Shown: positions 1 through 64,000 of the stretch, piece after piece
Position numbering within the stretch: the first letter of the stretch is position 1
Layout: each line of letters opens with the position of its first letter
Assembly: GCA_964016885.1 (NCBI GenBank)
Contig: OZ024742.1
Coordinates: 96,782,001 to 96,846,000, forward strand
Length of the DNA stretch: 64,000 bases
Origin: Eledone cirrhosa
Taxonomy: Eukaryota
Reading direction: 5' to 3'
The notes under the pieces: model-generated
Told to the model about the DNA's origin: nothing
Databases searched by the model: none
The model's input: the letters and a program-made list of their open reading frames with translations, nothing else
Translations under genes and position numbers: made by a program

Positions 1-650
1 TGAATAAGATGACAATGAGACAGAAGTTGAGGCAAAAATGTCATAGATATTTTTACAAAAAGAGTCTTGGAGAAATTGTTTTAATGATTTTGATTCATTG
101 ATTTCTGGGTCATAAAAATCCATGCAGCATTTAATCCTAATTTTACAAGAGCCATTCTGAAAAAATATGACAACTAGATTTTTATTCTGAAAAGTAAACA
201 AAAAAAGAGATGGGAAGAAGTAGAACTGTGATTATCACCACTGCCAGCAGATAAAAACTCAATGTTAAAAACAAAAGATAATAAAACATTATATACTGAT
301 TCACAATGAATGGTGGATGCCTAAACAACTTCACTTCATAACAGAGAGCCTGAAGATAGATAGATTGGATGTGTAGCTCAAATAATATCAGAGACTATGT
401 CATAATATGTTCAAGGGAACCTAGCTGTGATCTTCTTTGATAAGAGAACAAAACCATTGCCAATGAAAGCCACAGGCAGCAGAAATGCCACAGAGAATAT
501 CTATTAGAATATTATGGTGTACGGTATAAAATATGTAGTTAAGAGATCAATCAGTCAAAGGATCTCTCCACTGGTTGTTGTTGTCAATAGCAACTATTGA
601 AGCCATCATAATTTCAAGGAAACTTCAGGACTGAATTTTCAACATACACA
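1..650 (+). pseudogene. Possible highly decayed non-LTR retrotransposon RT remnant
   Basis: Fragmentary translations (NLAVIFFD around 418-441; a QRISPLV stretch resembling QGDSLSPL around 555-576) with many stops and frameshifts. Confidence 0.25.
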
Positions 651-734
651 TTATTAACTGTCACATTACAATTTCTCATTAAATGATCCTGATGATGATA
701 TATAAATTCCAAGTGTGTGCGTGTGTGCTTGTGT

Positions 735-1195
735 GAAGATGCATGGTAAGGATGTTTGGTTCCCAATTGTAAGGTTCAGAGTTTGATTCCTAGCAGTGCA
801 TTCTATCCTTCAGATGCTTTATTTCACACTGCTCCAGTCCTATTAGCTTGAGAAAATGAGTTGCACCTTTATTTCAAAGAACAAATCTTGCAATACTGAA
901 TGTGACTGAGAACTACAGTAAAGGTACATGAGTCTGTGTAATACTAAGCTACTTGTATGGTAATTTCATGAACAGGCTGTTCTGTTGATCAAACAATCAA
1001 AACTGAAGGAGCTCCAACACACTGATTTCTAACATAGGCATAATGTCAGTTAATTGAGGGAGAGGAAACTTGATTGCATCTACTCCTGAAAGAATAAAAG
1101 GCAAAATTAGCCTTTGTGGGGTTTGAACACAGAATACAAAGCGCCATAACATAAAACATTTGTCCAATGCTGTAATAATTCTGCCAATCTACTCT
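735..1195. mobile_element. Two old, decayed SINE copies (+ strand ~735-1000; - strand ~1030-1195)
   Basis: tRNA-like head followed by ttatttcacactgctccagtcc; second piece matches the reverse complement of the window's main SINE (aaaggcaaaattagcctttgtggggtttgaac). Confidence 0.45.
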
Positions 1196-1684
1196 CCTTC
1201 AAACACCAAAGAAATAACGAGAAAGTTACTTACATTACTAAATCTTTACAAATTCTTGATTATTTTCTAAATTATTTGAAAATCATAGACAGCGTCATTC
1301 ATTAGAAATATGGTAACAAAAGGGTTAAACATTGACCACTCATGTGATGTATTCCAACAACTTTTCTCTATGCATCTACATTCATGATAATACTAAGATA
1401 AAAGAGACCAATCCAATGCAATGGTTAGCACTGATTAACATTGGCTTAAGAAATAGCAGCTTCAAACAGACATACTCCACAGAATCTTAAAAGCAACATT
1501 CACAGTCGGTGGTGGTGGTTATGAGTGGAAGAGTGTTGGTTGTTTTATACAGCGTTTATAGTTTATAGCATTCTATATAGTATTGATACATTACAGACAT
1601 GGCAGGAGTGGACGAGGAGAAGATAGGATTGTTTTGAATCCTGGAAAATGAAAGGAAAATATCTTCTGAGACATGGGCCACAGC

Positions 1685-1890
1685 ATATTCATCATCATCA
1701 TTATCATAATCATGCTTATATTCATCGACAGATTAACCTTCAATACCCTTGTCATTGTTATCCTCATGACTAACATCATCATCACCATTGCCATAATAAT
1801 AATACACTGCCCCACCATCACCAACACAACTACTACCATACTGCCATCATCACCATCAACAATGTAATCACTATAATCAACTGCCACATC
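1685..1890. repeat. Degenerate (CAT/CAC)n trinucleotide low-complexity tract
   Basis: Runs such as catcatcattatcat and caccatcaccaacac; source of the Met/Ile-rich spurious ORFs. Confidence 0.8.
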
Positions 1891-2829
1891 TGGTAATTAA
1901 GTAACAAGCATATTTCACATGAAATCTTCATTGTGTGTCTCTTTATTATATAATGAGACATAAAGAGAGAGAAATACAAATGATACTCTGTTTGTCTGTG
2001 TGTCTATATGTGTTACTGTGTGAGTTTGAATACATGTGTCTGCATGTGTATATATACATCGCTACAGACACTCTTTCATCCACACAAACACACATAAATA
2101 TGTATACATGTATGTATATGAGTGTGAGTATATAAAAAGTGGTGATGCATTGGAAACAACATCATTAGTTCAAATACTGTCGAGGTCAACTTTGCCACTT
2201 TTATCATTCAAAGTTCGATAAAGTACCATTTCACTACTGGGGTTACCCCACCCCATGCTCTCTCTCTCTCTCTATATATATATATCTAAGAAAGCTGTAC
2301 TCCAGCCTGAAGTGTGATAGGGTCCACCAGGTTTTAAATAGTCAAGGCACATTGTATATCATGATGGTGCCCATACAACTCCACCAGGAGTTAACGGCCC
2401 TTTACTAATATAAAAACAAATGTACATTAGAGTGTTCCATTTTGCAAACTATTCACCAATCATCTCATATTAAATATGCCTGTGTTTGAGTTGATTAAAT
2501 AATAAAATATGACAAATTATCGGTCAATTGAATAACATTTAGGAATTGTACACTTTCATATCTTTTTATTCATGATGATTTTTTTTTACCTGGCTTTTGG
2601 TATATTTTCCTTTTTGTTCACTTTACTGAGTTCAATGAAGAAGCCACACAACAGAACGAAATGAAATGAAAATAAGCAGAAGGAATGTGATCTAAATACA
2701 CAATAATATTGAGGTTTAAAAAAAACATATTTTTCTAGATATCTCAACTCACATGGAGTAAGCTTAAGTTGTCTTTTTAACAGAACTAACTTGATCACAT
2801 ATATATGTCATCAGCAATCCAACAACTCT

Positions 2830-4120
2830 GGCTGGTGATATGCTCCTGGGACTGAGAAAAAGAAATAGAGGGATGTCCAAGCACCTAGGTAAAGAAGGAA
2901 GAGCTTTATGAATGCAACATAGTCTTCTCGGGGATGATCTCCAGAAAGCAATACAGTCAATAGTTATTCAACCCTCTCCTCCCTCTTTAGCTTTAAAATT
3001 CTTCCATGGACTCATCATCGTCCAGGATAGTTTTATAATGAGATTTATCGATGGAGTCCCAATGTTTCTGGAACCTTTTGAACATTTGGATAATGGGACC
3101 AGATGATGGGAAAATGATCTGAAAGACTTTCTTCAAAACCAGTTCAAGAATGTGATGGCAGCAAGCCAGTTGCAAAATGGATTTTCTCAGAGCTGCTTCA
3201 ATTTCCCTCTTAGCTCCTCAGTGTATGCCGGTGTTGCTGGTGGTGGTGTTCAAGGATATACCAATTATTCTATCATTAATTTTTGGTTATTTAATTTCCT
3301 TCGAAACAACTTCACCAATTTGTTGTCTGGTTCCAGTTGTTGTAATTGGAACACCTAAGAGGTCCTTCTTTCCTTTTCGTGTAATTAAAACTGCAATCTT
3401 ATCTTTGAGTGTAGTGGATTGGGAAGCCGATGGTAATAATTCTCCATCCCAGTGGAGTGATTTTCGGGTCAGGGCTGACTTGAAGATTTCATTATAGACA
3501 TTATCATTAATAGCTGAGCTGGATGATAAACTTTCAAGAGTTACTTTCTCAGACATCTTCTTGACTTCTTCATCCTGCTTTCTCTTTCTTACTTTCATAT
3601 CATGAATATCCTTTTCCTTCATCTGAATGGCTTACACATGTTCTGCATCAATACCAGCCAGGAATGAAGACATCTGATCTTGTTGCTGTATCTCAAGGAA
3701 AGCTTTGACTTCACATGGGCCATCCATTTGTTTGAATATCTTGGTTTGCAATGTCAACAATTTCCTCGACAATACCTTTCCAAATTTTATGCTTTGCAAT
3801 TGCTTTGTCAGTCATCCTTGATTTTTCCTTTTTCCATTTTGTTAGGGATATTTGCTTTACTCCACATTTCTTGGATCTTCTGGCATGTGTTTTAGAGCAA
3901 CTGAAAATGTCTCACCGAGTGTGATGGTAGAGAAAACACAACAGGACTTATTGTTTGGAAAAAAGTTGAGTCTGAATAACTGCCCCTTGGGCCTTTTTTA
4001 AAGCAGCCAAATGGCCTTTCTTGTTTCCATTTTCTTATTCTCTGTGATAGGTGAAAGCAAAAATCAATCAATATACCTTTAACGAACCTTTGAGTTTTAA
4101 CATTTCTGGAACCTATGAAA
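2830..4120 (-). pseudogene. Decayed hAT-like (DDE) DNA transposase
   Basis: In-frame minus-strand ORF pieces 3287-3622 and 2993-3175 with motifs LHWDGELL, LLGVP..TGT, TTSNTG, LACCHHILELVL (CxxH-type) and SSGPIIQMFKRFQKHW; interrupted by stops. Confidence 0.7.
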
Positions 4121-7100
4121 AGCTATGAAAAGCAAAAGAGAAGAAAATTATTTCTTTATTTTATGACAACACTTGTAACTTGATGAAAACCAGCATGTTT
4201 ACTACCCACTAGTATAACCACCACTGAACCAACAATGCAACATTCATGCGAAATACCCCCCCCCCCCCCCCCCCAAAAAAAAAATGTTATTCTGTCTATA
4301 TAGAATCAGTACTTAAGATGCAGGATTAAATAAAATATTCTAAGTTAAAGGTAATCTAAATTATTCTGTGATAAAATTTCCCCAATGACTATCTTTTTCT
4401 TTCAGATGAGAATGAGTTGTGACCTTGTAGAAATGCAACTATATCTATAGATTGGCATGAAATAATTTGTTTAACAATACTTTCAATAATTCGAAACGAT
4501 TGTAAGGGAAAAAATACTGTTTTTTGATGAAAGAAGATTAAATTTCCATTATTACTTTTGTCTATATATATGTGTATACATAGGTGTGTATGTATATATA
4601 TGTACACACAGACTGACATGGTGTGTTTTTTCAGCTTAGAATACATACACTGTAACCCTGCATATTGTAAGAAGTGACAAAAAGGAAGAATATCTGGCTG
4701 TAAAACATTGCCTCAAATAGTTCCACTCAACCCATGCTAGCTTCAAAATGCTGACATAAAAACTATGATGATAATGATGACATGCATTTGACTTCATGCA
4801 TAATATGCATAATAGTATGTGGATTAATTTCCATTGTATCTGCTTACATGTATAAACGACGTTCACCAGACAACACATTTTTTATTTTTCCTGTATCTTT
4901 CTCTCTCTCTCCGCCATTATTTCTCTTTCTCTCCCCCCATCTCTGTCTCTGTATATCTATCTATATATCTATCTATATATATATAAGTGGGGGTGAACAA
5001 TTGAGAGATTAACAGACTGTGTGTAATTATGAAATCAATTAATGATAGCACACATTTTCCTAAGAGCATGCTTAATTAGGTTGTATATATGCATGCATGC
5101 TTGCATTCTTTAGTATGTGTGTATTTGCATGTGCAGGTATGCATGCATGTACATCTATCTGTGCCAGTTTATATGTATACGAACAATGTAAGATTTGCTT
5201 GCTTCTAAAATTGTTGCACATACAGAAACACACACACACACACATAAACAGTCTAAATCATATATGATGGCTGTCCGTGGAAAACTATCACTAACTCTTA
5301 ACAAAGAGTGTGTTTTTGACAGTGTCTCAGCAGACCTTATAAACAAAGCTGCACATCAATATGTTGAAGTGTATTTTGGTGTATAGTATTGTATTTTTAA
5401 TCCAATAGATTTTCAAACCTTCCTACATGAACTGCATGTTACACTCGTTATTGCTGTGAACTTACTGTAGTTAACCTTTTATCTGCCCATATGAATTCGT
5501 AGTTGACGAATTAGACCAAATATATAACAAGAAATATCACATCAAGTCTACTGGCATCCATTTCAGAAACTTTGATTATTTGTACAGCTTGCTTTCCAAA
5601 ACACCAACTTTTATCCATTTTCTCTATTGATGGCAATGAAGAGTATTTGTTTCCCTGTTCTTCTCCCATATTTCAAATATCTTCAAACAGGACTTTAGAA
5701 GCAAATTTAGCTAATCTAACATAAGCAGAGGACAACAGAGCAACAAATATAAAAATATGGAAAAAATGTTGAATGAAATGCTTGTATGTATGCAATGCTT
5801 GACAGTTAGCTTTTAATATTCAAACAGCAATTTGGCAGTCATTAGAGTATGTAATAAAATGTTTGTAGTATTTGTTTTAGTTATTTCATTCTGATTTGCA
5901 ATCCTACCATGGTCTAATTTCTTTCCTTTTTTTTTAAATTGCAGTAAAATAAATTACCAATCTAGGGTTATGGTTTAGAAAAGTCTTTAGTGTGGGTTAT
6001 GATAACTTGTAGTATCTGTTATGGATCTTTGCATTCTGAATTCAAATACTGATGTGGTCTACATGGCTGGTAATTTTAATCCATCAGTCAATTTTACACC
6101 CTTACCTGGGTCTACGGTGCCTTTTACAAAATCCACTCTGTTGCAAGTATGCAGGCCAAGGATATGAATAGTAGCATTCCACTATTTGTTATATTTTTAC
6201 CTAAAGTTTAATATTTACTTGCTATTCAACATATTTCAGACATTGGAAGAAAATAACTTAAATGTAGTAAATTATTTGAAATTTCTTCCCCTACCTTATG
6301 GAAACGCAAATTAGGCTCTCATTCCTTTAAGATTTGGAAATGTATAGTAAAATAGTAAAGGTTGGTAAATATACTTTTGGCAATGCTACCTTAACAGGCC
6401 TGATAGGCGAGAAGAAATTTCACACATCTCCACATTTGACCCTAGTTGAAACTGGTCATTCCACTCTTGCTATGTTTCTGGAAATGTATGACATGTGTGA
6501 AAGGATAATCTGAGGTAGAATTATCTTTATTAGCAAGTATCTAGCGACTGCCAACATTCACAGATATGCCAGAAATATAAAACCCTCTCCCATTACCATC
6601 TAATCAATTTTCTTTTGTATGTTGACTTTAACAACTTTTATGTCAATAACCTAAAGTCAAATATTACGTCAATACACTGATGTCAAACATCCTGTGACGA
6701 ATTTGAATGGGTGAATATTTCCTTTATAAATCCCGATTGCATTTCAAATAAACACACACAAAATTTAAACAGTACAAACATGACATCAATTATCTAATAT
6801 ATAGCATTCTTACAGTTAAAATATTCTCTCTTGATACACAACCCTAATATAATGGAAATGGGTTTTGTGATATAATATTGGAAATGTGCCAATATTAATA
6901 TGTACGTATTTGTTTTGGGTTTTAGTAACGGTATATGATTAAAGTAGAAATCGTCCACAATAGAATGTTTCTTAACTGTTTAAAATCGCAATTTTATTTA
7001 ATAGGGATGTTTAGTTTTATGCTGTGTGTATAATACATTAGTAAAAAATCTAGTTCATTCAACCAATTTTATTTATGAGGAAAATAACAATTAAACTCAG

Positions 7101-8042
7101 TTATTGAATGACAACTTTAATGCATGAAAATAGAGAAATAGAATGGCAAGTATGTTAATTAGCATCTGAGAAAAATAATGTAGATTGGCCCATTTGCCAT
7201 GACCATTCAGTTTGATAATCTTAATAGTTTTAATTTAAGCTGTATTGGACCTCAGAAGTATTTCAGGTTTTTAATCAGCCTAAAATACCCAAGCATTTAT
7301 AAATTATTGTGGATGCAAGATGAACTAATGGCTAAGGAGTTTGTTTTGCAAACTGTACATCCTCATGAGCATGTGTCCTTTACCATAGCTTCAAGTAGAT
7401 CCACGATTTGCGTATGAAATCGTGTAAACAAAAATTGTTTGGAAGCCTGTCTGGTAGACTGAATCTGTGATTCAAAGGAGCAGCCTTGTTACACATTATG
7501 TGACATTGAAACTCTCTGAGAATTATGTTAAACATCTGGTAAAAATACTGTCGAAATAAACAGTTATCCATTCCATATAGATATACTGTGAATGCAGACT
7601 TTTTGAATATGAATTGTTACTTTGCATGTAGCATGTAGCACAGTCTGTAAAATATACAGGGCTTGTAGCATGCACTATTCTTGCAATTATTTTATTCTGG
7701 CCTTCATTAGGCACTCAATCTGCAAGAAATAATATTACCTATTTCGCTCATAAATAACATACTGTTGTATTTAAAAGGGAAGGACATATTTGATAATGTA
7801 ATTCAAGGTAGTCTATGTTTGAATAGAAAACACAACGATCCTAAACACAACTATTTTTGTGTAGGCAAGACGTTCACTTCAGAATTTTGTGGCTTCTCAT
7901 TCAGTCCCACTGTGCACTACCAAAACTTCAAATTGATCAAAGCTTTTTAGGTATAATCTGTAAGACATAAACTATGTGGAAGCCTGTTGAAGTAAACGTT
8001 TTTAAGTGGTAGATTAATTTGTCACCTAGTTTAACATCAAAA

Positions 8043-8491
8043 TTTAGTGGATTGGTCATTGGGTTATTACTCCGGTAAATACCACTGCATGCCAACCACT
8101 AATTTAATTTGAAAGAAGATATAGAAGAACTTTTATGTAATTTTCCTTGGTTAGAATTATCTCTCTACATTCGAAGTAATAATTGAAGCATGACGAATAT
8201 CTCAAAACGAGTATCAATAACAATTGGTATTTATCGTAGTGCGTATATTACAATTTGGTAACAAAACGTACCTTGTTACATGATAGAAGTGTAATCCTGA
8301 AATACAAGATAGGATTAAAAACAGCTTAACATATTTGTGCTCGGTGTGGTCAGTTCGAGAGCCTGTTGCCGAAGAGGGAGATTGCCCTTTTCTCTTTCTT
8401 TTATAATACCTGGAACGGAGGTTCAAGGAATGTTCTAGAAATTCTACGGGAAGTAACTCTAGCTACTTCTCTTTATCTAGAGCGCGCTACA
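8043..8491 (-). repeat. 3' LTR of the Gypsy element (~450 bp)
   Basis: Minus strand begins TGTAG at 8491, just after a polypurine tract (plus-strand ctcccctctc ~8495-8505), and ends CTAAA (degenerate CTACA); 8043-8223 matches 12397-12578. Confidence 0.8.
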
Positions 8492-11400
8492 AGACTCCCC
8501 TCTCAGAAGAGAAGTCGAATAACCAACCGAAGGTCATTGTAGCGAGAACCCGTAAGAAATGAGGAGCAAAGCAAAGGAACAAGAAAGTGCATGAATAAAA
8601 CATGAGCTCGTAACTGAAGCAAATAGCAAAATAGCACAAAACAAGTAAATGCATTTTACAAAGAAAACATTTTTTTTGGCTGCACAAGGATGATGCAGAA
8701 ACAATGTAAATGTAACAAAACTGATAACTCAAAGTTAACATAAAGGAGCAGAGAAAAATAAATGCTCAATGGTAAGTTCAAAGTTTCTTCAGAATCAAAT
8801 AGTTCATACATCACCAGTGTACAGACTTTTCTGACACTAATTCTATCTGAAACTGAAAAGAGTTTGTTAATGCCACTAGGGGTTAAATGTATATAGTTTC
8901 TGACAATTTATGTGGCCATTTTACTGTTCTGCCACTTTGTGTGACATAAAGTTGTGTGGTATGTGGTGTTTACAGTGGAGGTGAAGGTGTTGGTGTAGGA
9001 GTGAATGTACGAGTTATATCAGGCATTGAAATGAGACTTTCAGAGAAAGCCCTCTATGCTCTGTCAATGGATATTGTCCCTTTTCAACCATTGACAGCCA
9101 CTGTGAAATGTTTTGGTGTGTAAGAAAGCACACGAAAAGGTCCCTTATAGGGTGACGTATGCGGACCCTTGTCGGAATCATTCCGTATAAAAATGTGTGT
9201 CCATGTAGAGATGTCCGATGGAACAGCAGAAGAAATAGACTGGTCATGAGGGTTCATTGGTGGAGCTGAATTTACCAAGAGGAGCGCGAACATGCCGATG
9301 AACCTTAGAGTGCTGACATTGCAAACAAGAACGTGCCCAACCGGTAATTAAACCTTAGAGTGCTGACATTGCAAACAAGAACGTGCCCAACCGGTAATTA
9401 AACGATGCATGTTAAGCCAGAAGACTCGGGCCATGATAAGCTTCACCGTGGCAGCTATGCTGGGATGCGACAAGGAATGAAGTGCATCAAAAATGGTACG
9501 CTGATGACAATCTGGAAGAAGTGGTGTGGGTGAGCCGGTAGAAATGTCACAAAGAATTTTACCTTCAGCAGACGGAAGAGGTAAATATTCAAACTTACAG
9601 CAGGAAAACTGGGTAGAAGTATCCAGAGAATCCAAAGAAGGTTGGTCAGTCGCAATGGCAACCAAATCAATATGTGCAGAAGACGCAAGGGAGCACACAG
9701 GGAGACGAGACAGTGCGTCCGCGGATACGTTGGCAGCTCCAGCTATATGACGAATGTCACTGGTGTACTGGGAGATGAAATCCAAATGCCTGTATGCCCT
9801 CAGAGATTAACTGTCGGATTTGGATTGAAGAGCGAATGTGAGTGGTTTATGGTCTATGAAAACCGTGAACTCCCGACCTTCAAGAAGATGGTGGAAGTGT
9901 CTCACAGCAAGATAAACTGCTAAAAGCTCTCTGTCAAAAGTACAGTAACGTTGCTCTATTGGTTTTAGTTGGTGTGAGAAAAACGCCAGTGGTTGAAACT
10001 GGTGGTTGATTGTATGTTGCAAGACTGCTCCGACAGCATGATCGGATGCATTGACAGTTAAGGATAGCCTCGTGTTCGCAAAAGGATGAGCCAGAAATGA
10101 AACTTTAGCTATTTCAGACTTGATGGATTCAAAAGACTGCAAAGCATCGGCAGAAAGTGAAATGGGAGCATCTTTCTTTTTCGCAGCCTTTAAAAACTGT
10201 GTCAAGGGAAACAACTTGTCCGCACAGCTAGGGATGAAACGACGATAAAAGTTGATTAATCCTAAGAAATAACGTAACTGCCTCAATGAGAGGGGGGGGG
10301 GGCGATTAACTGAATCGCTTCCATCCTAGATGGCAGAGGTCGAATGCCTTCTGAATCTATCAGATGTCCTAGGAATTCCAGTGAAGCTGTATCAAACACA
10401 CATTTAGCTGGGTTGATTCTGACCTGGTACGATTGAAGACCTTGAAATAACTGAGATAGATGTTGATGATGATGTTAAGCTGTGTCGCTGGCTATTAGGA
10501 TGTCATCCACATAAGCAAACACGAAATCCAATCCACGCATGACTTCATCGATAAAACGTTGGAACGTGCTAGAGACATTCCGCAAACCAAAAGGCATGGA
10601 CAGGAATTCAAATGAACCAAAGGAGGTAGTCACGGCTGTCTTTGGTATATCATCTAGATTCATGGGTATCTGGTGGTATGCACGTACTAGATCTATTTTA
10701 GAAAATATCGTGCATCCATGAAGAACGGATGAAACATCCTGTAGGTTGGGTAAACGATAACGATCAGGTGTGGTGATAGTGTTAAGCCTTCGGTAATCTT
10801 CTACCCGTCTAAAATCCGCCTCACCCTTTCAAGCCAAGTGCAGTGGAGATGCCCATGGGCTGGTGGAAGGTCGTATTAGACCGAGCTGGAGCATGTGCTC
10901 GAACTCGTCTCGGGCTTTTTTTAGTCTATCCGGAGCCAACCTTCATGGACGAGAGAAAACAGGTGGACCAGTCGTTGTAATGAAGTGTTGAGTCGCGTGG
11001 ACTGCCTGGGTAGGTTTAAATGAAATATCCGTTAACTCGGGAAACGAAGTAAGGAGTGCATGAAACTGATTTCCAGCGGCAGCCACAAAAAAACGACGGA
11101 TTGACAGCAGCAGCGGTAGATTTACGAGTAGGCGTAGATAAGGATGAGGTATTATCCACAAGCTTCTGTTACCTGACATCTACCAAAAGTGAATAGTGGT
11201 GTAAGAAATCCGCACCGAGAATAGGATGAGGTAGGTCGGCAAGGACGAAAGTCCATTTATAATCTCGACGCAAAGGTAGGTCCAATGATAAAAATATCTG
11301 TCCAATGATAAAAATATCTCTCCATAGGTTTTTATAGGAGACTGGTTGACTGCATACAAAGATATGCTGGAAAAAGTTGGCTTGGTATAGCTGAAACGTA

Positions 11401-12396
11401 AGGGCCAAATACTGCATGTTGATCTTGTGTCGACCATGAATGACTTGTTTGAGACTCGTTTGAGCACGATAAGGTGAAATGTTAAGGGAGAGATCTGCCA
11501 TGCCCAGATTCTCCAAACTTAGTTTTCCGATGCCCCATAAGAGCAGGGCTTGATACAATGATGTGCCTTATCACTGAAACGCGCATGGTACCAACACAAA
11601 GAAGAACTCCCCTACTGGGGAGTTGGTACGTTGGTGAGAAGAAAAACACCGACTTCGTGAATGCCGCTTAGGTGGAGCTCGATCACGACACAGTTTAACT
11701 ACTTGACGTGTTAACCCGTCAATAGCTCTCAACATGGCTTCCTCACTAGGTGAGGCATGCTGTTGTTTAGGAATAGAAGAAGCAATGACCGAATCAGCCG
11801 AGGTAGGTCCCCTACAAAATTCTGTCTGCAGAGGCAGCAATTTGTTCTATAGAACTGGTGTCAACCATATTCGCCAATATGGTTTGCACATTGGTCGACA
11901 ATCGGGAGAAGAATAACTTCTTTACGAAGGAACTGTCTTCGGGCGCAGCATCGCCGAGTTCTCGGATACGCCGTAAAACTCTGAAGGAGTTCTGTCCCCC
12001 AGATTTTCATCTTCCAATAATGAACGAAATCTACTCTCAGACGACTAACTGTTCCTATACGCAGTACTTCTGTCTTCAGAGACTCGTACGAGGCGCCTTG
12101 TGGAGGGTCTTTTATGATGTCCTTTACTGTAGTTGCCAGCGAAGCGGGAATTCCACTAATCAGCACGTGTAGTTTTTGCTGTGCTACCTGTACTCCGTTG
12201 GCAGCAAAATACGCATCTAGCTGGGCAAACCACAATTTAGCTTTACCAGAATAAGCCGGTAACGATGTGTTGCTCATATTTGTGACACAGTGGATGCTGA
12301 GCGAGGAATGCTCATAGACAAAACTTGGTCAGATAAACAGAAGCGAGAGACATGATTTTCAGGAGAAATTTTTATGTTTAAACGTCGAGTCACGAC

Positions 12397-12578
12397 TTTA
12401 GTTGATTGGTCATTGGGTTATTTACTCCGGTAAATACCATTGCATACCAACCACTAATTTAATTTGAAAGAAGTTATAGAAGAACTTTTACGTAAATTTC
12501 CTTGGTTAGAATTATCTCTCTACATTCGAAGTAATAATTGAAGCATGACGAATAGCTCAAAACGAGTATCAATAACAA
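12397..12578 (-). repeat. Truncated 5' LTR with adjacent degenerate PBS
   Basis: Near-identical to 8043-8223; followed on the minus strand by tcgtgactcgacgt, resembling a TGGTGACCCCGACGT-type Gypsy PBS; homology stops where the 12587 inverted repeat starts. Confidence 0.8.
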
Positions 12579-12586
12579 CTTGTATT

Positions 12587-12874
12587 GATGATTGAACGTC
12601 TGAAAGTATATACTTTCCTTATGCATATTAACGGCTTAGCAGCCTAATTTGCATATCGAGTGAGTTAATCGGCCGGGCGCACCAAAAACGATAAACGGAA
12701 AAAATGAAACGAAATTTCATTTCTCACTCTTAGTACGGCTGTTACTTAAATATAAGTATGTATACGTACATACATATATGTATAAAGGCCGATTAACTCA
12801 CTCGATATGCAAATTAAGCTGCTCAGCCGTTAATATGCATAAGGAAAGTATATACTTTCAGACGTTCAATCATC
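12587..12874. repeat. Inverted repeat (88-bp arms, 12587-12674 and 12787-12874); MITE or fold-back-like
   Basis: Arms are reverse complements with 2 mismatches; each contains the octamer ATGCAAAT and the palindrome gaaagtatatactttc; related sequence near 47220-47300. Confidence 0.85.
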
Positions 12875-14430
12875 TGGCAGGAAGGTATACGGTGCTAATA
12901 AGCTTGAAACTAGTACATCGTTCCTTTGTCAGTGTTGAACAAAAGGGCAACGATGGTTGCTAAACACTGTATGGCTTAATTCGGGATGTTTGTTTACAAA
13001 CACACTGAGCATTATAATTAATGTTCGGTGAATGCATACGTACATATATATGTGTGTGCATGTATGTGTATATATAGATACTAATGTACGTATGTATACA
13101 TATATGTATGTACGTATACATACTTATATATATATATATATTATGGTTTTCTATATCAATTGTGATGCAATTGCAGAGATCAAACCATCTGTGTGAGATT
13201 GTCAAGATAATATTGTTTCGGTGTTATTTTCTTAAAACACTATGCAAGGGCAACATCTCAGAAAATTTAATATTTACAGTTCAACTCTTAATCTTCTGTT
13301 TGCTGAATTCTCGTCCCTGCATGATGGGTTATTATAAATCCTAACAGGGTGGTTATCTGACGCTTTAACAATGAATTGTTTGCACCTAAAGAAAACTACT
13401 GAAAAGTTGTAAACAAAAGTTAATTATAAGGTAACATATCAGCAATTCATATTATCTTTTCAAACAACCTTATCCAAACTGTGACCTTAACTATCTAAAC
13501 CTTATTCAATCATATTTTAATCAGGTATGATAATCTTTACTCTTGTATTTTTAGATGTGCCCTCCTCTATTTTTCATCACATGCTGATAGCAGTAGATTA
13601 CAACTAATTAAAACATTCTTTGAGATGATAAGCTGCTGGAAATATTTCAGAAAACAAATGTTTTTATTGTAATTTAACTTTAAGCATTAAAGATGACACC
13701 TGCTTATTTGATTAATGAATTAATGAATACTTTAGATTGATTTTTATGCGAAGTAGGGTTTAATTTTTCAGTTACACAAGCTAAAGTTATTCAGACATAG
13801 TTTAAATGAATGAACCACAGAAGAGTCTGTACAAAAAAAAAAGAAAGAAAATAGAATTTCCAACTTAACCCTAATTAAATTTTACTTTATTCTAATTATC
13901 AAGTGGATATTTATTCAATCAATCAGGTGTCATGCTATTCAACATAGGTGATCAATCATGTCGCTAACAATCTAGATTGTTGTTGTTGCTTTCTCTGCTG
14001 CTAACCAAGATGTCAACCAATCCATTAATTTTAACCCATTCATTACCATATTGTTAATGAAATACACTATTCCAATCATTTATTAAGGTATTTCTGAGAG
14101 ATTTATTAAAATTAATTATTTCATTATAAATATTTGTAATATAATTCATAATAAAACATTTGATCAGATTATGGCGAAAGATTTTAATTCAAATTGGAAC
14201 CTTCAAAATGAGTTGCTTTGTTTCATAGAATTAGAGCCCAATTTCGGCTGTTTAGTATTATCTATGTTTACCACTATTTCATTTTCTGATTATCTTTCCT
14301 CTTGTTTCAGATAATTTTTTTCCATATGACAAGTCCAAAGATATTAATTGCTGTATTTTATTTTTTATTATATATAAACAGACAACATTCAACATGATTT
14401 AATAATTTTAATTTTATCTTATAATATAAT

Positions 14431-14545
14431 TGTTTCTACTTTTGACACAAGGCCAGCAATTACCTCAGTGCATTACTGGTACCTTATTTTATCGACCCCG
14501 TAAGGATGAAAGGCAAAGTTAACCTCGGTGGGATTTGAACTCACA
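14431..14545 (-). mobile_element. SINE, 5'-truncated
   Basis: Reverse complement of the family body (gttcaaatcc..ctttgcctttcatccttacggggtcgataaaataa..gtagaaaca). Confidence 0.85.
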
Positions 14546-14869
14546 CCATAAATATATCATGTAAATATTTATATCCCATTGCATAACTCATTAAATTAAG
14601 ACGCTAAGGCATAACTTAATCCATTGGTCATCTTTAACTAATAATGATTACGCCCGAGTTACATATTTTTAAAATAGCTTCTTGATATTAAATTTAATTA
14701 TAATGTGATATAATTGCATTGCAGTTGCATGAAACACATTGATTCTAATTCAAAACGATGGTTTTGAACCTATATGCTTTATGTAAATTTTTTATAAATC
14801 AAATAGCACATATATTTATATATGTATAGTTTGTTACATTGTGTCTGTACTTTACATCTCAGTAGATGT

Positions 14870-17800
14870 ACATCATCATCATCATCAGTTTACGTCCGCT
14901 TTTCCCTGCTTGCAAGGGTGGGACGGGTTTTATTCAGCACAGCATCTCTCCACTTGTCATGGTCCTTCGTCATCTCTACCGTGAGCTTCAGCGATCTGAG
15001 GTCTGTTCTCACCACCTCCGCCCATGTTTTGCGTGGTCTACCCTCAACTGTTATTTCCTGGCACTTCTTCACCCATCGTTCATCCTCCATGCGCATCACA
15101 TGTCCATGCCACCGTAGTCTCCTCTCTCACAGACTACATTCTATCCCTCTCAGACACAGTTTCTCTCTCAAAACATCCATGTTCGGTCGTTCTTGCACAT
15201 TGACATTGCACATACAACAGAGCATGCTTGTCTCATTTCTCTCCAGCTCTCGCATATCCTCTGCAGTTGCTTCCCATGTCACACTACCATGCAGCATCGC
15301 GCTCCTCACACAGGCATCATATCATCGGCCTTTCGTACGTAGGGATAAACCCTTCTTCGTCAGCAGAGGAAGCAGCTCCTTAATCTTCTTCCAACCTGTC
15401 CTTATTCTAGATACTATGGCCTCGGAACACCCCCCTCCCATGCTAATCTGACCTCCTAGTTACTGTAAGCTAACAACCACTTCTATAGCACCCACCTGCA
15501 TTTGAAAAATGTGTCTATCAATGCGACTTCTACTGTCTAATTTCCCTGTACATCTACTGCATACGTATTTCTCCCTACCTGTTAGTTTCCCTGCTATCCC
15601 ACTACATCTCTTGTGTATCCAGGATCTGCATTGTGTGCATTTTATAGAATTTATGCCAGTTTATTTTCTGCATATCGAACATGGCCATTTCCCTGACGGA
15701 ATCAGAGTTTTGTCCTCTTTTCTACTCATCAACACTTTTGTCTTAGCTAGGTTCACTCTCAGTCCTCGTGATTCCAACTGCTGTTTCCATACCCAGAATT
15801 TATTCTCTAGCTCCTCTACTGATTCTGCTATAAGAACCAGATCGTCAACATAGAGAAGTTCCCATGGACAGCCAGTCTTAAACTCCTCTGTTATGGCTTG
15901 GAAGACTATAATGAACAAGAGCGGGCTGAGGACCGAACCTTGATGTACTCCTACTTATATCTGGAATTCCTCACTAAACTCCATTCCTACCCTCACTTTA
16001 CTGACAGCACCTCTGTACAAAGTTTGCACTGTCCTCACAAGCCATTCTTCAACACCTAGTTTCCTTAGGGACCACCAGATGACAGATTGGGGTACCCTAT
16101 CAAAGGCCTTCTCTAGGTCAACAAAGGCTAAGTATAGTGACTTATTCTTCTCTAAGAACTTCTCTTGTAATTGTCTCACCAAGAAGAGGGCATCTGTTGT
16201 ACTTTTCCCAGGCACAAAACCAAACTGCATCTCATCTAGTTTAACCCTTTCTCTAATTAGTTGTGCTAATATCCTTTCTGCCACTTTCATAACCTGATCC
16301 TTCAGTTTTATACCCCTACAATTGCTCCTCTCCAGAACATCCTCTTTACCTTTGTAGCAATTTATGAAAATACTGCTGCACCAGTCTTTCGGTATGACAC
16401 CACCATATATAGCCTGATTGATGATGTATGCAACCAGTTTAGTGCCTACGTCCCCTGATGCCTTCATCATCTCAGCAACTATCCCAGACGGGCCAGCAGC
16501 CTTACTATTTTTCATTTTGTTACTCGCCTCTTGGTCCCTCTGTCGGATCTACTGAGGGTAATTTCTCTCTCTCCTATTCGTTCTCCACATCCAGCAGTCT
16601 CTCATAATGACATTTCCAAGCCTCTTTTTTCTGATCATTCGTGAAACTAAGTACACCGGCATCATTCCGGACACATTTATCTCCAACAACATCTTGATTT
16701 GCATTGACACACTGCCTTGCAATGTGGAACACCGCACGCCTCTGATCTTCCCATCGCAGAACATTGGCAACCCTCCTACTCTTAGCCTCCCTGCGTGATA
16801 AGTACACCTGATGTCTAGCTTCTCTCTTAGCGGCTGTATATCCTTCTCTACTCCCACCATTTTTCCAAGCCTTCCATGCTAGTCTTTTGTCTTTAATGGC
16901 CTTATCTACTGTGCTGTTCCACCACCAGGTCACTCTCTGTTTGGCTGGAGCTCTGCTCCAGCCACAAGTTTCATCGTTTGTAAGTTGTCACGTAAGAAAT
17001 TCCAGTTATTATCTATGTCATACGTCTCTAAATCGTCTTCTTTTTCGTCATACACATCTTGAAGGGCTTTCCTAAATTTTTATCTTAGTGAAAGGTCTTT
17101 TAGCTTCCAGACCTTTCTTCTCCACACCTTCCTGTATGACTCATTCCATCTCTTGCTTACTGAGATATCACTAACGACTAACCTATGCTGTGGGGTATAT
17201 TCTTCCCCAGGGTATGCTTTGGTATTTGACACCATCTGCCTGTCCCGCTGCCTAACTAGTAAGAAGTCAATCTGGCTTATGTGCTCGACTGATTTGTAGG
17301 ATATTAGGTGATTGGCAGGTTTCTGGAAGTTAGTTTTTCAAATAGTCAGTGTACTTGCATCACAAAATTCAAGAAGTCTCACTCCTTCTTCATTTCTTGA
17401 GCAGTAACCGTGCCCACCATGTACTCCAATGTAACCATCCTGGAGCTGTCTGACATGACCATTGAAGTCCCCTGCTAGCATAATGATGTCTCCATCCTCT
17501 GTCATTGCGGTTGTTTGTAAAAGTTGCTCGTAAAAGCAGTATTTCTCTTCTTTGCCTAGGCCTGCTTGGGGAGCATAGGCAGAGATTATTGTCAGTAGTC
17601 TCCTGCCTACAAATAATCTAAGCTTAATTATTCGATTATTAACTCGAACTGCCTCTATTGTCTTATTAATCCATCTCTCAGCCAGGAAAATGCCTACTCC
17701 CCGTAACCCATCATCCTTACCTAACCAGAAAAGCTTATAGCTAAGATGTATGCCTGAGACTAGTCTCACAGAGGCACCTCTCCATCTCACCTCTTGCATG

Positions 17801-17883
17801 CAGCACACATCCACATGCCTTCTCTCCAGCATCTCTGCTATTTCAGCAGATCTACCTGTGAGAGTGCCAGCATTGTGTTGCAA
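14870..17883 (-). mobile_element. RTE-clade LINE (AP endonuclease + RT), decayed
   Basis: APE motifs (NAGTL, MQEVRW, SAYAPQ, GDFNGH), RT motifs (QFGFVPGKSTTDA, AFVDLEKAFDRVP, LLYVDDL) and RTE C-terminus (AMLHGS.TW, GRPRKTW); (GAT)n tail at 14870-14886; frameshifts. Confidence 0.95.
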
Positions 17884-18264
17884 CTCTGAGATGCGACGTC
17901 TTCATATTTTTTGTTGTTTCTATATACTTGTTGCTGTGGTTATAGTTGTTTTGGCATTGATACACTATTGGATGCCCTTCCTAACACCAGTTTTGTACTA
18001 TTTCGATATAATTCCATATATTTTAAAGCAATTTATTTATTTTAGTAATTAACTTATAGTTTCATACCTCTGATTGTTTAAATGGGAGCTATCCAATTTA
18101 GGGATCTATTGAACTACACCAATTTTCATTCCCGTTTCCATCTGACCTTTTCAAGCACATATTATTTCCTCCCATCACATTTCTATCCCAGGGATTATAT
18201 AGACTATATCCTCGTAGGTACTCTGTATTATAATTCTTATAAATTCAACAGACAAAATTGCTAG

Positions 18265-18625
18265 AGAAATGAAGCAACCAGGCTTCATTGGATGTGCAAT
18301 ATAAATGTGAGAGAAAGGCAGAGCTTGGATGAACTGAGGGATAAAGTGGGTTTAAGAATCCGAAGTAGTGTACAAGAGAGAAGACTGTTGGTATAGACAT
18401 GTGATGTGCATAGATGATGATCACTGGGTAAAAACATGCCAGGAAATCCCAGTGGTGAAGGGAAGCTCTACTAGAGGTAGACCAAGGGAAACTTATATAG
18501 AGGTAGTGAGAGCTGATCTGAAATTACTGAATCTCACAAAAGTGATGTCGAAGAAATGCTGTTCTGAAAAGGACTCACCCAACCCATGAACACTTGGAAA
18601 ACAGACGTAAAGATGACGGTGATGA
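18265..18625 (+). mobile_element. RTE LINE 3' fragment
   Basis: WYRHVMCIDDDHWVKTC..RGRPRETY translation; ends with gacgtaaagatgacggtgatgat. Confidence 0.8.
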
Positions 18626-18675
18626 TATATCACCAACTTAATTTAAATTGCACACACACACAATCAATATTATAA

Positions 18676-18862
18676 GGGCGGTGGATTGGAAGTGTCTGTA
18701 GAGGGTCGGACGCCATGCTTTCCAGCATAGTTACGTCCCTTTGAGATCTGAGTTCAAATCCCGCCGAGGTTGACTTTGCCTTTCATCATTACGGGGTCGA
18801 TAAAATAAAGTACCAGTAATGCACTGGGTAATTGCTGGCCTTGTGCCTAAAGTAGAAACAAT
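18676..18862 (+). mobile_element. tRNA-derived SINE, full length
   Basis: gggcggtggattgg head, B-box-like gagttcaaatcc, central gcctttcatc..ggggtcgataaaataaagtaccag, tail gtagaaacaattatt. Confidence 0.9.
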
Positions 18863-21044
18863 TATTATCATTTTTTATTTATTTTTCCATGCCTGCATTG
18901 GTTTGACTGGTCTACTCCAATACTACATTCCACCTGTTCCTTTGTCATCTCCTCTATGAAGTTCAGAACTTTGCAATTACCTCCCACCTCTTCTGCCTTG
19001 GTCTGCCATGGTTTTTCTCTATTGCGGCTTCATTCCCCTGGGGTTTCTAGCACTTCTACACTCATTATCCATACACATCACATGTCTATACCAGTTCAGA
19101 CTTCTCTTTTCCACACGTCTGATTCCTTTTATATCCATTTTTTTTTTCTTAATTCAAGTCATCCATACTTCATCCTTCAAGTGCAATACACCTCCAAATG
19201 ATATTTATAATCAGCGAATAGCTACCTTTATGATTCTGTATGTGAAAATCTTCTTATTTAAATCTCTAAATATATGCTGTGTTCTAGCATTGTTATGTAT
19301 TGAACTCTTATTGACTGGTATTTAAAAAGTGTTGTGTAACTGTTTAATTATTCAATGACAGCCAATCATATCACAATAACGTGTTTCAAGTGTGATCATG
19401 ATTTTTTACTATATATTATGTTAAACAGGGGTACACAATTCTATCCAACATATTCGAAGTATAGTCTGACAGTTTGAGGAGTAAACAAATCTTTCTGTTG
19501 CCACATTCAACAGTTCGACTGTTTATTGTACTTCATTGGATCAAAATAAAAATTTCTAAATTACTGTTCCTTGTTCAATTAACTATGCACATAAGGGAAT
19601 AAACAAGACACTACAAACAAATATTTATTTTTTATTTAATTACGTAACAACATATGCACATCATGCAAATTAGACTACCACAGGTATTTGTCTAGATTGT
19701 GTATGACATATATAACATTGCTATAGCAATATCTTTACAAGTGTGTATAACAGTATACAATTAGGAAATGACAATTTAAAAAATAATTAGTCAATGTCTA
19801 TGATTTTGAAATTTACATGATTGCTTCATCTGACCCTAGAGTTAGAACAACTGTATTGCTAAACCTTCCTAGAAATATTGTTATATTTAGGGAGGGTCAT
19901 GTTATTATAATATTGCCAGAAATATATAATAAAACACACCCACCAATTGGTTTGGATTGGTTTTCGCTTCAGTATATTTTTATTTCTATAATTAATTCAG
20001 CTAGAAAACAATGCTTATCATTGATTAACCAACAATTAAAATATATAGATATAGAGTTCTTCTGATTGTAGCCAAATGGGTTGAGAGGTCTATCGATGTC
20101 AGATTATATTAAAAGAAAAAGAAAGACAGAATAACCAGAAGAGAACCAAAACATATCTGGTAGTCTGACGTCTGAGCATTGGACAAAAGTCTTTGCAGTA
20201 TTTGATCCCACTCCTTGCACTCTGAAGTTCAAATTTATTAATTTTTGATTTGATTTTCATATTCTTTTGCTCAACAATCAAAGTACCAGTCCAGAATCAT
20301 TAAAAAACCTAAGATGCTTTGTGGTATCAGTTTTGTCTCTGCTGTGCATTCTTAGCTAAAATTCTGTAAATTCAGGCAAAATTTTGCCAGGACTTACAAC
20401 TAGCAAATATTATCAGTAATAGAAAGGTCTAATGGAAAACTATTTTCCTTAGTCTGGTCTGACAATCACCTCCTTTCTTTCTTTTTTGTTTTACCTCATA
20501 AGAGGAGACTCTACATAAACAAATTGCTTGTCCATTTTCTTGTCATTTCCGAATTGTATACTCACTTATTTCTGTAGTCTGCCAAAATGAAAAAATATTA
20601 ATCAGATGTTCCTGATTTGGAAATTCACATACTTGCTTCATCTAAACCTAGAGATGGAACAAATATTATGCTAAAACCTTCCTAGAATTCTTCTGATTGT
20701 AGCCAAAGGGGTTGATATGTTCCTACATATCAGGTTATGTTGAAACTAGGTAAAGATAGAATAAATATATAAGAAACTAAAATAATTCTCACTTTGTGTT
20801 GATAACCTCTTATGAATCATTGGCTTAACCCTTTTGATACCATATGTCTAATGAAAGACATTTCCAATAATTTGCATATCATTTCTCAATATGAAGTAGA
20901 TATTTTGAGCGTAACTTAAAGGTTCTTGTATAGAATTATGATGAAAGAGGCTTAGATGAATATAAACAGTTTAAAACTGTATCAAAGAACGAAGGGTAGT
21001 TTCAGGCGGTTGAATCCATCATTGTACATCCATGTGTATAATAG

Positions 21045-21222
21045 TTGTTTCTACTTTTGGCACAAGGCCAGCAATTAACCAGTACATTACTGGTACTTTA
21101 TTTTATCGACCCCGTAAGGATGAAAGGCAAAGTTAACCTCGACAGGATTGGAACTCAGACCGTAAAGGGACGTAACTATGCTGGAAAGCATGGCATCCGA
21201 CCCTCTACCGATACTGCCAATT
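21045..21222 (-). mobile_element. tRNA-derived SINE
   Basis: Reverse complement of the same family; a partial copy also lies at ~21930-22030. Confidence 0.9.
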
Positions 21223-24200
21223 CAATAGTATTACATAGATATTTACACACAAATTATATAACAAATTCTACATGAAATACAAGTTAATAATGACCATGTA
21301 AAACGATAGAAATATGTAATGAATGTATGCATAAATATATCTTCGCTCTCTCTTTCTTTCAACTTTTAGTTTATTTTTGACTGGCCACCTTCCTGGTGGC
21401 AAGATTGCAAAGAAAGAAAATTATTGTTGTCACTTTTGTAAAAGTTCATCTTTGAATCTTAAGAATGCTTTACACATTTTGAAGGTTCCAAATATCATGG
21501 CTATTTGTAGCTTCGAATTAAGGAGCAAAGTTTTACTCCACAAATCCAAGTTCAGTTATACTTTGGTCTAGGTGGGTTGGTATATAACCTGTAGCTCTAA
21601 TAATAAATTGTATGAAGCTGAACGTGTATCTTGGATACTGGATCTGCAAATTCCTCACCAATGGTCTGAGATATCCTCCTTCTCTTGCATTTTTCTTACC
21701 ACATTGACCTTAGGTAGACAGAAGACTTCTAAAAAAGAGCATATTTTTAATGTGTGGTCAATATCAGGTTGTTTGTTTTAATTTGGTGATAGTTCTATTT
21801 TTCGGTTCCACCAGTATTCCTATGTGTGATCAGTCTCAACACATTCCTCCTTATTTGCTTTTATTTTCATCTTCTGTAATACATTCCACATCGCTCTAGT
21901 TATCACATCATGCCTCGTGGGGAGGTAATAATTGTTTCTACTTTTGGCACAAGGCCAGCAATTACCCTAGTGCATTACTGGTGCTTTATTTTATCGACCC
22001 CATAAGGATGAAAGGTAAAATCAACCTTGGCAGTGGCTATCATCTTCAATTGTTATGTATTAAATAAAATTAAATCTAACTCTAAAATATATTTCTTTAA
22101 TAAAAGCTTTCTGCCCATCTGTTTTGCGCAGCATATATTTATTGTCATCTGATGAATTTCCTTTTTTGTGCAGTAGGTACTTGGCGGGGATTTCTTGAAT
22201 TGCACATGTGTAAATTTTACCATACAGTGTTTATATAAATGTGTTAAAATGTATGTAACGTTTATATAGGTATGTTACATTATATGTAATGTTTAGAAAC
22301 TTATGTAGAAATATTTGCATGTAACCATACAATATTCTGTAGCTCAACGTTTCCAGTATATACTATGTTGTCTTCATATAAGCAGTTAACTATGGGTCAT
22401 GGATGTTTCGGTTCATTATAAACTATACATCTCTCTGTAGCACACCCATAGCCTTTTATCTATCAAAAAGTCACGAGGGAGAGAAAGAAAAGAAGAAAAA
22501 ATGAAAAAAGTGAAAAAATAAACATACCGATAGAAGAGGGAACACGAGACAATGTTACATGTAAGCAAGTAACCGAGAGAATGAAGATCAAGATATATAT
22601 ATATATACATATATATGTGTGTATATATATAATGTATGGATCTATGTGTGTGTGTTTGTGTGTATGTATGTATGCCTTGTGGGTGAAATTGACTTCAATA
22701 GAAATTGTTTGAAAGTCAGTCAGATGTAATGTACCAGCTATTCAAATGTCCACTAACTTATTATATAGGGGTCATAACATTTCCATGGCCATTAAGAAAT
22801 TATTTTAACATTGTAGTCATGGATTCCATCTCCCTATCTAAATAACAAATGGTGACATTCCAAAAATAATAGTCCCTTTCTAACACTAGAAGTAATTATA
22901 TCAAAGCAGAGCTAATTAGGTGGATGGAAAACAATACAATTTGTCAATTCAGTAGATATACATATTTCTTCATTGCTAGAACAAGAAAAAAGTCCTTTAA
23001 GTTTTGCAAGAAAGTGTTCAAATGGACAGAAAGCTTTTATTAAAGAAATATATTTTAGAGTTAGATTTAATTTCATTTAATACATAACAATTGGCATATA
23101 ATCACAAGGCTACCAAGAAATGGCCTCAAAGAATTACTATAATAAATATAATAGTAAGACATCATTTTATATTTATAGTGTTTCCATCTTTGTAGAAAAA
23201 TATAGTAATGATAAAATATGAACAAAGTAAACAGCTTTTGGTGTATGATGATAAGGGTTAATCTTGGCTTATCTGAATATGGCCAAAGGCCAGCCTTTAT
23301 AAATGCTATATTCCTTGTGAATCAGAATAACCAGGAAGTAAATACCTATTACCAAGTATCAATAAGCTTAAGTACTAATGAAATGAGCTTCTCCGGCTTG
23401 TTTTTAATTTGCACTGTTCCTATTAACTCAAGCAAAGTCAATTTTCTCATAATGTTTGGCTCAGGATTCCTCATAATCATTTTTATGTTGACTTTTCCAT
23501 GCTCATATGAACTGGACAGGTCGTTTAAAGGCAATGTTCCATGGTCAGATGCCCTTCCTAATATTAAGCCTTGTAGTCACTTCTTACAACCTACAGGGAT
23601 ATGATGTACCTATTATAAACAAAATAAATCAACAAGGGAGGTTTGTGACATGGTATATTTTCATGCTGATATTACTGCATCTGAAATGGACAATAGTATT
23701 CTCAAAGCAACACATGCATTTGTAAATACTTCACAATATTTTCTTTTGGCAATTAATATATCAAGCAATTTGAAGTGTTCAGTCCTGGTGTTTTAAAATC
23801 TACTTTCTTTACTGACATAAGGGTGCTAATAATTTTGTATTTTTTCTTGCACATTTTCAGACATACTGGAATTATCAACATTTTCAATGAACTGCTTAAC
23901 AACATTAAAACGTAGAGCTATCTCCAGCAACAACATTATCAGTCAAAATGTAAAATAAAAATATTTTTGAGCATTCTTCCTTTTTTGATATGTGTCAATA
24001 ATTTCCATTAGGTTGGCATCAAGTCTTGTGTTTTAGTGCACTTGTCTTTGATTTTGATTCACGCCTCAACACTCATTAGAAAATTTGATTTCCATCTTAT
24101 GATCTGGTGCTGACACTTTGATTTATTCCACTTGTTATTCTAGTTCATTGTTTCGAAACCTCAATATATTTTCAAGGAAAGTTTTAAGATTAAATAACTC

Positions 24201-25149
24201 CATATCTAATGTAGGATATCTGACTTGAATGAACTTATTCCAAATATCTTTAGGAGGCAACAATTTCTCTGAAACAGACGAAAAACGACTTAGATATGTA
24301 CATATTCTATTCACTTAAATAATTTTCTGAACTGTTAATTTAATCTCCTAAAGATATTGCCATTAATATGAGATCCAGTCTGTTAGACAACCTGGTCTCT
24401 GATATGTCATATAGAGAACAATCTATGCAATCCAAAACGTTTGATAATTTCAAGTTTGACAGACCACCTAGTTTTTGATATGTTGTATAGAGAACAACGA
24501 GTGTGATTTATATATATTTCCCATAGTTTAGGGCTGGAATTATTAAAATTATAAATCATTAAAATCGTTCAAATGTTTGGTAATTGGTCAGGACTTCAGA
24601 TGGCATGCTAAACCCTTAGATTTCTTTTTACCAGATTCTTTGATTAATTTTTTGTTTGCTTTTATTTATTTGTTTTTGTCCTTTGTTCTTTTGAGGAGAA
24701 AAGTTATTAAAATCAAGACGTGTTTTAACTATCTTAGGACATTTCTAATAGATTCTATTTTCTAAATCTGAGGGATCACCATTGAAAAGCAGGGGAGAAC
24801 AGTGCCATCTAGTGCACATCCTCCTTAATGGTGTGTCTGATAGCTCCAAAATATGTTATGGTTTCTAATATGCCCTCAGCTGCATCATTTTCACACACAT
24901 TCAGAGATTGGTCACCATATAGGATACATATTGCTTCTAGTATTTTCTCTTAGCCATAGCTGAATTTTCTCACCAAGTTGGTAGGGTGTCATGTAATTGT
25001 GACCTGCAGTCAGTATAATAGCTTTCTCTTCTATGTGTAACTGAGCAAGCTCTCTTTGAATTAAATATGAATTAAAGGAACCTTTTCGTATCTCATACCT
25101 AAAATATCTGTTCAATGCTGCAAAAACATCTTAAATAACATCCACCATA

Positions 25150-26600
25150 ATTGCAAAATATTTTGAAGACATCCTTTCTAGCAAAACATGTTTCTTTAAA
25201 GTGTCTCAACATTCTAAGATAGACTTTTACTGTGGTTCAGAAGATAGTTAGTGAACTTAAGGGTGTTTACTTTTTTACTGGTATTCATCTATATGTAACA
25301 CATGTTCTTGGATCCCATCTTGCATTGCTTGATTCTGATTTCATGTTATAATCCATAAAACACTAAATCATGTTCATCCCACTAAAATGTACAATGTGAA
25401 TTAATTATTTCAAAGTGCTGAACCAGTTCATTGTCTCAGTTCAGAGTTTTATTTCCATTAAAGAGTCAACCCCTTTCTCAGATGGAAGACGACTTTGAAG
25501 CTCTCTCCAAGCTACATAACGATGTTTTCTTTGCCTGAAACCTCTATACATATTCTTCAATTTATCCAAATAGATTGCTATGGTTGGGATTTGGGATTTG
25601 AAAAGCTACAGTACAGACTAGAAATTTGAGATAATAAAGTAATCAAAACTAAGATTAAGTTATTGATTCTGTCTTGAGTACACAGCATGTAATAGATTTC
25701 TATTTCAACAATCCACATGAAATACACCTTGAGATCCTCCCATTGCTGTAGGGTGGGTTATCTATATATATTTCTTACTGACCATCATGCTTTGATTGAC
25801 AAATTTTTGATAGGATGTATTTTCAGTTCTGATTAAATGTACTTGTGATCTTCTCGATGAAGAGTGCTAGTACTAAACCCATTTGTAATTTCTTATATCA
25901 AGAAAGTAAAATTAGAAATCAAGAAAGTAAACACCATTTGGCAGCCTAAATTCAAACTATGACATGTACATTTTACAAATGTAATATTTGGGTTCAGATT
26001 TCTGAAAATTGTAAAGACTCTATGTTGCCCCCTAAGTTTATTGGCTTCAAATGTCCCAAGTCCATTGCAGTTATTTATATCAATGTTGATCATTTTAAGA
26101 ATTGTTCAATTGCTTTATAAAGACGTTTGGCAGTTGTTGATGCAACACGAACTCTCTATAAAAACAATGTTTGTACTCTGTTACTTATCAGAAAAACCCA
26201 CACATCCAAGCACATTAGATTTATATTGATTGTATCAGTTGATTTGTCAATTAATAGTATATATATTTTGACTTCTTCAAATTGTCAACTAACTCCTTGT
26301 GCAAGACCAGAGTTATAACATTCTTGATTAGGCTCGTTAATTTTTTTCAGTTTAACTTTGCAAGTGCAACACTTTACTGTAATTAAGAATGAGATAAATT
26401 TGGTGATCTACTGATGAAATGCAGCAGTGATATGCTATTTGTACACTATATCTAATTTCAAATATTTTTGGTTTTTGGTTTTAGCCATCATAGATATGAT
26501 TGCAATTACATTAGTATGTGCTCATCTATTAACATTCTTCCTTTGCTAAATAGATTTTTCATGTAGTTAAAGTAGATTAAATGTTTTGTTTCAAAGCAGT
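25150..26600 (-). pseudogene. Decayed hAT (ZNF862/ZMYM-like) transposase
   Basis: Minus-strand LLIDKSTD (first catalytic D region) near 26235-26260 and GLGTFEANKLRGQHRVF..FVKCTCHSLNL (CxxH motif) in ORF 25893-26093; boundaries approximate. Confidence 0.6.
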
Positions 26601-27239
26601 AGATTTTCACAAATACTGTATGTATAGACAAAGGTAAACACTATGTCTACACTGATATTCCAATGCAGAATGCCCTGAAATTGAAGCAAATTTATGCAAA
26701 GCATATCTGAAGTCCAGTAATATCACAGTGTTATATTAAGAGTCATGTGCCAAAAATCAGTTTATTCTTTGACTATTATCAAACTGGAGCAACACATTGA
26801 AAGGAGTTAGTCAATAATAACAATGCCAGTATGATCTTTATCAAATATGGTGCTTTATCTATAGTGTCCTTTTGACAAATCACTACATTATGAGATATAA
26901 ACGTAGACACACATATACATACACATACACTCACATATCTGTATGCTCATATATACATATGTGTGAAATATGTTTCATCTTTCAGACAATCCATTTGGTT
27001 AAATGGAGTTTGCATAAAGTTCATTATCTTTTAGAAGAACTGTTTATACTAGCTGAATAGATTAATAAAGCCATACATATACCTATGTATATCTATGGCT
27101 TTGTTAATTGCACACCCAGATATATTTAGCCTATTTACCTTACATATTGAATACTAAGTCGAATAATGGTCTTAAAATACCTGTCTTAACCAGTAACTTC
27201 AAGTTCTAATGGGTAGTTACAGTTAACATCTGCAGGACA

Positions 27240-27615
27240 ATAAAACAGGAGAGAGCTAAGATCAGAGCCCTGATGGACTCCTACTGACATGTTAAATTCC
27301 TCACTTATTGTTAATTCTAAACTTGCTGACTGCTCTTCTGTACATGGTTTGTACTAGCCTCACATGCCACTCATTTACTCCTAGTTTTCTGAAAGAACAC
27401 GATATAATGGATTGGGGTATATCTTCAAAAGCTTTCTCCAGGTTAACAAAGTCTAAATAGCGAAACTTAAGTTTAGCTAGGTACTTCTGCAGTTGCCTCA
27501 CAAGGAAGAGGGCATCAGTGGCACTTTTACCTGGCACAAATCCAAACTGCATCTCATGTAGGTTAATTTGGTCCCTAATCTGCTATAACTCTCTATGATA
27601 TTCATGACCTGGTCC
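27240..27615 (-). mobile_element. RTE LINE internal RT fragment
   Basis: MQFGFVPGKSATDALFLVRQLQ..NLEKAFE..KLGVNEW. Confidence 0.85.
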
Positions 27616-27619
27616 ATCT

Positions 27620-28990
27620 GTCTAGCATCAGAAGACGTTGATGTGAAATCATATATTATTAATCGTTTTGAAGAGTCATCAGACATGACATTACAAGATG
27701 TGGCTGCCGACTGCCAGCGGTTGGTGAATTTAAAGTCACGGTAGAAAAAAAGGTCAGCCATCTTATCTAAACATGACAAGGTCAATGGAATACCTGTTGG
27801 GCACAAGAAAAACACTCCCGACATTACAGATGTCAGAATTGTCATAAACATGGTCATTTCGAAAATCAATGTCGATTTACTAAAATCAGATGTCAAATGA
27901 AAAACACTAAACGCCAAATTCATACAGTATATCCAAATTCGACAGTATGTCCAGTTGATGCTGCACTACAACGAAGTTGTCTGGTTACTTGTTATCAGTA
28001 AATGGGTCTGCCTTCAGTTAGACACGTCTTTTGACATTACACTACTTTCTAGATGAACTTGGCTAAATCTTTGTGACCAAATTAACTGCAATGTAAATTG
28101 GAAAGAGACAAAGATGAATGGCATATGTTATGTGACGGACCTTATACATTTGGTTCTTCTTGGCCACGATTGGCTTGAGAATTTGCACATGTTGGACCAA
28201 CGTAATTAATGTAATTTGAAAACATATGTCGTTAAAATTAACTCAAAAATATGCATCAGTTTTTTGTCAATGGATTGGTGTTATGTACCAAATCTAAAGC
28301 TACTCTAACAATATATCTAGCTCCGTGCCCACTGTTTTGCCCAAATCGTTCTGTGCCACATGCATCTCAGACTTCAGTAGAGACAGAACACACCCGTCTA
28401 CAACAGAGTGAAATTTTGACCACAGTGACATCAAATTTGGATAGCACCAATTGTAGTAATCAAAATACCAAATGGGTCGATTAGACGGTGTGCTGATTTT
28501 TCCACTTGATTATACGAAACACCCAAGTATCATCAGTATCCATTTCCATTGCCAGATGATTTATTCGTAAAACTAATTGTTAGGAAGCTTTTGCAAAATT
28601 TAATTAAGCTGAGACATATTTGCAAATTCCGGTAGTTCAAAGGTCATGAGAATTACTGACCATCAACACCCATAAAAGTCATTTTCAATTTACACGACTA
28701 CCGTTTGGGGTGAAAACAGTCCAAGCTATTTTTCAGCAATTGAGAGATACACATTTGTAAAACATACCTAATAAGTGGCATTTAGATGATATTATTGTTA
28801 TGGAACAGGATGAAAATGATCTATATAACAAAGTGGACATGGTTTTGAAATGTATCAGTATGAACAGCCTGCGTTTTTGAGGAGTAAAATGCAGCTAAGG
28901 AATACCAAGAATCAAATATCTTCGTTTTATCCTTGATTCTGATGGACTCCATCCGGACACAAATGTAGCAGTTATCAAGTCAAAACATTA
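27620..28990 (+). mobile_element. Second Gypsy element (Mag/K02A2.6-like), decayed gag-PR-RT part
   Basis: TLQDVAADCQRLVNLK (gag), LQLDTSFDITLLS (protease), LLGHDWL, WIAPIVVIK.PNGSIR.CADFS, YPFPLPDDLF, RLPFGVKT and LDDIIV motifs across shifting frames. Confidence 0.85.
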
Positions 28991-29013
28991 CCAGTGGCAG
29001 ACTGGGTCTAAAG

Positions 29014-29112
29014 ATATTGGTTGCCAGAATATATATTGGTTGCCAGAATATATATTGGTTGCCAGAATATATATTGGTTGCCAGAATATATATTGGTTGC
29101 CAGAATATATAG
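29014..29112. repeat. 19-bp minisatellite, ~5 copies
   Basis: Unit ttgccagaatatatattgg repeated perfectly. Confidence 0.95.
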
Positions 29113-29801
29113 AATGTTATCATTTAATTTTTATAATGAATAAATAACATTTTCAAAAAATACATAAGTGAAAACAAAACAGTCCAATCAAATTTTTGCG
29201 GAATAAAATGTGTATTTCTTTTACTACTTATAGAGTATATATACTGTACATATTACTGGTAGCATACAGTAATACTAAATATTAATACAGAATGTTATAA
29301 TTGAATTTTTAAATAATTGTGAATGTATAGTATACTGTTATTTAGAGTAGAGTATGCTAGTGACCATTGTTACATTCTCCAATAAAAAATATAAAGTACC
29401 TTGTGAAATATACACATCCAGAGACTTTCAATAATGACATTTGGTCTTTCACACTCTCTCAATATATATATGTGGGAGTGTGTGTATGTATACTTATATA
29501 TAGATTTATATATGATTATACATACAAGTTTTCAACTTGTGCAAACATTATTTGGCTACTCATTCTCCCTAGGGACTTTAGACTGAAGAATTGACCACAA
29601 ACTGATCGTGCATATGTCTTTAGCCCATTGATATCAACAAATATTTGGGCATGAGCTCATGTGTATGTGTAAGTGCATATATATATATATATATAAAAGT
29701 TAAACAAGGTTCAATGAATACATCAAAGAATGGGTTTTACAATAGATTGGAAGCACTCAACGGAAAGAGGGGTTCAGCGTTATTAATATTAATTCTAAAT
29801 A

Positions 29802-29998
29802 TTAACAAAATAGATATTCTTGTGATCAATTATATTTTATTATACATATTTCAGAGGTACTGAGTTAAGTTCAACAGTACGTCCTCATCAGATAATATAA
29901 TATTATATCTGATGAGGACGTACTGTTGAACTTAACTCAGTACCTCTGAAATATGTATAATAAAATATAATTGATCACAAGAATATCTATTTTGTTAA
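29802..29998. repeat. Palindrome (93-bp perfect arms, 11-nt spacer) carrying two divergent HHRs
   Basis: 29802-29894 is the reverse complement of 29906-29998. Confidence 0.95.
29901..29967 (+). ncRNA. Type I hammerhead ribozyme (mirror copy on - strand at 29833-29899)
   Basis: Stem I tattatat/ataaaata (1 mismatch), CTGATGA, stem II ggacgtactg/cagtacctct (1 mismatch), GAAA, self-complementary stem III atatgtat, cleavage triplet AUA. Confidence 0.75.
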
Positions 29999-30589
29999 CA
30001 TTTTGAATTAATATATATATATATATATGTGTGTGAATGAAGTAATTCCATCGGAAAAGTCCAGGAAAAAAGAGTGCTCTATGTATGCAACAGAGCTTAA
30101 TTATTATTATTATGTAATAAACAACATAAGGCAAACACTCAGATAAACGAACATCAACGGCCCTCGCAAGTAAGGTATGGGATCTCAAGGATAGTAATAT
30201 CCCGTAATCTATTGATTGGTCTATATTAGACCATTCGAGGGAGTAACAAAGGGGCACAAAGAATTGTTCTTTGTGTACCACAGAAAAGTATAGGATTTTG
30301 CTAAACTTGAGAGCCACTTCCGCTTGCCTTAACTCAAAGACTGAGATCTTCAGATGCTGTCCTCATCTGAAATCGCATCTGATCTGTAACTGGATTGACA
30401 CTCCTACGATAAATCAACCGCCTTGAACTCCTTCTCTGCTCTTTACTTTTGCTACGGTTTTTATTTTGCTGATTCTACCTTCTGTACTCTTGTATATTTA
30501 AACATTTTTTCTCCCTTACCTCCCCTTATATTTTTACCTCCTCTTAGCCCCCCCCCCCCCCATATATTCTTTTTGTTTTGCCCTTCACA

Positions 30590-32080
<1,491 letters not shown>

Positions 32081-32183
32081 AGTTTTATTTTATTTTTCCT
32101 TTCCTTTTCCCTTTTCCAGCCTCACTTTCATATATATTGCATTTTTGTTTTTAGAATCCATATTCAATAAACAAACCAGGATT

Positions 32184-32243
32184 TTTCATTCTGAGGATTG
32201 AAAGCAAAACGTTTTGCTTTTAAGAAACCACTGGTAAATGGAA
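32184..32243 (+). ncRNA. Type I hammerhead ribozyme
   Basis: Stem I tttcatt/aatggaa, CTGAGGA, self-complementary stem II ttgaaagcaaaacgttttgcttttaa, GAAA, stem III acc-act-ggt, GUA cleavage after 32236. Confidence 0.75.
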
Positions 32244-32272
32244 TAATTGCCTTATGTTGTTTATTACATAAT

Positions 32273-32341
<69 letters not shown>

Positions 32342-32467
32342 AAAGTTCTATTTAAATTATTGGGATACAACAAGTAAATATTTAATAACTGAAATAAAGC
32401 ACTCGACAAGTATTTGGAGGAGATATACGATATTAACAAATGGAAACTATATTTATAAAACCATATT

Positions 32468-32532
32468 TATTTCATTATACATATTTCAAGGATACCAAGT
32501 TAAATTATGGTATGCCTTCATCAGACAAAATA
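32468..32532 (-). ncRNA. Type I hammerhead ribozyme in an inverted PLE pLTR
   Basis: Minus strand: tattttgt CTGATGA aggcatacca-taatttaact-tggtatcctt GAAA tatgta TA atgaaata; same family as 51690-51975. Confidence 0.8.
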
Positions 32533-32879
32533 CAATATATACCAGTTTTATAAATAAACATTGACGTACCCTTTCAAAATGCGACCGTTAGTTTTGGAAG
32601 ACATCAGGATAGTGGTTTGTTTACTTTAGTAAATCGTAGTGTTAAGGATAAGTAAAAAGACGGAGATAGAGAGAGAAACGTGGAGAAAAGAAAGGGAGAG
32701 ATAAATAAAGAAAAAGAGGAAAGAAAAAAGAAAAAAGAAAAAAGAAAAAAGAAAAAAGAAAAAGAAAAAAGAAAAAAGAAAAAGGAAAAAAGAAAAAAAG
32801 TAAAGAGAAAAAAAAGAAAACAGAGGAAAACAGCAGAGAGATATCAAACCACCAGACATAGAGAAAAAACTCAAGAGAG

Positions 32880-33215
32880 AGAAATATAAAAGTAGAAATA
32901 GAGAATAACCATAAAATAGTCAATTTTCTAGATGTAACACTTAATCTCAACACATGTCTTCATTATCCATTTCACAAACTATATGAAAACTTAAATTATG
33001 TCAATTTTAACTCTAATCACCCCAGATCCGTTAAAAATATAGTGAACTCTGTTCAAGAACGAATCTCAAGAATTTCATCTAATAAGAATATATTTGATGA
33101 AAAAGCGCATTATTACAACGAAGCGTTAGGTAGAGCTGGGTATAGAAATAAAATTAAATACATCGATAATAATAATAATAAACAAACTAACCAAAAACTA
33201 ACCATAGATTTGCAA
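32880..33215 (+). pseudogene. Penelope-like RT thumb/linker fragment
   Basis: KIVNFLDVTLNLNT..YPFHK..LNYVNFNSNHP..IVNSVQERISRISSNKNIFDEKAHYYNEALGRAGY, typical of the PLE RT C-terminus. Confidence 0.85.
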
Positions 33216-34662
33216 ACTAACCATAATAATTGCAGCTGACGCATCCAACGTACAAATAGTTGCCATCATCTCTCATTGTTTTCCTGATGGTTTGAAGAAA
33301 GCCATCATACATACAGCTTGCTCATTGTCAAAACAAGAGAGAAATTCCAGTCAAATTGAGGAAGAAGCTTTGGCATTAACACTTGCAGTCAAAATGTTTC
33401 ATAAGATACTGTGGTGACGACTTCTGGCAATTTTTCATATTAAACATCACACAGTCAAAATCAAGTTCCACCAAGAAGTTATCAGTTATCTACTTTTGGG
33501 GTGTCCAAAAAACAAATGATGGCATAGTGAAACAGTTTTTCAATCGTCGTCACTTGTTATCCGTGGTCAATAGATGTTTAGTGTTTGTGGAATGATTTGT
33601 GGTTCCACAGCCACTGCAAACAGCAGACATCAAACTGGTTTACTTAGGACATCCAGGTAACAAGCCGATGAAAGCAATCACACAAAGTTTCGTTTATTGG
33701 CCACATCTGGTTCAAGAGCTAGAGCTGTTTTCTAAAAACTGTGATGTCTGCATTTGTACACTTAAACATCTGCTGAAAAGTGAACCATAAAGCTGGCCAC
33801 AAGACGATCAAGCATAGAACCACATTCACGTAGATTTTGCTGGTCCAATACATAGTGTCATGTATATGATTGTGGTTGATGCATATTAAAAGAGACCAGA
33901 GATAAGAATAATGCCAAACACTACTAGTGCAGCAACAGTTGTATAGATAATTTGGAATACCTAAAACTATCGTTCCAGTGTGATTTGTTTCTGAATGATG
34001 CAATGAAAACAGCATTCGTCATAGGAAGTCACCCCTTTATCATCCATAGTATAATGGCCAGTATAGTGGGCATTATACATTTCAAAGGAGAAGAGGTGCC
34101 AAATGATATAATATTAACCTTCCTATTAGCATACAGAAGCACCCCCATCAAAATGTAGCAGGTAGAAAATGATCAGGTGAATGTATTTTCAGAAGAAAAC
34201 TAAGAACAACATTTGGTTACATGATTCCAATGCCTCAGAATGCAGATGATAACAATTAAATAAATGAAATATCACAATTAGTACAGAGATGCAATCAGGT
34301 GATACGTACTTGTTTGCAACCATCGCGGACCAATACGATGGACAAAGATAGTGGTTATACAGAAATGGGAAAAGGTGATTTATGACATTCAATTTAGATC
34401 AAACGTTTGGAATAGACATATTAACCAGATGCATTACAAAAGCCTGCCTTTACATCATTTACATCATGAATCACAGCTACTACTTGAAATCCTTTTAGAC
34501 ACCTTTAAATTAACAGTCATAAAGGATAGTGAAAGATCAAATGAAACATTTCGACGTTCTACATACCAAAGAAAAAAAGTATCACCTCTGAAGGTAAATC
34601 CTCGTCTCCAATTATATATCCAACGAATTCAAAAGGGAAGTCTAAGGAAGATCCACAGGTGA
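33215..34662 (+). mobile_element. Continuation of the second Gypsy element (RNase H + integrase), decayed
   Basis: IIIAADAS..SQIEEEALAL..VKMFHK (RNase H); GHPGNKPMKAITQSFVYWP..CDVC; IHVDFAGP..VVDAY; FLLAYRSTP; NVWNRHINQM. Confidence 0.85.
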
Positions 34663-35996
34663 GAATCGAAATTATGACTTTCAAAGTATCAAAGAAGACC
34701 AAGGCTTTGCCTTTCTACGAATGAAAATGTATCCACTCGGGAAAAAGGCTGATGTGTGAATATTTGGCTAGCAAAATGTATTGGTCGAAACTAGGACAAC
34801 AGGAATTACTTCTTGGGTGTATCTACCATTGTCCAATCACCTATTTGGAAATATAATTACTGCAATATAGTTGCTTATTATAAATAATAATTCACTAAAT
34901 CGATTAAAGTACCTTTAGATAAGGAAAAAATGGTTCAGGTAGTTCTAACCAATTTTTTTCCACCTCCAAATGTACTTTTCCTGATTTATATAACTATTAT
35001 TTATACTTATCAAATATGACTGTAGTTACCTGTATGCTGTCTACTGTATGTTTGACATTTTAAAATGCTTTGTAAGTCAAATAATCTTGGTTGTTTATAT
35101 GTGTGTATGTATATTTGTACCTTTGCATATGTATGAATTTAAATGTGTTTGTTTGTGTATGGGTATATATGTTAATGTGTATGAAAATCTAAAATATATT
35201 TAATGTAGTTTTAAATAAAATTCCTAAATAATGTCCATCCTCACACATGCCAAATCATATTGCAGGTCATAACATCATATGCCCCTCTTGACTTCTTTGT
35301 ATATTTCCACAAAACAACTATGCTGTTGAGATGTTTCGTGAATTACTGATTGAAGGAAAATATTAGATATTTAAGTTAATTATACAAATTTGTATAAAAC
35401 TGCAATCGTTTATGGTTCAGTAATATGGCCTTGACAGCTGCCTCGTAGGTATCATAGTAGTGCTGGTCTTGTTGATATGCTACTTTACAACCAAGTCTGG
35501 TTTTCTGATTTCTGAGGAATTTAACTTCCCTATGGTTATGGAATTCTATACACTTTGCCAATTTTTTTCTTTCTTCTCTTCAGCTTTCTTTTCAGTAATT
35601 GAGAAAATGAAGATTGCTGAATTTGATTTTAATGTTATATGGGGTATCATGTTTTTGAGTGAAAGTGAAGTGTGAAAGTGAAGGTATTCATGAATTGATG
35701 TTTATGTTTGATAATAAAGTGTGTGCTTCTTATATAAAGTAAAAATAAAAAAAAAAAACAGAAAAAGCCAGCTTATGTTACCATATATTCAAAGAAAATT
35801 ATTTACTTTGGTCCTTTAGTTCTTTTAGCTATATCATATATGTGAAAATTATATGTGTGTGAGTATGGATATATATTGTATATATATATATATATATAAA
35901 TTTTGAGTATATGTTGGTTGTATACCAACACCTAAGTATGCAGATTGGAGCACTCGACGCAGTGCGCAGGGTGGTTTGGTTACTCCGGAGTAATGT

Positions 35997-36468
35997 AAAA
36001 TAAAATAAAATAAATAAGTCAAATGTTTAAAATTTGGCTTCGTTTATTACTGCTATATATATTTCGGTGACAGCCATCTGTGGCTGTGACCTCTTCAGGC
36101 AGACCGAATTAGTGTGGTAGAGACGAGTACACATGTTGTTGAGGTGTATAACTTTGTCAATACTCCGATATGCCCAGTTATACACCGATGTGCCCAGTTA
36201 TACCCCGATATGCCCAGTTATACCCCGATATGCCCAGTTCCTGGTTGGGATGATTCCAGTTCCTCAGTGAAATAACAACCCAACCAGGAACTGGGCATAT
36301 CGGAGTATTGACAAAGTTATACACTTTAACAACATGTGTACTCGTCTCTACCACACTAATTCGAACTGCTTGAAGAGGTGACAGCCAAAGATTGCTGTCA
36401 CCGAAATATATATAGCAGTAATAAACGAAGCCAAATTTTAAACATTTGACTTATTTATTTTATTTTAT
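35997..36468. repeat. Fold-back (arms ~180 bp) with divergent HHR pair and internal 20-bp tandem repeats
   Basis: ~35997-36180 is the reverse complement of ~36288-36468 with several mismatches; ccgatatgcccagttatacc x4 at ~36165-36240. Confidence 0.9.
36050..36102 (-). ncRNA. Type I hammerhead ribozyme (mirror copy on + at 36365-36419 with C3->U)
   Basis: Minus strand: ctgc CTGAAGA ggtcacagcc-acagat-ggctgtcacc GAAA tatata TA gcag; the plus copy has TTGAAGA and a perfect ggtgacagc/gctgtcacc stem II. Confidence 0.85.
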
Positions 36469-36472
36469 TTTA

Positions 36473-36811
<339 letters not shown>

Positions 36812-36813
36812 AA

Positions 36814-38912
36814 AATATGAAATCGAAAATGCAACTGGAGTCTTATTTTTAAAAAATATATATATATTTATTTGGTTCCTTTGCCGGTTTCGGAGTTCTT
36901 CTGCTTTTCAAAAGTAGAGTTGAGATGGAGGGTCTGTAGTATTTCTCACATCTGGTTGGTCTTTAAATGTTACTTGTTTTATATGGAAAAATGTGGCTCG
37001 AAACGCCAGGTTTTTATAGAAGTAATTTGATTGGTTGGTCAATAAGTATAATAAATTTCGCGCCAGTTCGCGTTACAAAGTTCTTCAAACAGTGGGGGGG
37101 GGAGCTCAGGTTGATTTTTCATATATGAGTGTTTGAATTTATTTTTACTTAAAAAAGGGGCTCACGAAGCCTCTTTTTAAAAATGTAATTTGATTGGTTA
37201 TAAATGAAATTATGGTTGTCACGTGAAAAAGTTCATTAAATTTCGCGCCCATATTTGGGAATTTATTTTGTAGCCTTTTAGAGAATTTTATGACAAGCAA
37301 AAAAATGGTCAAGAGAAATGGGATGGGAGAATTGTTCTGGTTCAGTGAATATGACTAGTTCGCTGGGGTGTCAGAGTTCAGAGTTTCTATTGAAATAAAG
37401 TAGACATATGTATGTTTATTTGTGTGTTTGTGTGTGTGTGTGTGTATAGGAAGATGATTATATTGGTAGAAATGTGGGAGGAAGTTGTGTGTGTGTGTGT
37501 GTATGGGTGTTATGTGTGTGTGTGTGTGTGGGAGTATGGAGAGAATATTTATATTTTGTGTGTGTAGGAAAGTGATTCTATTAATGGGGAGAGAGTTGTG
37601 TGTGTGTGGGGGATGTTATGTGTGCGTTTATGGGTGTTATGTGTGTGTGGGAGTATGGTTAGCATGTTAAGATGAAGAGAATATATATGTTGTGTATCAG
37701 TGTGTGTGTGTAGGAAAATGATTCCGTTAGTAGGAATATTTTTGAATGAACATATTTTCCTTACTTATTCGTATTTGTTCTGTTGTATTGTCAGCGCAAA
37801 CGTATGTCAAGTTTTATTTAGTTCGGGTTTTTATTTTCTAAAGTAGAAGGTGTTATGTGTGTGTGTATGTGTATGTTTGGATGGTTAGCATGTTATGGTG
37901 TTGATATAATGTATATTAAACCATATTTAATGGTGGTCTATATTTTTTAGTAAACATATTTTCCTTATTTATTCGTATTTGTTCTGTTTTATATATATTC
38001 TCTTCATCTTAACATGCTAACCATACTCCCACACACACATAACACCCATACACACACACATACCCCCCCCCCCCACACACACACAACTGCCTCCCCAATT
38101 TCTACTAATAGAATCACTTTCCTACACACACACACACACACACAAAATATATATATTCTCTCCATCTTAACATACTCCCCCCCACAACACACACACATAA
38201 CACCCATATATAAACACACACAACTCCCTCCCCCATTTCTACCAATAGAATCATCTTCCTACACACACACACGCACGCACACACACACACACAAACACAC
38301 AAATAAACATACATATGTCTACTTTCTTTATTTCAATAGAAAATATGAACTCTGACACCCCAGCGAACTAGCCATATTCACTGAACCAGAAAAATTCTCC
38401 CATCCCATTTCTCTTGACCATTATTTTGCTTGTCATAAAATTCTCTAAAAGGCTACAAAATAAATTCCCAAATACCGGCGCGAAATTTAATGATCTTGTT
38501 CACGTGACAACCATAATTTCATTTATAACTAATCAAATTACATTTTTAAAAAAAAAGCCTTCGTGAGCCCCTTTTTTAAGTAAAAATAAATTCAAACACT
38601 CATATATGAAAAAACAACCTGAGCCCCTCCCCTCTTCTTTGAAGAACTTTGTAACGCGAACTGGCGCGAAATTTATTATACTTATCGACCAACCAATCAA
38701 ATTACTTCTATAAAAACCTGGCGTTTCGAGCCACTTTTTTCCATATAAAACAAGTAACATTGAAAGACCAACCAGATGTGAGAAAAACCACAGACCCTCC
38801 ATGTCAACTCTACTTTTGAAAAGCAGAAGAACTGCGAAACCGGTAAAGGAACCAAATAAATATATATATATTTTTTTAAATAAGATTCCAGTTGCATTTT
38901 CGATTTCATATT
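36814..38912. mobile_element. Large fold-back element (arms ~36814-37689 and ~37991-38912)
   Basis: Arms are reverse complements with scattered mismatches; no coding capacity; ~300-bp spacer holds a 36-bp direct repeat. Confidence 0.85.
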
Positions 38913-39169
38913 GTTTTCTTTATATTTGCACTTGTGTAGCACACCTCGATTATTTTTCATTTTGTAAAAAAACCTTACAATTATTCCTCTATATCTCTTT
39001 CTCACTTCCCTCCCACCACACTCAGTCTTTCTCTGGAAGAAATCTGCAGCATTCAGGCCTGGCAGACTTAACATTTCATAAACACGCTGTATGTCACTAC
39101 AGTGCCATTACAACTCCAATAGGAATTATGGGACTAAAGAGAAAGAAAGGTATATGTATATTACATATA

Positions 39170-39357
39170 ATTGTTTCTACTTTAGGCACAAGGCCAGCAA
39201 TTACCCAGTTCATTACTGGTTATTTATTTTATCGACCCCGTAAGGATGAAAGGCAAAGTCAACCTCGGCGGGATTTGAACTCAGATCGTAAAGGGACGTA
39301 ACTATGCTGGAAAGCATGGCGTCCGTCTCTCTACCGATACTGCCAATCCATCGCCCT
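39170..39357 (-). mobile_element. tRNA-derived SINE, full length
   Basis: Near-identical reverse complement of 40815-40999. Confidence 0.92.
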
Positions 39358-39401
39358 TATATTACATATAATGAATATGTTTATGTATATATATGTAACA
39401 A

Positions 39402-39473
39402 GCTGTCTGACGATGTCGCGAGACTGGCGCACAGAACAGTGTGGCCTTTCGCCATTGAAATATATATCACAGC
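39402..39473 (+). ncRNA. Type I hammerhead ribozyme
   Basis: gctgt CTGACGA [43-nt imperfect stem II, gcgaga/tttcgc] GAAA tatata TC acagc; AUC cleavage after 39468; stem II closing pair is U.U. Confidence 0.8.
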
Positions 39474-40729
39474 ATTATAATTAAAGGACTTGAACATCTG
39501 AAACTACTTCGCTTTTCCTTATTCGATATTTACTCCGTCACTCCTATGTGGAATAAGTACGTTGAGTGCTTGATTTGAATTGCATCAATATTTACCCTAA
39601 GAATTTAGCTCCAATTAGTTGAGCGCTCTATGATGTAACCGATATGGTGGAGAAGAGACGAACCAACCATGAGCTACCCCTGGAAATTCCCTCTACCATG
39701 GGATGGAAACCCCTGACACTGGACGGACATAATAACAACTTTCGGCAGGATAAATACGCGGAAACAAAGATAAACCCCTATCTTTCTGCACCAAATCGCA
39801 TTTGAACAGAAGCCCCCTCAATTCAACCTATACATGGACAAATTGACAATAATATGGATCATTTTGCATATATGTACTCTGTGTTTTTGCATTCATTCAC
39901 TCATTCACTCATTCATTCATTCATTCATTCATTCATTCATTGGTTCTTTTCTTTTGTGTACTTTATATATGTCTTTGTTGGTTTTGTTCCATGTGATGGA
40001 AATTACGACTATGTACCCACTTGACTACTACCCGTAATACTGTAATTTACCCTCAGTTCTACTGTATGGCACCATCGTTCAGTATGTAGATAGTGTAACT
40101 GTAACATTAGGACCCCTTTCAGAACTTCTTACTTAAACATCTCTCTGCATATTATTTACTCACTTCAATCTATATGTTTTTTCTACTCACCTCAATCCGG
40201 ACTCTCACTTGAAAAATCTTTAATTGTTTAATTTATACTTGTTAATTTTTTAATTTATAATTTCTGATACTTGATTTAGGATTTTCGATTTTAAATTGTA
40301 ATATTTAGTTCTAATTTCACTTATAACTTCCAATATGAAACTATGATATATAGAATTAAAAATATATAATCTTAGGGGTTGATGGTCAGTTATTAGTGAG
40401 AGGTAGTATAGAGACCTGTAAATACTAACACTCTCCCACCCCCACTGGCTTTCGGCTGACTGCCACAGATGGGATGGGTAGCAGTAAACTATGGTGTCGG
40501 CTTGAATGGGTCATTGTCTGGCTGAGAGAGGGAACTGACCAAGCGAATTTCGTTTAAATCTGCGGTAGCTAATGGTCAACTTCCCCCTGGACCTGCGGCT
40601 GCGCAGACCAGTGGGGGTGAAGTGGTACTCACAGGGGAACGGATGAAGAACCCAAAACCACATATTTCGTCCGTTCCCATGTCGATTCAATTTGGATTGC
40701 CTCGGAATATTAACCTTATTATGTAACAA

Positions 40730-40803
40730 GCTGTCTGACGATGTCGCGAGACTAGCGCACACAACAGTGTGGCCACTTTCGCCATTGAAATATATATCAC
40801 AGC
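40730..40803 (+). ncRNA. Type I hammerhead ribozyme (second repeat)
   Basis: Same core and stems I/III as 39402-39473; differences confined to distal stem II; cleavage after 40798. Confidence 0.8.
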
Positions 40804-40814
40804 ATTATTATTAA

Positions 40815-40999
40815 GGGCGGTGGATTGGCAGTATCGGTAGAGGGTCGGACGCCATGCTTTCCAGCATAGTTACGTCCCTTTACGATCTGAGTTCAAATCC
40901 CGCCGAGGTTGACTTTGCCTTTCATCCTTACGGGGTCGATAAAATAAATAACCAGTAATGAACTGGGTAATTGCTGGCCTTGTGCCTAAAGTAGAAACA
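40815..40999 (+). mobile_element. tRNA-derived SINE with 11-bp TSD
   Basis: attattattaa at 40804-40814 and 41000-41010; the empty site is visible in the first repeat at ~39474-39484. Confidence 0.95.
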
Positions 41000-41046
41000 A
41001 TTATTATTAAAAGACTTGAACATCTGAAACTACTTCGCTTTTCCTT

Positions 41047-41085
<39 letters not shown>

Positions 41086-41189
41086 GAAGGAAATGTGTTA
41101 AGAAACCAGGTGGACCATAACGCACCAAAGTACTCAATACTTGGGGTAGTAGAGTGGGTAATAGGAACCAGTAAGGGGTCTTATTGGTT

Positions 41190-41227
<38 letters not shown>

Positions 41228-41421
41228 AACGAGAAGGACCCCGGTGGCTGAGCTCAACCCGTTTCGACGGCTAATTCTGGACTCAGTCCAGAATCAGCCG
41301 TCAAAACGGCTTGAGCTCAGCCGTCGGGTCCTACTCGTTCCTATTACCCACTCTACTACCCGAAGTATTGAGTACTTTGTTGCGTTATGGTCCATCTGGT
41401 TCCTTACCACTTTTCCATCTT
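41086..41421. repeat. Nested fold-back/hairpin element between (TA)n tracts
   Basis: ~41088-41175 pairs with ~41330-41420; 41223-41344 is itself a long hairpin centred on ctggact-c-agtccag. Confidence 0.8.
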
Positions 41422-41641
41422 TATATATAAATATATATATGAATATGTATGTATATCTATGCATGTACAGGCATGTAAGCATATGTAGCCAATTTTACAA
41501 ACAAAACAAAAGAGCACTCAACCTATGTCATGGAGGTTAAATATTTGTAGTAATATAAATGTGAGCATATATGAATATATATATATATGTAGGAGGAGGG
41601 TGTATATATGCGTGTGTATGTGTATATATATAAATAAATAT

Positions 41642-41703
<62 letters not shown>

Positions 41704-42514
41704 ATAGCAATTTTAATGGTATCTCACATTAAGACATTATAGATGTGATGTATGATGTGCTTTCTTTAGATGTGGGGAGGGGAAATGGTGATTTAAACTG
41801 CAGAATTTGCGGTTATTAGTTCCTTGAAAAACCATTTCAAAACCCCCAACCCATGCATTTTACGAAGCCTGTATGACAGAACCCACTCCTCTTTTCTTGC
41901 ATCTCTTCCCCATCTTCCAACATTGCATTCCTGCCTAACCCCATCACCACCCAAATTACCAAGCTCATAAGATGACAGAAACCACTAACCCTCATTTCCA
42001 CTTCCCATCTTCCTATCTCCCAACATTGCCCTCCCACCCAGCCCTACCACGAAACATTGTAGTACATACATATAACCATTAACATACATCTTTCAGTCCA
42101 GCTTACTATACACAAACAATGAATCCCCACTGCCACAAACACCCACTATTCACTCTGCCTTTGTTGGAACTGGTTGTATAAGATATGGTCAACTGAATAA
42201 CTCAATAGTGGCTACTTAGTGGACAATTGATGTCCAAACAGCAGATGCATTACCGGTCACTCTTTTCAAGGAAATCAGTTCCCAATCTGTTTTATGTTTT
42301 TGTATGTGGAGCCAGACAAAAATGCCTCTGCTTATTCCCTTTCTCTCTCTTGCTATCTACTTCATTCTCCTCTCTGTCTCTTACTGCCTCTATTCTATCT
42401 CCATGTCTATCTATCTATATATCTATCTTATCATAGCTGCCTCTTTCATTCTTTCATTTTTATATCCTTCCTACCTCTATTTCTTCCCCTCCTCTACCCT
42501 GTCTTTGTCTTTCT

Positions 42515-42516
<2 letters not shown>

Positions 42517-42574
<58 letters not shown>

Positions 42575-42615
42575 CATCTATATATATATATATATATGTA
42601 TATGCATACATATAC

Positions 42616-42648
<33 letters not shown>

Positions 42649-42660
42649 TATATACATACA

Positions 42661-42722
<62 letters not shown>

Positions 42723-42750
42723 CATACATATATATATATATATACATACA

Positions 42751-42812
<62 letters not shown>

Positions 42813-42945
42813 CATACATATACATATATATATATATATACACACATAGATATACATACATGCATATATATATGTGTGTGTATGCTTATGTGTGTGTGTG
42901 TGTGTGTGTGTATGCTTATGTGTGTGTGTTTGTGTGTGTGTGTAT
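42517..42945. repeat. (TA)n/(TG)n microsatellite field
   Basis: Directly visible. Confidence 0.95.
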
Positions 42946-43712
42946 AAACAATATATACATATTAACGAACTGCATATTATGGTATTATGGAGGGGATTTA
43001 TTGAAGGCGGGTGTTAGGAGGAGGAAGAGCTATTTGAATGGTGATGCACCACCAGCAACACCTCCACTGCCACCACCACACCACCATCTGCACCACTGCT
43101 GCTACTGCTGTGTCAATTTTCAATCCTGAGAGGATGTTGAATGTTTCGACTATCTTTGATTATCTGCATACATGTTATGTATGTGTGTGTGTATGCATGC
43201 ATCTATTCATGTATGTATGCATATATATATATGTATATATGGATTTCTTTATACATGCCTGTATGTATATATGTATATATGTATATATACATATATGTAT
43301 ACATGCATATATATATAGGCATAGATATTTGGTTATATGCATGTATATATGTATATGTTTTATGTATGCATGCATATATATACATGTGTGGGTTAAAGTA
43401 GATAAGTGTGGCTTCTCCCTAAGCCCCCATCACCTCCTCTACAATCATGTATTAAAATACTTGATGATGTTGACCATTATTCCTCAATGCCACTGTGCCA
43501 TTGTACGTCAGATTGAAGGATCAGAAATAACAAGATGTTTCCATTATCATCGTTCCATTCTTTGATCTGTGAACCAAAGTCTCACAAGGTTATTTCCTAA
43601 TTCAAACAGCATTGAATCATCAAAATGTAAATAGCTGTCTGCATATTTCTCTATTTGCTATGTTTGTCTAACTGTGTGTCTGCTTACATGTGTTTAAGTG
43701 TGTGTGTGTATG

Positions 43713-43749
<37 letters not shown>

Positions 43750-43885
43750 GCATGTTTATGTTTGCCCATGTATATGTATGTGTGACTGTGTGAGTAAATA
43801 TAGCTTAAAGAATATACATAAACATACCACATAAAAATACACACACACACATATATATATATACATATACACATATATGTATATA

Positions 43886-43922
<37 letters not shown>

Positions 43923-43932
43923 ATATATATAG

Positions 43933-43979
<47 letters not shown>

Positions 43980-43980
<1 letters not shown>

Positions 43981-45670
43981 CAGACGCTCTTTTCATTGTA
44001 CCACAACTACAGGAGAAGTACCTAGCTAAAGGTAAACCCCTCTACTTAGCTTTTGTCGACTTGGAGAAAGCCTTCGACAGACTCCCCCGCTCCATTATCT
44101 GGTGGGCTCTTAGAAAACTAGGGGTTGACGAATGGCTTGTGAGAGCTATACAAGCCATGTATAAAGAAACAGTCAGCAAGGTTAGAATTAACAACGAATA
44201 TAGTGAAGAGTTTAGCGTAAAAGTTGGCGTCCATCAGGGCTCTGTTCTCAGCCCCCTACTATTTATTATTGCCCTTCAGGCTATAACAGAGGAGTTCAAG
44301 ACCGGCTGCCCATGGGAACTCCTGTACGCAGACGACCTGACACTCATAGCTGAATCAATGGCCGAGCTAGAGAAGAAATTCCAAACATGGAAGCACGGCC
44401 TAGAATCAAAAGGACTTAAAATTAACCTGGCTAAGACTAAAGTTCTAGTTTGTAGGAAAGAAAATAAGGCGGCGGTCCCTTCTGGGAAATGGCCATGCTC
44501 AGTGTGTCGGAAAGGCGTAGGTAGAAACTCCATTTTATGTCCCAAATGCAAAGTATGGGTGCATAAAAGATGTAGTGGGATCACAGGTAAGCTAACTAAG
44601 AACATAGATTTTACATGTGGCCGGTGCTCTGGTGCAATAAGTAGCAGCAAGTGCCCACAATACTAGCTCTTTCAATTGCGCAGAGGGTTCTATAGAAATA
44701 ATGGACAGCTTCCGTTACCTGAGCGATAAAATCAGCAGTGGGGGAGGGTGACTGAAAGTACAGTAGCTAGAGTCAGAACTGGTTGGAAAAAGTTCAGAGA
44801 GCTTATACCACTATTAGCTGCTAAAGGGTTCTCCCTAAAAATGAAAGGCAGGTTGTATGATGCCTGCATACGAACAGCAATGTTGCATGGCAGTGAGACC
44901 TGGGCATTGTGTGCAGAGGACATACGCAGACTAGAGAGGAATGAAGCTTGCATGCTCCGCTGGATGTGTAATAGTAATATACGTGAACGGCAAAGCATAA
45001 ACGAACTAAGGAAAAAATTAGAAATAAGAGGGATCAGATGTTGTTTACTCAAGAGAAGGTTACGTTGGTATGGACATGTGATGCGCATGAAAGTCGATAG
45101 CTGTATAACAAAGTGCAGGGCAATAAAGATAGACGGTAGCCACGGAATAGGCAGACCTAGAAAAACCTGGGACGAGCTGATAAACTCCGACCTCACACAC
45201 TTACACCTCTCCAAGACAATGTCACTGGACCGAGACCTTTGGCGGTACTCAGTAACAGAGAAGACCCGCCTTACCTAAATACATAGTAAAACCTACTACA
45301 GCCAGTAGGCATCTCTCACAAAATTCACCCCGTCCCACCACCCCCACTCCATCCACACCACCCCGTTCTATGTAAAGTTATGTTGGTGCCGCGCCATCCA
45401 GGCCGAAACAAATGAGATCGTGTAGGTGTCACGACAAAAAAACACACAGTCCACGCTGTAATGTGGCCGTGTAGGCAACACGGTAAAAACCTCCCAGACC
45501 CACACTGTAAATGTGGTTGGTGTTAGGAAGGGCATCCAACTGTAGAAAACCTGCCAGACAGTCCTATGCGAGCAAGACAATCACTCTTGCCTCAGGTGGG
45601 AATACACCCGTCCAAACCCATGCAAGCGTGGAACACGGACGTTAAACGTTGATGATCATGATGATGATGA
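43980..45670 (+). mobile_element. 5'-truncated RTE LINE inserted in (TA)n
   Basis: TDALFIV..AFVDLEKAFDR..HQGSVLSP..LLYADDL, Cys-rich CSVCRK..CPKC..HKRC..CGRC, then AMLHGSETW..GRPRKTW; 3' UTR ending in (GAT)n. Confidence 0.95.
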
Positions 45671-46037
45671 TATATATATATTTATAAACTATCATTTATA
45701 GTGATTGACTTTTATTACAGGCATTTCCTATATTTGGGATACTTATCTTTATATATATATATATATCATAAATCATGTCCTTAGAATTATTAGATGAAAT
45801 ATATACCATTTCATTGTGACTATATATATTTATATGTAAATCTTTATATATATATATATATATTTATATAAGGTGAAGTGGCAGTCTTTACTGATCAGAT
45901 AAAAAAATGCCTTTGAATTTGTTGCGAATCACTACATTCTATACTCAAAACCTGCAAAAGTCAACTTTACATTTTAACTTTTAAAGGTCGATAAATAAAT
46001 ACATATTTGAATATATATATACACACACATATGTTTA

Positions 46038-46083
<46 letters not shown>

Positions 46084-46943
46084 AGCATGTCAAATACACA
46101 GATAATTAAACATATATATATGTCTGTGTATTGGTAGATAGATAAATAGATAGATAGATGGATTTCGATATAGTTAGATATACATAGGCAAATATTCAGT
46201 AATTAAAAGTTAATGAAGTTCACATTAGCACTTATGTTTTCCCTCTCATTTTATTTCCTTATTTCTCTGACATTTCTCAACTTAACTCTCTATATATCTT
46301 TATATGTAATATTCCTCTACCAATTTTATTTTTACATAATCTACATATGCATAAGTTAAGCCATAGTATATTAAACCATGTCATGTATTTATAGGTGTTA
46401 TGCTAATATTTATGTATTTTTTTAAATCCTGAGTCCTCCTATCAGTAAAACAAGGATATATGTTTATAATTATCACCATAACTGAAAATATGAAACATAA
46501 CAGAAACAAGACACTGTAGACTCTACTTCAAAAATATATAACATCAACCAATATTATCATCACCATCGTTTTACATGCTGGCATGGATTGCACGCGTTGT
46601 CACAGATGTTTTGGTATGATCTTGATCATACTTTCTGTATCTGGTATGATTTATGTAGCCGGATGCCCTTCTTAAAACTAACCACCTTACTGAGTATACT
46701 ATGGATTTTTTTCATAGCACGATTATTGCGCCCTAGTTAGAAAGTGCACATTTTATCATGGAACCCACACAAACTCTTAATGTTTAGTTATTTATTCAGG
46801 TCAGTGTTGTGTCTTATATAAATTGGTGATGAGGATGCTTTTATGATTTTATGTATTGTGGCATGGCTTCTCAAAATAATTATTGGTAAATGTGAAAGTG
46901 GAGATGGGTGGACAATAACTTAGTGCTTAGCCTCTGTTATTTA

Positions 46944-47752
46944 AAAAACAAAATTAGTTTCACTTTAACATAGCAGATACAGAAATGCATTCGTAAGTTT
47001 TATATCGAATAATAATAATACTCGATTAATTTGCAAGCAAACAGGCTCATTACCCTATGTGTTTAGACAACCATTGTCATCCTTTTGTTCTAGCGGTGAC
47101 AGAGAAACAATCAACAACAATATTGTTTCTGGTTTATTGTCAAGTTTGTGTATCTCTCTTCTCTGTCATACTCTAGAACTCTTGAGAATATATAATATTC
47201 TCTAAAGTATACATCAGTTGATTAGCCTAATTTGCATATTGAGTGATTTTATAGCTGGCTTTGATGAAAATTAAAATCAAAATTAGTTTTGCTCTAACTT
47301 AGTGGACTTTTATATCAAATAGTGGAGTTTTATATCGAATAATAATGAATTCTACTATAGGCACAAGGCCAACAATTTTTGGGAGAGGGGAAAGTTGATT
47401 AAACCAACCCCAGTGCATTACTGGTGCTTTATTTTATTGACTCTGTAAGGATGAAAGGCAAAGCTAACCTCGGCAGAATTTGAACTCAGGACGTAATGGG
47501 CAGTAACTCTATGTTGTAAACCATGTTGTCTGATGCTCTATCGATACTGCCAATTCACCGCCCAGAAACAATATTATTGTCGATTGTTTCTCTCTGTCAC
47601 TGCCAGAACAAAATAATAATGATCATCATCTAAAACACATTGGCTAATAAGGCTGTTTGCTTGCAAATGAATCAAATATTGTTATTTGATATAAAACTAA
47701 CAAATGCATTTACATATCTGCTATGTTAGAGCAAAATTAATTTTGTTTTTAA
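46944..47752. repeat. Old inverted repeat (~190-bp arms) enclosing a SINE (47350-47563, -)
   Basis: 46944-47132 is a diverged reverse complement of 47562-47752. Confidence 0.65.
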
Positions 47753-48349
47753 TTTTCTGCAAAGCCAGCTGTAAAATGGCTGTAGCAATTTTTCTTTTTA
47801 CACACATCATAAATTGTAGCATATAATTTGAGTTTTTAAGTATGTAAAAATCTTTTCAAAATTGTGTTGACTTATAAGGTGGGGATAAATCATGAATTTT
47901 TAATGTTGAGAGGTAAACAAGTGGATCAGAACTCTATGCACTACTTCATTTTATTATTGCAAGTTTCCATAAATATATTCAAATGAGATGCCTTTCAGTA
48001 CTCCCTTCAATAAAATTGTCTTGCTCCTACCACTTTATAAATGAATAAAATATATGTTTGTGTGTGTGTTATATTCTTAGTTGTTTATATCACAAATGTA
48101 GGTATAAGTTTGGTGTAGTAGAGTAAATAGTGTTGGCAACACACCATAAATAACAGAAAGACCAGTTTCATCATCTTTCAACAGTTTTCACACACATCAC
48201 CACTCTCTACTATACTAATGACAGTTAGAAGCTTATAGTTACATTGAATATTTTACTTAGCTTACCAAATGGTGATAGTTTTGCATTTTGGTGTTATTTT
48301 GACAATTGTTGAAGATTCTTGGGTTCTTTTTTTTTTGTTTGTTTTACAG

Positions 48350-48556
48350 CAAACATGACATGAAAACTAAAACCTTTAGTAAGACAAAAGTATATATTTT
48401 AAATGTATTATTGTCTTGCTTTGTAATAAATCTTAGAAGCTATTCCTTTACTTTTCTTGTTTTTCTTAAATAGTTTTTAATGGAGATGGCGTATGCGATG
48501 TGGCTGGTACAATTGGTCTTGTTGATTCTGTGCCTAAACATTGCCTGCCGCTCTAA
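48350..48556 (+). CDS. Candidate last two coding exons of an unidentified host gene (48350-48378 and 48474-48556)
   Basis: Polypyrimidine-ttttacAG acceptor, GTAAGA donor, 95-nt intron and second polypyrimidine-tAG acceptor; the splice is in frame: KHDMKTKTF-I-FNGDGVCDVAGTIGLVDSVPKHCLPL*. No homology recognised. Confidence 0.3.
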
Positions 48557-49667
48557 ATATCTACCTCCCCCATACAGCACCAAGCGCAGCTCTTTTCATA
48601 CAATTATTAAACTTCATCACAAATACAGCTCTTTCCATACAATTATGAATCTTTATGACAGATATATTATAGGTTTCATCAACAAACTATTCTAGCAACA
48701 CTCATCATTGAAAGTAACAGAGGTTCCTGCCATGCAATTCCAATTTTTCCTGAGCATAGTAAGATCAAGTGAGTACGAAGTTCACTTGACAATCATGAGT
48801 TTCCACTTTCAATCGCAATGCATGCTTTCTCCCAAATGTTTGTGTCAAACCAATATTTTTGAATGAAATGGCATATAGAGAAACACTGTGGAAGGTCATT
48901 GAATGGGTTGTAGCTGTAACACTAAAGTCTAAACATGTCATACTCAATATCAATCTGAGAATTAAATGAAGGGTACAAGTGTGTGTGGAATACTTGGCCA
49001 TTTATGTAAGATAATGAATTAGTTGTGAAGTTGATCAAAGAACTAGAAGACTTACCATTAAAATCGATGGGGTTATTATACTTTTTTAAGAATTTACTGT
49101 AAAATCATAAATGTTGTTGCCGTTGTTAGTGTTATTGCAGTTGCTGTTTTTATTAGGAATGTTGCTGTGTTGGTTGATGTTTCTGCAGCACTGTCAGTTT
49201 TGTTGCTCTTGTTATCACTACCATTATTGTTATTATTATCATCATCATCATTTTCTTCTTCTTCCTTGCCCACTTACTCCTGAGAAGGTTGTATGGGCAG
49301 AGTCCTCACACACTCCTACCATTGGGTCCTGTCAGAAGCATTCATCTCCAACTGATCCGGTTGGATCCCCAAGTGAGACCAACCAAGCACATGGATGTTA
49401 TCCAACCATCTTGCTCGGGGTCTACCTCTGGTTAGTTTTGTCCATAAAATCTGTCCAGTGTCCAGTGATTCTTTCCTGAGACATTCTAACCATATGCCCC
49501 ATAGTATTGGAGCTGTGGTCTCTCAGTTCGGAGAAGTAGCAGTTCTACCTGGAGTAATGCTCTGATCTCTGAGCTATGTATTTATTGAGTAATGCTATTC
49601 CAAACACCCTTCAGAGAAACTCCATCATTATTATTATTATTATTGTTGTTATTATTATTATTATTTA

Positions 49668-49908
49668 GGGCAATGGATTGGCGGTATCAGTAGAGTGCCA
49701 GACATGTTTTGTGACATTGAGTCATGGCTCTTTACGTTCTGAGTTCAAATCTCGCCAAAGTTAACTTTGCCTTTCATTCTTATGAGGTCGATAAAATAAA
49801 GTACCAGTAATGTACTGGGGTCGATTTAATCAACTTCCCCTTCCCCTTCAAATTGTTGGCCTTGTGCCTAAAGTAGAAATAATAATAATAATTATTATTA
49901 TTATTGTT

Positions 49909-49939
<31 letters not shown>

Positions 49940-50292
49940 TTATTATTAGGCAAAATTAATCCCGCCAGATTAACTTTGCCTTTCATCCTTACGAGGTTGA
50001 TAAAATAAAGTACCAGTAATGCACTAAGTAAATTGCTGGCCTTGTGCTAAAAGTAGAAACATTATTATTATGAGGATGGTGCATTGGCAATATCTGTAGA
50101 GTTCCAGACACCTTGCTTTGCAGCATCAAGTCACAGCCCTTTGAGGACTGAATTCAAATCCCGCCGAGGTTAGCATTTTTCTTTCATTCTTACGGGGTCA
50201 ATGAAATAAAGTACCATCAAGTACTGGGGTCGATTTAATCAATTTACCCCTCTCCTTCAAGTTACTAGCCTTGTATCTAAAGTAGAAACAAT
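49668..50292 (+). mobile_element. Cluster of three SINE copies separated by (ATT)n
   Basis: Copies at ~49668-49880, ~49955-50060 (partial) and ~50072-50292. Confidence 0.85.
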
Positions 50293-50675
50293 TATTATCA
50301 ATTGGCAGTATTGGTAGAATGTAAGCCTAAATACTCTAGTGAATTTAATGATTTTTCCATGTTCTGAATTTGAATCTTGCAGAGGTCATCTCTGCCTTTC
50401 ATTCTTAACTACTAGACTCTATATAATCAACTTTATATTGCGCTGCCCCCAAATTGCAAGTTTTATGCGAATGTTGGAAATAATTATTTTTATAGTTGTT
50501 GAAGTTCTACAAGGTTTTATATATTATTTCACACAGCTGCATGCACTTAAGAAATAAATAAACAGACAAGGCATGAAGGGACAACATAAACATGTAAGGT
50601 GGGGCAAAAATTAGTTATTTCCCTTGGATTCCAGTCTTATTTGCAAGATCAATTGTGTGAAAAAGATAAAGAAAG

Positions 50676-50812
<137 letters not shown>

Positions 50813-50939
50813 ATGTATATATATGTATAAGCATGTATAGATATATAATATATGTAAGTATAAATATATGTATATTTATGTATAAATATATGTATATGTG
50901 TATTTGTATGTGTATATATATGTAAAAATATATATGTAT

Positions 50940-51172
50940 TTCTATGTTTAAGGTCTCGTTTAAGGTCTATCTTCCACGCTAGTAGGGGTTTGGAGGGGAA
51001 TTTTCCTACTTGAGGCAAGATTGGTCGGGTGACCATGTCTCGCTTGTATGACTGCCTGACCGGTTTTCTACAGCTGGATGCCCTTCCTAACACTAACCTC
51101 GTTTACAGTGTAGACTGGGAGGTTTTTACTGTGTTACCTACATGTGGGCTGTGTGTTTTTTTGTGGTGACAC

Positions 51173-51246
<74 letters not shown>

Positions 51247-51383
51247 GTGTAGGCGCCACGGATAAAAAGCACCCAGCACTCACTGTAAAATGAGGTTGGT
51301 GTTAGGAAGGGCATCCAGCTGTAGAAATCAAGTTCCCGTCCCACCCTTGCAAGCAAGGAAAAGCGGACGTAAAATGATGATGA

Positions 51384-51435
<52 letters not shown>
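50940..51435. mobile_element. Two short RTE-tail SINE-like elements (- strand ~50940-51130; + strand ~51246-51435)
   Basis: Both share ggtgttaggaagggcatccagctgtagaaa with the RTE 3' UTR at 45515-45670; the plus copy ends in (GAT)n. Confidence 0.75.
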
Positions 51436-51483
51436 CATATATGTATATGTGTATATATATATGCATATATATATATATATACA

Positions 51484-51535
<52 letters not shown>

Positions 51536-51645
51536 TTTATATATATATATATATATATGTAAAGTTATATTTAAAATTGTTGGGTTACAACTAGTAAATA
51601 TTTATAACTGATATAAAAGCACTCGACAAATATTTGGAGTATATT

Positions 51646-52013
51646 TACAATATTAAATAAATGGAAAACTATATTTATAAAACCATATTTATTTCATTAT
51701 ATATATTTCGGGGATATCATATTAACAATATGCTATGCCTTCATCAGACAAAATACAATATAAACAGTTTTATAGATAAATAGATTCGACATACCGTAAT
51801 AAACATCGACTTCATTTGAAGAGGTTTACGCTAGCGTAAACCTCTTCAAATGAAGTCGATGTTTATTACGGTATGTCGAATCTATTTATCTATAAAACTG
51901 TTTATATTGTATTTTGTCTGATGAAGGCATAGCATATTGTTAATATGATATCCCCGAAATATATATAATGAAATAAATATGGTTTTATAAATATAGTTTT
52001 CCATTTATTTAAT

Positions 52014-52019
<6 letters not shown>
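51646..52019. repeat. Perfect 374-bp spacerless palindrome with divergent HHR pair
   Basis: Centre tttacgct|agcgtaaa at 51832/51833; arms match by eye without mismatch. Confidence 0.95.
51910..51975 (+). ncRNA. Type I hammerhead ribozyme (mirror copy on - strand at 51690-51755)
   Basis: tattttgt CTGATGA aggcatagcatatt-gtt-aatatgatatcccc GAAA tatata TA atgaaata; stem II partly mismatched. Confidence 0.75.
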
Positions 52020-52087
<68 letters not shown>

Positions 52088-52427
52088 TATATATACCCGA
52101 CCCCCCACAGGTACAAGCCGGAGCTGAAGCATATAGACTATATACCCCACACCCTCCTACTGCAAAGTCGTCATGGAGGTGCCACGGCAAAAAAGCAACC
52201 AGCCCACACTGAAAAGTGGACGTGTAGGCGCCACGGAAAAAAGCACCCAGCACTCACTATAAATGAGGTTGGTGTTAGGAAGGGCATCCAGCTGTAGAAA
52301 GCAAGCCAGAATCAGTTCCCGTAGGAGCAAGACAAGGGCAGACGACTGGACACTGTCCACAACAGGACAACCCCTCTAACCGATGCTAGCGCTGAAGAAC
52401 GTACGTAAAACGGTGATGATGATGATG

Positions 52428-52510
<83 letters not shown>

Positions 52511-53379
52511 GGAGGTGAGTTTTATTGTAGTACAATAAAGCAATGCAGATATCAGATAAATTTATAACTGACACGAATTCCTTCACCTATTTTGGCTCCA
52601 CTTCCACCTCCTTTAAAGCTCGTCGTTATAATTTCATTCGTCTTTTAAATACCAACTTAAAAGAACCAACACGGCACTCTCAGAACTCATATGGTCCTTG
52701 AAAGACAAAAATATTAAATATAACATCTCTTGGAAAAAGGTTTCTTCTGCTTCTCAGACTTGAACAGTTCTCTATCCAAGTCTTGCAATCTCTGTTTAAA
52801 TGAAAAATTTACCATTATATCTAATTTAGATTCTATAATAAATAGACGCACTGACTTGTTTTCTCTCTGCTTGCATAAATTCCACAGAACATTCCATAAA
52901 GTATACAGCTAATATCTAATACTTTATCAATTTAAAATCCTTTTCTCAAAGGCACTTATTTATATATATACTTCTTTACAATTATACCCATCTTTCTACC
53001 TTATTTCAAAGTTATTTATTATACATTATATAATACTAGTTACTCATTCTATATCACTCCTATTTATCACTTCCCTTTCTTCCTTTTCCTTTTCTTTTCC
53101 TTTTTCTTTTAATTTCTAACCCCTAATCTGTACATTTTCTCATTGTGCCTAACATAGAAACAATTATTACACAGTAGAATATATTCTTACTTTATATCAC
53201 CTTGAAAAAAATCCTTCTTAAACAAAAACATTTTTTGACGTTAGATTATTCATCCTCAATTCATTATTTTTTTCTCCCTTTCGTGGTCATCTAAATTATT
53301 CATGCTCATCTAACTTATTCATCCTATCTTCTACTTCTTTCACAATATATCCTTACTTACATTACTATTGCTTTTTTTA

Positions 53380-53560
53380 ATAATACATATCAACATTTTC
53401 TTTCCATCGCACATATTATTAAACCCTTAAATATTATTCTTAATACATATTAACATTTTCTTTCCATCGCACATATTATTAAACCCTTAAATATTATTCT
53501 TAATACATATTAACAATCTCTTTTCATCGCACATATTATTAAACCCTTCAATATTATTTT
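53380..53560. repeat. 60-bp tandem repeat, 3 copies, in the PLE 3' UTR
   Basis: Unit taatacatattaacattttctttccatcgcacatattattaaacccttaaatattattct. Confidence 0.9.
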
Positions 53561-53881
53561 TCTCTTCGTTAATTTTCAAATTCTTTTAATTTATATATTA
53601 TCTTCCAACGGTTTTTCAACCTCTCTATGTAAAACTATATATTTTTCTCAGTTATAAAAGCTATCTCTCTCTCTCTATCACCCATCTCTCCTCCTATCTC
53701 ATACTTATACTCCCCTCCACTTTTTACTCTCATCTCCTCCTCTTTTTCATCCTTTCCACCCCCACCCCCCTCAAAAAATCTTTTTTCCCGATATCACACA
53801 TCAATCTAAAACTACTTTTCATATGTTGATTTAAAACTGCACTATTCACAATTGTTTTTTAAACTTCATATCATGTCTTCC

Positions 53882-53952
53882 TATTTTATCTGATGAAAAC
53901 ACAAATGTTATTGCATGATGATATTTGTTTTTGAAATGCGCATAATAAAATA
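53882..53952 (+). ncRNA. Type I hammerhead ribozyme
   Basis: Perfect stem I tattttat/ataaaata, CTGATGA, stem II acaaatgttatt/gatgatatttgt, GAAA, palindromic stem III atgcgcat, AUA cleavage after 53944. Confidence 0.85.
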
Positions 53953-53980
53953 CATGGAACTCTTTTAACCATCTTTTGAT

Positions 53981-54020
<40 letters not shown>

Positions 54021-54057
54021 TTTATATATATATATACATTTATATATATATATATGC

Positions 54058-54149
<92 letters not shown>

Positions 54150-54151
<2 letters not shown>

Positions 54152-54485
54152 TCATCATCATCATTTTTACGTCCACTTTTCCCTGCTTGCAAGGGTGGGA
54201 CGGGAACTGATTCTGGCTAGATTTCTACAGCTGGATGCCCTTCCTAATACCAACCTCATTTACAGAGAGTGCTGGGTGGTTTTTGCCGTGGCACCTACAC
54301 GACCACTTTGCAGTGGAATGATAGGGACCCCAGTTCCTATCATCTTATTTCTACAGCTGAGTAAACTGGGGCAATGTGAAATAAATTGTCTTGCTCAAGG
54401 AAACAACACATCGCCCGGTCTGAGAATTGAACTCACAACCTTTCGATTACAAGGCCAATGCTCTAACCACTAAGCCATGTGACTC
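54150..54485 (-). mobile_element. RTE-tail short element adjoining a tRNA-derived SINE head
   Basis: (CAT)n plus ggatgcccttcctaatacc; 54370-54480 read on the minus strand gives a tggcttagtggttagagca..gagttcaattc tRNA-like head. Confidence 0.75.
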
Positions 54486-54889
54486 CATATCAACGCCATC
54501 TTTCTTACGGAAAGATGGCGTAGATATACAACATGAGGAACACAATAATAGTACCAATGACGATGTTGCAGATGTGCAACAAAAGAACTCAGTCGAAAGC
54601 ATGAAAGTACTTGTTCAATTAACATTTAACACTTAATATTCTACCATACTATTTCATTATAATATCATTATAATTTTAAAGGATTGTAAATAAAACGAGT
54701 AAATCTGACAAAGTTGGAATTCCTTTTATAAATATAATCTTCTATACACAATCATTCACACCCGTGTATATTTATCTATATATTTATCTAATTATGCATA
54801 TATGTATATATATATATATATGTATACATATATGTGCATAAATGCGTATGTGTATATATGTTTGTGTGTATATATATATATTTATATTA

Positions 54890-55663
54890 AAATACAAATA
54901 TTAATAAAATAGATGTTCTTTTGATCAATTAAATTTTATTATACATATTTCAGAGGTACAACAGTACGTCCTCATCCTACAAAATATAATGATACATGAC
55001 ATGTAAGATTTAATCAAGGTAGTGATTAACCTAAGAGAAAACTAAACATTATACCCTAATAATGAGAAAATGCGAAAACGTAATAAATTCAATAGAGGAT
55101 GTATGAGTAAAAAAAACGTTGCTTAATGTTACAGCTATAGAGATTTTAAAATGTGGGATACTACAAATTGAGATTATCTAGGAAAACATCTCTTGAACTA
55201 TAATAGTTTATGAAGGCAACTGATAGAAGATTTAAAGAGAGGGAGAGATAAAGGGGAGTAATATATGCAGAACATTTTTTTTCTTAAGGGCTAAACGGTT
55301 AAGTTTCAAAATATTTAATTTATGTTATTTTAAGTGTGAAGAATCAAAATTTTAAGTTTTTTAAAAGTTGATGGTTATTTATATTTATTAATTTTATAAA
55401 TTCAATAAATGTGTTAACATTTCTAAAATTCTGAATTTTATGAAGACAAAATTTAAAGGATTTACTTGGCCAGCGAAAGGAAAATTTATACTGTTGAATA
55501 TTTTCATAGATGTAATCTTTAACGAAAATTACCTATAAGAATGTCAACATTTTCGGTATGTAAAGCTTTACATTTTCGGTATGTATAATTTTTTACTTGT
55601 AGAGTGCTTCCAATCTATTGTAAAACTCATTCTTTGATGTACTCATTTAATCTTGTTTAACTC

Positions 55664-55668
<5 letters not shown>
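54890..55668. mobile_element. Relative of the 29.7-30.0 kb pLTR family with decayed HHR
   Basis: 54900-54990 matches 29802-29890 (core mutated, stem II deleted); 55599-55665 is the reverse complement of 29697-29760. Confidence 0.7.
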
Positions 55669-55713
<45 letters not shown>

Positions 55714-55716
<3 letters not shown>

Positions 55717-56614
55717 CGTGGTATTTTCTGCGGGGTTATAAGAGGCTTAGCTCTGTTTCTCGACCGTTATATCGCGTGACTATCTCCCCCTCCACCTTTT
55801 GGGATTCTTTCTCACGTCGTGTAGACGCGTTCTTGAGACTAGTAAAATGAGGTATCCTCTTGATAAGTCGGCAGACCTCGCAAGGACTCTATGTCTTTAT
55901 GATATATTGTTTTTGTTTATGCCACGAAACTACGTAGTCGAGGAATTTAGGAGCAGTTTAGGTATGATACATTTTATTACTAATTATATCTAAATGTTTC
56001 TTCTCTCTTCATAATGTATTTTTAACTCTGATACTGGTTCAGTCTGGTTCAACCGAATTGGTCTGTCCCAGTCATTCATTGAGCAACATCGGTGAAGTTG
56101 GCACCCTTAACTCACAGTTGGGTGCGGATGCATTCATGTATATATGAGTGTGTCCGCATGTATCTGTGTATTTCTAAATATATTGTTAATAACTCCCTCT
56201 GGTCGAGCAATCTTTGAAGTGTGGGGACAGCTGGAAAGCTTCCATTACTCATACTTCTCGCCTTCTTCACCACCTCTTCTGCGGCCTCGATATAAATACC
56301 CCCTCCGCCTCCGTGGTATTTTCTTCGGGGTTATAAGAGGCTTAGCTCTGTTTCTCGACCGTTATATCGCGTGACTATCTCCCCCTCCGCCTTTTGGGAT
56401 TCTTTCTCACGTCGTGTAGACGCGTTCTTGAGACTAGTAAAATGAGGTATCCTCTTGATAAGTCGACAGACCTCGCAAGGACTCTATGTCTTTATGATAT
56501 ATTGTTTTTGTTTATGCCACGAAACTACGTAGTCGAGGAATTTAGGAGCAGTTTAGGTATGATACATTTTATTACTAATTATATCTAAATGTTTCTTCTC
56601 TCTTCATAATGTAT
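55714..56614 (+). mobile_element. Retrozyme-like element: 306-bp LTR-like direct repeats, 595-nt unit, inserted in (TA)n
   Basis: 55714-56019 vs 56309-56614 differ at about 4 positions; each holds an HHR fold; CpG-rich and apparently non-coding. Confidence 0.85.
55855..55944 (+). ncRNA. Variant hammerhead ribozyme, U3:A8 core (second copy 56450-56539)
   Basis: tcctc TTGATAA gt(c)ggca..tgccac GAAA ctacgtag TC gagga; GUC cleavage after 55939 and 56534. Confidence 0.75.
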
Positions 56615-56620
56615 ATATAT

Positions 56621-56685
<65 letters not shown>

Positions 56686-56699
56686 TACACATACACATG

Positions 56700-56731
<32 letters not shown>

Positions 56732-56806
56732 GATATATATATATGCATATATATATATATATGCATATATATATATATATATATATATGCATATATACAA
56801 ATATGC

Positions 56807-56901
<95 letters not shown>

Positions 56902-57366
56902 CACATATATACACATACACAGATATGTCTGTGTGTGTGTATATATGTTTATCAGTAGATCGATACATATACACACATACTCTGCTGGGTGTAGAAAATT
57001 ACAGCCATAAATAATGTCACAAAACGTATTAGATTCCTTCTCACAGCAAGCTAACCTCTAAACTAAGAGTGTACACCAATTCCTCTGCTTCTTCTTGACT
57101 TTCTTTTTATATGTTTTTTCTGCATATTATTATAGTTATCATCATTAATATTATTGATGTTGTTGTCGTTTTGGATTTTGCTAATGCAAACCATAAACAA
57201 TCAGCTAAGTTTAGAATGAGAAAGAAATGTAAAGTTTAAAAAAAGGTACATATTATGCACGTATCTGCATCTCTGTTTATGATGTGTGTACTTGTATGTA
57301 TGTAAAAGCTGTCCAACCCTTGCTGGCATGGAAGGCAGATATTAAATGATGACAACGATGATGATT

Positions 57367-57439
<73 letters not shown>

Positions 57440-58042
57440 TCACACACACACATATGCATGCAAATGCATGTGCCTACACGCACCTAAATATATTGGAGAG
57501 GATTGAAGTGATATCCTACATATACCACTATAGGAAATCCCATCCACCTATATATATATATATACACACTTACCCACGTAAAGAGAGCGGTAGCGATAGA
57601 AAAAGAAAGTGAAGGAGGCGGAAGAGGATCTACAAGAAAAGAATAAATAAACAAAGAACAAAATCCAATAAACAACTTCAACAACAAGAACAAACAAGCT
57701 CTTAGCCCCAACTTCACCCTTGCGTCCATCTATCTGTACACTGCTCTAATATATAAAATATAGTGTCTTTTGAATCAAGTGATGCATAGCCAAACACTAA
57801 GTCCGATTTCTATACTGTAATTATCTTAATGCTGACATCCTTCCTATATTTCTAAACACGTACTCACCAATTCATCTGTATTGAATATTTTCAACAGTAA
57901 ACACTGTTTATTACGCACACACATACACACACTCACTCACACACATACACACACACCTATATATACATATAATATATATATATGTATATATATTATATAT
58001 ATATATATATGTATATATATTAGATATATATATATATATATG

Positions 58043-58140
<98 letters not shown>

Positions 58141-58282
58141 TATATATATATTTATATATATATTTATATATATACACACAGACATATATGTACAAATATG
58201 AGATGTGTGTAATGGAATGGAATCATTGAAGACTGTATGTGTGTGTACATGTGTTTATATGTCTGTATAAATGTATGTGTGC

Positions 58283-58323
<41 letters not shown>

Positions 58324-58330
58324 CATATAT
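56612..58330. repeat. Several (TA)n/(CA)n microsatellite tracts
   Basis: Tracts at 56612-56945, 57369-57450 and 57915-58330. Confidence 0.9.
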
Positions 58331-59500
58331 GTTTGTTTATATATGTTTATATGGTTGTATGGTTGTTCTCATACATATATGTGCACACAGGGATATGAGA
58401 TGGTGTGTTTGTGGTTTTGGTGTGGGGCAACATACGTGATTAGATATACAAATATATGTGTGCCATTGAACTGAGGCTCTGAAGAAGATGTTTGTGTTGT
58501 ATGTATGCATTTATTTATTTGTATATATGTATGTGTATGTGTGTACACATACATGCCTGTGTATGTATGTTTATGTTATCTTTCTTTTTCAATTATTTGA
58601 ATTCCTCCTTTAAATGTAGGAACTGGTTTCTAACAATGAACCACAAATACTATTACTGAAATTTAGATAACAACAACAGTGAGCAATTATGTTGAATTTT
58701 TGTAAATATCTTGCATATTTTCAGTGTTCCACTTACAGATTCTATTTCCAAAGTTTATATACTCATCATTTTCCTCTCCTGAAAATCTAGGCTTTTTGCT
58801 TTACTTTATAAACTCTGAAAATAAAAATAACTCTCAAGTACTGGATGATGTGATACTACTACTACTGTTACGCAACATTAGGAGGTGACAATTGCAATAA
58901 CCTAGACATATGTTAAACAGTCTGCGGGGATGGATTTGTAGTGACTTGTCACTTCTGCAATTACTGAGTAAAAGACTGGACTAGGTCATAAACAAATTGT
59001 ATGGTTTGATTGTGCAAAAATGGTCAGCAACAAATTTATTAAAGTGGAAAATATGCTTAAGAATAGATTAGATTGGAGAGGAATTTTTCATCGCATTTTT
59101 CTAACCATCAAACATGATAAGGCAAGGTGCTGCTGCCTCTTTTCTCATTTGAGTTTATTTTTGTGACCTTTTCTCCTCTGACTTTGACTTATTTCCAGTC
59201 ATGTTTTCCTACTGAGATCTTTTCCTGTGAATTTATTCTTGACTCCCTTTTTATATCAATGTCTGCATTGTCCAATGAAGCATTCAGGAGAATGGTTTGT
59301 GGGATTAGAGAGATTAGAGCTATCAGTTAAAACAGACGAATATTGTAATGAAATATGTTCAGGTCAAATTTAACTATTCAAAAATATTGCTGCATTTGCT
59401 AGTTTTGTTGGTAATCTGTGTATGCATATGGTATTTTGTGCAGGTCAAACTAAAGAAATAAGGTTTAATGTGTCAAACATGCATTATATATATATATAAT

Positions 59501-59690
59501 GGGGGCGGTGAATTGGCAGTATCAGTAGAGGGTTGGACGCTATGCTTTCTAGCATAGTTACGTCCCTTTACGGTTTGAGTTCAAATCCCGTCGAGGTTAA
59601 CTTTGCCTTTCATCCTTACGGGGTCGATAAAATAAAGTACCAGTAGTGTACTGGTTAATTGCTGGCCTTGTGCCAAAAGTAAAAACAATT
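59501..59690 (+). mobile_element. tRNA-derived SINE, full length
   Basis: Same family consensus as 18676-18862. Confidence 0.9.
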
Positions 59691-59779
59691 ATATATATAT
59701 ATATGTAATGTGAATAATTGGTGTCCATGAAATGTGTTATAAGTTGTGTACTAGCGTGGTACAAGTGGTATTTCTACTG

Positions 59780-60050
59780 AGTGAGCAGGAACTTGTTAAA
59801 ACATGGACACATATTAAAGAATCTATTTTTGTATTTAAGTAATTAAGATTATTCAATTCCACCTCTGCGTGTGTTTCCTCTGCTGCAGAAATCTGGCATT
59901 TCTTGTATCCATTGGTGTATGGATTGCATCTTTTTGAGATTTTCCATTTGATACTCCTATCTTTCAGTTCCCATGGTTGGTCATTGTAGTGATATACCCT
60001 CCTCAATGTATTTGAAATGCATAGTGTCATAGAAAAATCTTTATCCATGT
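59780..60050 (-). pseudogene. Penelope-like GIY-YIG endonuclease C-terminal remnant
   Basis: WELKD..IKWKISKRCNPYTNGYKKCQI...EE..LNTK....CVH, same motif pattern as the 30142 and 52580 fragments. Confidence 0.65.
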
Positions 60051-60305
60051 CCCCTCACCCGTTTTGTATGCATGTGCAGTACTTCTTATTTGTGGAGGAA
60101 CTGGGATTTTGTATATGAGCAGTTCAAATTTGCTTTAAGATTAGTACTGTTGCACTTCCAATATAAAAATCTTAACCACAAGTAAACCTTTCAAACATAC
60201 TATTCCAGCTTGTTAATGTAAAAAACTTAAAATATTTTGGTTGTATATGAAGCTGAAGTTACTTCAACCATATATTATATGTATCACATTTAATCTTTCT
60301 CACAC

Positions 60306-60341
<36 letters not shown>

Positions 60342-60489
60342 TAAAATAACAGATTAAAATTTTATCTTTAATCTGTTATTTTAATAAATATTTGCTCGAC
60401 GGTTCTTATATATTTGATATATATTTATCCTTATCGAGCCCTCTTTGGATTTTAGTCTTCAAATTTATTATTATTACTATATATATATA

Positions 60490-60490
60490 T

Positions 60491-60570
<80 letters not shown>
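60490..60570. repeat. (GA)n microsatellite
   Basis: Directly visible. Confidence 0.97.
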
Positions 60571-60577
<7 letters not shown>

Positions 60578-62029
60578 TTTCAACTTTAATTTCCTATATA
60601 TCAAATTGCATTTGTGTGTGAAATAAAATCACGTGTTCATTCTTGATTATACGGATATACAAAATTTTGAAATTGCATGATGCATATATGTATGTATATA
60701 TATGCACATGAATATATGTTTGTTTCTACAAACTCTCTCACATTACACTTCACACACAATGCATTCATTCATATTTATAGAAAACTATGTTAACCATCTT
60801 CACATAAGTGAGAACAGAACAGAGTAAGTACACCTTGTGAACATCATCACATTCATCTTAACCCTTTCATTACCATATTTCTAATGGAATACACAATATT
60901 TTTATTAATTAATGAAGAATGTGAGAGGTTTACTAAAATTATGAATTATTTAATTATGAAGATGCTACTTTTAACATATCTTTAAAGGTTTTTGTATTAA
61001 ATATTGTTGCAAGATTTAAATTTAAATTGGGTCACTTTAAAACATGTGGTCTGGAGTCATAACACTAGAGACAGGTATCAAAAGGATTAATCATATTGTT
61101 ATGAAAGGTATCACCTCATAAACACTCACTACAACTACCATTGTCATTATTATTATCCACTAGCAAGACCTACAAGAAAATGTAACCAAATCTCTCTCAA
61201 TCATTTTTTCATCAGAAGTATCACCTCATATATATGTTGTTGTCATGCATCTCTATCACCTTCAACACCATCATAACCAAAACTATTACTATCATCATCA
61301 CCATCATAACCATCACTAACATTTCTCTATGCAGCTGGTTTCTTGACCTGCAAGAACAATTAGCCAAATTTTCCACCAAATTGCACTACAGTTAGAGTGA
61401 ATGTTTGAGGTCCTATGCTTCCTACATTTAAGGTAAAGACAGAATAGTTACAGCTGGAATGCCTTTGATCATAGGTCTGCCGCATTTCACCATCATTACC
61501 AACACCACTATGATAACACCATCATCACCAAAACTGTCATAATCCATCACTGTCATCACAACCACCGTCATCACTAACACCGTCATCATCAACACCCATC
61601 ATCACCAAGCACCCATCATCATTAACCATCATCATCACCAACCACTGTGATCACCAACCACCATGATCACCAACACCCATCATCATCAACAACCATCATC
61701 ACCAACACTATCATCACCAACCACCATCATCACCAATCACTATTATCACCAACCACCGTCATCATCAACACTCGTCATCACCAAGCATCAGTATCACCAA
61801 CATACATTATCACCAACACCATTATCACCAGCCCGCATCATCGCCAAGCCCCGCATCATCACCAAGCACCAGTATCACCAACAACCATCATCACTAAGCC
61901 TCCGTCATCACCAAGCACCTGTCATCGCCAAGCACCCGTCATCGCCAAGCCCCACCCCGCCATTGCCAAGCCCCCCGCCATCACCAAGCAGCCATCATCA
62001 CCAAGCACCAGTATCACCAACCTCGGTCA

Positions 62030-64000
62030 TCAACAAACACCAGTATCACCAGCCCCCGTCATCACCAAGCACCCGTATCACCAACCCCCCGTCATCACCA
62101 AGCACCAGTATCACCCCCCCCCGTCATCGCCAAGCACCAGTATCAGCAAACCCCCGCCATAATCAAGCACCTGTATCACCCCCCCCCCGTCATCACCAAG
62201 CACCAGTATCACCAACCCCCCGTCATCACCAAGCACCAGTATCACCCCCCCGTCATCACCAAGCACCAGTATCACCCCCCCGTCATCACCAAGCACCAGT
62301 ATCACCCCCCCGTCATCACCAAGCACCAGTATCACCAACCCCCGTCATCACCAAGCACCAGTATCACCAACGCCCCTTCATCACCAAGCACCAGTATCAC
62401 CAACCCCCCGTCATCACCAAGCACCAGTATCACCCCCCGTCATCACCAATCACCAGTATCATCCCCCCCCCCGTCATCACCAAGCACCAGTATCACCAAC
62501 CCCCGTCATCACCAAGCACCAGTATCACCACCCCCCCGTCATCACCAAGCACCAGTATCACCCCCCCCCGTCATTACCAAGCACCAGTATCACCAACGCC
62601 CCTTCATCACCAAGCACCAGTATCACCAACCCCCCGTCATCACCAAGCACCAGTATCATCCCCCCCCGTCATCACCAAGCACCAGTATCACCCCCCGTCA
62701 TCACCAAGCACCAGTATCACCCCCCCCCCCCCCCGTCATCACCAAGCACCAGTATCACCAACCCCCGTCATCACCAAGCACCAGTATCACCCCCCCGTCA
62801 TCACCAAGCACCAGTATCACCCCCCCCCGTCATCACCAAGCACCAGTATCACCAACCCCCGTCATCACCAAGCACCAGTATCACCAACGCCCCTTCATCA
62901 CCAAGCACCAGTATCACCAATCCCCCGTCATCACCAAGCACCAGTATCACCCCCCCGTCATCACCAAGCACCAGTATCACCCCCCGTCATCACCAAGCAC
63001 CAGTATCACCCCCCCCCCCCCCCCGTCATCACCAAGCACCAGTATCACCAACCCCCGTCATCACCAAGCACCAGTATCACCACCCCCCCCCGTCATCACC
63101 AAGCACCAGTATCACCCCCCCCCGTCATTACCAAGCACCAGTATCACCAACCCCCGTCATCACCTAGCACCAGTATCACCAACCCCCGTCATCACCAAGC
63201 ACCAGTATCACCCCCCCCCCGTCATCACCAAGCACCAGTATCACCAACCCCCCGTCATCACCAAGCACCAGTATCACCCCCCCCCCCGTCATCGCCAAGC
63301 ACCAGTATCAGCAACCCCCCGCCATCACCAAGCACCAGTATCACCCCCCCCCGTCATCACCAAGCACCAGTATCACCAACCCCCCGTCATCACCAAGCAC
63401 CAGTATCACCCCCCCGTCATCACCAAGCACCAGTATCACCCCCCCCGTCATCACCAAGCACCAGTATCACCCCCCCCCCCCGTCATCACCAAGCACCAGT
63501 ATCACCAACCCCCGTCATCACCAAGCACCAGTATCACCAACGCCCCTTCATCACCAAGCACCAGTATCACCAACCCCCCGTCATCACCAAGCACCAGTAT
63601 CACCCCCCCATATCACCAAGCACCAGTATCACCCCCCGTCATCACCAAGCACCAGTATCACCCCCCCCCGTCATCACCAAGCACCAGTATCACCAACCCC
63701 CGTCATCACCAAGCACCAGTATCACCACCCCCCCGTCATCACCAAGCACCAGTATCACCCCCCCCGTCATTACCAAGCACCAGTATCACCAACCCCCGTC
63801 ATCACCTAGCACCAGTATCACCAACCCCCGTCATCACCAAGCACCAGTATCACCCCCCCGTCATCACCAAGCACCAGTATCACCAACCCCCGTCATCACC
63901 AAGCACCAGTATCACCAACCCCCGTCATTACCAAGCACCAGTATCACCCCCCCGTCATCACCAAGCACCAGTATCACCAACCCCCGTCATTACCAAGCAC
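62030..64000. repeat. Minisatellite, ~29-38-bp unit, about 60 copies, running off the window
   Basis: Unit gtcatcaccaagcaccagtatcacc[aa]-C(n); length varies mostly in the C run; preceded by a degenerate (CATCAC)-like zone at 61480-62030. Confidence 0.97.

Follow-up and report, generated by a model that had tools for sequence, protein, structure and literature searches.

The locus described here raises the question of how 1.3 kb of DNA flanked by two hammerhead ribozymes came to lie in the genome of Eledone cirrhosa, and which enzyme wrote it there. It lies in a 64,000-nt stretch of contig OZ024742.1 (assembly GCA_964016885.1, positions 96,782,001 to 96,846,000 of the forward strand), which is called the window below.

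Architecture of the locus and its ribozymes

Two type I hammerheads were read from the sequence at 39402-39473 and 40730-40803 of the window, with the arrangement GCTGT-CTGACGA-stem II-GAAA-TATATA-TC^ACAGC and with predicted cleavage after C39468 and C40798, a spacing of 1330 nt. A preliminary description had proposed hammerhead-bearing direct repeats with cut sites 1330 nt apart, and these positions agree with it, the repeat measuring ~135 nt. Comparison of both copies also bore out its statement that stem II alone distinguishes the hammerheads, by two substitutions and a 2-nt indel, the core and stems I and III being identical; two further substitutions between the repeats lie just 3′ of the ribozyme. 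The second repeat is interrupted by a 185-nt SINE, continues to 41050, and then gives way to (TA)n. As had been noted earlier, RT and endonuclease frames are absent from the unit, in which no stop-to-stop frame exceeds 97 codons. The parts of the locus are as follows.

39167..39359, minus strand: independent SINE copy in the 5′ flank, with its own duplication; outside the element
39390..39524, plus strand: 5′ (internal) repeat, ~135 nt; its left end is a truncation point in a TA-rich tract
39402..39473, plus strand: type I hammerhead 1, with 5-bp stem I, U10.1.U11.1 and a long stem II; predicted cut after 39468
within 39402..39473, plus strand: stem III of hammerhead 1, 2 bp, palindromic AUAUAUAU
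39469..40798, plus strand: predicted 1330-nt monomer, cut site to cut site; non-coding
39532..39570, plus strand: hairpin motif 1 (ACTC...GAGT-GCT), 7 nt past the first fixed 3′ end (equivalent to 39524)
39608..39627, plus strand: hairpin motif 2 (GCTC...GAGC-GCT), 6 nt past the second fixed 3′ end (equivalent to 39601)
40720..41050, plus strand: 3′ (terminal) repeat, split by the SINE and terminating at the first fixed 3′ end
40730..40803, plus strand: type I hammerhead 2; predicted cleavage after 40798
40815..40999, plus strand: full-length SINE inside the 3′ repeat, with an 11-nt target duplication (40804-40814 / 41000-41010)
41051..41085, no strand: (TA)n target tract at the 3′ junction

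Rfam models returned no hammerhead at the gathering score or at E≤5, where only TA-repeat noise appeared. A type I hammerhead core was found in each unit, and in an alignment of 16 ribozyme copies, drawn from exact-pattern matches and the window, 84.8% of cells pair and three pairs, all in stem II, show double changes. Position 10.1/11.1 is unpaired (U.U) in 13 of the 16 copies. The preliminary description had warned that this closing pair may lower activity; the mispair is present, but the concern is weaker than feared, given this frequency, the same U.U in three of the six published Hydra hammerhead consensus sequences (by eye, File S7 of PMC8557442), and reports of natural U10.1-U11.1 hammerheads in which U.U is the best-tolerated mispair (Perreault, 2011, PMC3088659). 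It also occurs in a local 459-nt family and in the local Hydra element (by eye), and is inherited rather than a product of decay. Stem III has two pairs and a palindromic loop predicted to be able to form an 8-bp duplex; newt and axolotl ribozymes with such a stem III work as dimers (PMC7229834).

The element had been called unrelated to the window's other hammerheads, which holds for the sequence, but several of them share the palindromic loop III and a downstream hairpin. These other type I hammerheads lie at 29891-/29909+, 32191+, 32524-, 51747-/51918+, and 53890+, with loop III TATATA, TATGTA, or TGCGCA, and some have a hairpin of the RCTC...GAGYRCT type downstream; the one at 53890+ lies ~1 kb past a Hydra-type endonuclease remnant (52558-52894). 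The region 36847-38880 is an inverted-repeat structure containing Neptune-like element 3′ ends (matches at 37736-37987). The 459-nt family (L082 5700-6160, L126, and L127) is a retrozyme-like unit with stem I GCTGT/ACAGC, a U.U pair, and loop III CCGTCGG.

The family, its ends, and its SINE insertions

The exact ribozyme pattern had 2,370 genomic matches and its reversed control 0, and it is therefore not due to chance; four of the first 100 matches listed belong to the 459-nt family. The family comprises about two thousand dispersed repeats. A 1420-nt query recovered 2,447 candidates, of which 40 were scored, and the best 19 other loci were 88-96% alike over most of the length; the interior is also common to 40 near-full-length units, whose tree is ladder-like. 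An interior unique to this locus would have indicated flank captured between two solo repeats, as the preliminary description pointed out, and these loci gave the opposite result. That two solo repeats captured local flank, or that the unit spread by DNA-level duplication, is accordingly given almost no probability: capture is refuted for the family by the 19 loci sharing the interior, and against both stands the fact that the interior recurs across many contigs, where flanks and 5′ truncations differ and 3′ ends are fixed, whereas duplication can call on L191 (G000:C1:115285543-115288682), whose repeats share one SINE-plus-deletion junction removing the cleavage site. The L191 junction also removes GAAA, leaving a ribozyme-dead unit that was either duplicated as DNA or copied from uncut RNA.

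Thirty-five of the 40 units formed six subfamily groups, mutually 88-98% alike, with consensus lengths of 1237-1322 nt (the one of 1237 nt being 5′-clipped), compared with 1330 nt at this locus, which belongs to the young group; members of that group diverge by 2.8% from its consensus. Conservation across the six groups is highest in the 210 nt that follow the ribozyme and the 140 nt that precede it, and the AT-rich middle drifts; in the 1330-nt monomer this fast-evolving AT-rich middle is accompanied by a (CATT)n tract. The suggestion that the element carries cargo found no support, as no reading frame is conserved across the subfamilies (40 units, six groups) and the interior is thus not shown to be cargo; the longest ATG frames are 41-145 codons, depending on the group, and tblastn with Neptune-like and Hydra proteins matched no Penelope protein remnant in the unit. 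The young subfamily has an intact 53-codon frame downstream of hairpin 2, but this is frameshifted in most other subfamilies and was rejected as coding cargo.

Two full head-to-tail units occur at L203, and at one locus two tandem units are identical at 1295 of 1297 positions. Divergence of the ribozyme region is 4.9% within loci (50 pairs) and 8.8% between them (8,206 pairs), and the nearest neighbor is the locus mate for only 27 of 85 ribozyme copies. A rod-like or unusually stable fold was rejected (circular z about -1.5, 12 shuffles). An older short family (L132-L190; 2,928 candidates) has a homologous repeat, a G-C closing pair, two fixed ends, and internal inversions, and may be a small relative of the 1.3-kb unit. 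A sister family in which the closing pair is G-C (136 matches) was set aside: it is short, and none of 60 loci showed a frame upstream.

The 5′ end varies among copies, and an inverted second arm is often present. The flanking repeats are not LTRs of fixed extent: at the 5′ side a copy is truncated arbitrarily, and a fixed position is seen only at the 3′ end, which falls at one of two sites 77 nt apart that abut (TA)n or (TC)n. When 152 repeats were walked against the consensus, 50 stopped at 132-140, 44 stopped at 210-215, 34 read through, and the remaining 24 stopped elsewhere, many at indels; by strict patterns, 598 repeats end at the first site, 216 end at the second, and 41 read through. 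None of 157 segments had an arm starting at the cleavage site (consensus 78-81), and no A-to-G strand bias of the kind that would mark an RNA stage or editing scars was detected (50 vs 60). A single arm, at L050, runs from consensus 212 to the second site one unit on, exactly one turn. Loci L015, L031, and L034 extend far beyond the second end and could be linear masters. The copies look Penelope-made: they are variably truncated at the 5′ end, have inverted second arms, lie in (TA)n targets, and end at two fixed 3′ positions. This anatomy together with the shared interior supports the earlier reading of the element as a large non-autonomous Penelope derivative or retrozyme.

The SINE at this locus, which we take to be tRNA-type from A/B-box-like words judged by eye in its head, lies 5 nt past the cut site and is flanked by the 11-nt duplication ATTATTATTAA. 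Of 241 repeats counted, 53 (~22%) carry a SINE at this position, directly past stem I of the hammerhead: ahead of the repeat's ATTATTATTAA, it was found in 6 of 41 internal repeats and in 47 of the first 200 terminal repeats listed (p=0.30). Clear duplications of 8-21 nt, found at 13 of 29 such insertions, and inserts of 40-195 nt point to mostly independent events. The general target of the SINE is ATTAT, and occupancy at matched 8-mers elsewhere is 1 in 85; at the exact 11-mer it is roughly 6% (3,225 sites out of ~49,000, a figure extrapolated from only 15 sites). The excess in the repeat is thus ~3- to 20-fold according to which control is used, and may be no more than three- to fourfold. 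Capture of SINEs during reverse transcription was considered when score-ranked loci gave 8 of 20 terminal and 1 of 16 internal repeats, and was rejected on the position-ordered counts above. The flanking inverted SINE pair was likewise rejected as a terminal inverted repeat, each SINE having its own duplication. At L013, L018, L106, L149, L184, and L188, a SINE was inserted into the tail of an earlier copy, giving tandem SINEs. LINE-type RT frame fragments lie at 43809-44666 on the plus strand (RT core by eye) and at 14807-15451 of the window, and such a LINE could be the driver of the SINE.

A hairpin shared with Hydra-clade Penelopes

The single RT and GIY-YIG frame (RWK, DKT, CxCX5C) that is absent from the 1.3-kb element was found in a separate, abundant local family with intact 713-codon frames, in which 130 of 130 scored matches are 96-100% alike. 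The 713-aa element has RWR, DKT, CxCX5C, CxxC, and CxH motifs, inserts in (TA)n, and fits the Hydra clade as defined in the parts of Craig et al. (2021) covered here; no Pfam model matches its protein. Loci L241, L230, and L229 (G000 C3, C3, and C8) carry this young, very abundant Hydra-clade element with an intact 713-codon frame; in its hammerhead the core is CAGAAGA (U4 to A) and the closing pair is U.U. The preliminary description had asked whether an autonomous Penelope-like element shares the repeat of the 1.3-kb family, and none was found to do so among one full-length Hydra family and 50 loci around GIY-YIG matches, apart from one nested copy; the 713-aa element gave no BLAST match to the 40 units. 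On sequence grounds, the link of the 1.3-kb family to an autonomous element runs through a short hairpin and not through a shared repeat.

This hairpin, RCTC...GAGYRCT, is located 6-7 nt beyond each fixed 3′ end of the 1.3-kb family, and the local Hydra element carries GCTCC...GTTGAGCACT 6 nt past its end. Relative to the hairpin, the microsatellite starts at -6 in 23 of 33 Hydra ends and in 40 of 75 second-site ends of the 1.3-kb family, whose first-site ends have it at -7 or -9 in 39 of 71 cases; the motif occurs in shuffled sequence at 1.2 per Mb. A looser form is visible in five of the six published Hydra consensus sequences, representing four phyla (by eye, File S7 of PMC8557442), namely Hydra-2_Amil, Hydra-1_Obim, Hydra-1_Ajap (twice), Hydra-2_Ajap, and Hydra-1_Crog, with stems GCTC/GAGC and, once, GCCC/GGGC; it is not clearly visible in Hydra-1_Amil. 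The strict pattern was found in none of seven metagenome Hydra-like loci, and hairpin 1 is not formed in the minimum-energy fold of its own 58-nt segment. Other hammerhead families, in the window and in the loci, carry the motif too, in few copies and at scattered offsets. The same hairpin at the same distance from the ends of both families makes the Hydra RT the likely driver of the 1.3-kb family, and the hairpin likely marks the site at which Hydra-type Penelope copying starts. Its presence at both sets of ends appears to be a new observation, as no paper describing it was found in the literature searched, of which coverage was partial, and the covered parts of Craig et al. (2021, PMC8557442) do not mention it.

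It is quite improbable that another Penelope clade mobilizes the family and that the hairpin is no more than a relic by inheritance, a promoter, or a signal for translation. Neptune-like elements, too, are abundant and AT-targeted, many of the 10,595 GIY-YIG candidates being Neptune-like with long frames, but all of 20 loci selected for long GIY-YIG frames, most of them Neptune-like, lacked the motif. In favor of this alternative, the motif of Hydra elements sits immediately upstream of the start codon; against it, the non-coding unit carries the motif twice, and 6-7 nt before each copy lies one fixed end.

Proposed copying cycle and comparison with known systems

The reading that we favor, and consider probable, is that the locus is an insertion of a protein-free hammerhead repeat, copied into (TA)n by a Hydra-clade RT/endonuclease, likely from self-cleaved and circularized RNA. 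A read-through transcript would cleave itself at each of the two hammerheads, which probably dimerize by way of the palindromic stem III, and so release a 1330-nt monomer that a host ligase would circularize. The Hydra protein would bind a hairpin, nick (TA)n, and prime on the AU-rich stretch of 6-7 bases immediately 5′ of it; the RT would then pass the ribozyme junction for a variable length, sometimes for more than one turn, and would often repeat the same copying from the other strand. The SINE would have been added later, by ordinary target-primed insertion.

Since the cDNA would extend away from the hairpin, a copy never contains the hairpin just past its own end, and re-copying at full length would therefore depend on a circle or on a jump between templates. 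With its end at the first site, this locus has hairpins only in the 5′ repeat, and full-length progeny could arise only by one of these two routes; second-site copies longer than one unit would need hairpin 2 downstream of a whole unit, in a circle, by a jump, or in a linear multimer. The circle itself we only infer, given the possible linear masters that pass the second end and the sufficiency of uncut RNA for Poseidon in vitro.

A weightier alternative, still unlikely in our judgment, keeps the same driver and hairpins and takes as template uncut linear read-through RNA from a few multimeric masters, or lets the RT jump between linear RNAs, the hammerhead being weak or dispensable. A few linear masters would fit the ladder-like subfamily tree, multimeric loci and loci passing the second end do occur, and uncut RNA is the chief substrate of the Poseidon RT in vitro (PMC11167929); read-through repeats, however, are rare, at 41 compared with 814 terminal repeats by strict patterns. 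As to the ribozyme, mutants did not reduce insertion by Poseidon (PMC11167929), only one of nine retrozyme dimers cleaved in vitro (bioRxiv 2026.07.22.740005), and U.U, G.U, and C.C in lower stem II together with a 2-bp stem III suggest slow cleavage, but the core and stem I show no change in any of the 16 aligned copies (picked by a pattern demanding them), stem II covaries, and no part of the unit is better kept across the six groups than the ribozyme flanks.

Copying from a self-cleaved circle, the reading preferred here, allows a generalization that is tentative and may well prove too broad. Among Hydra-clade Penelopes, from coral to cephalopods, a shared and undescribed hairpin may fix the RT start 6-7 nt upstream, and hammerhead cleavage and circularization may be needed for full-length re-copying by Hydra elements and by their retrozyme parasites; in that case no animal retrozyme circle in the literature compared would be larger than that of the 1.3-kb element, whose duplicated start signal would explain the two ends. 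The function of the hammerhead in endonuclease-bearing Penelope elements has been called unclear (Craig et al., 2021, PMC8557442); if the proposal is true, omission of the hairpin would explain why Hydra-type elements need a ribozyme. The dependence of animal retrozymes on Penelopes had previously been based on co-occurrence and repeat similarity. Here non-coding and intact autonomous families in one genome share a 20-40-nt hairpin at equal distance from their ends, which names a candidate enzyme, an RNA signal, and a start nucleotide. This suggests that any RNA bearing the hairpin could be written into (TA)n by the Hydra RT, and that repeat searches with a capped period overlook retrozymes >1 kb.

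Four known systems invite comparison, each as far as the published parts covered here describe it. The Poseidon RT of Anolis uses two internal start sites in vitro, producing the genomic ‘tail' (Frangieh et al., 2024, PMC11167929), and thus resembles the 1.3-kb element in having two fixed starts downstream of a hammerhead, as it does in its AT-rich targets and the extension of both strands; its starts, however, lie in an AC-rich stem-loop inside the frame with a tail of 30-40 nt, whereas the 1.3-kb element is non-coding, with a 77-nt tail and a duplicated hairpin beyond each start. Chlamys MRC1-type elements (PMC8557442) are also non-autonomous Penelope derivatives with pseudo-LTRs and head-to-tail copies, but they are algal, mostly without canonical hammerheads, and resemble their partners over the 3′ end. 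With the Hydra clade (Craig et al., 2021, PMC8557442) the element shares the (TA)n target, pseudo-LTR, inverted arms, canonical hammerhead core, U.U pair (three of six consensus sequences), a stem I similar to that of Hydra-2_Ajap, and the RCTC...GAGYRCT hairpin after the ribozyme; unlike that clade, it has no frame, no protein remnant, and no repeat alignable to the local 713-aa Hydra element, and as read here it is not an autonomous Hydra element.

The closest likeness is to the animal non-LTR retrozymes, which also consist of non-coding head-to-tail units with one type I hammerhead each and GC <45%, have a short palindromic stem III suiting dimers, and have been proposed to depend on Penelopes. 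Their units were given as 170-400 nt by Cervera and de la Peña (2020, PMC7229834) and as 51-972 bp in a tandem-repeat search limited to periods of up to 1000 (Li, Clavereau and Pollet, 2026, bioRxiv 2026.07.22.740005); at 1330 nt, the present unit exceeds both ranges, in line with the preliminary description. Copies of the 1.3-kb element also differ in being dispersed, mostly <~1.2 units long and without long arrays, and here the ends, the target, and a candidate driver clade are resolved. In sequence it corresponds to these retrozymes, with a unit that exceeds the published ranges compared, and on that basis is a new, larger variant of the animal non-LTR retrozymes.
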